Shown one piece after another: positions 1 to 64,000 of a DNA stretch of 64,000 nucleotides. A program made the position numbers and the translations under genes. A model generated the notes under the pieces. That model did no database searches. It saw nothing but the letters and a program-made list of their open reading frames with translations, and was not told the origin of the DNA. This stretch comes from Octopus vulgaris (taxonomy: Eukaryota), in the NCBI GenBank assembly GCA_951406725.2, contig OX597821.1, positions 1,426,001 to 1,490,000 of the forward strand. Direction: 5' to 3'. How positions within the stretch are numbered: the first letter of the stretch is position 1; each line of letters starts with the position of its first letter.

Positions 1-156
1 TATCAATCTCAGTGCGTGACTGGTACGTATTTAATCGACCCCGAAAGGATGAAAGGCAAAGTCGACCTCGGTGGAATTTAACTCAGAACGTAGAGGCTGA
101 CGAAACATCTCTAAGCATTTCGCCCGGCCTGCTAACGATTCTACCAGCTCGCCGCC
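1..156 (-). mobile_element. SINE family A (tRNA-derived head plus Meta-domain-like core), truncated by window edge
   Basis: Reverse complement reads ggcggcgagctggtagaatcgttagc...gttctgagttaaattccaccgaggtcgactttgcctttcatcctttcggggtcgattaaatacgtaccag, the same as the + copies at 2693, 24809 and 52574. Confidence 0.85.
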
Positions 157-1934
157 TTTAGAGTTAGTATTATGCAAAACTTTATCTTCGCCGTTTTCTT
201 GTTTGTTCTTTATTTTACATTTATCCTATTTAAATATTCAAATAGGATAAAATTTACCTAATGTATGTTACAGATGTCTGCGTTCGTTCGAAGCCGATTA
301 TTCACTGCATCCCTACTCTGAGTTCTAGGCAGCGTATCATCGTTCCGAACACAATGCGATGTGAGGAATTTGGATATGAATCACCTCCGTATCGGAAGTT
401 GTAGCATCTGATTTTCATTGGTTAGCTTTAGTCAGATCATAAGACACACTACGAAATGATGACTAGCTGGTTCCTGATATGTTGTCTTTCAGACACTAAT
501 TCTACCAGCGTAGACTGCTAGAATTAAGGAGTCGATCGTTGTCAAGTGATTTATTGTGGCAGTCTTCTAAACCAGACAAGATGAGTCTGCATGTGACTGG
601 TGTGTGAAGAATGCCATTCCTAATATGGGTATTCTGAAGACCCAATTCAAGTCTGATGCAAAATATTGTAATCATCACCATTCCGTGTTTTCGTTACCTT
701 TGTTTTTCTTGTTGTGTATTTCACACCCACACAATTCAGCATATTATTCGGTATTCTCGTCATTCATATGTGATTTGTGGGAATATCTGGTGCTACTTCT
801 AGCAAATTCAGCATCAACATTTCAAATCTCTTGTTGGTGCCACGAGTAAATGCTATAAATCATTGATACATGCCTGATAAGATGAAAGCTGTTTCTCTGC
901 AGGTGACTTATAATACAAGAAAGAACATGTACAGAGTTATCTCCCGTACTTTACGGTATAATTAAAATAATGTTATACATTGGCAATACATTTCTTTTAA
1001 CGAGCGTTTAATTAGTTCCAATCGTGCCAATTATCTAGCTAATGTTCGCTACATGAAATATGTTTTAACTAACTTAACGATCAATGGACAGATTTGACTT
1101 AAACATTTTGAAGACAGACGAATTTAGCGCAGACCAATAGCCACACACATAACTTCAGAAGTGGGACCTGGTAAGCTTACATTTTAATTATCTCTGATAT
1201 TTGCTGACTGTATCCATGCATAATTACTACTGAGATTTAACGAAATCATTATTAGACTTCTGTTGGAGATGCTGGTTGAGTTGTCACAGAAATCAGATGT
1301 ATGTTTGGTTAGCTAATATGCTTGAAGCAGAATTAATACTCATTTGATCAAAGACAGAAGCTGAGAAAAATAATTCCACGCCAAAATTTTGCTATGTTCT
1401 TGCTAAGCAGATCAACATACAGACACGTGTACGCACATACTGGGTAGCACAAAGAACAGATTTGCATATATTTCTATATACAGATATGGATATATATTAA
1501 CATATTGACAGTTAATTACACGCAGGAATATCTACATACATACATATATATGCATATACACATGCATATATAAAAGTGAATTATGCATGCATGCATGTAT
1601 GTTTTTATATATGTATGTATGAATCTATATATCTGTCTATCTATATACATACATACACACATATATATTTATTTTTGTGTGCATATACAAACACACACAT
1701 ATATATATACTTCTGTGTATATACATATACATATGTATATGTATGTTTTGGGTGCATATACATATATATGTTTGTACGTATTTCAAGCATATATGCGCAT
1801 ATTCAGAAACGTGCGCACAAACATACGCATACATACTGTTATTTAGATATATAAGTATACGCAATTGAAACAGCATTAAATTAAAATCGACATCTGTGTA
1901 TCAAGCTAAATGTATATATATTTCCTCGTATATA

Positions 1935-2078
1935 TATCATTTCCTTGTGTTCCTCTCTGGTGAAGAGCGTAGGCTCGAAACGTAAAAGACTTTCTCACCT
2001 TCACGAGCGTCAAACTAATACACCTGATTGTTGTTTATACACCTGTCTTCGTCTTTTGTTTTTCTGTAAATTTCAATT
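1935..2078 (+). mobile_element. Penelope-like 3' tail fragment (family E) with variant hammerhead at 1953-1988
   Basis: ctggtgaagagcgtaggctcgaaacgtaaaagac, shared with 11508, 19712 and 41596; the last copy lies downstream of a GIY-YIG ORF. Confidence 0.7.
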
Positions 2079-2692
2079 GAAAGTATATTAAATGTATGAT
2101 GCAAGGAAATTTTTGGAAATAAAATCTCTTCATAGCTTTTGCGTCTTAAAAAGACAATATGTATCGGAGTGAAACGAACGTCATCGCTTCTGTAACTGAC
2201 GAGACGGACGCATCTCGCCTTCTTTTAATGCTTGTGAATGCTTTGCACTCGAACGAGTATGAGGGGTTTTATCCCAGTAAATTCCACATGAGGCGTAGTG
2301 CAGTGTGTCTATTTGTATATTTGGTGCCAGAGTACCAATGGTTGTAAAAGCGAGCTGTTTTGCTGCACAGTAAAGCATATGAGCAAAATAATGAACGGAT
2401 ATTCATAGATGGAAAGCCTTCAATTAAAAATCGGTTCACTCACGGATCTCTCGGCTGAACGCAAGCTAAATCTGTAATATGCAAGTGGCTAAGAAGTGTT
2501 AGCCGAAGGACTCCCAGGTGTAATAACATGGATACAGTCCGGGCTCCTTAAATTGTAAGAAGGACCGAAACACTTGCCTCAGATGGTATTCTTCTCTAAA
2601 GACCTTCAACTACTCAGCGCTCTGGAATGTGTCTTACCACTGGAGCAACTTATGAAGCCACAAGTCTTTCAATATTCTCAGAATTTTAAAAC

Positions 2693-3250
2693 TGCGAGCT
2701 GGCAGGAACGTTAGCGCGTCGGGCGAAATGCTTAGCGGTATTTCGTCTGCTGCTACGTTCTGAGTTCAAATTCCGCCGAGGTCGGGCTCGATAAATTAAG
2801 TACCAGTTACGCACTGGGGTCGATGTAATCGACTTCCGTTTGTCTGTCCTTGTTTGTCCCCTCTGTGTTTGGCCCCTTGTGGGTAGAAAAGAAATAGGCA
2901 TTTCGTCTGCCGCTACGTTCTGAGTTCAAATTCCGCCGAGGTCAACTTTGCCTTTCATTCTTTCGGGGTCGATTAAATAAGTACCAGTTACGCACTGGGG
3001 TTGATATAATCGACTTAATCCGTTTGTCTGTCCTTGTTTGTCCTTTCTGTGTTTAGCTCCTTGTGGGTAGTAAAGAAATAGGTATTTCATCTGTCTTTAC
3101 GATCTGAATTCAAATTCTGCCGAGGTCTACTTTGCCTTTCATCCTTTCGGGGTAGATATATTATGTACCAGTTGCGCACTTGGGTCGATCTAATCGACTG
3201 GACCCCTTCCTTCCAAAAATATTTCGGGACTTGTGCCTAGAGTATAAAAA
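2693..3250 (+). mobile_element. SINE family A with three tandem internal units
   Basis: A-box-like gagctggcaggaacgttagc; unit ggtatttcgtctgc..gttctgagttcaaattccgccgaggtc..gtaccagttacgcactggggtcgat restarts at ~2737, ~2897 and ~3081. Confidence 0.85.
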
Positions 3251-3757
3251 AAAATTTCTCAGAATTTAATATGCATTTATTTTCTGAAAAGTTATATTTA
3301 GAAGGAAAACCAAATTATGTACCAAAGTTACTTGCTGTATTTTAATTTATTACAATTTCCTTTTCAGAGATGTATGTACGCTCGTGTGCGTGTATGTATG
3401 CATGAATGTATATATATATATATATAGATGTGTGCGTATGTTTGTGTTTGTATTGTGTGTATGAGTATGCAAATTTTTATCTGTGTTTATGAATGTAGGT
3501 ATATATGTATGCGCGTATATATGTATCAATATGTCATATATGTGAGTGTGTGTATACATACATGCATATATATATGTGTGCGTATCCTCATACGCACTCA
3601 CACACACTCACATGCACATGTTTGTGTGTATTTAGACAAAGGTGATTTCGGTACCTTGAAAAGCAAAATGGCAAATATCTTGACATTAAAAGAAAAATTA
3701 AAACGAAAGAAGTAGACAGTTAACGCAACGAAATAGAAGGAAGCAAGGAAACGTGTA

Positions 3758-3795
<38 letters not shown>

Positions 3796-4166
3796 CCTAA
3801 TGCTGAAAAAAGAAAAATTTAAATTAAATAAAACAAAGAGAGCAAACCGAAAACAACTTCCGACATTGAAATGAAGGAAGGTGGAGGATATATCTGAGAG
3901 AGGAGAGAGAGAGAGAGAGAGAGAGAAAGGGAAGAGGATAAAGTGGTATGGAAGGGGGGGGGGTTAAGAGAGTGAAAATGAGCGAAAAAGAGGGAATGAA
4001 AGGGGAAATTACCGTTAAGGAAATGCGTTGCAGCAAATTAAATGAAATGCACAAAATTTTACATAATGGAAATATATGTACATATTACACGTATAAATCT
4101 GTATGTATATATACATATATATATTTATATAGTTATATATATACACACACATATATCTGCCTATGC

Positions 4167-4198
<32 letters not shown>

Positions 4199-4251
4199 AT
4201 ACTTAGATTTGTATACAATACATATATATATATTATATATGATAATAATAA

Positions 4252-4326
4252 TATGAGGGAATATTATTCCAAACTTACAGGGAAAAATTCGATTTAGAAA
4301 TATTAAATGAAATTTCCCAAAATATA

Positions 4327-4376
<50 letters not shown>

Positions 4377-4722
4377 TAGAAAAAGACCTTTTATCAATTC
4401 AATTCAATAATGAAAAAAATTAAATTATACCATCTAGAAAAAATTACATCTTATAGAAAGATTAAATATAAGATAAAACTTACACCAATGATTAAGTAAT
4501 GTGCAAAATAATAAATAAAACCTATATATTTCGTAGAATAACTACACGTGTTTCGTGGCTATATTCTACCAAATATATACGTTTTAATTACGATTTTGCA
4601 CATTACATAATCATTGGTATCAGTTTTATCTTATATTTAATCTTTCTATAAGATGAATTGTTTTCTAGATCGTATAATTTAATTTTTCATTAATGATTGA
4701 TGAAAGGTGTGTTTTTTTTCAA
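4252..4722. mobile_element. AT-rich fold-back element (family G) with hammerhead remnant at its centre
   Basis: Inverted arms ~4379-4540 and ~4562-4720; the centre reads ccacGAAACacgtGTAgtta on -; homologous to 35162-35460 and 37103-37380. Confidence 0.75.
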
Positions 4723-4756
4723 ATATATATTATATATAAATAATAATATATATACA

Positions 4757-4966
4757 TGTGACCGCGTGTGAATCGTTGGCGATTTTTCCCGCCGTCTTCC
4801 GTTCCTTGGATCTTTCCTTTTCCTATGTTTCTGACGAAGAGCTCCACTCGAAACGCTAAATCCTCCTCCTTTCTTTCCTTTCCTGAGCGTCCAATAACAC
4901 TATACTTGTTCCACTTCCTCACGTTGTTGTGTTTTCTCTTTGTGTTTTCATGCTAGGATTAACTAT
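4757..4966 (+). mobile_element. Penelope-like tail fragment (family D) with minimal hammerhead at 4827-4860
   Basis: gttt-CTGACGA-a-gag ctcca ctc-GAAA-cg-ct-aaat (U16.1 mutated); other copies at 41750-41940 and 63705-63822; flanked by (TA)n. Confidence 0.65.
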
Positions 4967-5477
4967 ACATATATATATATATATATATATATGTATAAGG
5001 GTGAAAAGGAACACACGAGTTGATATATATGAAAAAACATCTTGACTTGTTTTTTCGTATATATATATATATATATATATATATGGGCATATGGGCGTAT
5101 GAGTATGAGTGCGTGTGTATGTATGTGTGTAGACGTGCGTGTGCATGTATATGTTCAAAGTTAATGTAGATTGTACGTATAATCGTGAACTAATTTCCAA
5201 GTTCCTACACCGGCCAACGATCACATGCATACATATATGCACATAGATGCATACATGGAGAGGCACATGGCCACATATTTACGTATGCGGAAGCATGAAA
5301 CAATCTGGCTGTATGGTTTCTTTACAACATCGTTTCATGTTCGGTCTCACCTCGTATCAACTTGTGCAAGGGTCTCCTAATGGTCTTGAACTTCAAAATT
5401 TTTAATAGAATTCAGCTATTGGAAATTGCGCGCAATTCTTTATAAACACACACACACACACACGTACATATTTGTAT

Positions 5478-5513
<36 letters not shown>

Positions 5514-5535
5514 TGGTGTGTGTGTGTGTGCGTGC

Positions 5536-5566
<31 letters not shown>

Positions 5567-5999
5567 CATGTGTGTGTGTGTGCATGTGTGTGTGTGTGCA
5601 TGTGTATGTATGTATGTATATATATACTGGAGTCGATTTGGTCGACTAAGATCTTGAAGGTGCCGTCCCTCCGTGACCGCAATTCTTTGACCGAAACAAT
5701 AAGGTAAAATGGTAAATGATGAAAAGTATATGTACACACATAGACACATACACACACACATGTATATATGTATGTTTGCTTTACGATTTTCCCTGTCTTC
5801 CTAACGGGCCAATCACTCCCGCCGGCATCCGGGTCTTGAATTAATAGACGGATGTGAGTTTCTTGAATAAGATCCTTTACCAAATGATAACAACAGAATC
5901 AAGTGGGTAAATGAATTTCATAATTAAACAGAGAGGGGGAACGAAAGAGAAGTAGGGAAGGGAGTTAGGGTAGAGCGGAATTGAGAATAGACGAGAGGG

Positions 6000-6253
6000 T
6001 TGTTTGTTCCGTCTCGAGCGGTACCTGGTTCATAAGGGCCGGTTTCCCAGCTTCATGGCGTATAGGTTCCCCACCTGTACGGGACGCCGGTCCATTTCAA
6101 GTGAACTGGTGGAAAGAGAAAATAAAGGCGAAAGAGTCAGCAGAAGTTCGGTGTTTCGCTCATAAATACACACACATCGCCCGGTCTGAGATTCGAATCT
6201 GCGATCTCTCGACCGCGAGTCCGCTGCTCTAACAACTAGGCCATGTGCCTCCA
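6000..6253 (-). mobile_element. SINE family C (tRNA-derived head, body 2, tail T1-like)
   Basis: Minus strand tggaggcacatggcctagttgttagagcagcggactcgcggtcgagagatcgcagattcgaatctc, containing A and B boxes. Confidence 0.8.
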
Positions 6254-6712
6254 TAGACGAGAGCGTTAGTAACACAGAAGATTAAAATATAGAGAAGTGG
6301 AATGGAAGACAGAAAAAATTCTGACGAAATTTCTGTAGATTAATATATAAAAATATATATAAGATGGTTTTGATAGAAGATGATGAAAAAAAAAAAACAT
6401 ATAGAAAGAATCGGATAAAGATGATTTTCTGTGGAAAAAATGAAATAAAGATGATATAGACAAAGAAGATTTTCAGTTTGTTTTCTTTTATGAATAACTG
6501 ATTAACTATGGTTTGTATATGTGATTGATAAAAAATATATACACATAAAACATATATAGGCACGGGAGTGGCTGCGTGGTAAGAAGCTTCCTTCTCAACC
6601 ACCTGGTTCAGGGTCAAGTCTCACTGTGTGCCACGTTGGGCAAGTGCCTTCTCCTATAGCCTTGGGCCGACCAAAGTCTTGAGTAGATTTGGTATACGGA
6701 AACTGAAAGAAG

Positions 6713-6803
<91 letters not shown>

Positions 6804-6981
6804 ATAAATATTAGGGAATAAATCCAAATTTACAGGGAAAAAATCAGATTTAGGATTAAATCCAATTTTATAGTAAAATATTATATAATATTAATTCGAG
6901 ACAAAACCACTATTTTGCAAAACAAACAAGGAAAGACTTAATCAATACATAAAAATTTTGTTAATATAAAGAAATAAACCG

Positions 6982-7024
6982 CCACTACAATCGTTTCATG
7001 TCTTCAATGACATTCGTCAGGTGG
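6982..7024 (-). ncRNA. Type I minimal hammerhead ribozyme motif (canonical core)
   Basis: Exact reverse complement of 7061-7103. Confidence 0.85.
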
Positions 7025-7060
7025 ATTTTCGATCTCCTAATCTGTTTTAATTTATGAAAT

Positions 7061-7103
7061 CCACCTGACGAATGTCATTGAAGACATGAAACGATTGTAG
7101 TGG
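7061..7103 (+). ncRNA. Type I minimal hammerhead ribozyme motif (canonical core)
   Basis: ccac | CTGACGA | atgtc-attgaa-gacat | GAAA | c-gatt-g | TA | gtgg: stems I, II and III pair; GUA triplet, predicted cut after 7099. Confidence 0.85.
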
Positions 7104-7470
7104 CGGTTTATTTCTTTATATTAAAAAAAGTTTTATGCATTGATTAAGTCTTTCCTTGTTTGTTTTGCAAAATAGTGGTTTTGTCTCGAATTAATATTAT
7201 ACATATATATATATATATATAAATATATAGGCTTCTTGACAACTGATGTTGGTGTGTTTATGTCCCCGTAACTTAGCGGCTCGGCAAAAGAGCCCAATAG
7301 AATAAGTATAAGGCTTATAAAGAATAAGCCCTGGGGTCGATTTGCTCGACTAAAGGCGATGCTCCAGCATAGACACAGACAAATTACTGAAAGAAATAAA
7401 AGAATAAAGGAATATATACATGCATACGCAAACACACACACGCGCACATATGCTTGTATACATATATAGG

Positions 7471-7533
<63 letters not shown>

Positions 7534-7756
7534 AATATAGCAATTAAGGACAACTACTTAATAAGGAAAACTTAACAAGAAATTGTCAGGTAGATAGTGT
7601 GAAAACCTCATAAGAGAAAAAATTTCGAAAATAATTATTTCTTATTGAACATATTAATTTATATAGAGAGGGCATTATACATACATGCCAGATGGCATTA
7701 TACATACATGCCACACGCTAAGAGGGACAATTAGTCATTTCTACATCTGAAGGCAT

Positions 7757-7910
7757 TTCTTCTTCTTCTTCTTCTTCTTCTTCTTCTTCTTCTTCTTCTT
7801 CTTCTTCTTCTTCTCCTTCTTCCTCCTCCTTCTCCTCCTCCTCCTCCTCCTCCTCTTCTTCTTCTTCCTCATCTTCCCCCTCCTCTTCTTCTTTCTTTTC
7901 TTCTTCTTCA
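7757..7910. repeat. (TTC)n/(TCC)n microsatellite
   Basis: Direct reading; source of the poly-E ORF. Confidence 0.95.
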
Positions 7911-7914
7911 CATG

Positions 7915-8420
7915 CTGTTTTCAAATTCTGATGAAATCGACTTTGTCTCTCATCTTCTTCTTCCTCAATATAAGAACCTGTTAAAAGTTGGTGGTGGGGG
8001 TAGTTTCGATGTAATCGACTCGTCCCCTCCCCCACAAATTTCAGGCGTTGTGCCTTTAGTTGAAGCTGTATTTCACCTGCCCCTCTGTTTTGGGTTCAAA
8101 TTCCGCCGAGGTAGACTTTGCTTTATATGTTTTCGGGGGTGGGGGTCAATATATTAATTACCAGTGAAACACTGGGCTCAATCTAATCGACTATCCCACC
8201 CCATTCCAGCAAATTTCAGGCCTTGTGCCTATAGTAGAAAGGATTATTATTATAAAACAGCAAACTGGTTGAATCCATAGCGTAGCGGTTAAAATACTCA
8301 GCAGCCTTACTTTCGGGATTTTGCATTGTGAGTTCAAATTCTACCGATGTCTACTTTGTCTTTCATAATTGTGGGGTCGATAAAATAAATACTACTTGAA
8401 CTCTGTGGGGAATGTGTAAC
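7915..8420 (+). mobile_element. Cluster of degenerate SINE A copies
   Basis: ttcaaattccgccgaggtagactttgc (8095) and gagttcaaattctaccgatgtctactttg (8330). Confidence 0.7.
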
Positions 8421-8526
8421 TGGATTCAACGATCTAGGTCAAATTCGATTGTATATACTGACACATCGATTTATATAAAATAAATTTATAAAAAAAATTT
8501 GATTTTTAGATATATTCTTAGATAAC

Positions 8527-8691
8527 AGGCACAGGGGTGGGTTTGTGGTAAGAAGCTTGCTTCCCTGCCACATGGATCTGGGTTCAAACCCACTGCGTGG
8601 CACCTTCGACAGAAGTTTTCTGCTATAACCACGTTTCGAACAAAGCCTTGTGAGTGGATTCGGTAAAAAGAAACTGAAAGAAGCCCGTCTC

Positions 8692-8723
<32 letters not shown>

Positions 8724-8905
8724 ATAAATATGTGTGTGCATGTGTGTGTGTGTGTAAATATATGTGTGCATGTGTGTGCATGTGTGTGTGTCTGTGCGTA
8801 TGTCTGTGTATGTTCCCCTTCACTGTTTGAAAACCAGTATTGGGGTCGATATATTCGACTAAGAATTCTTGAAGGCGGTGCTCCAGCATGGCTGCAGTCA
8901 AATGT
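8527..8905 (+). mobile_element. SINE family B
   Basis: Head ggtttgtggtaagaagcttgc..., internal (TG)n, tail ggcggtgctccagcatggctgcagtcaaatg. Confidence 0.85.
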
Positions 8906-9583
8906 CTGGAGCAAAATGTGTCTCTACTCTTAAAACGAAAATTACGCGTAGCGCGTTATTTGGTTGCCATTTCTAGTAATTGTAGCAACTATGGAGATGC
9001 TCCTTCGTTGAAAAGTTCACAAATTATTTAATACTGACTGATGCTATGAAGAGAAACTATAATTTACCTTTATCCAGAGAGAGAAAAATAGGTAAGTGTA
9101 TCGACGTCCGTCTGTTAAAGATTTCATTACTGAGATAAAGTGAGGGCTCCATTGTCATGGAGAGGGATTTTTTCTTTGTTGTCTTCCATAAATATATCCT
9201 TTTATATCATGAATATGATTTAGTCGTAGACTATATCATAGCTGTGTAATCAGAGGCTTTCTTCTATTATCGATCTACCTAATTTATTGCATTTCCCCCC
9301 CTTATCGATCAACGGTATTTGTAGCGTTTATTACATCGGATTTTGTTCCAGTTATGACTGGTCCGCCATTGATCTGATCCCTTTTGTTGTCGTTCTCATA
9401 TATTCCCCATTTATCAATTGATGTGTCCTGACAAAAATATAATATATTCATTGCAGTCTTTCTGTTATCGCTCCATTTTGGTTGTGTATATATATATATA
9501 TATATATATAAAAGTTTGTGTATATATTTGTAAGTCTGTCTCTATTTCTCTCTATTCACACACGTATATATATATGTATACAT

Positions 9584-9638
<55 letters not shown>

Positions 9639-10742
9639 TACACCCATGCACGCACGCTCACATACATATACGCAGACATCGATTCGTCCCTGTTTCCGTC
9701 TCTATTCCTGTCCCTGTTTTCATTATCGAAACAGATCAATAGCAGCAATGGTTTCATTACATCTGACTCGTTTTAAAATTATTTACTATATCGACCTACA
9801 ACATTTATATTAAGTTTCATCTAATTGATTTAGTTTTAACTGACAGACTATTGATCCGCTTTAGTAGTATCCATTAGCAAAGAGAGAGAAATCAGAGATT
9901 GAACTTTGACAATTCTACAGTTATTTCTTAAACCATAGACTTTATAACACATGTATGATAGCAATCTTTCTTATCAATGTTTCATCTGTAAGTTTTCTGT
10001 GTTAAGTAGAAACCTATACGCTATATGTTATGCTGTATTCATCGTACCACGTTTTAGCACATATCTATATGTGCTACGCTTTCCATCGAGTTGTCTTTTA
10101 TATCAATATTTCGTTTTATTTGCTGCAATAAACTTCTATATTATGTAAAATGGACCTCCGTCGAATTCGTCCATGAGGACTCAGTTGTTCAGTCAGTTGA
10201 ATTTTACGGTTTATGGAGTTGGCATATAATGATTTGAGCGTTCCACAATCAGGTGTGACCTGAGCGTATTTCTGAGATTGAATCACCGTGACACAGGCTG
10301 TTATAAGCCTCTGCTTTTAAATCGTAGCTACAAACCATTCAGTGGGTTTCCGCACATTTCTTATCTATCCAGTTTCAATCACAAACGTTTGGCTTGACCC
10401 GAGGCAAAACCAATAGACACTCGCTCAAGATGTCAAGCGATGGGATCAAACATCGGATTTTGCGATTGCCTTGCGACTGTTCGACCATGCTGCTTGCACA
10501 ACCTTAATTAAATGAAGGTGAGCTATATTCTCAACCCACCTACAAGAACCTATTGAGGGCAACATTTTCAAGTTGTATAGTCGTAAATTGTATGGTGGCT
10601 CTAAATGATCTCGAAAGTAAAGCGTCTGAGTATTTTATCCGCCAAGCTATGGATTCAACCTACTGTAAATAAAATATGTAGCTTCTTCTAAATGTGTTAA
10701 TGTATTGAGTGTCGTTTTCTTTACTTTGTCAACTCACTCGTA

Positions 10743-10799
<57 letters not shown>

Positions 10800-11252
10800 C
10801 AGTGTGTCTGTGCGTGTATTCTCATTATAATCAAAGATGTAAGACTACGATAGTTTCGAATTACAACAGATATTTTCAAGTGCAAAATGTATTTTGCACT
10901 TCAAGATACCATGATTACGTTGAGATGGTTGTCGGTCTACGTCTTAAAATTTATATAGCGATGCGTTTGTATCCTGTATTGAATAGCAAATGTAAAGATG
11001 GGTATTTCACTGGTGTATATATATATATATCGTTGCTGTTATGTTAAAATGTCGTATGTCCAAATGTGACCAAATCCTATCAAAAGCCGATTCTTTTGGT
11101 CAAAGTATCGTATCTCCAGCTGCTTCAGATGCCAAGATAACAAAAATTGTCAAAGTGTAGTTCAATGGTTTTGTTATGGAGTAGTGAAACTATATTTTTT
11201 GCTTTCTGACAAAGCAACGTTTTGGACTTACGACACTTTTGCATAATAGCAA

Positions 11253-11331
<79 letters not shown>

Positions 11332-11377
11332 CATACATACATACATACATACATACATACATACATACATACATACA

Positions 11378-11413
<36 letters not shown>

Positions 11414-11420
11414 TATATAA

Positions 11421-11776
<356 letters not shown>

Positions 11777-12339
11777 TGCTTGCGTGTGTTGGGTTCGTGT
11801 TTTCTGCAGTGAAGGCGAGGAAGGAAGCGAACAATAAGAGCGACAACAGTTGGAGGAAAGGCAAATGGGTTGGGGGTTTATTTGTTAAAAGCGTTTCTGC
11901 AATAATTTGGGAAGTAGTCATATAGAGTAATTGTTAGGAAGATATTTGAAAAGTGATCAATACATTTAATTAGTTGTAAAAAGTTACTAACTAGTTCAAG
12001 CTGCGTCTCAAGTAAACGTTTTGTTACATAAGTGATTGTATAGCGTGGTATTCTATAGACGTGTCTTTAAACACAATTTTGAAAGAAATGAATTTGGTTG
12101 AACGAAAACGTATAAGGGATGCGTAGAATAAATTGTTTAAAAAAAAATTTATTGAAATAGAGACAAGTAAATTTTGCGCGAATATTTTTTAAAAGAAAAT
12201 ACATTTGAAGGGATTAGTTAAAAAGAGGAAATTCAATACTTTAAGCAATACAAGTATTGAGATGTAGGGAGAAAGAGCGATATGTTTTTAATTAGGAAGT
12301 GGGAAAAATGATTGTATGGAAATAATTTAATATGTACAT

Positions 12340-12623
12340 TACTCATGCAGCATAAATATCTGGATGAGAGCTGAAACCGGTTGGGATGGATCTTATCTAT
12401 TGAATTAAACGGGGGAGTATTTGTGATAAGAAGATACGGATCAAAGGATAGGAATGAGGTAAATATATAGGCGGACGTATCTGGTGGGAGATACCCACGT
12501 CAGTTGCATTCGGAAGCTTTGCTGATGTCGAGGGTGACAACATTGCATTCAATAAATTTCTCCAAAGGTTAGCGTATACCCATGTATTTATGTTGACTGT
12601 ACTGATGGTAATTAAAGGAAAGA

Positions 12624-12662
<39 letters not shown>

Positions 12663-13596
12663 GAGAGAGGAGAGAGAGAAGGGAAGAGAGAGTTCCAAGA
12701 TGTTGCACACTGTCATTGTTAACGGATGCCTCTTTTACTTCAGAGATGTTAGACGTGAGTCTGGACAGGGAGATAGTTGACAGGATAGAAGAGGTCACTT
12801 TTCTTAGGAATGGGAAACATTGTAACATATTTTCCTGCATCGAGGCAGAAGTTGAAAAAATTTGTGTCTGTAGGGACTGGATCTGTGTGTAATGGAAGAG
12901 ACCTAATTGCAACGAAGTGAAATGACCGAATACACGTTCGCATTTAGCAAGTTTTTGATGTACGTATGCGACCGGAAATGGTAAGATGGAGTAGAATTGG
13001 AGGCTTGCATCGGGTGTTTAGAGTAGAATTGACTGTGAAGGAGGAGAATAATGTTCTCAGGATCATCGTTTCTCTGAGGATTCTTCAAGGTTGGTGAAAA
13101 TGTTTTGGCAAGAGGCCAAATGGCTCGACCCACAGTTTGGATGACAGAATTGGTTGAAAGTTGTACTTTTCAGGAAGGGTATTGCGATTAGTGTCTTGGA
13201 GATGTTGTATTGTGGGTAAGCGCCACCCAGTTCGGGAGTAGGTGAGTTCCCCCATGCTTTATAAATTTTGCTTCTTAACTTAACAGCTTCTTTAGTTCTA
13301 GGAGTAAACAATTTGGGGGTACTCAAAACAATCGATTCCTGTGACAGAGATGTGTTGAGTCAGTTCACGAGGGAAGGTTACAGCTACACACTTTACTCTG
13401 TTGAAGCACACAACATACGCTAGGGTTATGGGGCGTATAGGCGGTAGAACTCCGGCTAGTTGGCTGGCTTGGAGCACCCTAGGGTACGGAGCGTAGGTAT
13501 TTCCCTGTGGAATGTAGGCGTGCATTAAGATAGTAACAAACAGGTAGTGATCAGATGACTCAGCAGAAATTATACACTTTTGTCTCTGGACGTGTG
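12340..13596 (-). pseudogene. Degenerate CR1/L2-group LINE fragment (end of APE endonuclease to N-terminal RT), interrupted by (AG)n
   Basis: Minus-strand pieces SSDHYL (APE end), FTPRTKEAVKLRSKIYKAW (linker), FPIPKKSDLFYPVNYLPV / LTSNISEV (RT start) and VTLDISKA; many frameshifts. Confidence 0.75.
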
Positions 13597-13747
13597 AGTA
13601 TATATATATATGTAAATATATATACATATATTATATATACACACATATGTATGTATTTATGTATGTAAGTATATATATATATATAGATAGATAGATAGAT
13701 ATGTATGCATGTATACATATATATATATTACATATATACATATATAA

Positions 13748-13783
<36 letters not shown>

Positions 13784-14683
13784 ACATATATATTTATGCA
13801 TAAATACACATATATATGCATATATGTAAACACACGTATACACATATATATGAATAAATATATATGTATGTATATATATATATATATACATATATACATA
13901 CGTGCATATATGTGCGTATATATATATATATATATATGCGTATATATATGTGCGTATATATATATATATATATATGCGTATATATATATAAACACGCATA
14001 TCTATATGTTACATGTAGCTAATATTGGAACCGCCATATTTATTAATGGTTTAGTTTAGGATGATATATTACCTTATCTATCGATCAATGAGCAGATGAT
14101 GTAATCAATCAATAGATCTAGCAGTAATCAATTGCAACCTGAATCGATCGCAAATATATTTCAATAAAAACATTAAATTTAGTTTCATGAGCGCTAAAAG
14201 CTATTTATACTCCCAAAAGAATTAATTAATTTTTAACATAGAGATGACTTAATTAATAGCATGTGATAGTAACAGTTGGCGCTTTTCTGTTACATAAGCT
14301 AACGAAGGAGCCTCGGCTACGTCTTTGCTTAATATGCTAGAAAGAGCAGCTAAATAAAATCTTAAATCACCCGACTCGGCTAAAGGACAGACACGTCGGA
14401 TTATATTGTTATAGATTTACGATATGATTGGATTGTTAAAGATGGAAGGACATTCAGTTTAGAATTTCTCCATCAAGGATGAATTGGTGCGGAGGCTAAG
14501 CAACTACAGCAAGAGCAGCACGACCAGTAATTATTGTACAGAAACGAGGGCGCCTTGCTGAACTTCTGGTACAATTTCGGCTGCCGCGAATATTTGGATA
14601 TCGTTCCTAGCTGAAACACATTAGCTTTGAGCCTATCAATAACAACCTTGTCGTTTGCGTTACCATCATCGTCAACCCCACTA

Positions 14684-15040
14684 TCTTCTTCTTCTTCTTC
14701 TTCTTCTTCTTCTTCTTCTTCTTCTTCTTCTTCTTCTTCTTCTTCTTCTTCTTCTTCTTCTTCTTCTTCTTCTTCTTCTTCTTTTTCTTCTTCTTTTCTT
14801 CTTCTTCTTCTTTTTCTTCTTCTTTTCTTTTCTTCTTCTTCTTCTTCTTCTTCTTTTCTTCTTCTTCTTTTTCTTCTTCTTCTTCTTCTTCTTCTTCTTC
14901 TTCTTCTTCTTCTTCTTCTTCTTCTTCTTCTTCTTCTTCTTCTTCTTCTTCTTCTTCTTCTTCTTCTTCTTCTTCTTCTTCTTCTTCTTCTTCTTCTTCT
15001 TCTTCGTCTTCGTCGTCATCATCATTATCATCATCATCAT
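14684..15040. repeat. Long (TTC)n microsatellite ending in (TCG)/(TCA)n
   Basis: Direct reading; source of the poly-E/K/F/L ORFs. Confidence 0.97.
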
Positions 15041-15505
15041 CACACATAAGGACAATATTATTTTCCTTTATTCTAAGCATATAAGATATATTTACATTTA
15101 TTTATTTTCCATAAAATGAAAATTCTGTTTTATATAATGGCGTAAATAACTCGCAGATTTTCTAATGTAGGCTGTTTGTACAAATGATATTCCTTAAGTA
15201 TTCAAACATGCCAACCACTTATCTACACCAGACGTATTATTGTAGATATTTCAGCAAAGCCTTAGTTTGTGTTTATTAGAAACAGCGATTCCGATCATAT
15301 TTACTTCACAGGCTCAATGGAGAGGGAAGCTTCTGAAGTTTGGCGAACACATCATGAGGTGTGTTACATTGACATCCTTATTTTATTTGTGAATACCTAA
15401 TAACGAGATGTATTTATATTTTGTTGGTGGCTTCAGCGTAAGTTGTATATGGTGTGAACTGACAGCGTTAAATTTATTTTAGATTTACCAATATATATAT
15501 ATGCA

Positions 15506-15591
<86 letters not shown>

Positions 15592-15665
15592 ACTATCTAT
15601 CTACCTATCTGTCTGTCTATCTATCTATCTATCTATCCATCTATCTATCTATCTATCTATCCAAA

Positions 15666-15713
<48 letters not shown>

Positions 15714-15717
15714 CAAA

Positions 15718-15777
<60 letters not shown>

Positions 15778-15783
15778 GATCTG

Positions 15784-15860
<77 letters not shown>

Positions 15861-15873
15861 TTATCTATCCAAA

Positions 15874-15945
<72 letters not shown>

Positions 15946-15949
15946 CAAA

Positions 15950-15981
<32 letters not shown>
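15506..15981. repeat. (TATC)n microsatellite with recurring ccaaatat interruption
   Basis: Direct reading; continues at 17291-17417 on the far side of the LINE. Confidence 0.97.
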
Positions 15982-15982
<1 letters not shown>

Positions 15983-17290
15983 GGTCAGGCGATCCATTTG
16001 CTGTCAACACCCGTTAAAAGGAGGGCTGGGCATGCCGTGGTTGATGATGCGCAGACACGCGCTGAGACTGCGGCATCTCTGGCTCTATGTAGACGACGGT
16101 GAACAGGTGTGGTCGCCGTTTGTGAGGCACGCTCTCCCGCAGCTCGTCTCCATGACCGAACTGCAGTCGTGGATCAAAAAGAGGCCGAGGAAGGGCGAAT
16201 GGCACCGCGAGTGTCGCGTTGCCCTCAAGCAACTCTGCCGTCCTGGGTCGACCTTAAGTGACTTCAACACAACCAAAGCATTCTATAGGGGTTTAGTGGA
16301 GGGAGGTACGACGACGAGCTCGGGGCGAACCTGGACGTCGACGAGGAGTACCTGACCCGCCTGTTCAGGACGACTTTCGGGCCAGGGCCCATGGACAACT
16401 TCCAGAGATCCCTGGCCTGGCAGTGCTACCGAGAAGCGCTACCCGTTCGGGATAAGCTCTACAGACACGGCTCGAGAAACACGGGGCCGACCTGCCCGAG
16501 ATGCGGTCAGAGCGACGAAACCGTTCTGCACGCACTCGTTCAGTGTCCAACAATTTCCGACCTGTGGGCTTATGTCGAACAACTGCTGTCACGTGTGGGA
16601 CGAGTCGGTTTATCAGCTGAGTCTATCGTCAATATTGTCACGCCTCCTTCCTTCAAACGGGAAGGAAGAGCTATTTTCATCATCCTTGTGGCTATGGCGA
16701 AAGAATGTATCTGGTGGACGCGTCTGAAAGGATTGGAGACAAACACTTTCCTCTCTGGTCAATCTCTCATCAACTTCTTCAAGTACCACTTGAAAAGGAA
16801 AGTGAGAGTAGAGAGGCAAGTTTTGTCTAGCGAATGTTTAAAAAAAGATGGGTGAATGTAGCAAGAATGGCACGTATGAATGACGAAGCCACCTTGAGCA
16901 TAGTCCTATGAACCCAGAAATCGAAAACAGAGAGTTGCTTATTTGCAAAAAAAAAAAAAAAAAAAGAAATATAAAATGTGACATCATTGACCGAGGTTAC
17001 CGTGGTCTTTTCCGTAGGCTTTTCTTTGCACGGGTAAACCTCACCTGTCCTCCCCTTTACACTTCATATTGACATTTCTGTGATAACGATCCCTATTGAT
17101 CAATTTTTTTCCTCCCCCCCTTTTTTTAAACCCCCTTTTTTTTGTCCTCTTTCTCTCCTTTTACGATCCCTTTTGATCGAAACTCCCCCTTCCTTTTTTT
17201 TTTTTTTTTTTTTCTTAAACCTTCAAAAGAAAAGCTCTACCTTGTAATTTGTTCTATCTGTGTGCAGCCCTGTGTGGCTAATAAAGAAAC
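15981..17290 (+). mobile_element. 5'-truncated Tx1/L1-group LINE: ORF2 C-terminus (zf-RVT) and 3' UTR
   Basis: [12 protein letters not shown]; AWQCYREALPVRDKL...CPRCGQSDETVLHALVQCP (CX2C..H..C); frameshifts near 16305 and 16845; stop 16909-16911; T-rich UTR with AATAAA at ~17280. Confidence 0.9.
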
Positions 17291-17291
17291 A

Positions 17292-17343
<52 letters not shown>

Positions 17344-17347
17344 CAAA

Positions 17348-17383
<36 letters not shown>

Positions 17384-17387
17384 CAAA

Positions 17388-17418
<31 letters not shown>

Positions 17419-17599
17419 TTTTGTGCATACACACACACACACACACATATCAGTCTAGAGCAGCCTACAAAATAAAATACTTACCTTATGGAAAATAAAC
17501 GAATGCAAATATATATATAATAAAATAAATAATATATATATATATGCATATATACATACTTATATGTACATACCTATATATATATGTATATGCACATGC

Positions 17600-18150
17600 A
17601 TATATGGGTACTAGTCGTCAAAAGAACGTGAACAACATGAAAATCGAGAGCATGAAATAACAAAAACATGGAAAACGAAATTTGTTTCGAACAACGAGAG
17701 AAAGAAATAGAGAGACGAGACAGGCAAAATAAGGAACATACCCTTCATCAGTTGTCCTCTGTTTTATCTATTCCGCTTTTCGAACGCTTGGGACAAGACG
17801 CGTTTTCGCTAAAACAGTTGTTCCCGTGAAGCAAATTACATAAAATTTGGGATTTTTGGCGGGTTAAAGTGGTAACAAAAAACAGGACAGTAAGAGTAAA
17901 ACTGTAAAAACAAACGGTAAGGGAAGTGAGGCCATAACGAGGTGAAGTGGTGAGCGCTGGAGAAACAAGCTTTGACAGGAGACAGGTAAAAGAAAGGAGA
18001 AGAAAGATAGAATGAGGGAAAGAGAGGGAGAGATAGAGAACGGTGAAGGGGGGCTGAGAAGAATTAGAGAAAGGGTGGGAGAGAAACAGAAAGAAAGAAG
18101 AAAAGAGGGAGAATAGAGATAGTGATACGATAGTGATAGAAGTGTCACAT
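17600..18150 (-). repeat. Dispersed repeat family F (probable retroelement tail)
   Basis: atatgggtac...gaacaacga...cccttcatcagttgtcc shared with 22846-23030 and 48760-49150. Confidence 0.65.
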
Positions 18151-18224
18151 CAGAATTAAGATAAAACTTACTTGGAAATGGATGCGTGGCGTTCGATCAT
18201 ATAATAATATAAATGATATATAAA

Positions 18225-18260
<36 letters not shown>

Positions 18261-18262
<2 letters not shown>

Positions 18263-18978
18263 CAAAGGGTGAAATTAATTAATTAAGAAGTAATCAGTAA
18301 TTTCACCAAGTAGAATTCGGCATGTAAAAGACCAATTAATGGTAAGTTTAAGTAATACTAAATAATTAGGGTTCAGCAATTTAGTATTACTTAAACTTAC
18401 CATGAATTGGTCTTTTACATGCCAATTTCTACTTGGTGAAATTACTGATTACTTCTTAACTAATTAATTTCACCCTTTGTTATTATTGATAATGGTATTT
18501 CCTCCAAGAAAAAAACTGTAGCATCTTACTTTGGCAACACGCTGGTGGACGGGGGAGAGTGACTTACTCTCATTCACTTTTTGAATTTGGCGGTACTAGC
18601 ACGGTATACGTTCCCTCTGATACCGTGAGGTGAAGTGATATTTTCTGGTGCCTTCAAATTTAATACACAACTATTAATAATTGAGACGCAGTTATTTATA
18701 ATTGAAGAATCCTACGCTGATAAGGAAAATAGTCAGGTAAAGTATAATTATTTTTTATGCTCTATACTGGCTTGATTCCGAAACGCGCGTCCGTAGGCAA
18801 CTTAATATAGAATGATTTTCGTCATTTCTTTCTCTTTTACCTGCGTGGTTTGTTCTTGAGTGCTTTGGTTTTACTGGGATCTCCCTTTAAAGTAGAAAGA
18901 ATAGCCAAAACGTTTTGACTGCTATTTCTGAATTCGGTGTGTGGTGAGGCAAATCGTTGCTGAACCCTTAATTGCTTA

Positions 18979-18980
<2 letters not shown>
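18261..18980 (+). mobile_element. Hammerhead-bearing element with 5' fold-back, inserted in (TA)n
   Basis: Inverted arms 18261-18363 and 18379-18481; hammerhead at 18711-18797; 3' end (gtggtgaggc..gctgaacccttaatt) also seen at 32430-32507. Confidence 0.75.
18711..18797 (+). ncRNA. Type I hammerhead motif with G8A core substitution
   Basis: cctacg | CTGATAA | ggaa...ttcc (long stem II) | GAAA | c-gcgc-g | TC | cgtagg; 6-bp stem I, palindromic acgcgcgt, GUC triplet. Confidence 0.8.
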
Positions 18981-19045
<65 letters not shown>

Positions 19046-19111
19046 TGTATGTATGTATGTATGTATGTATGTATGTATGTCTGTATGTATGTATGTATGT
19101 GTGTATGTATG

Positions 19112-19170
<59 letters not shown>

Positions 19171-19171
19171 G

Positions 19172-19227
<56 letters not shown>

Positions 19228-19564
19228 TATATGCATATATAGATACATATATGTGCATTGCAATTCAAACCTTAAATTGTGCAACATATACCACTATTAA
19301 GATGTTTTCCGCTAGTATTATTACGTTCGTATAATTTTTTGTGAAGCATGGTTTTAATAGAGGTGTTGCAAATAAAAGAAAGCAACTGCTGAGCTATTTA
19401 GCCATATCACTTTCTGAGCTATTTAGCTAGATGACCTTTCGTAAGTGTTAATGAAATGTACGTTAGTCTAACTTATAAACTATAAATAACTTATAAACTA
19501 TCGCTCGCATTTTGCTATGGGCTTCTATAAATATATACATTCCAACATCTATATGTGTGTGTGA

Positions 19565-19608
<44 letters not shown>

Positions 19609-19611
<3 letters not shown>

Positions 19612-19840
19612 TCGCCATGATAGATCGTTAGCCACTACACACATTTTTTCTCTCCTTTTTTTTCTCCCATTTTTGTCTACATTTTTCTCTCCTTGTTTTT
19701 TTTCTGTGTCCCTTTCTGTAGAAGAGCGTAGGCTCGAAACGTAAAAGACTTTTTCTATTCCTGAGCGTTATACTAATACATCTGTTTGTTTTGAACACCA
19801 CCTGACTTCGTCTTCTGTTTTTTTCGTAAACTCTCCCTAT
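19609..19840 (+). mobile_element. Penelope-like tail (family E) with variant hammerhead at 19712-19747
   Basis: Same motif as 11508; flanked by (TA)n. Confidence 0.75.
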
Positions 19841-19861
19841 ATATATATATATATATATCTG

Positions 19862-20190
19862 AGACCCCCTTCGGTCACGACATGGATTGCACCTAAAAAG
19901 TTACCTACCTAGGCACAACTCCGGGCAAGGTTGTTTATGGAAGGCTAGCAGTCGCCCATGAATACCGGCCTCCTCTCTCTACGCCACGCGTGTTATCTAA
20001 GCGAAAGGCAAAAACCAATACAGCTTGGCACCTGTGATCTCGCAAATCATTTCTGCCGCTGAGTGAACTGGAGCAACGTGAAATAAAGTGTCTTCCTCAA
20101 GAACACAACACGCAGCTCGGTCCGGGATTCGAGCTCATAACCTCACAATCGTAAACTCAACGCTCTAACCATTGAGCCATGCGCCTTCAC
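19862..20190 (-). mobile_element. SINE family C (body 1, tail T2)
   Basis: Minus strand gtgaaggcgcatggctcaatggttagagcg...ctcgaatcccggacc...ttgaggaagacactttatttcacgttgctccagttcactcagc. Confidence 0.8.
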
Positions 20191-20192
20191 GA

Positions 20193-20249
<57 letters not shown>

Positions 20250-20275
20250 CTATATATATATATGTGTGTGCGTGC

Positions 20276-20329
<54 letters not shown>

Positions 20330-21114
20330 CAACCACTTATACTAAACGTATGCGCTTCGAGTGGTTATCTGTAAAGGCAATAAAGGATCCCCGTTCAATC
20401 AATACAAAATGGAAACCTTATCTTGAGCTTAAAACTTGCTCTTGATAATTTCTGTGAAATGAAAATCGTTTTCCTTTGACATCAGAGAAACCTTTAACAT
20501 TCGTCCATTTTGACACATCGGACCTCTTTTAAATTTTATTCGTTTAAATCTTCCAATCAACAATAATGATCAGTGCGTCGTTCCTGATAGCAAATATCTA
20601 ACCTGAAATGACTGTGATAAACCTTGAGAAATAACAAAATCCCTGAAGGGACGATGTTAAAGTCACGAATGTCTAAATTAACATATACGTGAATATATGT
20701 AACCTGTCAGTTCGATGCTATGATAATAATTATAATAATTGCTAAGGTCCTGGTGAAAGGAATGAGGGTCACAGCATTACGTATACTCCATTTGATAAAG
20801 CGTGGCCGAATATCAAAAGTCTGTATTTTATGTATGATAATTCGGATTTGCAATACAATGCACGGCAGGGAATGACTAATAATAAAGTGATGTGTCCTAT
20901 TGAGATGTAGAATTAATAATCACTTTGGAAACTGAATAATTTGTTCTGCTAAAATCGAACGCCTACTCATATGTACACCACACATTATATATATCAGATG
21001 AGATATATAGGGTTGTAACATTTATTTTTGTATGTGTACCTGTATGTGTAAATATATGTATGTATGTATGTATGTATATATATATATATATATATATACA
21101 TATATATATGTATG

Positions 21115-21145
<31 letters not shown>

Positions 21146-21147
21146 GC

Positions 21148-21206
<59 letters not shown>

Positions 21207-21757
21207 CATATATATTACACGTTTCTATATATATACCTACGGGTATGTATACGAATAAATGTATATGAATATATATGATGAATTATGAACACCCAAGTAT
21301 GCACACGCGCACACACACATACACACACACAAACACATACTCACACGCACACACACATATTAATACATATGTTTTTACATTCATATATGTATACGTATAT
21401 CAATGTGAAACCTGTAAAAATATATACGAACAGATAATTTTCATGGTGCATCAAGTAGAATGTTACGTACAATATATGAAGAAAGAGATTATATTCAAGT
21501 TTTGCCTAGCGGCTGGGCATAGTCTCGATCGTGCTTAGACAGAGGCTGAAATTCTAGCAGACTGCGTGTTATTGAGATTACAAGCACACACATAGACAAA
21601 CAACAAACACAAACGCACTCACGAATTTAGAAAGAAATATAGGACGGTCATTGCATGTGTATTTCATGAAATGTTTCAGTATTAAGAGTTTGTGACTTTA
21701 ACGAGTATTACGTAAAGCTTCACACATAATAAATATACGTGTATATGTTGAGGATAC

Positions 21758-22143
21758 AGGCGTGCTTGTGTGGTAAGAAGCTTGCCTCTCAACCACATGG
21801 TTCTGTGTTCAGTCCCACTTCGTGACACCTTGGGCAAGTGCCTTCTACCAAAGCCTTCTGATTGGATCTGGTACAAGAAAACTAAAAGAAGCCCGTCATA
21901 TATATACATCTACGTGTGCGTGTGTGTTTATGTCTGTGTTTGTCCCCCCCCCCGCTGGACAACCTGTGGTGATGTGTTTATGTCCACGTAACTTACCCGT
22001 TCGGCAAAGAGAAACCGATAGAATAAGTACCATGCTGTAAATAATCTCCTGGAGTCGATTCATTTCACTAAAACCCTTCAAGGTATTTCCCAATATGGCC
22101 GCACTCAAATGACTGAAAACATGAAAAGACTAAAACAATAAAA

Positions 22144-22147
<4 letters not shown>
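21758..22147 (+). mobile_element. SINE family B
   Basis: Full head, internal microsatellite and tail match the other copies. Confidence 0.85.
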
Positions 22148-22177
<30 letters not shown>

Positions 22178-22182
<5 letters not shown>

Positions 22183-22520
22183 GTGATACGAAAAGGTTCC
22201 CGGACTAAATACGTTTAATGAAAAATAACTTATTTACCTAAGTTTTAATATAATTTTCTTCGAAACAGTAACCTTGTGCAGCAATACACAGGTCCCAACG
22301 GTCTTGCAGTTTGGGGGATTCGGCCTCGAAGTAGTTACCCGTAAGCGAGTCGAGGACTTTCTGCGTTTTGCACGTGATTTCGACAGCGGTGTGAAAGCGG
22401 CGAGATTTGAGCTGAATTTTTATCTTGGGGAAGAGATGGAAATGTACAGCTGCTAAATCAGGCGGAAGCGGAAGTGCTATCATGTTGTTTTTGGTGAGAA
22501 ACTCACGAGTGACGACAAAT
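22178..22520 (-). pseudogene. mariner transposase C-terminal fragment with terminal inverted repeat remnant
   Basis: REFLTKNNM..LPPDLAAVHFHLFPKIKIQLKSRRF...LQDRWDLCIAAQGYCFE (decayed YSPDLAPxDF); end tatgaggtgatacgaaaaggttcccggact beside TA. Confidence 0.85.
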
Positions 22521-23055
22521 CGGTGACGGTGCGTTGTCGTCGTAAAGAATCCAATACTTTGCACTCGGTCGATTCTCATGCACATATATGTATCTATCTT
22601 TTATCCTTGTTTCAATTTCTTGACTGTGGCCATGACGGAGCATCGCTATAAAGCATTTTTAGTCGAATATAAGCATATATGCATTTGTAAATGCACTTAT
22701 GTATGTATGTCTCTATGTGTGTATGTGTATATGTTTGTATGTATGTATGTAGATAAAACTTACTTGGAAATTAATAATATATAAATATATGCATATATAC
22801 ATACATATATGTACATACCTACATATATATGTATATATGCATGCATATATGGGTACAGGACATAAAAAAACCGTGTAACACAATGAGAAACTAAAACATA
22901 AAAACAAAAACATCGAAAACGAACTCTTTTTTGAACAACGAAAAAGACAGAGAAAGGAGACATGCAACATAAAGAATATTTCCCTTCTTCCGTTGTCCTT
23001 GTTTTATCTATTCCGCGTTCGAGGGAAGGACATTTTATAACCTATTTTTTTATCA

Positions 23056-23146
<91 letters not shown>

Positions 23147-23184
23147 AGTATGTATATATGTATGTATGTATTTAAAAAATTTTT

Positions 23185-24147
23185 TTATTTTTATCTAGTT
23201 TCATCTCACAAGCTGTGGCCATGCTGGGGCACCGCCATTTGGTGTTGCTACATGATTTTACTTCACGAAAGCTTTTTAGCAACTGCCATTTGGTGCATGA
23301 GAGAGTTCGATGCAGCTGCCCTCATCTGCACCTCCTGCCGTGAAGTTGGTTCATCTGGGACACCTGACAAAAAGAGATCCAGTTTATTTTAAAGACATCT
23401 GCATCCACCCCATGCAGGTCTCTTAGGTTCTTCGGGAGGATATTGAAGAGCTGTGGGCCTCGGAAGCCCAGGCTATCACAGTATCTTGTCCTACATCTTG
23501 ATGGCAAATTTGGAGTCCTTGGCACTGTGCAGTGGCGCCCAGTTCTGGCATTTGTGTAACTCTCGATGCCAAAGTTTGGGACAAGTCCTTCTAGGATCTT
23601 CCAGATGTATATTATGGCATATCTTTCTCGCCTACGCTCTAAGGAATAGAGTCTTAATCTCTTGAGTTTTTACCAATAGCTTATATGCTGCACAGAGGCT
23701 ATCTTCTTCGTGTAGCTTCGTTGGATCGCCTCAAGTTCTGTGATTAACTTGACACTGGATGGTGACCATAGCTGAGAGCAATAATCAAAGTGGCTTAGGA
23801 CAAGTGTCCTCCAGAGGACCATCATGGTTTCCTGGTCTCTTGTTCTAAATGTTCTAAGAATCCATCCAGTCAGCCGCCTACATTTCATTGCCAATTTACC
23901 AACATGCACATGAAAGGTTGCATCATTACTCATGTAAATACCCAGGTCTCGCACTGATTGTGCCTCTGGGATTGCAATCCCTCTAGGTCCAGTGTATTTA
24001 TTGGGTATTGCATTTAGTTTTGCATGCTGATAGCATAAAGCTTGAAACTTTTCAGCATTGAACTGCATGCTATTCTTTTCAGCCCACTTGTATATTTTGT
24101 CCAGCTCACATTGCAGGTGCTTAGTGTCTTCAGGGTTCTGTACTGCC

Positions 24148-24148
<1 letters not shown>
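23185..24148 (-). pseudogene. 5'-truncated CR1-type LINE (RT C-terminus and 3' tail)
   Basis: LQCELDKIYKWAEKNSMQFNAEKF; VRDLGIYMS; WILRTFRTRD; HFDYCSQLWSP; LEAIQRSYTKKI; GPQLFNILPKNLR; in-frame stop at 23670. Confidence 0.9.
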
Positions 24149-24216
<68 letters not shown>

Positions 24217-24218
<2 letters not shown>

Positions 24219-24541
24219 TGGCACTCCGTCGGTTACGATGACGAGGTTTCCAGTTGATCCAATGAACGGAACAGCCTGCTCGAGAAACTAACGTGCAAGT
24301 GGCTGAGCACTACACAGACACGTGTACCCTTAATGTAGACCTCAGGGAGATTCAGCGTGACACAGAGTTTGACAAAGCTGGCTCTTTGAAATACATGTAC
24401 AACTCATTTTTGCCAGCTTAGTGTACTGGGGCAACGTGAAATACTGTGTCTTCTTCAAGGACACCGCGTCGCCGGGAATTGAACACAAAACTTTATAATC
24501 GTGAGCCGAATGCCCTAACCACTAAGCCACGCTCCCTCACA
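24217..24541 (-). mobile_element. SINE family C (body 1, tail T3)
   Basis: Minus strand gtggcttagtggttagggcattcgg...tttcacgttgccccagtacactaagctggcaaaaatgag...gtaaccgacggagtgccac. Confidence 0.8.
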
Positions 24542-24808
24542 TTTATCTATGACATAACGTCAAAGGAATAGGGATTCGAAATGTATATGTACACTCTGGT
24601 AAAATCTAGCTTCTTGCTAACCACATCGATTCATAGGGAACATATAGAATTGTTTAAGGTATACGATTACACCTTAATCCATCCAATAGGTAAATCCTGA
24701 GTTCACTTCATTGGATTTATACAGCACACAGAGTATATAATCACGATATAGAGAAGAATGGAGAATTATCCATCTCCAAAACTTGTTTGTTACAGTGTTT
24801 ATTCTCAT

Positions 24809-25207
24809 AGGCGGCGATCTGGGAAAAACGTTAGAGCGACGGGCAAAATGCTTAGCGGTATTTCGTCTGCCGTTATGTTCTGAGCTCAGATTCCGCCGAG
24901 GTCGACTTTGCCTTTCATCCTTTCGGGGTCGATAAATTAAGTACCAGTTACGCACTTGGATCGATGTAATCGACTTAATCCTTTTGTCCGTCCTTGTTTG
25001 TCCGCTCTGTGTTTAGCCCCTTCTGAGTAGTAAAGAAATAAGTATTGTGTCTGTCTTTACGTTCTGAGTTCAAATTCAGCCGAGCTCAACTTTGCCTTTC
25101 ATCCTTTCGGGGTCGATAAATTAAGTACCAGTTGCGTACTAGGGTGATCTAATTGACTGGACACCTCCTCCAAAATTTCGTGCCTTATGCCTAGAGTAGA
25201 AAAGATT
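24809..25207 (+). mobile_element. SINE family A (two internal units)
   Basis: Matches 2693-3250. Confidence 0.85.
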
Positions 25208-25297
25208 TTCATTAAATTCCAATATATTTGATGTGAACTTAAAGAGAATAATGGTGTAATAAATAAGTTTTCAAGATATATAATTCTCCATTTTATA

Positions 25298-25419
25298 TGT
25301 GGTAAGTAGCTTGCTCACCAATCACATGGTTCCGGTTTCAGTCTTCTTCTTCTATAGCCTCGGGCCGACTAATGTCTTGTGAGTGGATTTAGTAGAGGGA
25401 GACTGAAAGTGGCCCGTCG

Positions 25420-25458
<39 letters not shown>

Positions 25459-25678
25459 ATTTGTTTGTGTGTCTGTGTTTGTCCCCTCCCTCAACATAGC
25501 TTAACAACCTATGCTGGTGTGTTTACGTCCCCGTAACTTAGCGGTTCGGCAAAAGAGACCGATAGAATAAGCATTGGGCTTACAGAGAATAAATCCTGGG
25601 GTCGATTTGCTCGATTAATGGCTGTGCTCCAGCATGGCCACAGTCACATGACTGAAATAAGTAAAAGAGTAAAAGAGA
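25298..25678 (+). mobile_element. SINE family B
   Basis: Head, internal (TA)(TG)n and tail. Confidence 0.85.
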
Positions 25679-25698
25679 TATGTGTATATGTATGTATA

Positions 25699-25729
<31 letters not shown>

Positions 25730-25790
25730 CAATATGTATATATATATATATGTATATAAATATGTATATATATGTATATATATGTATATA

Positions 25791-25868
<78 letters not shown>

Positions 25869-25871
25869 TGT

Positions 25872-26668
25872 ATACTAGCAGCATAAACCGGCGTTCCCCG
25901 GGTATGTAAGAAACTTTGTCGATAAGCAATGCCCTTTACCTTTTAACCCTTTATTGTACTCATTGAACCATTATTTTGTAAAATCATGGTCGGTCTCAAA
26001 GTGATATGGTTTTGTTGATCTCTCCCAATACTTGTTAACTGCATTGACAAAAGGTCGTTAGTTTGACATTTAATGCAAAATTAATGTCCAACATCGGTGT
26101 AGTGAAAATCTGTGTGAACTTCCAAAAAATATCGCAGAAAAATCGGTTTGCTATGTGTGCCTCATATGATGTAATTAACCGATTTTTTCCAGTAATAACG
26201 TATCTTATTGGAATCAAAAGGGCCATATAGCTCCTTGGAGCAGACATGATGCTCGCTGTGAATTTCAAAAAAAATTCCTGTTAATTTGTTAAGCTATTGT
26301 CGAAAATATGTCATCGTGAATTTGAGCGCGATTTTTCTCTGATGGGAAGGTATTGCATGGAAAACTAACGTCAGAATTAAGTTCCTTAGGGTAACATTAA
26401 GCTTCACCATGAGTTTGGTGAAAATCGATTGCAAGTTGCGAAAACTACAACGGAAAATGTGTGGCATATGATAAGCTTAGATTCTCGACCCCATGTCGAA
26501 CTTATCGACTTTTTTCAGTACTGGGGGAACTTTTCAAAACTTTCGCTGCGTTAGTTTTGAATGATGATATTGGGCTATGTGTGTGTCAAGTGTCATCAGA
26601 ATCGGTTGAAAGCCGTGGTCAGGGTGAGGGTACAAACTGACAGACACACAGACAGACAAACTGGCTTT

Positions 26669-26675
<7 letters not shown>
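25872..26675 (+). mobile_element. Non-autonomous Helitron/Helentron-like element (Lep1/HINE-like layout)
   Basis: Starts actagcagcataaaccggcgttccccggg; repeated (a/g)agtttggtgaaaatcg / aagtgtcatcagaatcgg motifs; subterminal (GACA)n followed by ttttatatata. Confidence 0.55.
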
Positions 26676-26728
<53 letters not shown>

Positions 26729-27062
26729 TATAGAGGGCATTATTACACATAAATTGTCAAAGGGGACGTAGTTATAATTTTCTTTTCTTTTTTCGTTTGT
26801 AATCAGTTTCGTTTGCATCAAACTTCTCGTTGTTTCTTGTGATTTCTCATGCACCAGCGTCCCGGTTTTCAAGTAAAGCAGTACAATGATTAGTCAAAGT
26901 TTGAAAATTGTTCGGAATAACAAAGCACGTTATAAAACCCTGCCCAGACCCGCTCCCTCACTGCAAGAAACTATTTGTACCTCTCATTTTTATACTCTGT
27001 ATAAAAATGGTATATATACATGTGTGTGTAAATGTTTGTGTGTGTGTGTATGTGTGTGAGTG

Positions 27063-27099
<37 letters not shown>

Positions 27100-28296
27100 C
27101 TGTATTATGAATGCATGTCTGTATACGGACATATATTCATATATTTACATATTTTGCACAAATGGGAAGCTGTTTCATACAATTCATACAGTGTATTTCT
27201 GAATTTATGAAGCTTCTAAAGACACACCCTACCCACCAAAAAAAAAACAGGAAAAAAAACAGAAGCAAAAAACAAAAACAAAACATCTCTCATATTTCTT
27301 TTAATGTATAAATGTAACGTTAATCATATCAGAAACATACAGAATATTCGGACATGATAAATTCAGACACATTACATATTATATTATCTTTTGTTTATGT
27401 TACTAGTTACTGCTTTGTATTCATTCACTTATTTATGTTTTTATTCTTCTTTATATTATGGATTCGTTATTGTAGCTACATATCTCTAAAACGAATGCTG
27501 ATATATTTCCGAAATATTCATCCGAATTCATTACTGTTGCGTTGCAATAGAATAATATAATATCTGACGTGGAAATTAGTATTTCAATAGAATCAGTTCC
27601 TGACATTTTATGAATTCTTCACTGTCCTCACTGTCGAAGTGCACTGATTTAATATTGTATGAACATCTCAATTTAGTATTCTTGAAGCGCAATGAAAATT
27701 TAAATTCCACACATCGGCGAACAAAATCGTAATAAATATTTAAAAAAATAATACAAAGGAAAAAAACGACAGAAAAACACACACCAAAACAAAACAAAAC
27801 AAACAAAGTCACACAAAGCAAAACCAAATAAAAAAGATTATTATTTTAATCCTGCTTGACAGCCCCCTGTGTTTGTGGTATGAATGCCCACCTCTCATTA
27901 GTTTTATATTCTTGTCCCCGATACATTTTTGTTTGTTTTGTTCAAGCCTTAGTATTTTGTTAGTATTTGTTATACAGGAATAAATAACTAAAAGAAATAA
28001 AATAGAAACAAAAACAAAAAGATAAACAAAGTAGAAGAGTCATTGATGTGTTTGGGATTAGCTAATGTCAGTAAAGTCAGCAAATAGCGGATTCTGATGA
28101 AAATACTACCTTTGTAAATGATATCAAATCCTCTATGAACGAACGATGGAATGGAATATCATTTTTTCTCTTGTCATTATATACATGAATTATTTCGACA
28201 ACAATTTATCTCGACCAATGCACACACACATACATATATGTGTGTGTGTGCGTGTGTTTGTATGTATATAAATGTATGTATATATATTATATGCAT

Positions 28297-28339
<43 letters not shown>

Positions 28340-28451
28340 CACATATATATATATATACACATATATACATATACATGTATATATACCTATGTGTACACAC
28401 ACACATGTATATATAAATATAAATGTATATAAGTGTTTATGTGTGTATGTG

Positions 28452-28514
<63 letters not shown>

Positions 28515-29140
28515 TTATGTGTTTGTGTATGTATGTATGTATGTATATATGTATGTATACTTGTTGGTTACCTCATATAATATGCAGCAGACGTTAATAT
28601 GAATAAAAACTGAAGTAGATATTTTTTTCGACTAAAACCTTTTTTCGACAGCATGTCCACTGTCCAATGACTGAAACTTGTATAAGAGAAGAGAGAAGAG
28701 GTAAACATATGCAACTTATGCCCCGCCCCACTCATTCTCTCCGTGCTGTGCTTTCAATGAGTATCTAACATGCGTCGGTGTTCAGTTTACTAGGCCACAT
28801 CAAAGCGAAAACTGATCTTTTCTGAGCATCAGTTACTGCACTGTCGATGAGTTGAGACTGAGAACAGGCACTCGATGTGCCCAATATGTAACTTTAGATT
28901 CCTTCATTCTCAGTTTACGGTTTAAGATTAAAATATCCTTGCAAATGAAAGTAAATTATAGGCCTTATTAACAGTGGGGATGGCCTTTAGTAAACGCATA
29001 TAACATACATAATTTCATTTGCATATCAGATTGAATAAATTAATTATTTTAATCTAGCTTATCGATGTCGACTCAATGGTAACTATGTATGTATATAGTG
29101 TCCTCAATGGAATAAAACCATGCAGAACCCTTATCTCTCC

Positions 29141-29340
29141 TCAGCACCAGATTTCATCACTGATGACCTTCGAAAAAAGATCCAGATCAACTTCCAACTG
29201 TTCTTTGAGTTCACGACACGCATTCAGTCGTGACTGCTTTTGATCTTTTGTGAGCAAGCGAGGCACAAATTTTGTTGCAACCCTTTTCATTCGCAATTCC
29301 TCGCTCGAAAACCGTTGGCCAGAGCTCGAGGACACACCAT
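29141..29340 (-). pseudogene. mariner transposase fragment (WVPHEL-like linker to first catalytic Asp)
   Basis: LRMKRVATKFVPRLLTKDQKQSRLNACREL...FSKVISDEIWC. Confidence 0.85.
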
Positions 29341-30406
29341 TCTTATCAACAAGTGGATAAACTCAGGAGTATAGCATACTCCAAACTCTGGTACAAAGAC
29401 AAGCTGCCGCTGAGTTTTACCTTATGTCACTGCACCGTATTTCTTAATGCTTTTCGGAGCATGCTGATATCGACATAAATTTAGAGAAGTTAGCCTAACA
29501 CATTCATATGTCCTTCTGTTGCTTATCATGAAGTCTCTTCAGATCCCACACTAACAACATGTCCCATGTATTTTCCCCTCGATCAAAAACCTCATTATTC
29601 CCGCCCTTCCAGTTTATCCTGTATCAGTATTCTGTATCATTTTGTTAGAAGGGTTATTTACCACGAATATCTTACGAATTTCTTTCCCCTACCTTCAGAC
29701 GGAACCATCAGAAAAAGGCCAAACCAAGGAATCACTTAACAGTTTGCAGTGTCCTTTTAGTTTTAACTAAGTGTCGAAAGCCTGAACTACCTCTTTACAA
29801 ACCAGACGGCCCGAGCCATTTGTAAATTCAGTGCACTGGTCAAGAAAAAATATTTCTGTTCGGTAAAAGAATACGGACCATTAGCCACACAACAGTTTAT
29901 CCGATACTTTATCCTCTTAACCAAAAGCTCTTTGATACATATTTTTACAAAGCCATCATGGAGTGATGTTCATTCATTCCTTGAAACTTTCGGTATAAGA
30001 TTGGTAAAAATCCCTATTTGGGATTAAAAAATAAGGAAAAAAATGACATAAAAGGAGAAGATCCCCATGGAAAGCAGGTACTTCAAAACAACGAGTGAGA
30101 CTGACACCTTTACATTCGGAGGGAATTTAAGAATGCTGACACTCTGGGGTAGGTTAGTGGGTTGATAGTGGACACATTGCGATGTTTAGGTGCAAGATGA
30201 CTAATGAGAGGAAGGGAGAGACTGGAGATTCTTCGTTGAACAAATGCCATCCCGAATTTAAACACTTCGTAAGACTGGCTTTCCAAGGCAATTACTACTC
30301 AATTACTGTCAAATTATTCCTTGTAAAAATTAAAGTAATTATTTACGAAATGCATTCGGTGATTAATGGCTTACTGTATATGTGTGTTCTACTATCATTT
30401 ATCATG

Positions 30407-30464
<58 letters not shown>

Positions 30465-31164
30465 TTAAGAGCCCAAGGTGAACGTACGCCGGTATATTTT
30501 ATATAAAAAAATACAAAAATGGGACAAGAACGCAAGACATCCAGGCAGTTAAGTGAAGCAAAATGGAACAACAAAATATCCAGACAAACGATACAAAGAA
30601 AACAAGGACGGATCATTCGGAGTTTTCTATCCTCAGTCGACTTCCAGATTATCGTTGCAATTTCGGCTGGTTATACTCGAGATTGCTCCAATCTGGCCAG
30701 CCCCGAGGAAAAAATAAGCTAAGAGCATTAGATTCCACAGAAGAAAGCAGCGAATATTTACGAAAACAACGACGAAACAAAAAACAAACAAAAAAAAACA
30801 GAGAAATGTGACACAAATAAAAATGCAATTAACAGGACATAACAACAAGTGTATTTCGAGTAAGGACGAAATAAATTAAGCTGGCGTGTGTGAATGTAAA
30901 CCTTACGGCAAGTAATAAGATTTAACATGCACAGGAAGGAATACAGATGTTGCACGAAAGTCAGGCCTGGCCGAACACCGGTCACGTGGAGAGAGAAAAG
31001 AGAGAGAGATAGAGGCAGAGGGATTGGAGAATTAAGGAGGGGCGAGAAAAAATGAAAGAGACACAGGGAAGTGAAAAAAGGAAAGTGAGCATGAAGAGAA
31101 GGCCAGGAAATGTGAGAGAGGGGGAATGAAAGAAAGAAAGAATATATATATATATATTATATAT

Positions 31165-31560
31165 TACTTGTCTCAGTCACTAGTGCGCTGCCATGCTGGG
31201 GCACCGCCTTAAAGAATTCTAATTGATCGAATCGGCCCCAACATTTATCCAGTTTAAGCCTAGTCCTTACTCTGTCTTATGGCGAACCGCTAGTTTTACA
31301 GGGACGTAAACACACGAACACCGTTCGTTAAAAGTTGATGGGGGCACATAGACACAGTTACACACACTCACACAAACACGTACACACATGCACAAACACA
31401 CCTTTACACACACACATATATAAACAATAGGCTTCGTTCACTTTCACATACGGAAGCCATTCACTAGATTTTGGCCGGTAGGAGGCTCTACTGAAAAATA
31501 TTTGGCCAATGTAACATACTATGAAACTGAACTCGAAGCCATGTGGTTGGGATGCAAGAT
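31165..31560 (-). mobile_element. SINE family B (diverged)
   Basis: ccatgctggggcaccgcctt...gggacgtaaacacac...ccatgtggttgg. Confidence 0.75.
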
Positions 31561-31581
31561 TCTTTCTCCACAATATCACAC

Positions 31582-31979
31582 CTGTATCAAATGGATGCAG
31601 CACAAATGTCATTAACACCAATGCCAACACAGGGACACACCTTAAAATTTGTTGGATCTTGTGAATCCAAATTTAGAATTCGCCTGGACAACAACAGATC
31701 TTCTTTCAGGGACCCAGAGAGACGCAACACACAACAACACTCACAGCATACGTATGGTGCCTAAAGGACGATCACACGCCCTTTAACATCAGGTGGAAAT
31801 TACTGGAAACTTGTGGACACAATCGCAATGGAACAAGACTGTATAAATTGTGTATGCCAGAAAGATATATTGTCCTCATGGACTCACATGAGCCAGGAGG
31901 CCACCTGAACTCCAGAATGGAAGCCGTGGGGTGTTGTCCACATTTTTGGAAGTTTTTACTTCAAAATTGGAAATTCTAG
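31582..31979 (+). pseudogene. Penelope-like element GIY-YIG endonuclease C-terminal fragment (Naiad-like pattern)
   Basis: LYQ...FVGSCESKFRIRLDNNRSSFR, frameshift at ~31730, then TTLTAYVWCLK..FNIRWKLL..KLCMPER..LNSRMEAVGCCPHFWKFLL*. Confidence 0.75.
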
Positions 31980-32098
31980 TTATCAAGCGAAGGAAGACAA
32001 CTTGCCCGGCCATAATTTTTAAGAGGAATATTTCTTGAACTATCAACGGCGTTCTTGCGATTAAAAAAAAAAATAATTTTTTGCAGAGAACGGTTATC

Positions 32099-32163
32099 GT
32101 TTAGAGAAACTAAAAAGATCTCTAGTTCATGCTAGATATGAAACCAATGGGTTTTTTCTAAAC
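32099..32163 (+). ncRNA. Decayed hammerhead relic downstream of the GIY-YIG fragment
   Basis: gtttagagaaa | ctaaaaa | ..tctag ttcatg ctaga.. | GAAA-ccaatggg-t | tttttctaaac: 11-bp stem I intact, core mutated. Confidence 0.55.
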
Positions 32164-32178
32164 TATTACGTTACACAT

Positions 32179-32229
<51 letters not shown>

Positions 32230-32230
<1 letters not shown>

Positions 32231-32381
32231 ATCGCCACCAACCCCACTGACGGAGCCTCGTGGATGTTTAGGTGATTTAGCTCAATACACACTCACAACG
32301 CTCGGTCCAGTCTGGGAATCGAAACCGCGATCCTACGACCGCGAGTCCGCTGCTCTAACCACTGAGCCATTGCGCCTCCAC
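32230..32381 (-). mobile_element. SINE family C, truncated (head and body 2)
   Basis: gaaaccgcgatcctacgaccgcgagtccgctgctctaaccactgagccattgcgcctccac. Confidence 0.8.
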
Positions 32382-32863
32382 CTCCACAGAGAGAGAGAGA
32401 GAGAAATTGCTTACCGTCATGGAAATTCTTATAGTGGAAGAAAAGGAATTTTTAACTCCTATTTCTAATTTTGGTATGTGGTGAAGCAGTTAGCTGAACC
32501 CTAATTATAATTATAATTATATATATAGGCATGATTTTGGGGTAAGAGGTTTGCCTCACAACTACATGGTTACGAGTTCACATCCTGTTCCAGGATGAAA
32601 ATACTAGGAACCAGAGACGCGAGCTCTTAGATTCCCGCGGGTGCGCCACGAAGTTTGAAATGTCCACTGATAAAATACCGTATGGTTAAAATGTTTTGAC
32701 ATTCAGAATATCTTGACTGTCGCATTTGAATTTCACTTTACCTCTTATAGTTATTTTCTATTACAATACTAGTGCATACAGTTCTATATTTAAGAGATGA
32801 GGAATTATGTACATTATTTTCGGCTGAAATACACACACACACACACACACACACACAATACAC

Positions 32864-32926
<63 letters not shown>

Positions 32927-33291
32927 CAAGCGATTCAGTATTGTCTCAATAGACAATGAATACTACAGAGCAGATAGAGGATTGCTTCATGATCATATTT
33001 TGCAATATAAGGAAGCGGAATAAGTATATTCAAAGACTAAGCTGTTATCTCTTGCTATGGCTGGCTGTTCAGTTATTATTTCTGAAAATTCATGAAACGA
33101 CTCTCAGGTAAATTGTGCAAAATATTCTTTTTCATTATCGTTGTTTTATATTTGAATTATTACTTGAGTATGATTCTTCAGTATTTTGTAATCATTGTTA
33201 TTTTTCGTATATTTGAACAATAAATATTACACACTCACTCATACACGCATACCTGTGCATTCTTTGTATCTATCTAGCTATCTATCTATCG

Positions 33292-33342
<51 letters not shown>

Positions 33343-33353
33343 CTATAAATGTA

Positions 33354-33417
<64 letters not shown>

Positions 33418-33536
33418 TACATACACTCATACACACACCTCTGTGCATTCTTTGTATCTATCTATCTATCTATCTATCGATCTATCTATCTGTATGTATA
33501 TATATACATATTTCTGTTTGTATATATGTATATACG

Positions 33537-33597
<61 letters not shown>

Positions 33598-34081
33598 ATA
33601 TACATAAATATATATATACACACACATATATATATAAATATCTATATACAAGTAATTATATATATATATACATACATCCATCCATATATATATATATGTG
33701 TGTGTGTGTATGTAGGTATGTAGGTATGTATGTATGTGTTATGTACATAAACAGAGAAAGAGAAAGCGACGTAAGAGCTGAAAGAGCGAGGCACAGGCAG
33801 TCATATTTGCAAAAGCTGTACAAGTGCAAACCCCCTTCAGTTTGAATGCAACCATTAATATTATATTGTTTTTTGTTTTCTTTCTTTAGTTTCTTCGTTA
33901 GTAAAACCTATCTGAATTGTATGAGGAATGGGCGGGAGAAACCATTCAATGCTCTGTAGACATCGACTCTGCCAACTCGTGGAAACCAAACAAAAGTAGG
34001 AAAAAGGAAAGAACGAGGGGCAGAAAGAAACGAGCAAACACGCAATAAAAGAAGGAAACAACCAAACTCTCACACACGCGC

Positions 34082-34132
<51 letters not shown>

Positions 34133-34828
34133 CGTATAGGTGCGCGCGTGTGTTTGTGTATACATATACATAAATATCGATATGTATGTGTATGTGTATG
34201 TGGACATAAATGTGTACATACATATGTATTTATATACATTTATATACATACATATATAGATATACATGTGTGTGCATATTTCTGTATGTATAAACTAATA
34301 AGTATTCATGAAGAAAATAGGAGGGAGAATGCACCGAAAGTATATCAGACTTAAAGGAACATTCTGTCGAAAGTGTTGCAAAATTTGCCTTAAATATTTT
34401 TGACAAGAATTTCGTTTCCATAACTTCACGCATTCAAACATCTGCAATCATTAGTGAACAGAAAACTTCCATAATTCTTATGAGGCATACAAAATGTCTT
34501 TTATAAGTGTTTTTTGTTTCTTTGGTTTTGTTTTTCCTGTTTTTGTGTTGTTATTGAAGCTGTTTACTCGTATTGGTGTGAACACGGGAGGTTTTGACAT
34601 TTTCTTGGTTTCGAAAATTGCATTAGGTTTTTATTCACTTCTCTAGCAGCAGTTAGAATGAAGATACAAAGATAAAGAAAAAAATACAAAGGAAAACCCA
34701 AAACAAACAGAACAAAAGCGGAAGTAGAAACATAAAAGAAATCAAGAACAAAGGCAATAAAAAGATAGTTTTGAATCCTGAAAGACAAACCAACTCCACA
34801 AAAGACAAAATGATTGAAACGTTTGAAC

Positions 34829-34829
<1 letters not shown>

Positions 34830-34906
<77 letters not shown>

Positions 34907-34907
34907 G

Positions 34908-34974
<67 letters not shown>

Positions 34975-34979
34975 CTCTC

Positions 34980-35074
<95 letters not shown>

Positions 35075-35100
35075 GTCTGTCTGTCTGTCTGTCTGTCTGT
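34830..35100. repeat. (TATC)n/(TGTC)n microsatellite
   Basis: Direct reading. Confidence 0.95.
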
Positions 35101-36082
35101 GTTTCTATGTATGTATATCTATTCATTTCTTTCTTCCTTCATATATATATATATATATATATGAGGGAATATCATTCCAAACTTACAGGGAAAAATTCAA
35201 TTTAGAAATACTAAATCAAATTTCACAAAATATAATATATATATAAATTAGAAAAAAACCACCTTTTATCAATTCAAACTTAAAAATTAAATTGCACCAT
35301 CTAGAAAATTACATATAACAGAAAGATTAAATATACGATAAAAAATATAACGATGATTAAGTAATGTGCAAAATAATAAATAAAACGTAAATATTTGGTA
35401 GAATAACGACACGTGTTTCGTGGCTATATTTAAGAAATGATTATAGTAAAAATATTAGATGCTACATTAATAATATAGTTAGTTAATGTAATGGGTCTGT
35501 GTGTTTGTGAATCATTTCCTATTTTTGATTCCAGTATGTATAACCTGTACTAGCATTGGGTATATTAATTTAGACACTTAGACCTATTTTTATACATTTA
35601 AAATCCAGTCATATTAATTTTATCGATAAGCTTAGTAACGTTTGTTTATCAATATTATTTAGATTTTGCATTATATTGAGTTTGATTGTTGTTATTATTA
35701 TTATTGTTATTGACTTGGTTTGTAGTGGGATGTAGGTTGTAGTTGAATGTCTTCACAGTGTATTGTTCATTTGTTCTTATATTTTTCGTACCTTTCTTTA
35801 ATTCATGGGGCTTAGATGTTTTTCGTATTTTTTATTAGTAAATAGTTTTCGCCATTTTCATTGATAATTTATTCTATTTGTTTACACTAAGTTTCCACGC
35901 GTTTAATTTTTATAAACACTGAGACCTATATATTTTTTACGTTTAAAATTCAGTTATATTATTTTCATCGACAAGCTAAGTAACGGTTTTTGCTTATAAA
36001 TATTATCTGGCTTTTGAATTAGATTGTGTTTGATTATTATTGTTATTATTATTGTTGTAGAAATATTATTAGTTTTTATATA

Positions 36083-36307
36083 CTCTTTACTCTTTACTCT
36101 TTTACTTGTTTCAGTCATTTGACTGCGGCCATGCTGGAGCACCGCCTTTACTCGAGCAACTCGATCCCGGGACTTATTCTTTTGTAAGCCCAGTACTTAT
36201 TCCATCGGTCTCTTTTGCCGAACCTCTAAGTAACGGGGACATAAACACACCAGCATCGGTTGTCAAGCAATGCTAGGGGGACAAACACAGACACACAAAC
36301 ACACACA

Positions 36308-36344
<37 letters not shown>

Positions 36345-36477
36345 GACGGGCTTCTTTCAGTTTCCGTCTACCAAATCCACTCACAAGGCTTTGGTCGGCC
36401 CGAGGCTATAGTAGAAGACTCTTGCCCAAGGTGCCACGCAGTGGGACTGAACCTGGAACCATGTGGTTGGTAAACAA
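36083..36477 (-). mobile_element. SINE family B (well conserved, lacks extreme 5' end)
   Basis: Reverse complement of the family B pattern. Confidence 0.9.
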
Positions 36478-36986
36478 GATAGTTATAAGTTATGATACTT
36501 ATTAATTATGATATCTATTTATTTATAATGCTTTATTATTATTTTTATAAAGGGATATAACGTATTACATATAATTTGATTTAATAATTAATTTTGTTAG
36601 ACAATATATTATTTAATAATTAGGTGGTATATTTATCAAGTAGTATTACAGTTAAGTAAATTAGTTTTTATATAATTGATATTTTGGTCAACTATATTAT
36701 TGAGTGATATATTAAATCTATAGATACTACATATATATTAATTATATAGTTAGTTTATATAATGGGTGTGTCTATATTTGAACCATTTCTTATTTTTGAT
36801 TCCAGTATTTATGGCTTGTACTAGCATTGTGTATATTAATTAATATTAAGGTTTTTGTATTATTTGTTTAATGGGTAGTAGACTTTATTTGGATGTTTAT
36901 TAAATAAATCTATTAATTAATAATTTGATTTAATGTATATAGTTTAAAGTGTTGTACTTAGGTTTTACTTAATGTATATTTTGTAT

Positions 36987-37028
<42 letters not shown>

Positions 37029-37102
37029 AAAGAATATATTTATTTTTAAAAGATTATTTACGTATATTTATTAATTAATTATTTTATTATTGTAGTTATC
37101 TT

Positions 37103-37206
37103 TAACCTGATGAGTGGCTATATTTATATTGAAGTGATTTTACTACTACTACTAATATTTTTACTATAATAATTTCTTAAATATAACCACGAAACACGTG
37201 TCGTTA
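37103..37206 (+). ncRNA. Type I hammerhead ribozyme motif (canonical core, long stem II loop)
   Basis: taac | CTGATGA | gtggctatattt...aaatataaccac | GAAA | c-acgt-g | TC | gtta; palindromic acacgtgt; predicted cut after 37202. Confidence 0.85.
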
Positions 37207-37964
37207 TTCTACCAAATATTTACGTTTTATTTATTATTTTGCACATTACATTAAAATGGAATAAAAATCATCGTTATATTTTTTATCTTATATTTAACTT
37301 TCTATTATATGTAATTTTCGAGATGGTGTAATTTAATTTTGAATTTTGAATTGATAAAATGTGTTTTTTTCTAATTTATATATATATATGTCTGTTTGTT
37401 TTTATGATCATTTATAGTAAAAACAATTTTAGATTGATCTGATGGGTTATTCTATACTTCTGTAGAGTACAAATTTACTATTCTTAAACAAAAATGTTTT
37501 TGGTGGTGACTTCAAATATTCGACCTGGTTAACCATTGTCGGACGTTAGAGTTTCTGCTGAATTAAAATCTTTCTTCGGTGAGCGGGTCTGAAAGAGGTG
37601 ATGAATTATCGGGTTGCTTGTTATAGAAAGGAGTTTTGGATAATCTTTAGCTGATTAAACTTGGGGTTTAGAATTTATCCATGCCTATAAAACTTTGTAA
37701 ACAACTCTGTATATGTTTCTGCATTGTTAAGTAGGCACAAAGTGTGACAGTATTTTTGTTGCTTTTGGTATTATTGGATTTAATACTTTTCTTTGACAAT
37801 GGTAAACCTCAAGTTACAAAGTACTTAATCCTTTATTAATTGGGTGCGTCAAATGTAAATAATGTAAATAAAACTAGATATGGTTTCACCTCCCCAGATA
37901 AATACAAAATTTATTAGTCATGGTAACGCAATAGATTACTTTATATTTCATATATATATATACA

Positions 37965-38156
37965 CTCTTTTACTTGTTTCAGTCATTTGACTGCGGCCAT
38001 GCTGGAGCACCGCATTTAGTCGAGCAAATCGACCCTGGGACTTATTCTCTGTAAGCCCAGTACTTATTCTATCGGTCTCTTTTGCCGAAACGCTAAGTGA
38101 CGGGTACGTAAACACACCAGCATCGGTTGTCAAGCAATGCTAGGGGCACAGACACA

Positions 38157-38207
<51 letters not shown>

Positions 38208-38215
38208 GTATAAAT

Positions 38216-38250
<35 letters not shown>

Positions 38251-38411
38251 CGACGGGCTTCTTTCATTTTCCGTCTACCAAATCCACTCACAAAGCATTA
38301 GTCGGCCCGGGGCTATAGTCGAAGACACTTGTCCAAGATGCCACGCAGTGGGACTGAACCCGGAATCATGTGGTTGGTTAGCAAGCTACTTACCTCACAG
38401 CCACCCCTGCG

Positions 38412-38415
<4 letters not shown>
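37965..38415 (-). mobile_element. SINE family B, full length
   Basis: Reverse complement of the family B pattern. Confidence 0.9.
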
Positions 38416-38444
<29 letters not shown>

Positions 38445-38475
38445 TCTGCGTGTGGCATTTATGTGTAATAATGCC

Positions 38476-38542
<67 letters not shown>

Positions 38543-38545
<3 letters not shown>

Positions 38546-38795
38546 CTCAGGTGTGGCTGCGCGGTGAGAAGCCTGCTTCCCAACCACATGGTTCCGGGTT
38601 CAGTCCCACTGCGTGGCTCCTTGTGAATGGATTTAGATCCCTTGCAACTAGCTGTTCGGCAAAGATGACGATAGAATAAGTACTAGGCTTACAAAGAATA
38701 AATCCTGGGATCGATTTCTTCGACTAAAACCCTTTAAGGCGGTGCTCCAGCATGGCCGCAGTCAAATGACTGAAACATATAAAAGAGTAAAAGTG
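38543..38795 (+). mobile_element. SINE family B, internally deleted; head-to-head with the previous copy
   Basis: Head joins the tail at ~38640 without the microsatellite segment. Confidence 0.85.
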
Positions 38796-40341
38796 TAAAC
38801 ACAGACACACACTACTTGTCTATGTGCATATATATATATATATATGTCTCTATATCCACATATCTATATCTACATATGTAGGTGTGAGTATGTGTGTGTT
38901 TTTCGAGAATGGACATGAGACAACGTGATAATACGAACTAATTGTTAACGAGCAATACCCTGGGTGACATTCTGCACAGAAATCAAATGATAATCTCGTC
39001 AGTGAAATGAACCGCTTCACAAATGACGAAAATGGAAACGTTGTTGCTCCCTGCACAACCCTTTGCCGAAAATCTTACTCTTGTTCTTCCTCCTAGTCAG
39101 CCTTCAATAATTCTAACTAAACCATTATGAGCCGCACCTCTCACTCTCTCTCTCTTTCTCAACTCCCTCTTTCCCCTCTCTCAACCCCCTCTTCTCCCTG
39201 TCCCTCTCTCTCTCCTTACTATTCAGACCACCTGTTGTTTAATTCTCTTCATATTGATAGTATATTTTCCAATAAATCTGACCTTTCACTAATATCTGTC
39301 AATATATGCTATTTTTGCAAAACCTCTCACAGCAAGCTAATATTCTTTATTGCTTACGCAGCATTCTTCCTCTTCCATCAACATATTCCATTATTATTTT
39401 CTTTCTTTCCCTCTTTCTTCAATCTATTTTTTCTTTTATCTTCTGTTGCTAAGCACTGATCCTGTTCAGCGTTAATACATTATCCTGGTTTTAGCCGAGA
39501 GATGTTTTTGTCAGCCACACTTAGCTCACCTGTTAATTTTTATATTCTCTTACGTCATATATTTCCTATCAATTTTATCTTAATAACTTTTCTCTCAAAG
39601 GGAGTGGGTTCACATAATCTTTGAGGTTCAGTCAAAATTGCTTGCGGTAAATGTTTCAGTTCTTTACGCTCCGAGTTCGAGTACCACCAACGGTAGCTGT
39701 ACTTTTGATTTTTTGGAAATCGATAAGATGCGATACCCTCCAAATGCGATATTGATTGATTTATCTTCGTCACGGTTGATTTGATTGATACACCCCAATC
39801 AGTCGGGTTACACAGTACGGGTTGTACCATTCATCTTTCCTATCGCTGAATACAAAAGGCAGTTCGTGAGACTTCCGATCGGATGATTTTCCTGTGTCCC
39901 CGCCTTACTTTTGTAAGGCGTCTCTAGGTCACCCATTTATAGTCGAGTAGAGACAAGAGCGACGAGTGAAGTGTTTTGACCAATAACGCAACGGACATCC
40001 GGTTTGGGAGTCGAAATCACGATCTCGCGATCAATAGTGTATCACCCTGACCAAAACCCGCGATCGATTACGGCGGTGAATAGGTAGACTCGTTGTAGTG
40101 TCTATTCCGGTTTTTCCGTTCTAAGTTCAAATGCAACCGAGCTCAGATTTGCCATTCATCGTTCCAGCTCGATAAAAAGAAGGACCAACAAAGTACTGTG
40201 GCCAGTTTAATCAAATGTCCATCCTCATCACTCTTAAGTCCTCTCCCTAACGAAATCGATGAAACTAGACATTTCTTGGACTGCTCCATCCTGTGGATGG
40301 ACTGCTATATAAAAGCTCTTGTAAAACTTTCTGCATTGTGA

Positions 40342-41732
40342 AAAAATTTATTTAGTTCCCCTTTTCTCTCTGACCCTACCTCCCAACCTGGCTCGTTCCC
40401 CTGCTCCCGCCCACGTTGCCGCAATTGCCCGTACCTCTCCAACACCACCCTCCTCACCGGCACCCATCATCGACCCTATTGCATCTCCTGCTCTCTCTGC
40501 CATTCCCTGTACATCGGACAAACGGGATGCCGCTTGGCCGACCGGTTCGCGGAACACCTCCGAGACATCCGCCTCGCCAATGAGACACCAGTCTCACGCC
40601 ATTTCCGCTCCAACGGTCACTCCTTGCAACTCCTGTCTGTGTTCGGATTGTCCTTGCACAGAGGCCATCCGGATTCCCGCTTGCGCCGTGAACAGGGATT
40701 AATCTTCTCTCTTCGCTCTTTTATGCCATTTGGGTTCAACTCTCCCCCCTCATCTAACCTCCCCCCACTCCTACTTCTCTTCAGTCCTTCATCTTTTCAC
40801 CCCTACTCTCTTTCCCTCCTCTTCCCTTCTTCCCCTTCTTCCCTCTTCTTCTTTCTTCTTTCCTCTTCCCCTTCTCTCTTTCTCTCTACTCCCTCACTCC
40901 CCTTCTCTCCCCCTCTCCTCCTATCCTCCTCCACCCCCTCCTCCTCTCCCTCACCCCTCCTCTCCATACCACTTCTTTCCCCTTCCCTCCCCCTCCTTAC
41001 CCTCTTCTCCCCTTCTCCTCTCCCTCCTCCTTCTCCTCTCTCACCCTCATCTCCTCTCTCCCCCCCCCGCCTCCTCCTCCCCTCCTCTCTCTTCTCACCC
41101 CCTCTTACTCTCCCCACAACCGCCACTCTACCCCAACCCACAGCCGAACCCACACCCCACATGGGCTTTCCCCACCTCCCCACAACATCACACCACACTA
41201 CACTACACTATACAACATTACACATCACATCACAACACACCACCCACAGCACACCGCCCACACACTCATCCCCACATCTTTACACCTACACATACATACA
41301 CATATCATATCACAACACACCACCACACACCCATCCCCATATCTCCACACCCACACATACATACATACACACGTCCAGACCACCAGCCCTCTTTCACACG
41401 CACATACATACTCTCTTATACACACACGCACCTTCATGTTGGGGCGAAGTCACTTGACCCTGTTATCTCCCCTACTATCCCTCTAGCGTCTAACGTCTGA
41501 CCTCTGACCTCTGAGTTCAGCCTGAAGTCAGAACGCCATGATGGACCGTTAGCTCCTAGACGCATTTTTTTCTCTCCTTGTTTCTTTTCTGTGTATCTTT
41601 CTGTTGAAGAGCGTAGGCTCGAAACGTAAAAGACTTGTTCTATTTCTATTCCTGAGCGCCATACTAATACAATTGTTTGTTTGTACTCCACCTGCCCTCA
41701 TCTTTCGTTTATTTTCGTAAACTTTCCCGTTA
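40342..41732 (+). mobile_element. 5'-truncated Neptune-like Penelope element: Cys motif and GIY-YIG, pyrimidine-rich UTR, family E tail
   Basis: One frame over 40381-40745: GSFPCSRPRCRNCPY...YCISCSLCHSLYIGQTGCRLADRFAEHLRDI...SRHF...RLRREQGLIFSLRSFMPFGFN; hammerhead variant at 41596-41633; ends in (TA)n. Confidence 0.88.
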
Positions 41733-41749
41733 TATATATATATATATAA

Positions 41750-41940
41750 TGTGACCGCGTGTGTATCGTTGGCAATTTTTTTCCCTCCGTCTTCCCTTCT
41801 TTGGACCTTTCCTTTTCCTATGTTTCTGACTAAGAGCTCCGCTCTTTCCTTATTTCTTGAGCGTCCAATAATACTATACTTGTTCCATGTCTTCGCGTTG
41901 TTGTGTTTTCTCTCTGTGTTTTCATGTTTGGATTAACTAT
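41750..41940 (+). mobile_element. Family D tail with the 3' half of the hammerhead deleted
   Basis: Matches 4757-4966, but ctgactaagagctccgctc runs directly into tttcctt. Confidence 0.7.
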
Positions 41941-42052
41941 ATATATACATGTATATAAATATGCAGGTGCATATATTTTGTGAATGCATAATTCTCTCTC
42001 TCTCTCTCTCCCTCCCTCTACATATCTCTCTATCTCTCTCTCTATCTCTCTA

Positions 42053-42106
<54 letters not shown>

Positions 42107-42191
42107 CGGATATAGAATCAACGTTGTTAACCACTAATTGACGGCTAGACCTGTTAGGGACATCACTAAAACCTCCATTAAACAGTAACCT

Positions 42192-42245
42192 AGATTAAAT
42201 GGGTGCAATAATGCATCAGATTAAATGGGTGCAATAATGCATCAG
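42192..42245. repeat. 26-bp tandem duplication
   Basis: agattaaatgggtgcaataatgcatc twice. Confidence 0.9.
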
Positions 42246-42749
42246 AACGATCATTCCCAATTCTTTTGATATGATTGTGAGGAAATTTATTGGATACGAA
42301 TTACTTACTTTTCCTTAATTATTCTGAAATCAACAGATTTAAACAGTCAAATTCATAAAACTTCAATATCCTGCATGTTACAACATCTTCTTCAGAATCA
42401 ATACACATCAAGTGGTAATGATCAAACTTTGCATACCGTCACAATATCGCCGTCATTCAATAACGAAACAACACCGGGTACCTTTATAAATACGCTATAA
42501 AAACAGTTACATTCAAAGATACAGAATTATGTAGTCAAATACAAGCAGTTTTTTTTTTTGCTCTAAATATCCGAACTGAATCTTTACATAAAAATATTGG
42601 ACACAAAACAAACTTATTTATTAAAAACTATATTTGATATAGAGTTATCTGGTAGCATTAATAGGAGATTATTGTCACGTCTGCTACTATTTATTATATG
42701 TACTGAACACGATTTCAGCAATAAATATATCTATATATTTTTTAAAGAG

Positions 42750-42954
42750 TATGTATGAATGTCACACTTAGTCATATAACAATTCATACATATTTAGATA
42801 TGTAGGTATAAATGTGCATAAATGAATATATATATATATGTGTGTGTGTGGGTGTGTATGTATATATATATATACATATATGTATATATAAATATATGTA
42901 TGTTTGTATCTATATCTATCTATCTATCTCTATATACATATATTTATACATACA

Positions 42955-42993
<39 letters not shown>

Positions 42994-43006
42994 TTGTATA
43001 TATTTG

Positions 43007-43045
<39 letters not shown>

Positions 43046-43092
43046 GCCCACATGTACATATACTCAAACGTGCACGCATACATACACAAACA

Positions 43093-43139
<47 letters not shown>

Positions 43140-43454
43140 ATATGTATATATATATATATTCATTTAAATACATTTTTATATATAAAAGAATTAATGGTTA
43201 CATATATATATTAATGGTTACGTAAATATACATATATGTATATATATATACGCATTTGTATGCGTGTATATATATTTGATTATATATATAGCTACACGTA
43301 CATTTATATTTCTGTATGCACACATACATATATTAACAAATTGTGTAACCATTAATTCTTGTATATATAAAAATGTATATAAATGAATATATATATATGT
43401 ATATGTTTGTTTGTGTATGTGTGCGTGCAAGTTTGAGTATATGTACATATGTGC

Positions 43455-43497
<43 letters not shown>

Positions 43498-43734
43498 AAT
43501 ATATATAAGTATATATATATCCATATATATATGTCGGTATGTATATATATATATGTATATACATATAGATAGATATAAATATAAACATACATATATTTAT
43601 ATTTACATATATGTGTATATATATATATATATACATACACACACACACATATGTATATTTATTTATGCACATTTATACCTTCATATCTAAATATGTATGA
43701 ATTGTTATATGACTAAGTGTGACATTCATACATA
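42750..43734. repeat. Large local inverted duplication
   Basis: Arms 42750-43201 and 43345-43734 (tatgtatgaatgtcacacttagtcatataac... / ...gttatatgactaagtgtgacattcatacata). Confidence 0.9.
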
Positions 43735-43770
43735 TATATGTATATACATATGTGACATATATATATATGT

Positions 43771-43856
<86 letters not shown>

Positions 43857-43947
43857 TGGAAGCGTATTTCTCTCTACATAGCAGTGCTTATATTATCTAC
43901 AATACCTACATACATGTTCTGTCTGTCTGTCACTGTATGCATGTACG

Positions 43948-43988
<41 letters not shown>

Positions 43989-44777
43989 ACATCACTCCAT
44001 AAAACTCTGTGCGACTTTATATGCAGATGAGAGCATACGTTTGCGAATTCTTCTGTGTGTATCTGCGCCAGAACTCCTGCAGGTATACGCGAATGTATGT
44101 GTATATTTGTGCTTGTGTGTATGTGTGTGTATGTGTGTGTGTATGTGTGTGTTGTGTATCTTCTCTGATGTGTTATATCTCTGGTAGTCATGAGTTCTCT
44201 CCAGACATATTAATAACCAGTTTTATCTCAATATACTTCGTTTTGTTTCCTTCGCCATTCCGTTGTATTAATAAACATAAAGACACAGTAAAAACTATTA
44301 TCATTATGTTTTTCATATCAGGGGATAGATTTGATTTTTACTAATAAAACAGTGAAATTATATTTCTGTTCTATTTTCATAGACAATTTTCACGAAAATG
44401 ATAAGGGTGGTTATAATTACGGTGAAATATTAAAATAAATTTGATGTTTCACGATAAAATATTACAATATATACGCTAAAACTGTCCACGTTCATACTAA
44501 CTATATTAACTACAATTGCACGAACAATCGCTCGCACAGACACACACTCACACACATATACGCACATCACACATACATATATATGTTATCTCTCTGTATA
44601 CGTACACACACACACACACACACACACATATGTATATCATACTCGTACATTTTAAACTAACATAATTATAAAAATATGCATATTTATGCCTGTTTGTCTA
44701 TATATCTATGAATACATTGATTTGGTGTATATATATAAATATATATATATATATGTATATATAATGTAAAATATGCT

Positions 44778-44820
<43 letters not shown>

Positions 44821-44889
44821 CACAAACATTTATACATATATATATATATAATTATCTATCTATGTATATATCTAACTCTCTTTCTTTGC

Positions 44890-45041
44890 CGGAGAGGCTG
44901 TGTGGTAAGTAGCTTACTTACCAACCAGATTGTTCTGGGATCAGTCCCACAGCGTGGAACTTTGGGCAAGTGTCTTCTGCTATAGCCTCGGGCTGACCAA
45001 ATCCTTGTGAGTGGATTTGTTAGACGGAAACTGAAAACAGC

Positions 45042-45094
<53 letters not shown>

Positions 45095-45310
45095 GTTTGT
45101 GTGTCTGTGTTTGTCTTTCCACTATCGCTTGACAACCGATGCTGGTGTGTTTACGTCCCCGTCATATAGCGATTCGGCAAGGGGGCCCGATAGAATAAGT
45201 ACTAGGCTTAGAAAGAATAAGTCTGGGGTCGATATGCTCGACTAAACGTGATGCTCCAGCACGGCCGCAGTCAAATGACTGAAACAAATACAAGAACAAA
45301 AGAAAATAAA
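44890..45310 (+). mobile_element. SINE family B
   Basis: Head, internal (TA)n and tail. Confidence 0.88.
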
Positions 45311-47169
45311 AGTGCACATGTAGACATACATATTCATATCATATATGTATGTGTGTGCGTGTGTGTGTGTACGTGTATGTATATATGTATGTAAGTATAT
45401 ACAAAATACACACCTTAATATATTTTCCTGTCTTCAGTCCTTTCAGGAAACCTGAGTTTACCTCAAAAAATTTCAACAAAACTTTGCCCCTATGTTCTTA
45501 TTCGGGATCCTTCTCATGTGACCATGGCCGAACAATTGTGTCTGGTCCCTTTGATTATCTTAGTACTAGCTTACTTCACGTGATTATCATTGTTAGAAGA
45601 AGTATTTCTACTCCTGTTTCGTAACGAGACCCTCAATATACATTGCAGACACTGCATTGTAAATTTACAACCCGCGTGTATCTTCAGGTTTTAGGTTTTC
45701 CTATTATTAAGTTGTAGATTACGAAGATGATAGCAAGTCTAACTTAATCTAACTTTGAGTGACTGGCTGATCGTCTGTCTATTCTATGTCCCTTTGTTTT
45801 CGTCTCTTTAGACTGTCGGAACCAGTGCGATGCGATTCATGTTTTATGATAGATTATACATCCGAGAAACAACAATCTGTGAACTCTTTTACTTTAGAAT
45901 CATCTAGAGTAATCGTTTTGCGAATAGATTTCGCAGTTTGCACTTTTAAATTTTACATCAAATATTTTTAGTTGATATATTCAATTTGTCGATAACGGTG
46001 GACATTAAGGTTATGTCGTTAGATTTATCTAATGTCTATGGAGTAAAAGGGTAATAGTATGGCAGACATTTATATCTATATGAATTTGTCTTGTGTTTTC
46101 ATATGACACACAACATGTTTATAAATAGGACGATAGCACGCAACCTTGTCTCATACTCTCCCTTATTTCTAACCAAAGCATCAGTCGACTACTGAAAGCA
46201 CAACGTTATTGAATAATCCCTGTTAGTTGCAGTCTTGGGGTTTATTCCTACACCTGTAATCATCTTCCATTTAGCTATCCTCTAGAACAATGGTACTCAA
46301 CTACTTTTTTTACCCATGGACCTCTTTGGTTCTTATTTTACACGGGTGGAGCCTCATAGCCGTTCACTGTTTAAAAAATCCTATCAATATAGGATACATG
46401 AACTGTACCAAATAGATAAAAGGTACACACACACATACACACATATATAATCATGGGTGCGTGTGGTTGTGGTTTTGGGAGGTGGAGGGGTTTGCGTGTG
46501 TAATAATATTCTTTTAGTTCTATGTTACAAGATGTTTAAAAAGATTCCTGTCACATGTTAAATAACTTTCATTAGTTTACTTTTCCTCTCTTTCCTTCTA
46601 TACTTTTTATTAACCAAATTATTTTCCATGCTTCACATATCAGCAAATTTTACAAATCAGCAAGCTGGTTACTTCAACTGTAACATGGTTAAATGTTCTT
46701 GCAGTTGAAGCTGTTGAGAGCGCATACATCTTCGCGAAACCCGCTAGAAATAGTAGCGATGCCTCATTCATAAACTTCATGAGGGCTTATAAAGAAATAT
46801 TCTACAAAAAATGTAGAACATGGTGCATTAGTCTTTCTTCGTTGTCCTACAGTAAAGGTGTTCTTTTTCGATCAACCATTTTCCTTGCTGAATGAAATGA
46901 CATGCCTACGAAGAGAATAATTTCGCTGCGCAACATATCTTGTTTGGTATAATCGTCACCAAACGAACTCCTACTAGTTTCACTAAATTTCGTCATTGAA
47001 AAATTTTCTGTATATGCAATGTTATGTAACATATACATATAATTACATACACACACACACACAAATATATATATATATATGTATATATATATATGTATGT
47101 ATGTATGAATATATATATGTGTATGTATATATATATATGTGTATGTATATATATATATATATATAAAAG

Positions 47170-47562
47170 AGTGACTGCGTGGTAAGTAGCTTGCTTACGA
47201 ACCACATGGTTCCGGGTTCAGTCCCACTGCGTGGCACCTTGGGCAAGTGTCTTCTACTATAGACTCGGACCGATCAAAGCCTTGTGAGTGGAATTCGTAG
47301 ACGGAAACTGAAAGAAGCCCGTCGTATATATGTTTATATATATGTATGTATATGTGTGTGTATGTTTGTGTGTCTGTGTTTGTCCCCCAATATCGCTCAC
47401 AACCGATACTCGTGTGTTTACGTCCCCGTAACCTAGTGGTTCGGCAAAAGACCGATAGAATAAGTACTATGCTTACAAAGAATAAGTCCTGGGATCCATT
47501 TGTCCGACTAAAGGTGGTGCTCCAGCATGGCCACAGTGAAATGACTGAAACAAGTAAAAGGG
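47170..47562 (+). mobile_element. SINE family B
   Basis: Head, internal microsatellite and tail. Confidence 0.88.
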
Positions 47563-47673
47563 TATACGTACACTATATATAAATAACATATATATACTGC
47601 GTATATATATATATATAACATATATTATATATAAACATACTTTTTTATAGTGTATATATATATACTGAGTGTA

Positions 47674-47811
<138 letters not shown>

Positions 47812-48128
47812 TGTATGTGTGTTCTTGTGTATGTGTGTGTATGTATGTGTATATATATATGTGTGTGTTCGGGCGCAAGTGTGGATGTTGTTATCTGTAT
47901 GCTCTTATATGTATATCAATGCTTGTACCCGTTTATGTGTCAAGCCAGTATGGTTTGTGATTGTGTAATTTGATTTATCGAAGCAAATAATTTTACAGCG
48001 AAGTTCAGAGCAGACAAAGTCACTGGAACGTGAACTAAGACATTTGTACCATTAACCACTTTGAGAAATCGTGTATGTATGCATAACATATGCAGTCTAC
48101 ATCTGTCTGAACGTCATTGATACGTGTG

Positions 48129-48164
<36 letters not shown>

Positions 48165-48165
<1 letters not shown>

Positions 48166-48745
48166 CAAAACAGGAAATTGGAAAGAAAAGTTTGTATTAT
48201 TTAATCACTATTACATGTGTTTCATTTCCTAATAGGAGTTGCAAAATTTACATTTGGATAATATTTCCATTTGGATAAAACATTTATATAAGTTTTATAT
48301 TATTTGATTCTGCCTCAATAATGTCTAGTGGGAGATATCTTGCGTATTTCCCCTCATATGTACCATTTTATTATTCATTTTATTCAATGAAACAGGTTCA
48401 ATGGTGAGAAAATAATACCAATTTTCTTTTCCAATCTCCTGTTTTACTATGTAATAAGCTTCGGAAAAATTATTTTCCAGTCTTTTTCATCTCTTAGGCA
48501 TATCTCATACAAATATAACGACTGCATTCAATTTTAGATTATTGGATTATGGTGCAAGATGTCTTGGCTTGGATTATAACACTATCTAGCATTTATAACC
48601 CTATCTAAGTTTTTCTAGCATTCTCAAATCTATAATTCTTGAAATATTATGTTGACAAAGGAAATGAATTTTTATAATTCTATCCAGAAACGCGTCCATA
48701 ATTAATCGAAGATTGTTTGATTTCATTATTTTCCTTCTTTTTACC
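48165..48745 (+). mobile_element. Old fold-back/hammerhead element
   Basis: Imperfect inverted arms ~48167-48225 and ~48387-48445; hammerhead-like motif at 48646-48702. Confidence 0.55.
48646..48702 (+). ncRNA. Hammerhead-like motif with U3/A8 core variant
   Basis: attatg | TTGACAA | imperfect stem II (gaatt-tttat-aattc) | GAAA-c-gc-g-TC | cataat. Confidence 0.6.
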
Positions 48746-49329
48746 TATATATACATGCATATATGGGTACAAGACATCAATAAAACGTTGAACACTATGA
48801 GAAACGAAAACCTAAAACAAAAACATAGTAAACAAACTTTTTTTCGAACAACGAAAAAGACAAACAGAGAAACGAGACGTGCAACAGAAATAATATTCCC
48901 CTTCATCAGTTGTCCCTGTTTCATCTACTCGTTGAAACAGTCCTTCCTGCAAAGCAAGTTAGATGAAATTTGGAATGTTTTGCGGAGGGTGAAAGTGGTA
49001 ACAAGAACAGGACAGTGGGGACAAAACAGTAAAAACAAACAGTGAGGGCTGTTAGGCCAAGACGATAGAAAAAAATATTATGAACACTATGAGGACCAGC
49101 TATGAGAGGAGACAGGTATAGGTACGTCTTGTCTTTAGGGAGTAAATGGACAGAAAGATAAACTTCCTTTCGTCACGTATATATATATATATATATATGT
49201 AAACATATGCATACACATGTATTTCGCATGAAACTGATGTTCTGTATCGGGTGTCAAGGAGCAGTTTAATAAGCCAGCTAGACTTTTCCAAAATATAATT
49301 ATAGAAAGCAAAATAACAAAATGGGCAAA

Positions 49330-49489
49330 AGTGTGGCCGAGTGATAAGAAGTTTCGTTCCGAGTTCAGTTCCACTGTATGACAACTTGGGCAAGTGTCGC
49401 CATCTATAGTCTTGGTTTGACCAATGCCTTGTGAATGGATTTTGTAGACGATAACTGATGGAAGCACGTATAATTAAATAAATAAATAA

Positions 49490-49541
<52 letters not shown>

Positions 49542-49775
49542 GTGAATACACGTGCGTGTGTGTGCATCTTTCTCTCGGTTTGTCCGCCACTACCACTTTA
49601 CAAACTGTGTTGGTGTGTTTACACCTCCGCAATCTAACGATGCCGCTAAAGCGCCCGATAGAATAAGTACTAGGCGTTAAGAAAGGTACTGAGTTCACCT
49701 GTTCAACTAAAATTCTTCAAGGAGTTGCCCTAGAATAGCAACCATCTGATGCCTGAAACAAATAAAAGATATAAG
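49330..49775 (+). mobile_element. SINE family B (diverged)
   Basis: gttcagttccactg..cttgggcaagtg...gatagaataagtactagg. Confidence 0.75.
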
Positions 49776-50288
49776 ACTGAAAACATTCATCTTGGTAAAT
49801 GTGATTCTATTGAAGATTAAATCCAATAATTTGTAAGAACAACTTCCATTTGCATCTAATGAAAATGTAATTTTAAAAGAAATTTGTAGAAGAGTATTTT
49901 GAAAGTAGTAGTTTCCCTAGAAATATTCAAATGAGATTTTTTGAAAACAATTTTAATAGTAATTTGCAAAATGATATTTATAACATGTAGTTCTAAAACA
50001 AAATTTTAAAGAATATTTTTACAAATAATTTTTGTAACCGATTATTTTAAGAATAGTGTATTCATAGTAAATTTCTTAAAAGTGTTTTTGTATTTATAGA
50101 AATCTTAAAAATAATAATTTTAACTATGATTTATAAGAGTGTTTTTAAATTAGGCTAATGTATTTGAATTGCAAAATTCCCAGATTCCTGATGTGAAATC
50201 GACCATTGAAACAAATATTGTTATACCCGTCGATGGTTTATATAATAGGTGTTCACTTCAGTTAATGTAGTATTGTTGTTGTTGTTGT

Positions 50289-50378
<90 letters not shown>

Positions 50379-50566
50379 GCCTTTGCACAGCTTCTAACGC
50401 TGGAGATGTATGACAATGTCAACTGTTCACTACCAGTGAACTAAGGTAACATCTCTTATTTTTCGAGCACCTTCCGGAGTATTCGAGCGGTTCCAAGCAA
50501 TGCTGTTTTCTGGAAGTGCTCCACCCTTAATGCAGCCCCTATTTGTTCGACGTACTTATCGAGATT
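50379..50566 (-). mobile_element. 5'-truncated R4/Dong-clade non-LTR retrotransposon 3' end within (TAA)n
   Basis: Minus frame 50566-50456: NLDKYVEQIGAALRVEHFQKTALLGTARILRKVLEK*; short UTR; (TAA)n on both sides (50290-50378, 50567-50635). Confidence 0.8.
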
Positions 50567-50587
50567 TTATTATTATTATTATTATTA

Positions 50588-50634
<47 letters not shown>

Positions 50635-50645
50635 GTAGTAGTATC

Positions 50646-50812
50646 TTTGTCAAAGCTCTTTCGTTACCTGTTCAACGATTCTTAATCCCAAACGTCCACT
50701 TTTGTTCTGCTTTGTCCATTTTGTGTTTGGAAATAGGAGAACAATATAAGACACGCGGGATAGAGAGTCACTGAGAAGGTTACAAGATGTGTGACGAAAG
50801 AGCTTTGACAAA
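50646..50812. mobile_element. MITE-like element with 22-bp terminal inverted repeats
   Basis: tttgtcaaagctctttcgttac / gtgacgaaagagctttgacaaa (one mismatch). Confidence 0.6.
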
Positions 50813-50879
50813 TAAAATAAAATAATATAATTAAAACTGAACTGAAGACCAATTATATAGTGCGTGTGTATAATTCTTT

Positions 50880-51022
50880 TCCAATCTGGGCACAAAGCCC
50901 AACATTTTTGGAGAGGGTCTAGTCGATTAGATCGACCTCAGTACGCAACTGGTACTTAATTTACCGACACCGAAAGGATGAAAGGCAAAGTCGATCTCGG
51001 CGGAATTTGAACTCAGAACATA
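50880..51022 (-). mobile_element. SINE family A, partial
   Basis: cgaaaggatgaaaggcaaagtcgatctcggcggaatttgaactcagaac. Confidence 0.8.
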
Positions 51023-51060
51023 GATACGTGCATAGGTATAATTAAAACAAATATAACCAT

Positions 51061-51226
51061 AGGCGCAGGAGCGGCTGTGTGGTAAGTAGCTTGCTTACCA
51101 ACCATATGGTTCCGAGTTCAGTCCCACTGCTTAGCACCTTGGGCAAGTGTCTTCAACTATAGCCTCGGGCCTACCAAAGCCTTGTGAGTGGATTTGGTAG
51201 ACGGAAACTGAAATAAGCCTGTAGTA

Positions 51227-51302
<76 letters not shown>

Positions 51303-51717
51303 TTGAAGACGGGAAGGATGACTTCCCTTTGCAAATACTGATAGGGCACAGAAGGTGTGTCTATGGCCAGCTGGAGGAGTGTGTCCTCCTGGGGCTAAAA
51401 ACTACAGTAGCATCCACCCTTAGGGGTTAGCCATATTGAAATGGCAAAAATACGTCACTATATATATATAAATTTATATACACATATGTGTGTGTATATG
51501 TTTGTGTGTTTGTGTTTGTCCCCCCAACATCGCTTGACAACCGATGCTGATGTGTTTACGTCCCCGTACCTTATCGGCTCGGCATAAGAGACCTATAGAA
51601 GAAGTACTAGACTTACAAAGAATAAATCCTGGGATTGATTTGCTCGACTAAAGGTGGTGCTCCAACATGGCTGCAGTCAAATGACTGAAACAAGTAAAAG
51701 AGTAAAATAGTAAAGAG
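51061..51717 (+). mobile_element. SINE family B with a ~160 bp insertion in its internal (TA)n
   Basis: Head 51061-51225, insert 51299-51459, tail 51495-51717. Confidence 0.88.
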
Positions 51718-52080
51718 TATGCCCAAGTTTAACACGGTTTTTAAAATTTGCGTTTAATATATGTGTGCATATAGGTGTATTCATGTTCACAGAGATACAC
51801 AAGTATACAGACATACATATTTATATTCACGCACATCAATTTATATATTTATTCGGTGGAGATACTAGATTCACAGACGCGCACACGTCTAAATATATAT
51901 TTCTTGCTGTGTTCTATACTCGATTACCTACATTCGAGAACATCACTAGTAGTCATTTTGTAAGCCCTCGGGAAATGAAAAGAAATTAAATCGAATCTAG
52001 ATTCGATCTGCACACTGAATGCACAGCAATACATTTTCCCGTCTTCTAAGGAATCTTATGTCTCTTCCCCCAACTTCTTT

Positions 52081-52240
<160 letters not shown>

Positions 52241-52355
52241 CGTGATGTCATACTGTCACGATCTTGTAGCTTGCGATGCTTCCAATTTTGATCAACGTTA
52301 AGTGAAATGATATTACCAATCGCTCAAGCCCCTTCCCCTACTCTCTCATGACTTC

Positions 52356-52386
<31 letters not shown>

Positions 52387-52573
52387 ATGTATGTGTGTGT
52401 GTTTGTGTGTGTGTACGTGTGTATGTGTTCGTGTTTGTGTGTGTGCGTGTGTGATGTGTGGGTTGTCTTGCTTCATGAAGACTTCAGCCGTCTCATACTT
52501 TCTGTTTCTATCGCGCACCACGTAGCCTACCAACCAAGCTCGCTTTTGTCAATCAATATATATATGGGAACAG

Positions 52574-53497
52574 AAGGCAGCAAGCTGGCAAAATCGTTAG
52601 CACACCAGCAGAGATGCTTACCGGTATTTCGTCTGCCGCTACGTTCTGAGTTCAAATTCCGCCGAGGTCGACTTTGCCTTTCATCCTTTCGGAGTCTATT
52701 AAATAAGTACCAGTTACGCACTGGGGGCGATATAATCGACTTAATCCGTTTGTCTGTCCTTGTTTGTCCGCTCTGTTTAGCCCCTTGTGGGTAGTAAAGA
52801 AATAGGCATTTCGTCTGCCGTTACGTTCTGAGTTCAAATTCTGCAGAGGACGACTTTGCCTTTCATCCTTTTCGGTTCGATTAAATAAGTACCACTTACG
52901 CACTGGAGTCGATGTAATCGACGTAATCCTTTGTCTGTCCTTGTTTGTCCCCTCTAATTTTAACCTCCCGTGTGCAATATATATGGGGACAAGATTCCTT
53001 CTAACAATTTGTTATTGCTGTCTTGGTAACTTCATTTTTAGTCCTCCTGCTAGGCGGTGAGCTGGCAGAATCACTGACACTCCGGGTCAAATACTCAGAG
53101 GCATTTCATCTGTCGTTATGTTCTGTGTTCAAATTTTGCCGATGTCGGCTTTGCCTTTCATCATTTCGGGGTCGATAAACAATTGCCAGTTGAGCATTTT
53201 TGGTGGATATAATTGTCTTATCCCTGCCTCCAAACTTTCTGGCTTTGTGCTAACATTTGAAACCAATATTTCTTCCCCCAGTAAGGTGGAGATCTAGCAG
53301 AATCGTTGGTATGCTGAGTAAAATGCTTAGAGGCATTGCGTCCGCTGTTACATTCTGTGTTCAAATATCACCGAGGTCGGTTTTGCCTTTCATCCTTTTG
53401 GGGTCGATAAAATAAATACCAGTTGAGTATTGGGGGTTGGATGTAATCGACTTAATGCCTTTCCCGAATTTGCTGGCCTTGTGCCAAAATTTGAAAG
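52574..53497 (+). mobile_element. Three consecutive SINE A copies (52574-52978 two-unit, 53053-53265, 53283-53497)
   Basis: Each starts ggc(g/a)g..agctggcagaa-like and contains gcctttcatc.ttt.gg.gtc.at. Confidence 0.82.
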
Positions 53498-54367
53498 CCT
53501 GTAAAGACTGTAAGACGTGACATGGACATCTGAAACGGACACTACGAAGCCGTAGTCAGCCGGAAACGATACAGGAGACGTTCTGACTACGACCCCTCGC
53601 CAGCGATAGTTGGTCATCCGGCGTTCATCCAGAGCCACTATTTCAGTTTTGCTTAGTTTCTGGTCGTCTAGCAAAGAACCATGCATAAACGCATTTTCCA
53701 GTTTACAAGTCTTTCTTACAGTTTATATTGATTCTAACCATTTTCTGATTCTGTTTGTGTATCAGTCTGTCCTTATCGATCTTTTCTGGTAGCATATCCT
53801 TTTATCTTTGGCTTGTTTCGTTCATTGCACTGTGGTCATGCTGACGCAACACCTTGAAGAGTTTGGTCGAATAAATTGACCCCAGAACTTGTGTTTCTTT
53901 TAAGTCTAGTACTTATTCTACTGGTGTTGGGGTCTTTTGCCGAACAGCTAAGCTACAAGGATGTAAAAAAAAACTCCAGCACCGGTTTTTAAGCGGCGTG
54001 ATGAGATAAGGGTGCAAAGCACAAACTTATACACACATACACACACTCATATATATATATATATACGCATACATAATACGCACACATTACATACATATAT
54101 ATATTCACAAATAAGAAATTATATCCACGAAAGTGGTGTTGAGCATTCATTATCATCATTCGAAATTTACACACACACATACACATGTACAATGCACACA
54201 CGAGTTAAGGTGTAGAGTAGATCCGATTTGGGATGAAAGTGGTAGACATCGAAGCAAAGTATATACCGCAGGCTACTAGTCAGACAATCCCTGTAATCAC
54301 ATCACCCGTAACATGTGGTCACCTAACTCCCAAGACTGCAGCTCCCTTGATTTTTAAGTGTGGGAAT

Positions 54368-54582
54368 GGTGGCGAGCTGGCAGAATTATTAGCACTTTGG
54401 ACGAAATGCTTAGCGGTATTTCGCCTATTGCTACGTTCTGAGTTCTCAATTCCGCCGACGTCGACTTTACCTTTCATCTTTTCGGGGTCGATAGAATAAG
54501 TATCATTTGAGTATTGGGGGTCGATGTAATCAATTATCCACATCCCCCAAATTTCAGGCCGTGTGCCTATAATAGAAAGAAT
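54368..54582 (+). mobile_element. SINE family A
   Basis: ggtggcgagctggcagaattattagc...ttttcggggtcgatagaataag. Confidence 0.82.
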
Positions 54583-54587
54583 TGTTA

Positions 54588-54895
54588 TGTGTAGGGCGTA
54601 GTTGAGAGAGAGACCAACAAAACTGCTTATAACACCAAAGATGAACTGAAGGCAAGGATTATGGCAGCATTCACCAACTTAAATAAGATGACAGTCCAGA
54701 AGAGTTGCAGGAGATTCCGAAGCCGTCTGGAGGCCCGGGTTGAAGACAATGGCGATTTTATTGAAACAATTTACTCCTTATAGTATTTCAAGATATCTTT
54801 ATGCAATTTTGGTAAATATATCCGTTAAAATGAGATGCCAATACTATTTGCATATCTTTGCCTAATTTAGACGACAATATATTCACCGCCCCTCC
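54588..54895 (+). pseudogene. Tc1/mariner-superfamily (maT/DD37D-like) transposase C-terminus and element end
   Basis: V*GVVERETNKTAYNTKDELKARIMAAFTNLNKMTVQKSCRRFRSRLEARVEDNGDFIE. Confidence 0.7.
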
Positions 54896-55544
54896 TCTCT
54901 CTCTCTCTCTATATATATATACATATATATATATACATACATGTATGTATGTAGATGTATATATGCATACATACATACACACACACACAGATATATAAAT
55001 ATATATATAAATTGCTTCTCTGTTTCGTCAATCAAATTCACTTACAAATGAGACAAAAGTAGAAAACGAATACCCAAGGCACCGCGCATTGGAACTGAAC
55101 CCAAAAACACATGGCTGAAAGGCGTGCTTCTTACCGGCACAGCCGTGCCTGCGCCTATAAAGCTTTTTTATCACGTTTTCTGACATACCTATCTGGTCTT
55201 ACTTTAGTGTAGTATCTGTGTGCTTTGAAACGTGATGAGAATTTAGACAGTTCTACGTAAGACGTAATTTGACAATTAATTTAAAAACCTTTGTGCGTCT
55301 GTAATAATTCAAATTGATGTGGAATTTAATGTTCAGTTTAATGTACAGCTCACATTTTCGCAATTCTCAGAAAAAACAATCAGTCCAAAATGTTAGAATT
55401 CACATCACCTTAGTCCATTTTCATTCTCTTCACTCTAGCCAACATTAGGAATTTCTACGTCATCGCTCGACAAACTAAGAATACCAGCGAAATATTTCTT
55501 AAATCGCTCTTAAATATACTAATGATCTTCTTGGATAATGCATT

Positions 55545-55863
55545 TCATTATCACCGTGATCACCGTGACCGACCAGGCTATCAGATGTTGCTACACATAG
55601 CTGGTCACAATGCGCTTCGCATTGTTTTAGCCTTCAAATGACGTCACCCCGCTGGCTAAGCAAGCTGGCCAACAGAAGAAAGAGTGAGAGAAAATTGTGG
55701 CGAGAGAGTACAGCAGGGATTGCCACCGCCCCCTGCCGGAGCCTCGAGTTGCTTTAGGTGTTTTCGCTCAATAAATACTCACAACGCCCGGTCTGGGAAT
55801 CGAAACCGCGATCCTACAACTGCGAGTCCGCTGCCCTAACCACTGGGCCATTGCGCCTCCACA
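55545..55863 (-). mobile_element. SINE family C (body 2, tail T4)
   Basis: Minus strand gtggaggcgcaatggcccagtggttagggcagcggactcgc...gtttcgattcccagaccggg. Confidence 0.85.
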
Positions 55864-56919
55864 TGTCGTTATAAATATAAAAAAAACTTGCGAGTGGAAT
55901 ATCTTAAACCACTTGTCTACAGAGGTGGCTACCATGTGTTATACAAGAACACCGACAATAATTATGCGGAATTTGGTTGTAAAGTTGACAAGGGGAAATA
56001 TGTCCAGACTGTCAATATTGTAACTCACATAATTCTTCACAAGGTTTTCAAATGTGCAATGATGTCGTGACGTTGACGAGGAAGTTGGACTTTCATAGCA
56101 TCTGCATCTTTTAGCACATTGTGTAACAACAGAGAGCATGCCTACCTGATTGGCGGGGAATGAATGCTGTTTATTATAAAGTCAACTAAGGTCATGCAGA
56201 CCTGCTATCTAACATCGTGTGCAGTTTATGCTATGCATCCCATCCGATTTTAACATCGATCTTTATTTTCGAAGATGGGTAAATGGTTAGATAGATATGA
56301 CAAATAAATAGATAGATAAAGAGATGGAGAGATGGGTAAACGGATAGAGGAATGGATAGATAGACAGATAAATAGATAAATAGATAGGTAGATAGATAAA
56401 TACATAGATAAAGAGATAGATAGATAAAGAGACAGATAAATATGTAGATAGATAAAGAAATAGATGATCTAAGGCATTTCATCTGTGACCAGTTTATCCA
56501 AGACCATAGACATATAAAAAACAATATGGTGTGATTTGAGGAAGAATTCGTTGCTGATTCTGACATACATGGGCGATCACATAAAATGTTAATTTTTCTT
56601 GCGTCATAGACATCGAATTTTCGATATTGATAAAAAGCATTACCACATAGAATGCACATGCCTATCATTACACAAACTCATGATTGTGTGGTTAAGAAAC
56701 TCGCATTCCAGCCACGTAGTTTTAGATTCAGTCCCATTACAAGTACCTTTGACTACGCAGACCCAAGCTGACCAATGCTTTGTGAGTGAATTTGCTAGCT
56801 TTTACTAAGCCACATTCAGCAACATGGAATTAGTTGTGCTATTGGACCGCCAGGTCGGAAAAAATTCAGCAGTGTCAGTGTCAAGCAGTGTTTAGACATA
56901 AATGAACTTTAACGATAAA

Positions 56920-57226
56920 CGTCGCCCTTTTCAAGCCTCGCTAGGCTCATGGGCTCGGTTTCCCGGTTTCTGTGGCGTATGTGCTCCCCCCAGCTGGACG
57001 GGACGCCAGTCCATCGCAGCGTTACTCAAGAAACAGGCTGAAAGAGTGAGAGAAAGTTGTGGCGAAAGAGTACAACAGGGGTCATCACCAGCCCCTACCG
57101 GAGCCTCGTGGAGTTTTTAGGTGTTTTCGCTCAATAAACACACACAACGCGCGGTCTGGAAATCGAAACCGCGATCCTCTGACCGCGAGTCCGCTGCCCT
57201 AACCACTGGTCCATTGCGCCTCCACA
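56920..57226 (-). mobile_element. SINE family C (body 2, tail T1)
   Basis: Same head; tail gatggactggcgtcccgtccagctggg...gaaaccgggaaaccgagc. Confidence 0.85.
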
Positions 57227-57449
57227 AATGAACTTTAGGTTAGTTAAAATATATTTTAACTAAATTCTAAAGGCAAATTCACTGCAGTTACTGTGGAGAA
57301 AAAAATTCTCTCTTATGGTAAAAGATGTAAAAACACAATATCTGCCCCGTGTTGTTCTCTACCGGCTTACCGGATGCAGCGCTTCTAGTTCTTTATCCGT
57401 AATCAATGGGCTACGTGTACATACATGCATACATACATACATACATACA

Positions 57450-57481
<32 letters not shown>

Positions 57482-57718
57482 GATGCAGAGACTCAATTGC
57501 CCAGTGGTTAGGGTAGCAGACTCGCGGTCATAGGATTGCTGTTTCAATTCCCAGACCGAGGATTGTGAGTTTTTATTCAACGAGAACACCTAAATCTCCA
57601 CGAGGCTCAGGCAGGGGGTGGTAGCGAACGGTACTGTATTCGTTCACCACAATTTTCTCTCACTCTTTCTTCCTGTTTCTTTTATACCTGTATTTCAAAG
57701 GGCCAGCCGTGTCACACA
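57482..57718 (+). mobile_element. SINE family C (body 2, start of tail T3)
   Basis: gcccagtggttagggtagcagactcgcggtc...tgtatttcaaagggccagcc. Confidence 0.8.
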
Positions 57719-58541
57719 ATTATCCTGCTGCTCAATGCTCTTTGTACTCTGTAAAGGTTGCAAGATGTGACATGGACAACTGAAACGGAGATTACGAAGC
57801 CGTGGCCGACAGGAAGTGATGCAACCGCCGTTCTGGCTACGTCCGTACGCCAGAATCTATCCCCACGTCTTTGAACAGGTCCTTAGGCTCAATCCAAACG
57901 AGTGGAGACTGTGGCCAATCTCTGCCTAGTGAGGGTTACTGCTGGAAGGCTGTGTTCGTGGCAGTAAGATTCGGTCCCTTGCCATACCAATTGAGAGAAT
58001 TAAAAGTGGCTGTCGGAGAATTTCAACGACTTCACAACCTTCGAGTTTTAATCTCCTAATTCCACCGAATACGATCCTTTGCATTGCGATCTGTGGATCG
58101 CGGTTCAGAAAGATACCGGCCTCACAGTGAACATTAAGATGATCGGAGATATTTCCTGTGTCAGGTCTCGAAGCTGTGTTGAAGCCACGATTGAAGTCCA
58201 GATTGGCGCTTTGAGTAAATTGTTATCTCCGAGCCATAATCGAGTCGATATTTTTTGATGTCTTAAAATACTTTATTTTTGGATGGAATATGGTGTCCTT
58301 TTTCTTTTAAGCAAGCCGCGAAATTTATCCGAACACCGTGTGTGTGTATGTGCACGTGTGTGTGTATGTCAACATATACATATACACACATATCTTTATA
58401 AGTATATGTAAATAAATACGTTTGTATATTTGGATGTATATATATGTTTAAGCTCATACACACACATATATATGTACGTATGCATATATATTTTGTAGGT
58501 ATACAAGTATACATATACCTACGTTTACATATAAAAATATA

Positions 58542-58586
<45 letters not shown>

Positions 58587-58624
58587 TGTGTGTGTGTGTG
58601 TGTGTGCATGTATATTACTATACT

Positions 58625-59030
58625 ACTCGCTATAGGGACTGGTAACCACTATAAGCTGTAGTGGAGAACAGTCAACACGTTGTGCTGAGGCTGACCAAAG
58701 AATTTTATTCTTAGATATATCTGGGGTACTTATATGTACTCATGATTTTTGCTTCGGCTTTTTTCCATGGGCGCATGTAAGTATCTTATTTATATCCTTT
58801 CGCATGTTCTACTGAAGAGGAAAGAATCTATTATGAGATTAATTCCGAAATTGATTCAATATAGAAATAACGAACATTAAAGAAAATTCTATCGGCCGGC
58901 TTCCCCGATTTCAGTTCTTCGTGTTTTTTTCTGTAGCGAGTAAATAACATTTGGAAATTGACGATTTAAAAGTCTGTTATCAGCGTATTGGCATAGAAAT
59001 AATTTTCTTTAGCCCTTATTTATAAGTTAT
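58625..59030 (+). mobile_element. Hammerhead-bearing ~400 bp element between microsatellites
   Basis: Unique sequence bounded by (TG)/(TA) tracts and containing the hammerhead at 58807-58866. Confidence 0.55.
58807..58866 (+). ncRNA. Type I hammerhead ribozyme motif (canonical core)
   Basis: ttcta | CTGAAGA | ggaa-ag-aatct-attatg-agatt-aa-ttcc | GAAA | ttg-att-caa | TA | tagaa; AUA triplet, predicted cut after 58861. Confidence 0.8.
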
Positions 59031-59047
59031 ATAAATATGTATATATA

Positions 59048-59049
<2 letters not shown>

Positions 59050-59083
<34 letters not shown>

Positions 59084-59493
59084 CATTATATATATAGATA
59101 TATATTTATATACATCTATATCTATGTGTGCGCGTCTGAGTGTACGTATATGTGTGTGTGCGCGCACGTTCTTCTGTGTGTGTGTATGTGCCTCTGTGTG
59201 TGTGTATATATATATATATATACATTATATATATAGATATATATTTATATACATCTATATCTATGTGTGCGCGTCTGAGTGTACGTATATGTGTGTGTGC
59301 GCGCGTTCTTCTGTGTGTGTGTGTGTGCCTCTGTGTGTGTGTATATATATATATATATATACATTATATATATATATATATACATTATATATATAGATAT
59401 ATATTTATATACATCTATATCTATGTGTGCGCGTCTGAGTGTACGTATATGTGTGTGTGCGCGCGCGTTCTTCTGTGTGTGTGTATGTGCCTC

Positions 59494-59524
<31 letters not shown>

Positions 59525-59550
59525 GTGTGCCTCTGTGTGTGTGTGTGTGT
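59050..59550. repeat. Tandem triplication of a ~140-160 bp microsatellite-mosaic unit
   Basis: catctatatctatgtgtgcgcgtctgagtgtacgtatatg at ~59113, ~59252 and ~59412. Confidence 0.9.
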
Positions 59551-60190
59551 ATGTACGCGCGTGTGTATGTACTTTCATGTAGTGTTTGTATAAACAACAT
59601 TCCACAAGAGATATTTAATGTATTCAGCAAGTCGGTAACTTAGATACAGAACTGATATAGCAGCTAAAATCGGATGACGTGTATATGTTTTTGTGCTTGG
59701 CTGACTCTCTTAACTCCGATAAACTGAAAATATTATGATATATTGAAAAACAATGATGACATTACCGGAGTACATTTATCAGAGAATATTTTCATATCGT
59801 ATTTTTTCTAGTTCACTCTGAACAGATAGTTATGTAATTTGAAGTCATGCTAGATTATAAAAGTTTCTTTTATGATTCACATAAGACTATTGCTGCTTGA
59901 GATGTGAGTCATTCTAAATAATGGTACTTCTATACAGCTAGGTGAATTGCTTCGAAATATCTGCGAAAATACTATGCTGCGTAATACTAGGATGAGCAAA
60001 GGTTTGTCTTGGATTGTTTCTATTTCGTCAGCTCATCCATCTACAATAGTTTCCCCTTTTTCTTTCTGTTATTCTTTGGGTTTATCTTTATTTGGTTTTG
60101 CTTATAATGTCACCCTAATATCACTTCTGCACGATTTCGCATAACGTTAGAAAATATTCCCATTCTTTAACATCGCATATAATATACTAA

Positions 60191-60437
60191 GTGGAGGCAC
60201 GTGGTTCAGTGGTTAGAGTGTCAGCATCATGATCGTAAGATGGTGGTTTCAATTCCTGAACCGGGCGACGCGTTGTGTTCTTGAGGAAAACACTTCATTT
60301 CACGTTGCTCCAGTCCACTCAGCTGGCAAAAATGAGTAACGCCGCGATGGACTGGCGTCCCGTCCAGCTGGGGAACACATACGCCATAGAAACCGGGAAA
60401 CCGGGCACATGAGCCTGGCTAGGCTTTAAAAGGGCGC

Positions 60438-60440
<3 letters not shown>
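60191..60440 (+). mobile_element. SINE family C (body 1, tail T1) ending in (TTA)n
   Basis: gtggaggcacgtggttcagtggttagag...tttcacgttgctccagtccactcagctggc...gatggactggcgtcccgtccagctggg. Confidence 0.85.
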
Positions 60441-60510
<70 letters not shown>

Positions 60511-61169
60511 GCTACGCAAAACAGTTAAATCTCTTCTCTATAATACAAAAACGTCTTTGGAATAGGGAAATATGTTAGATAACGTTTTGCTAGACAAATT
60601 ATGTATGAATAAAAGAGGAGGAGGAGCTAGGTTAGCCAATTACTGATTTCGAGTAGGTATACTCAACCAGGACTGATCTAGGGCTAAGTAGCAATACCGC
60701 TAACCCGAAATCAGCTACAGAATAGCGGAACAACAAAGAGACCGTAATAACTTCTGAATAAAATAATTGGAGTAAAATAAAAAAAGAAGTAGGTTTCAAC
60801 CAGTGAGTAGATATGTTTAATAACTACAGCCAAAAGCAAAATGAGGATAATTTGAAGACAGAATATTGTCAGAGCCTGAATAAATAAATATATTTGGAAT
60901 AAAAACGGAAGGAGAGTTCATACTAAGCACTTTATGCTAACATAGGTACTGTGAAATATTTATGTAGAGTACTATTTAATATGTTCGTGTGCATTAAGGA
61001 TCGTTAGCCAATCGAAAGCCACCATTACACACATGACTGTGAATTTTTCATTGATGTCTGTTTCCATAATAACGAGCAAAGTTGTAGTCATTCTAACAAG
61101 GGTGATATACTCGTGTGACTGTGAAACTTTCACCACCGGAACCACCACCATCGGCTGCAATATAGGCAT

Positions 61170-61470
61170 ACAGAGATGCTGTAAAAAGAGAATCCTGGGG
61201 GAGCTTCGCAGCCGACCGGCCAGCATGTTGTCGCTCGTTGAATGAACATTTTCAGTCTAGGAAGATGAGCTTAGTGAGCAGAGCAGCAGATAAGCGAGAT
61301 CGGCAAAAGGAGCGCAGGAACTACAGCAGACCTAACACCGTATGCAAATGTGCTCTATGGGACAGAGAGTTTCACTCATGTACAGGCCTGCTTTGCCATC
61401 GGAGACTCTGCTTCAGCTGAGCTGAAACAGCAAGGATACTACCCATGGTTAGCTCTAATCGAAAGAGGCT
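61170..61470 (+). pseudogene. RTE-clade LINE 3' end fragment
   Basis: KRILGELRSRP; AADKRDRQKERR...CALWDREFHSCTGLLCHRRLC* (decayed C..C.R.F.SRIGL.SH.R.C). Confidence 0.7.
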
Positions 61471-63022
61471 CGGGTTTAAAGGCGGTGCTCCAGCATGGCC
61501 GCAGTCAAATGACTGAAACAAGTAAAAGAGTAAAAGAGTATATATATATATATATATAGAGAGAGAGGGAGATGGATAGATAGATATATGTATTTATGTA
61601 TGTGCGTATGCATATATGTATATGTATGTAGACATATTAAAGCCGATAGACTTATCCTGTAATACAACGTAGCGTTGAAAACAAATATGCTTACGTCATG
61701 TCGGTTACTTATAGATAATATGGCCTAAAGATACATTTACTGGCATATGTAATACTGATATGGCATTTATTTAAATTATTTATCAAGTACTGATCTAATA
61801 AGTATAAGCAAGGATTACTTCTTAGTTGTATCTAACTGCAGACATGGCGGGGAAATGAAGGGAGTATACGAGAAAAATGGTCAAAATGGAGTTTATTTGC
61901 TACATGTCTCTGAAACTAAGCTGAGATTACAGTACATATCATGGTTTCAAAACACATGAGTAAACCGGTGCATCATATAATATCCTTGAGAATTACGGCG
62001 ACAGACGGCTAATGTTTTGTCTTTCAGTATCAAATGATAACAAGAGACATTTAGCTTCAATATGCACAGATATTCTATTATTGTATCTCTGTTTTTGCCT
62101 CATACCAATTATAGATTCTCCATTGATTAATCAGCAACAATCATCAGCAAGCCAACATACAAACCAACAGTTTCATTCCCATGACAGTTCGTGTAGTAAC
62201 CATGACTATAAAATGTCGTCTCTTTTGTTGAATGCGATTTCAGACAAAATTTAACTACTGTCATTGTGTCTTATCTTCGTTTCTTGTTGAGCTCGAGTAT
62301 CATTTCTAAATGCATCAACGTAATAAATAAATGAAATTTTCGCATTAGTTTGGAGAAGCACTTTTTACTTTCCTATTTGCAAAGTGGTAAATCGCTATAA
62401 AGACACTTATCCTATCTACGTTTTCTTACAAAAGGAATGTATTATGGCGTCCACTCATGTGGAAACAGAAGCGCCATCTTTTCGTTATGATGTCTTTGTC
62501 CGAAGGACGGCCTTTTTGTCTTTAAGAGAAGAGTCTGGATAGTTTGTAACCTCTTCAATTGTCGACAGTAAATACCATACATATTTCTCCGAACAAATTT
62601 AAAGTATTCTAAATAATTCGGTTCCAATCCATTCTCTTGTTGACATTTACGTAAATGTCAGTTATTTTATCAATGATTTCCAGAGAATAAATTTAGATAT
62701 TTTATTCTCCATTGCGGGAATATGAACAGATTATTCACCGACTTTTATAATGTTGACATTCTTTATATAAGGTGTCGATGGTAGAGTATATATATCTAGC
62801 AGCCACTTAGTTAAGCACATCTTCTTGTCATATATGTGGTTGAAAGACATCGATAGAACTGTATCAAATTACAACTGTCATCAAATATTTGATTTTGACG
62901 GCAGCCATTTTGTTGTGTACATTCATAGCATATCATTTGATTATCACAGAAAATAGTCGGCACTTATCTGATAAAAGTAGGCTTTGTTCTTAGTGGATAT
63001 ATTGGTAGTGTAGTGTAAAGAT

Positions 63023-63080
<58 letters not shown>

Positions 63081-63226
63081 TGTGTGTGTGTATGTGTGAG
63101 AGAGAGATGGGAAGAGAAAGAGAGAGAAACGGTGATGGAGAGAGACAGAAAAACACACACATACATATACACATATTGATACACTGGGGTGTATGTATGA
63201 ACACGTGTATAATGTGTACGAGCGTA

Positions 63227-63257
<31 letters not shown>

Positions 63258-63704
63258 TGCGGACGTAAGCATGTTTTTGAGTAGACAGTCTACAAAAAGA
63301 TAGCAAAACACGTTATACACATTTCATTCGTGATTTGAGATCCTCTTTCTTCCTAATCTGAATATATCCACACATAAAACATACATACATACATACATAT
63401 ATACATACAATACATACATACATACATACATACATACATACATACATACATACATACATTCATACATACATACAATACATGATATACGTACACACATGGG
63501 TACACACACAATATTGTAAAATAAGGATTCAAATAGAATCAGGTCCTTGAAATGATATGCGCCTGCTAGGGTTGGATAAACCTGTGGTTCTGGTCCAAGG
63601 CTGGTAATTATCTAATAGGATATTCAGTTTGTGTAGACAGAGAGCACGCGTTACATTGAATTGTACGTTGTTGGTATACTCTAGGGGGTCTGACAAGTCG
63701 TTAA

Positions 63705-63816
63705 TATCCTTGGTGTTCCTTCCTTCTTTCTTTCCTTTCTTGAGCGTCCAATAACACTATACTTGTTCCACGTCCTCGCGTTGTTGCGTTTTCTCTTTGT
63801 GTTTTCATGTTTGGAT

Positions 63817-63822
<6 letters not shown>
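63705..63822 (+). mobile_element. Family D tail, 3' part only
   Basis: tgagcgtccaataacactatacttgttccac...ggattaactata, then (TA)n. Confidence 0.75.
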
Positions 63823-63899
<77 letters not shown>

Positions 63900-63902
63900 A
63901 TG

Positions 63903-63976
<74 letters not shown>

Positions 63977-64000
63977 GGTATCAAGTTAGAGGGGTTTAAT

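Follow-up and report, generated by a model that had tools for sequence, protein, structure and literature searches.

Hammerhead ribozyme motifs stand back to back on opposite strands in a nearly perfect fold-back at positions 6803-7201 of a 64,000-nt stretch of the Octopus vulgaris genome (the window, meaning the whole stretch of DNA analysed here). The locus raises the question of whether such a pair is a trace left by the insertion of a retroelement or a device in which a ribozyme is held in check by its own antisense. Both readings were offered in the original prediction, as an inverted pseudo-LTR (pLTR) product of a Penelope-type insertion and as a self-inhibiting hairpin. Support for the first comes from the anatomy of the locus, from three sibling fold-backs whose junctions differ, from public contigs and from the literature. 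The fold-back is an asymmetric head-to-head pair of one element end in a TA tract, very probably produced by the dead-on-arrival insertion of a Penelope-like retroelement (PLE) family that carries a minimal hammerhead in its pLTR.

Anatomy of the fold-back and its host SINE

The locus is composed of the following features (window positions).

6555-6714, plus strand: 5' half of the host SINE, with a tRNA-like head and a B-box-like segment that differs from other copies (12 other BLAST matches in the window, the best at 79-85% identity)
6715-6802, no strand: left part of the internal (TA)n of the SINE, the insertion target (same tract in other SINE copies)
6803-6883, minus strand: tail of the left copy, 81 nt, unpaired and on one side only (the tails heading the fold-backs at 4244 and 35155 are 76-78% alike by BLAST)
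6840-6869, minus strand: predicted 13-bp stem-loop in the tail RNA, a candidate recognition site for the RT or endonuclease
6884-7028, minus strand: left arm, a pLTR-like element end (from the inverted-repeat comparison)
6982-7024, minus strand: left type I hammerhead of minimal form, with the cut expected between 6986 and 6985
7029-7056, minus strand: spacer of 28 nt, 5'-ward part of the left copy (contig pieces, records 8, 16, 31 and 32)
7057-7058, no strand: head-to-head junction with a microhomology overlap of 2-3 nt (junction sequence; record 32 matches to 7058 and then departs)
7057-7201, plus strand: right arm, an inverted, tail-less, 5'-truncated copy
7061-7103, plus strand: right minimal type I hammerhead, predicted cut after 7099
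7203-7229, no strand: right part of the (TA)n, in which a target-site duplication is unreadable
7230-7412, plus strand: 3' half of the host SINE, lacking a TG-rich stretch (roughly 35-45 nt) of other copies (15 other BLAST matches)

The two arms are 145 nt each and complementary at 142 of 145 positions, with mismatches at 6960/7125, 6955/7130 and 6947/7138. Near-identical arms of this length had been predicted and are present, and the spacer between them is 28 nt instead of the ~29 bp first given. The asymmetry of the unit had been overlooked: the left copy has an 81-nt unpaired extension (6803-6883), which the right copy lacks. The left copy runs on the minus strand from 7058 to 6803 (256 nt) and comprises the spacer, the hammerhead, about 100 nt of AT-rich arm and the tail, and the tail-less right copy (145 nt, plus strand) starts at 7057, so that both overlap by 2-3 nt. 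The spacer continues the left copy in the 5' direction and is no separate loop module, because four of 32 contig pieces pass without a break from the left arm into it. Folded as the minus strand, the fold-back reaches a predicted -235.7 kcal/mol (z = -37). The unit is non-coding, its longest stop-free frame on either strand being 39 aa, and a coding role was rejected on this ground; the frame opened by an ATG where stem II begins is only five codons long, and no open frame of note is present in the tail.

The stem-loop of the tail may form, but it is unproven: in a consensus hairpin over three tails compensatory pairs number 0 of 18, and the two common read variants within it cut both ways, since the one at 6845 turns a wobble pair into a Watson-Crick pair and the one at 6858 breaks a pair near the loop.

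The SINE halves are collinear around the insertion, the best of the other copies in the window are approximately 79-85% identical to them, and an internal TA tract is present in all seven other SINE copies printed. The placement of the fold-back inside the internal (TA)n of a "family B" SINE was correct as regards the tract and the repeated SINE-like family; the family name was a label of that first reading and was not confirmed. Given this divergence of the SINE, the insertion is much younger than its host. Within 7203-7235 the SINE has neither the TG-rich stretch that follows the TA tract in other copies nor some 5 nt ahead of that stretch, a loss that may date from the insertion. ARAGORN returned no genes.

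The two hammerheads

The hammerheads at 7061-7103 (plus) and 7024-6982 (minus) are letter-identical over 43 nt, point outward and begin 4 nt from the junction side of each arm. Both contain a GUA cut site, the full conserved core, a 4-bp stem I, a 5-bp stem II closed by A-U and not by G-C, and a stem III of 2 bp whose hexamer is self-complementary. The expectation of identical, canonical, outward-pointing ribozymes was therefore right about identity, orientation and completeness of the core, while the motif is of the minimal and not the canonical form. A strict descriptor of the minimal hammerhead matches three times in the window, whereas 100 of 100 dinucleotide shuffles contain no match. Rfam yields no gathering hits in the window; 22 matches at E up to 10 in 6500-7500, none to a hammerhead family, were discarded as generic hairpins (e.g., miRNA precursors) scoring far below thresholds.

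Minimal hammerheads (min-HHRs) of metazoan PLEs have a consensus with a bulged base, a G10.1-C11.1 pair and a helix II of 7-8 bp, according to the relevant part of Cervera and De la Pena (2014, PMC4209133). The octopus motif shares with them the conserved core, the short helix I and the palindromic positions 15.2-16.2 and loop 3, and a dimer with an intermolecular stem III is predicted at -20.8 kcal/mol; it departs from the consensus tendencies in having no bulged base before 10.1, A10.1-U11.1 instead of G10.1-C11.1, and a helix II of 5 bp. As modelled, it behaves like a min-HHR with a non-consensus helix II, and cleavage is predicted for the dimer. In the assays described in that paper and in a review (PMC6765202), single min-HHRs show no detectable cleavage in vitro and dimers cleave weakly. 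In the parent RNA the hammerhead would serve as a dimer, through its self-complementary stem III. Variants listed from contigs fall in loop 2 (7005, 7077) or at 6992, where the variant letter (27-42% of depth) renders stem III perfectly palindromic, and none of those listed, a set that leaves three indels aside, falls in the core. The sparing of the core suggests that parent elements keep the ribozyme under selection.

Sibling fold-backs and related elements in the window

Self-comparison of the masked window revealed 18 local inverted matches, four of them fold-backs tied to hammerhead motifs (6803-7201, 4244-4720, 35155-37387 and 18258-18982), and all four border a TA tract on at least one side. 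Their arms are separated by 28, 21, 1693 and 15 nt and are 98, 91, 96 and 95% identical, respectively. The insertions at 4244-4720 and 35155-37387 belong to one family, with a different, long-stem hammerhead that is complete at 37103-37206. Both have tails on the left side only, 76-78% like 6803-6883, and in both the second arm stops at the tail boundary, although their junctions differ. Judging from these sequences, the plan of a tail, a truncated copy and an inverted tail-less copy recurs and the junction does not. The shared homology covers the last ~125 nt (6803-6927 versus 35155-35279 and 4244-4342), and hammerheads and 5' parts are unalignable. These final ~125 nt are, on this alignment, a 3' cassette shared by the two families.

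The 4244-4720 copy is an older fold-back, with arms 91% alike, a 21-nt gap and a 4-nt junction overlap, and its right arm starts 2 nt past the predicted hammerhead cut of the family, a single case that would fit a cleaved template. The 35155-37387 insertion consists of a tail and a truncated copy on the minus strand, followed by about 1.9 kb on the plus strand ending in the complete type I hammerhead (37103-37206), whose stem II region is unusually long (78 nt); it includes internal duplications and a SINE at ~36090-36480, and no ORF of note. A third family is represented by 18258-18982, with a fold-back at 18258-18484 and a hammerhead of altered core at ~18693-18797. Since the 15-nt spacer of this fold-back is the reverse complement of its own 3' end (~18960-18975), the plus-strand copy looks like a circularly permuted, retrozyme-like monomer of ~600 nt.

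Other remnants lie elsewhere in the window. At 40390-40737 there is a PLE-type GIY-YIG endonuclease remnant (45% to P0001, E 8e-28); Pfam gave no family for it and one family among the five frames compared, and the remnant was placed by its match to P0001. It is followed by a pLTR-like end (41540-41730) containing a minimal hammerhead-like motif (~41598-41632) with a bulged A, a G-C closing pair and a variant core. A fourth repeat family (4750-4965, 41744-41939 and 63721-63822), which includes a degenerate hammerhead-like motif at ~4828-4862, lies beside TA tracts each time and is twice stacked directly against another PLE-like end. LINE fragments are found at 16289-16855 and 23670-24146; they comprise a zf-RVT domain (Pfam PF13966, E 1.8e-08) and a segment with similarity to proteins that contain an RT.

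Copies in public sequencing contigs

Parts of the unit are contained in 20 of the 24 listed sequencing runs (8 studies, 4 organisms), and 1377, 2332, 1721 and 40 contigs from four runs were aligned to it. In the three large runs, summed depth, which is not a copy number, falls from ~0.3-1.7 million in the tail and the distal arm to ~9-165 thousand in the left hammerhead and 4-56 thousand in the spacer. A variable linker at ~6940-6980 also lowers contig depth. The pattern fits 5' truncation of a very abundant, 3'-biased family. All three listed joints connect the left part with the right arm at positions that differ from the one here (6890/7160, 6923/7146 and 6958/7146), each in one contig with a short side of 22-27 letters, and, read from sequence, they would resemble head-to-head junctions at other positions. 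At 6882 and 6894 loose contig ends pass into (TA)n, so that, at the level of contigs, the family is shown to have a tail-less class of ends.

The junction at 7057/7058 is crossed by none of 32 contig pieces (of 5494). Two of the four pieces that enter the spacer pass into unlike sequence at 7053 and 7058, and not into the right arm. The match of one contig of run X2 ends at 7053. Two contigs of run X8 both depart at 7058 (agreement 0.65, probably unrelated flanks), which hints weakly at a defined 5' end there instead of a random stop. The RNA origin of X8 is only guessed, and it was treated as DNA-like evidence. A minority letter at 6897/7188 is common to both arms, the other allele making up 73-82% of depth, which fits a single template. 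Exact-pattern scans (five of five) for the hammerhead in metagenome, genome and viral contigs and for the tail in metagenome and genome contigs returned no loci, in collections that are not animal genomes and are uninformative on copy number. With contigs as the source, and 32 of 5494 pieces, these data give weak support to a unit that would be dispersed and 5'-truncated, with variable junctions.

Origin of the fold-back

The locus shows the traits of EN+ PLE insertions, namely a pLTR-type end with a type I hammerhead, an adjacent, inverted, 5'-truncated head-to-head copy and a one-sided tail. Against a PLE reading are the length of the tail (81 nt versus 30-40 nt in the papers) and a stem II that lacks the typical bulge and G10.1-C11.1. 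No autonomous RT/GIY-YIG member of the family was found in the 64-kb window, where the GIY-YIG remnant bears a different hammerhead family, and the link to a PLE protein, likely from sequence, comes from anatomy and hammerhead type and not from an ORF. The RT/GIY-YIG protein of an autonomous copy, acting in trans, would bind uncleaved family RNA near the tail and nick both strands of the AT-rich target. By analogy with an Anolis PLE in vitro, one target end would prime cDNA at an outer start site (the tail end, 6803) and the other at an inner one (the arm end, 6884 = 7201). Both cDNAs would halt shortly past the hammerhead and be joined head-to-head through the 2-3 nt of microhomology.

This two-ended priming has a little better than an even chance of being the route taken. 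Provided that the origin is a PLE, a considerable possibility, short of an even one, is snap-back self-priming, in which a cDNA begun at the tail end would fold back at 7058 through a few base pairs and copy itself to 6884; either would be a by-product of PLE insertion. Three of the four fold-backs in the window have loops of at most 28 nt (28, 21 and 15 nt), which favours snap-back over two-ended priming, and the junction overlaps (4 nt at 4562, 2-3 nt at 7057-7058) and the minority allele common to both arms point the same way. Junction palindromes in rotifer Penelopes have been read as self-priming in the part of the literature that deals with them (PMC3846280). However, the 3' end at 7058 forms no favourable fold-back when folded as DNA (-1.0 kcal/mol, with another pairing), there is a 1.7-kb offset in the 35155-37387 insertion, and copying back would have to end precisely at the edge of the tail in each of three insertions, a coincidence that a second RT start site would account for directly.

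The alternative that the fold-back itself moves, as a non-autonomous hairpin retroelement or MITE-like element, either whole or as a unit of 256 nt whose 5' end is fixed at ~7058, is improbable. It would account for the contig matches that end at 7058 (two X8 contigs) and 7053 (one X2 contig), and the lack of an ORF and the youth of the arms (three differences in 145) would suit it, but the junction recurs in none of the 32 pieces, the three listed joints are all elsewhere, spacer depth is far below tail depth, the ends lack the symmetry of terminal inverted repeats, and the sister family has two different junctions in one window. MITEs and fold-back DNA transposons have terminal inverted repeats at both ends and a fixed, recurring internal junction; the 81-nt unpaired left end and a junction not seen to recur among the 32 contig pieces speak against a DNA transposon of this kind. 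Only slightly less improbable is a bolder proposal in two parts, that the 81-nt tail and its stem-loop form a cassette for RT loading that is portable and shared by families with unrelated hammerheads, and that the 256-nt unit, its 5' end being fixed at ~7058, constitutes a dedicated non-autonomous element routinely inserting as a perfect hairpin; if true, the genome would hold thousands of young dsRNA templates, silencing their own family and feeding A-to-I editing. An assembly or library chimera from a fold-back read is very unlikely indeed. The missing junction among the contig pieces would be expected from it, and repeats of this type trouble assemblies, as stated in a section of PMC8557442; on the other hand, the arms differ at three sites, the flanking SINE halves are collinear and not mirrored, the tail is one-sided, and three older fold-backs, with arms 91-96% alike, follow the same plan.

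Is the fold-back a ribozyme switch?

One ribozyme per strand, each preceded by its own antisense, had been predicted, and this holds, as transcription of either strand reaches the antisense arm first and the ribozyme afterwards. It does not follow that dsRNA formation, giving an ADAR or Dicer substrate, competes with ribozyme folding in a hairpin selected for tuning self-cleavage, and such a function is very improbable. Read-through RNA of either strand would, by modelling, form a 145-bp duplex, and small RNAs arise from Penelope copies in rotifers, as reported in a part of PMC3846280. Nevertheless, forcing stems I and II costs 72.8-73.7 kcal/mol in the presence of the antisense arm versus 4.2-5.9 kcal/mol in a single arm, and with a gap of ~73 kcal/mol, and the antisense transcribed ahead, there would be no balance to tune. 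Each strand has one minimal hammerhead of the dimer-dependent type (single ones lacked detectable cleavage in the assays of PMC4209133). Because the two hammerheads lie on opposite strands, a cis dimer between them was discarded. Nothing indicates recurrence of the 7057/7058 junction or transcription of the locus.

Pol III terminates at T runs. Four TTTT runs, expected stops, lie between the SINE head and the spacer and eight up to the end of the right arm, and, with these eight, the SINE head is unlikely to drive Pol III transcription of the hairpin, a reading that was rejected. The ribozymes are predicted to be locked inactive in the duplex, as dead ribozymes and not as partners in a balance, and, since read-through RNA is modelled as a 145-bp duplex with the ribozyme unfolded, the fold-back is likely a by-product instead of a device. 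In the event of read-through by a host transcript, the duplex would be an ADAR or Dicer substrate, as any young inverted repeat would be.

Comparison with known systems

No description of this family of hammerhead, arm and tail was found in the literature searched; supplements, Repbase and Dfam, which may contain it, lay outside the search. The repeat annotation of Octopus vulgaris (PMC13282606) lists 31 recently active Penelope-like families, and the word "hammerhead" is absent from its main text. In ordinary terms, the locus is one more truncated PLE end in a published pattern of an inverted copy plus a tail. Its value is modest, as clean material for studying how PLEs make head-to-head inversions: in a young, very high-copy family with two classes of 3' ends, junction microhomologies and subfamily-diagnostic letters, counting could tell two-ended priming from snap-back, and a tail common to two families with differing hammerheads points to a testable cis signal.

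Non-LTR retrozymes of animals, as described in the part of a preprint devoted to them (bioRxiv 10.64898/2026.07.22.740005), are non-coding, carry type I hammerheads and have a proposed origin in PLE pLTRs. The octopus unit is likewise non-coding with a type I hammerhead, but retrozymes are head-to-tail tandem units, each with a hammerhead, whereas here the copies are head-to-head with one ribozyme per strand, and the tandem definition (at least two head-to-tail units, each with a complete hammerhead) excludes this unit from that class.

The min-HHRs of metazoan PLEs, as presented in the sections of PMC4209133 that concern them, include dual motifs ~100-700 bp apart on opposite strands. Like them, the octopus motif has the full core, a helix I of 4 bp, a tiny helix III that is self-complementary, dispersed copies and close opposite-strand pairs. 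It differs in its 5-bp helix II with A10.1-U11.1 and no bulge and in the distance between motifs, which at 36 nt lies below that range.

In vitro, the Anolis Poseidon element PAc (Frangieh et al., 2024, PMC11167929, in the part on target-primed synthesis) has both target strands cut and extended, its tail is delimited by two RT start sites, and the RNA it uses as substrate is mainly uncleaved. Two classes of 3' ends (with and without tail), an AT-rich target, an uncut hammerhead in the insert and a predicted stem-loop in the tail are found in both systems; in PAc, however, the tail lies inside an ORF that starts in stem II, unlike the five-codon frame seen here.

The closest resemblance is to EN+ PLE insertions. 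Their standard structure, in the corresponding passages of Craig et al. (2021, PMC8557442), includes an inverted 5'-truncated copy by the 5' end, a tail of 30-40 bp on one end and (TA)n targets, and those of Arkhipova et al. (2013, PMC3846280) describe a head-to-head inverted pLTR that is shorter than the direct one and overlaps it, with a tail on one inverted pLTR. The octopus locus agrees with these accounts in the shorter, slightly overlapping head-to-head inverted copy, the one-sided tail, the hammerhead in the repeat, the microsatellite target and the 5' truncation. It differs from them in having no ORF, a longer tail (81 nt) and no readable target-site duplication. By analogy with these systems, the fold-back behaves like an EN+ PLE insertion in every respect tested.
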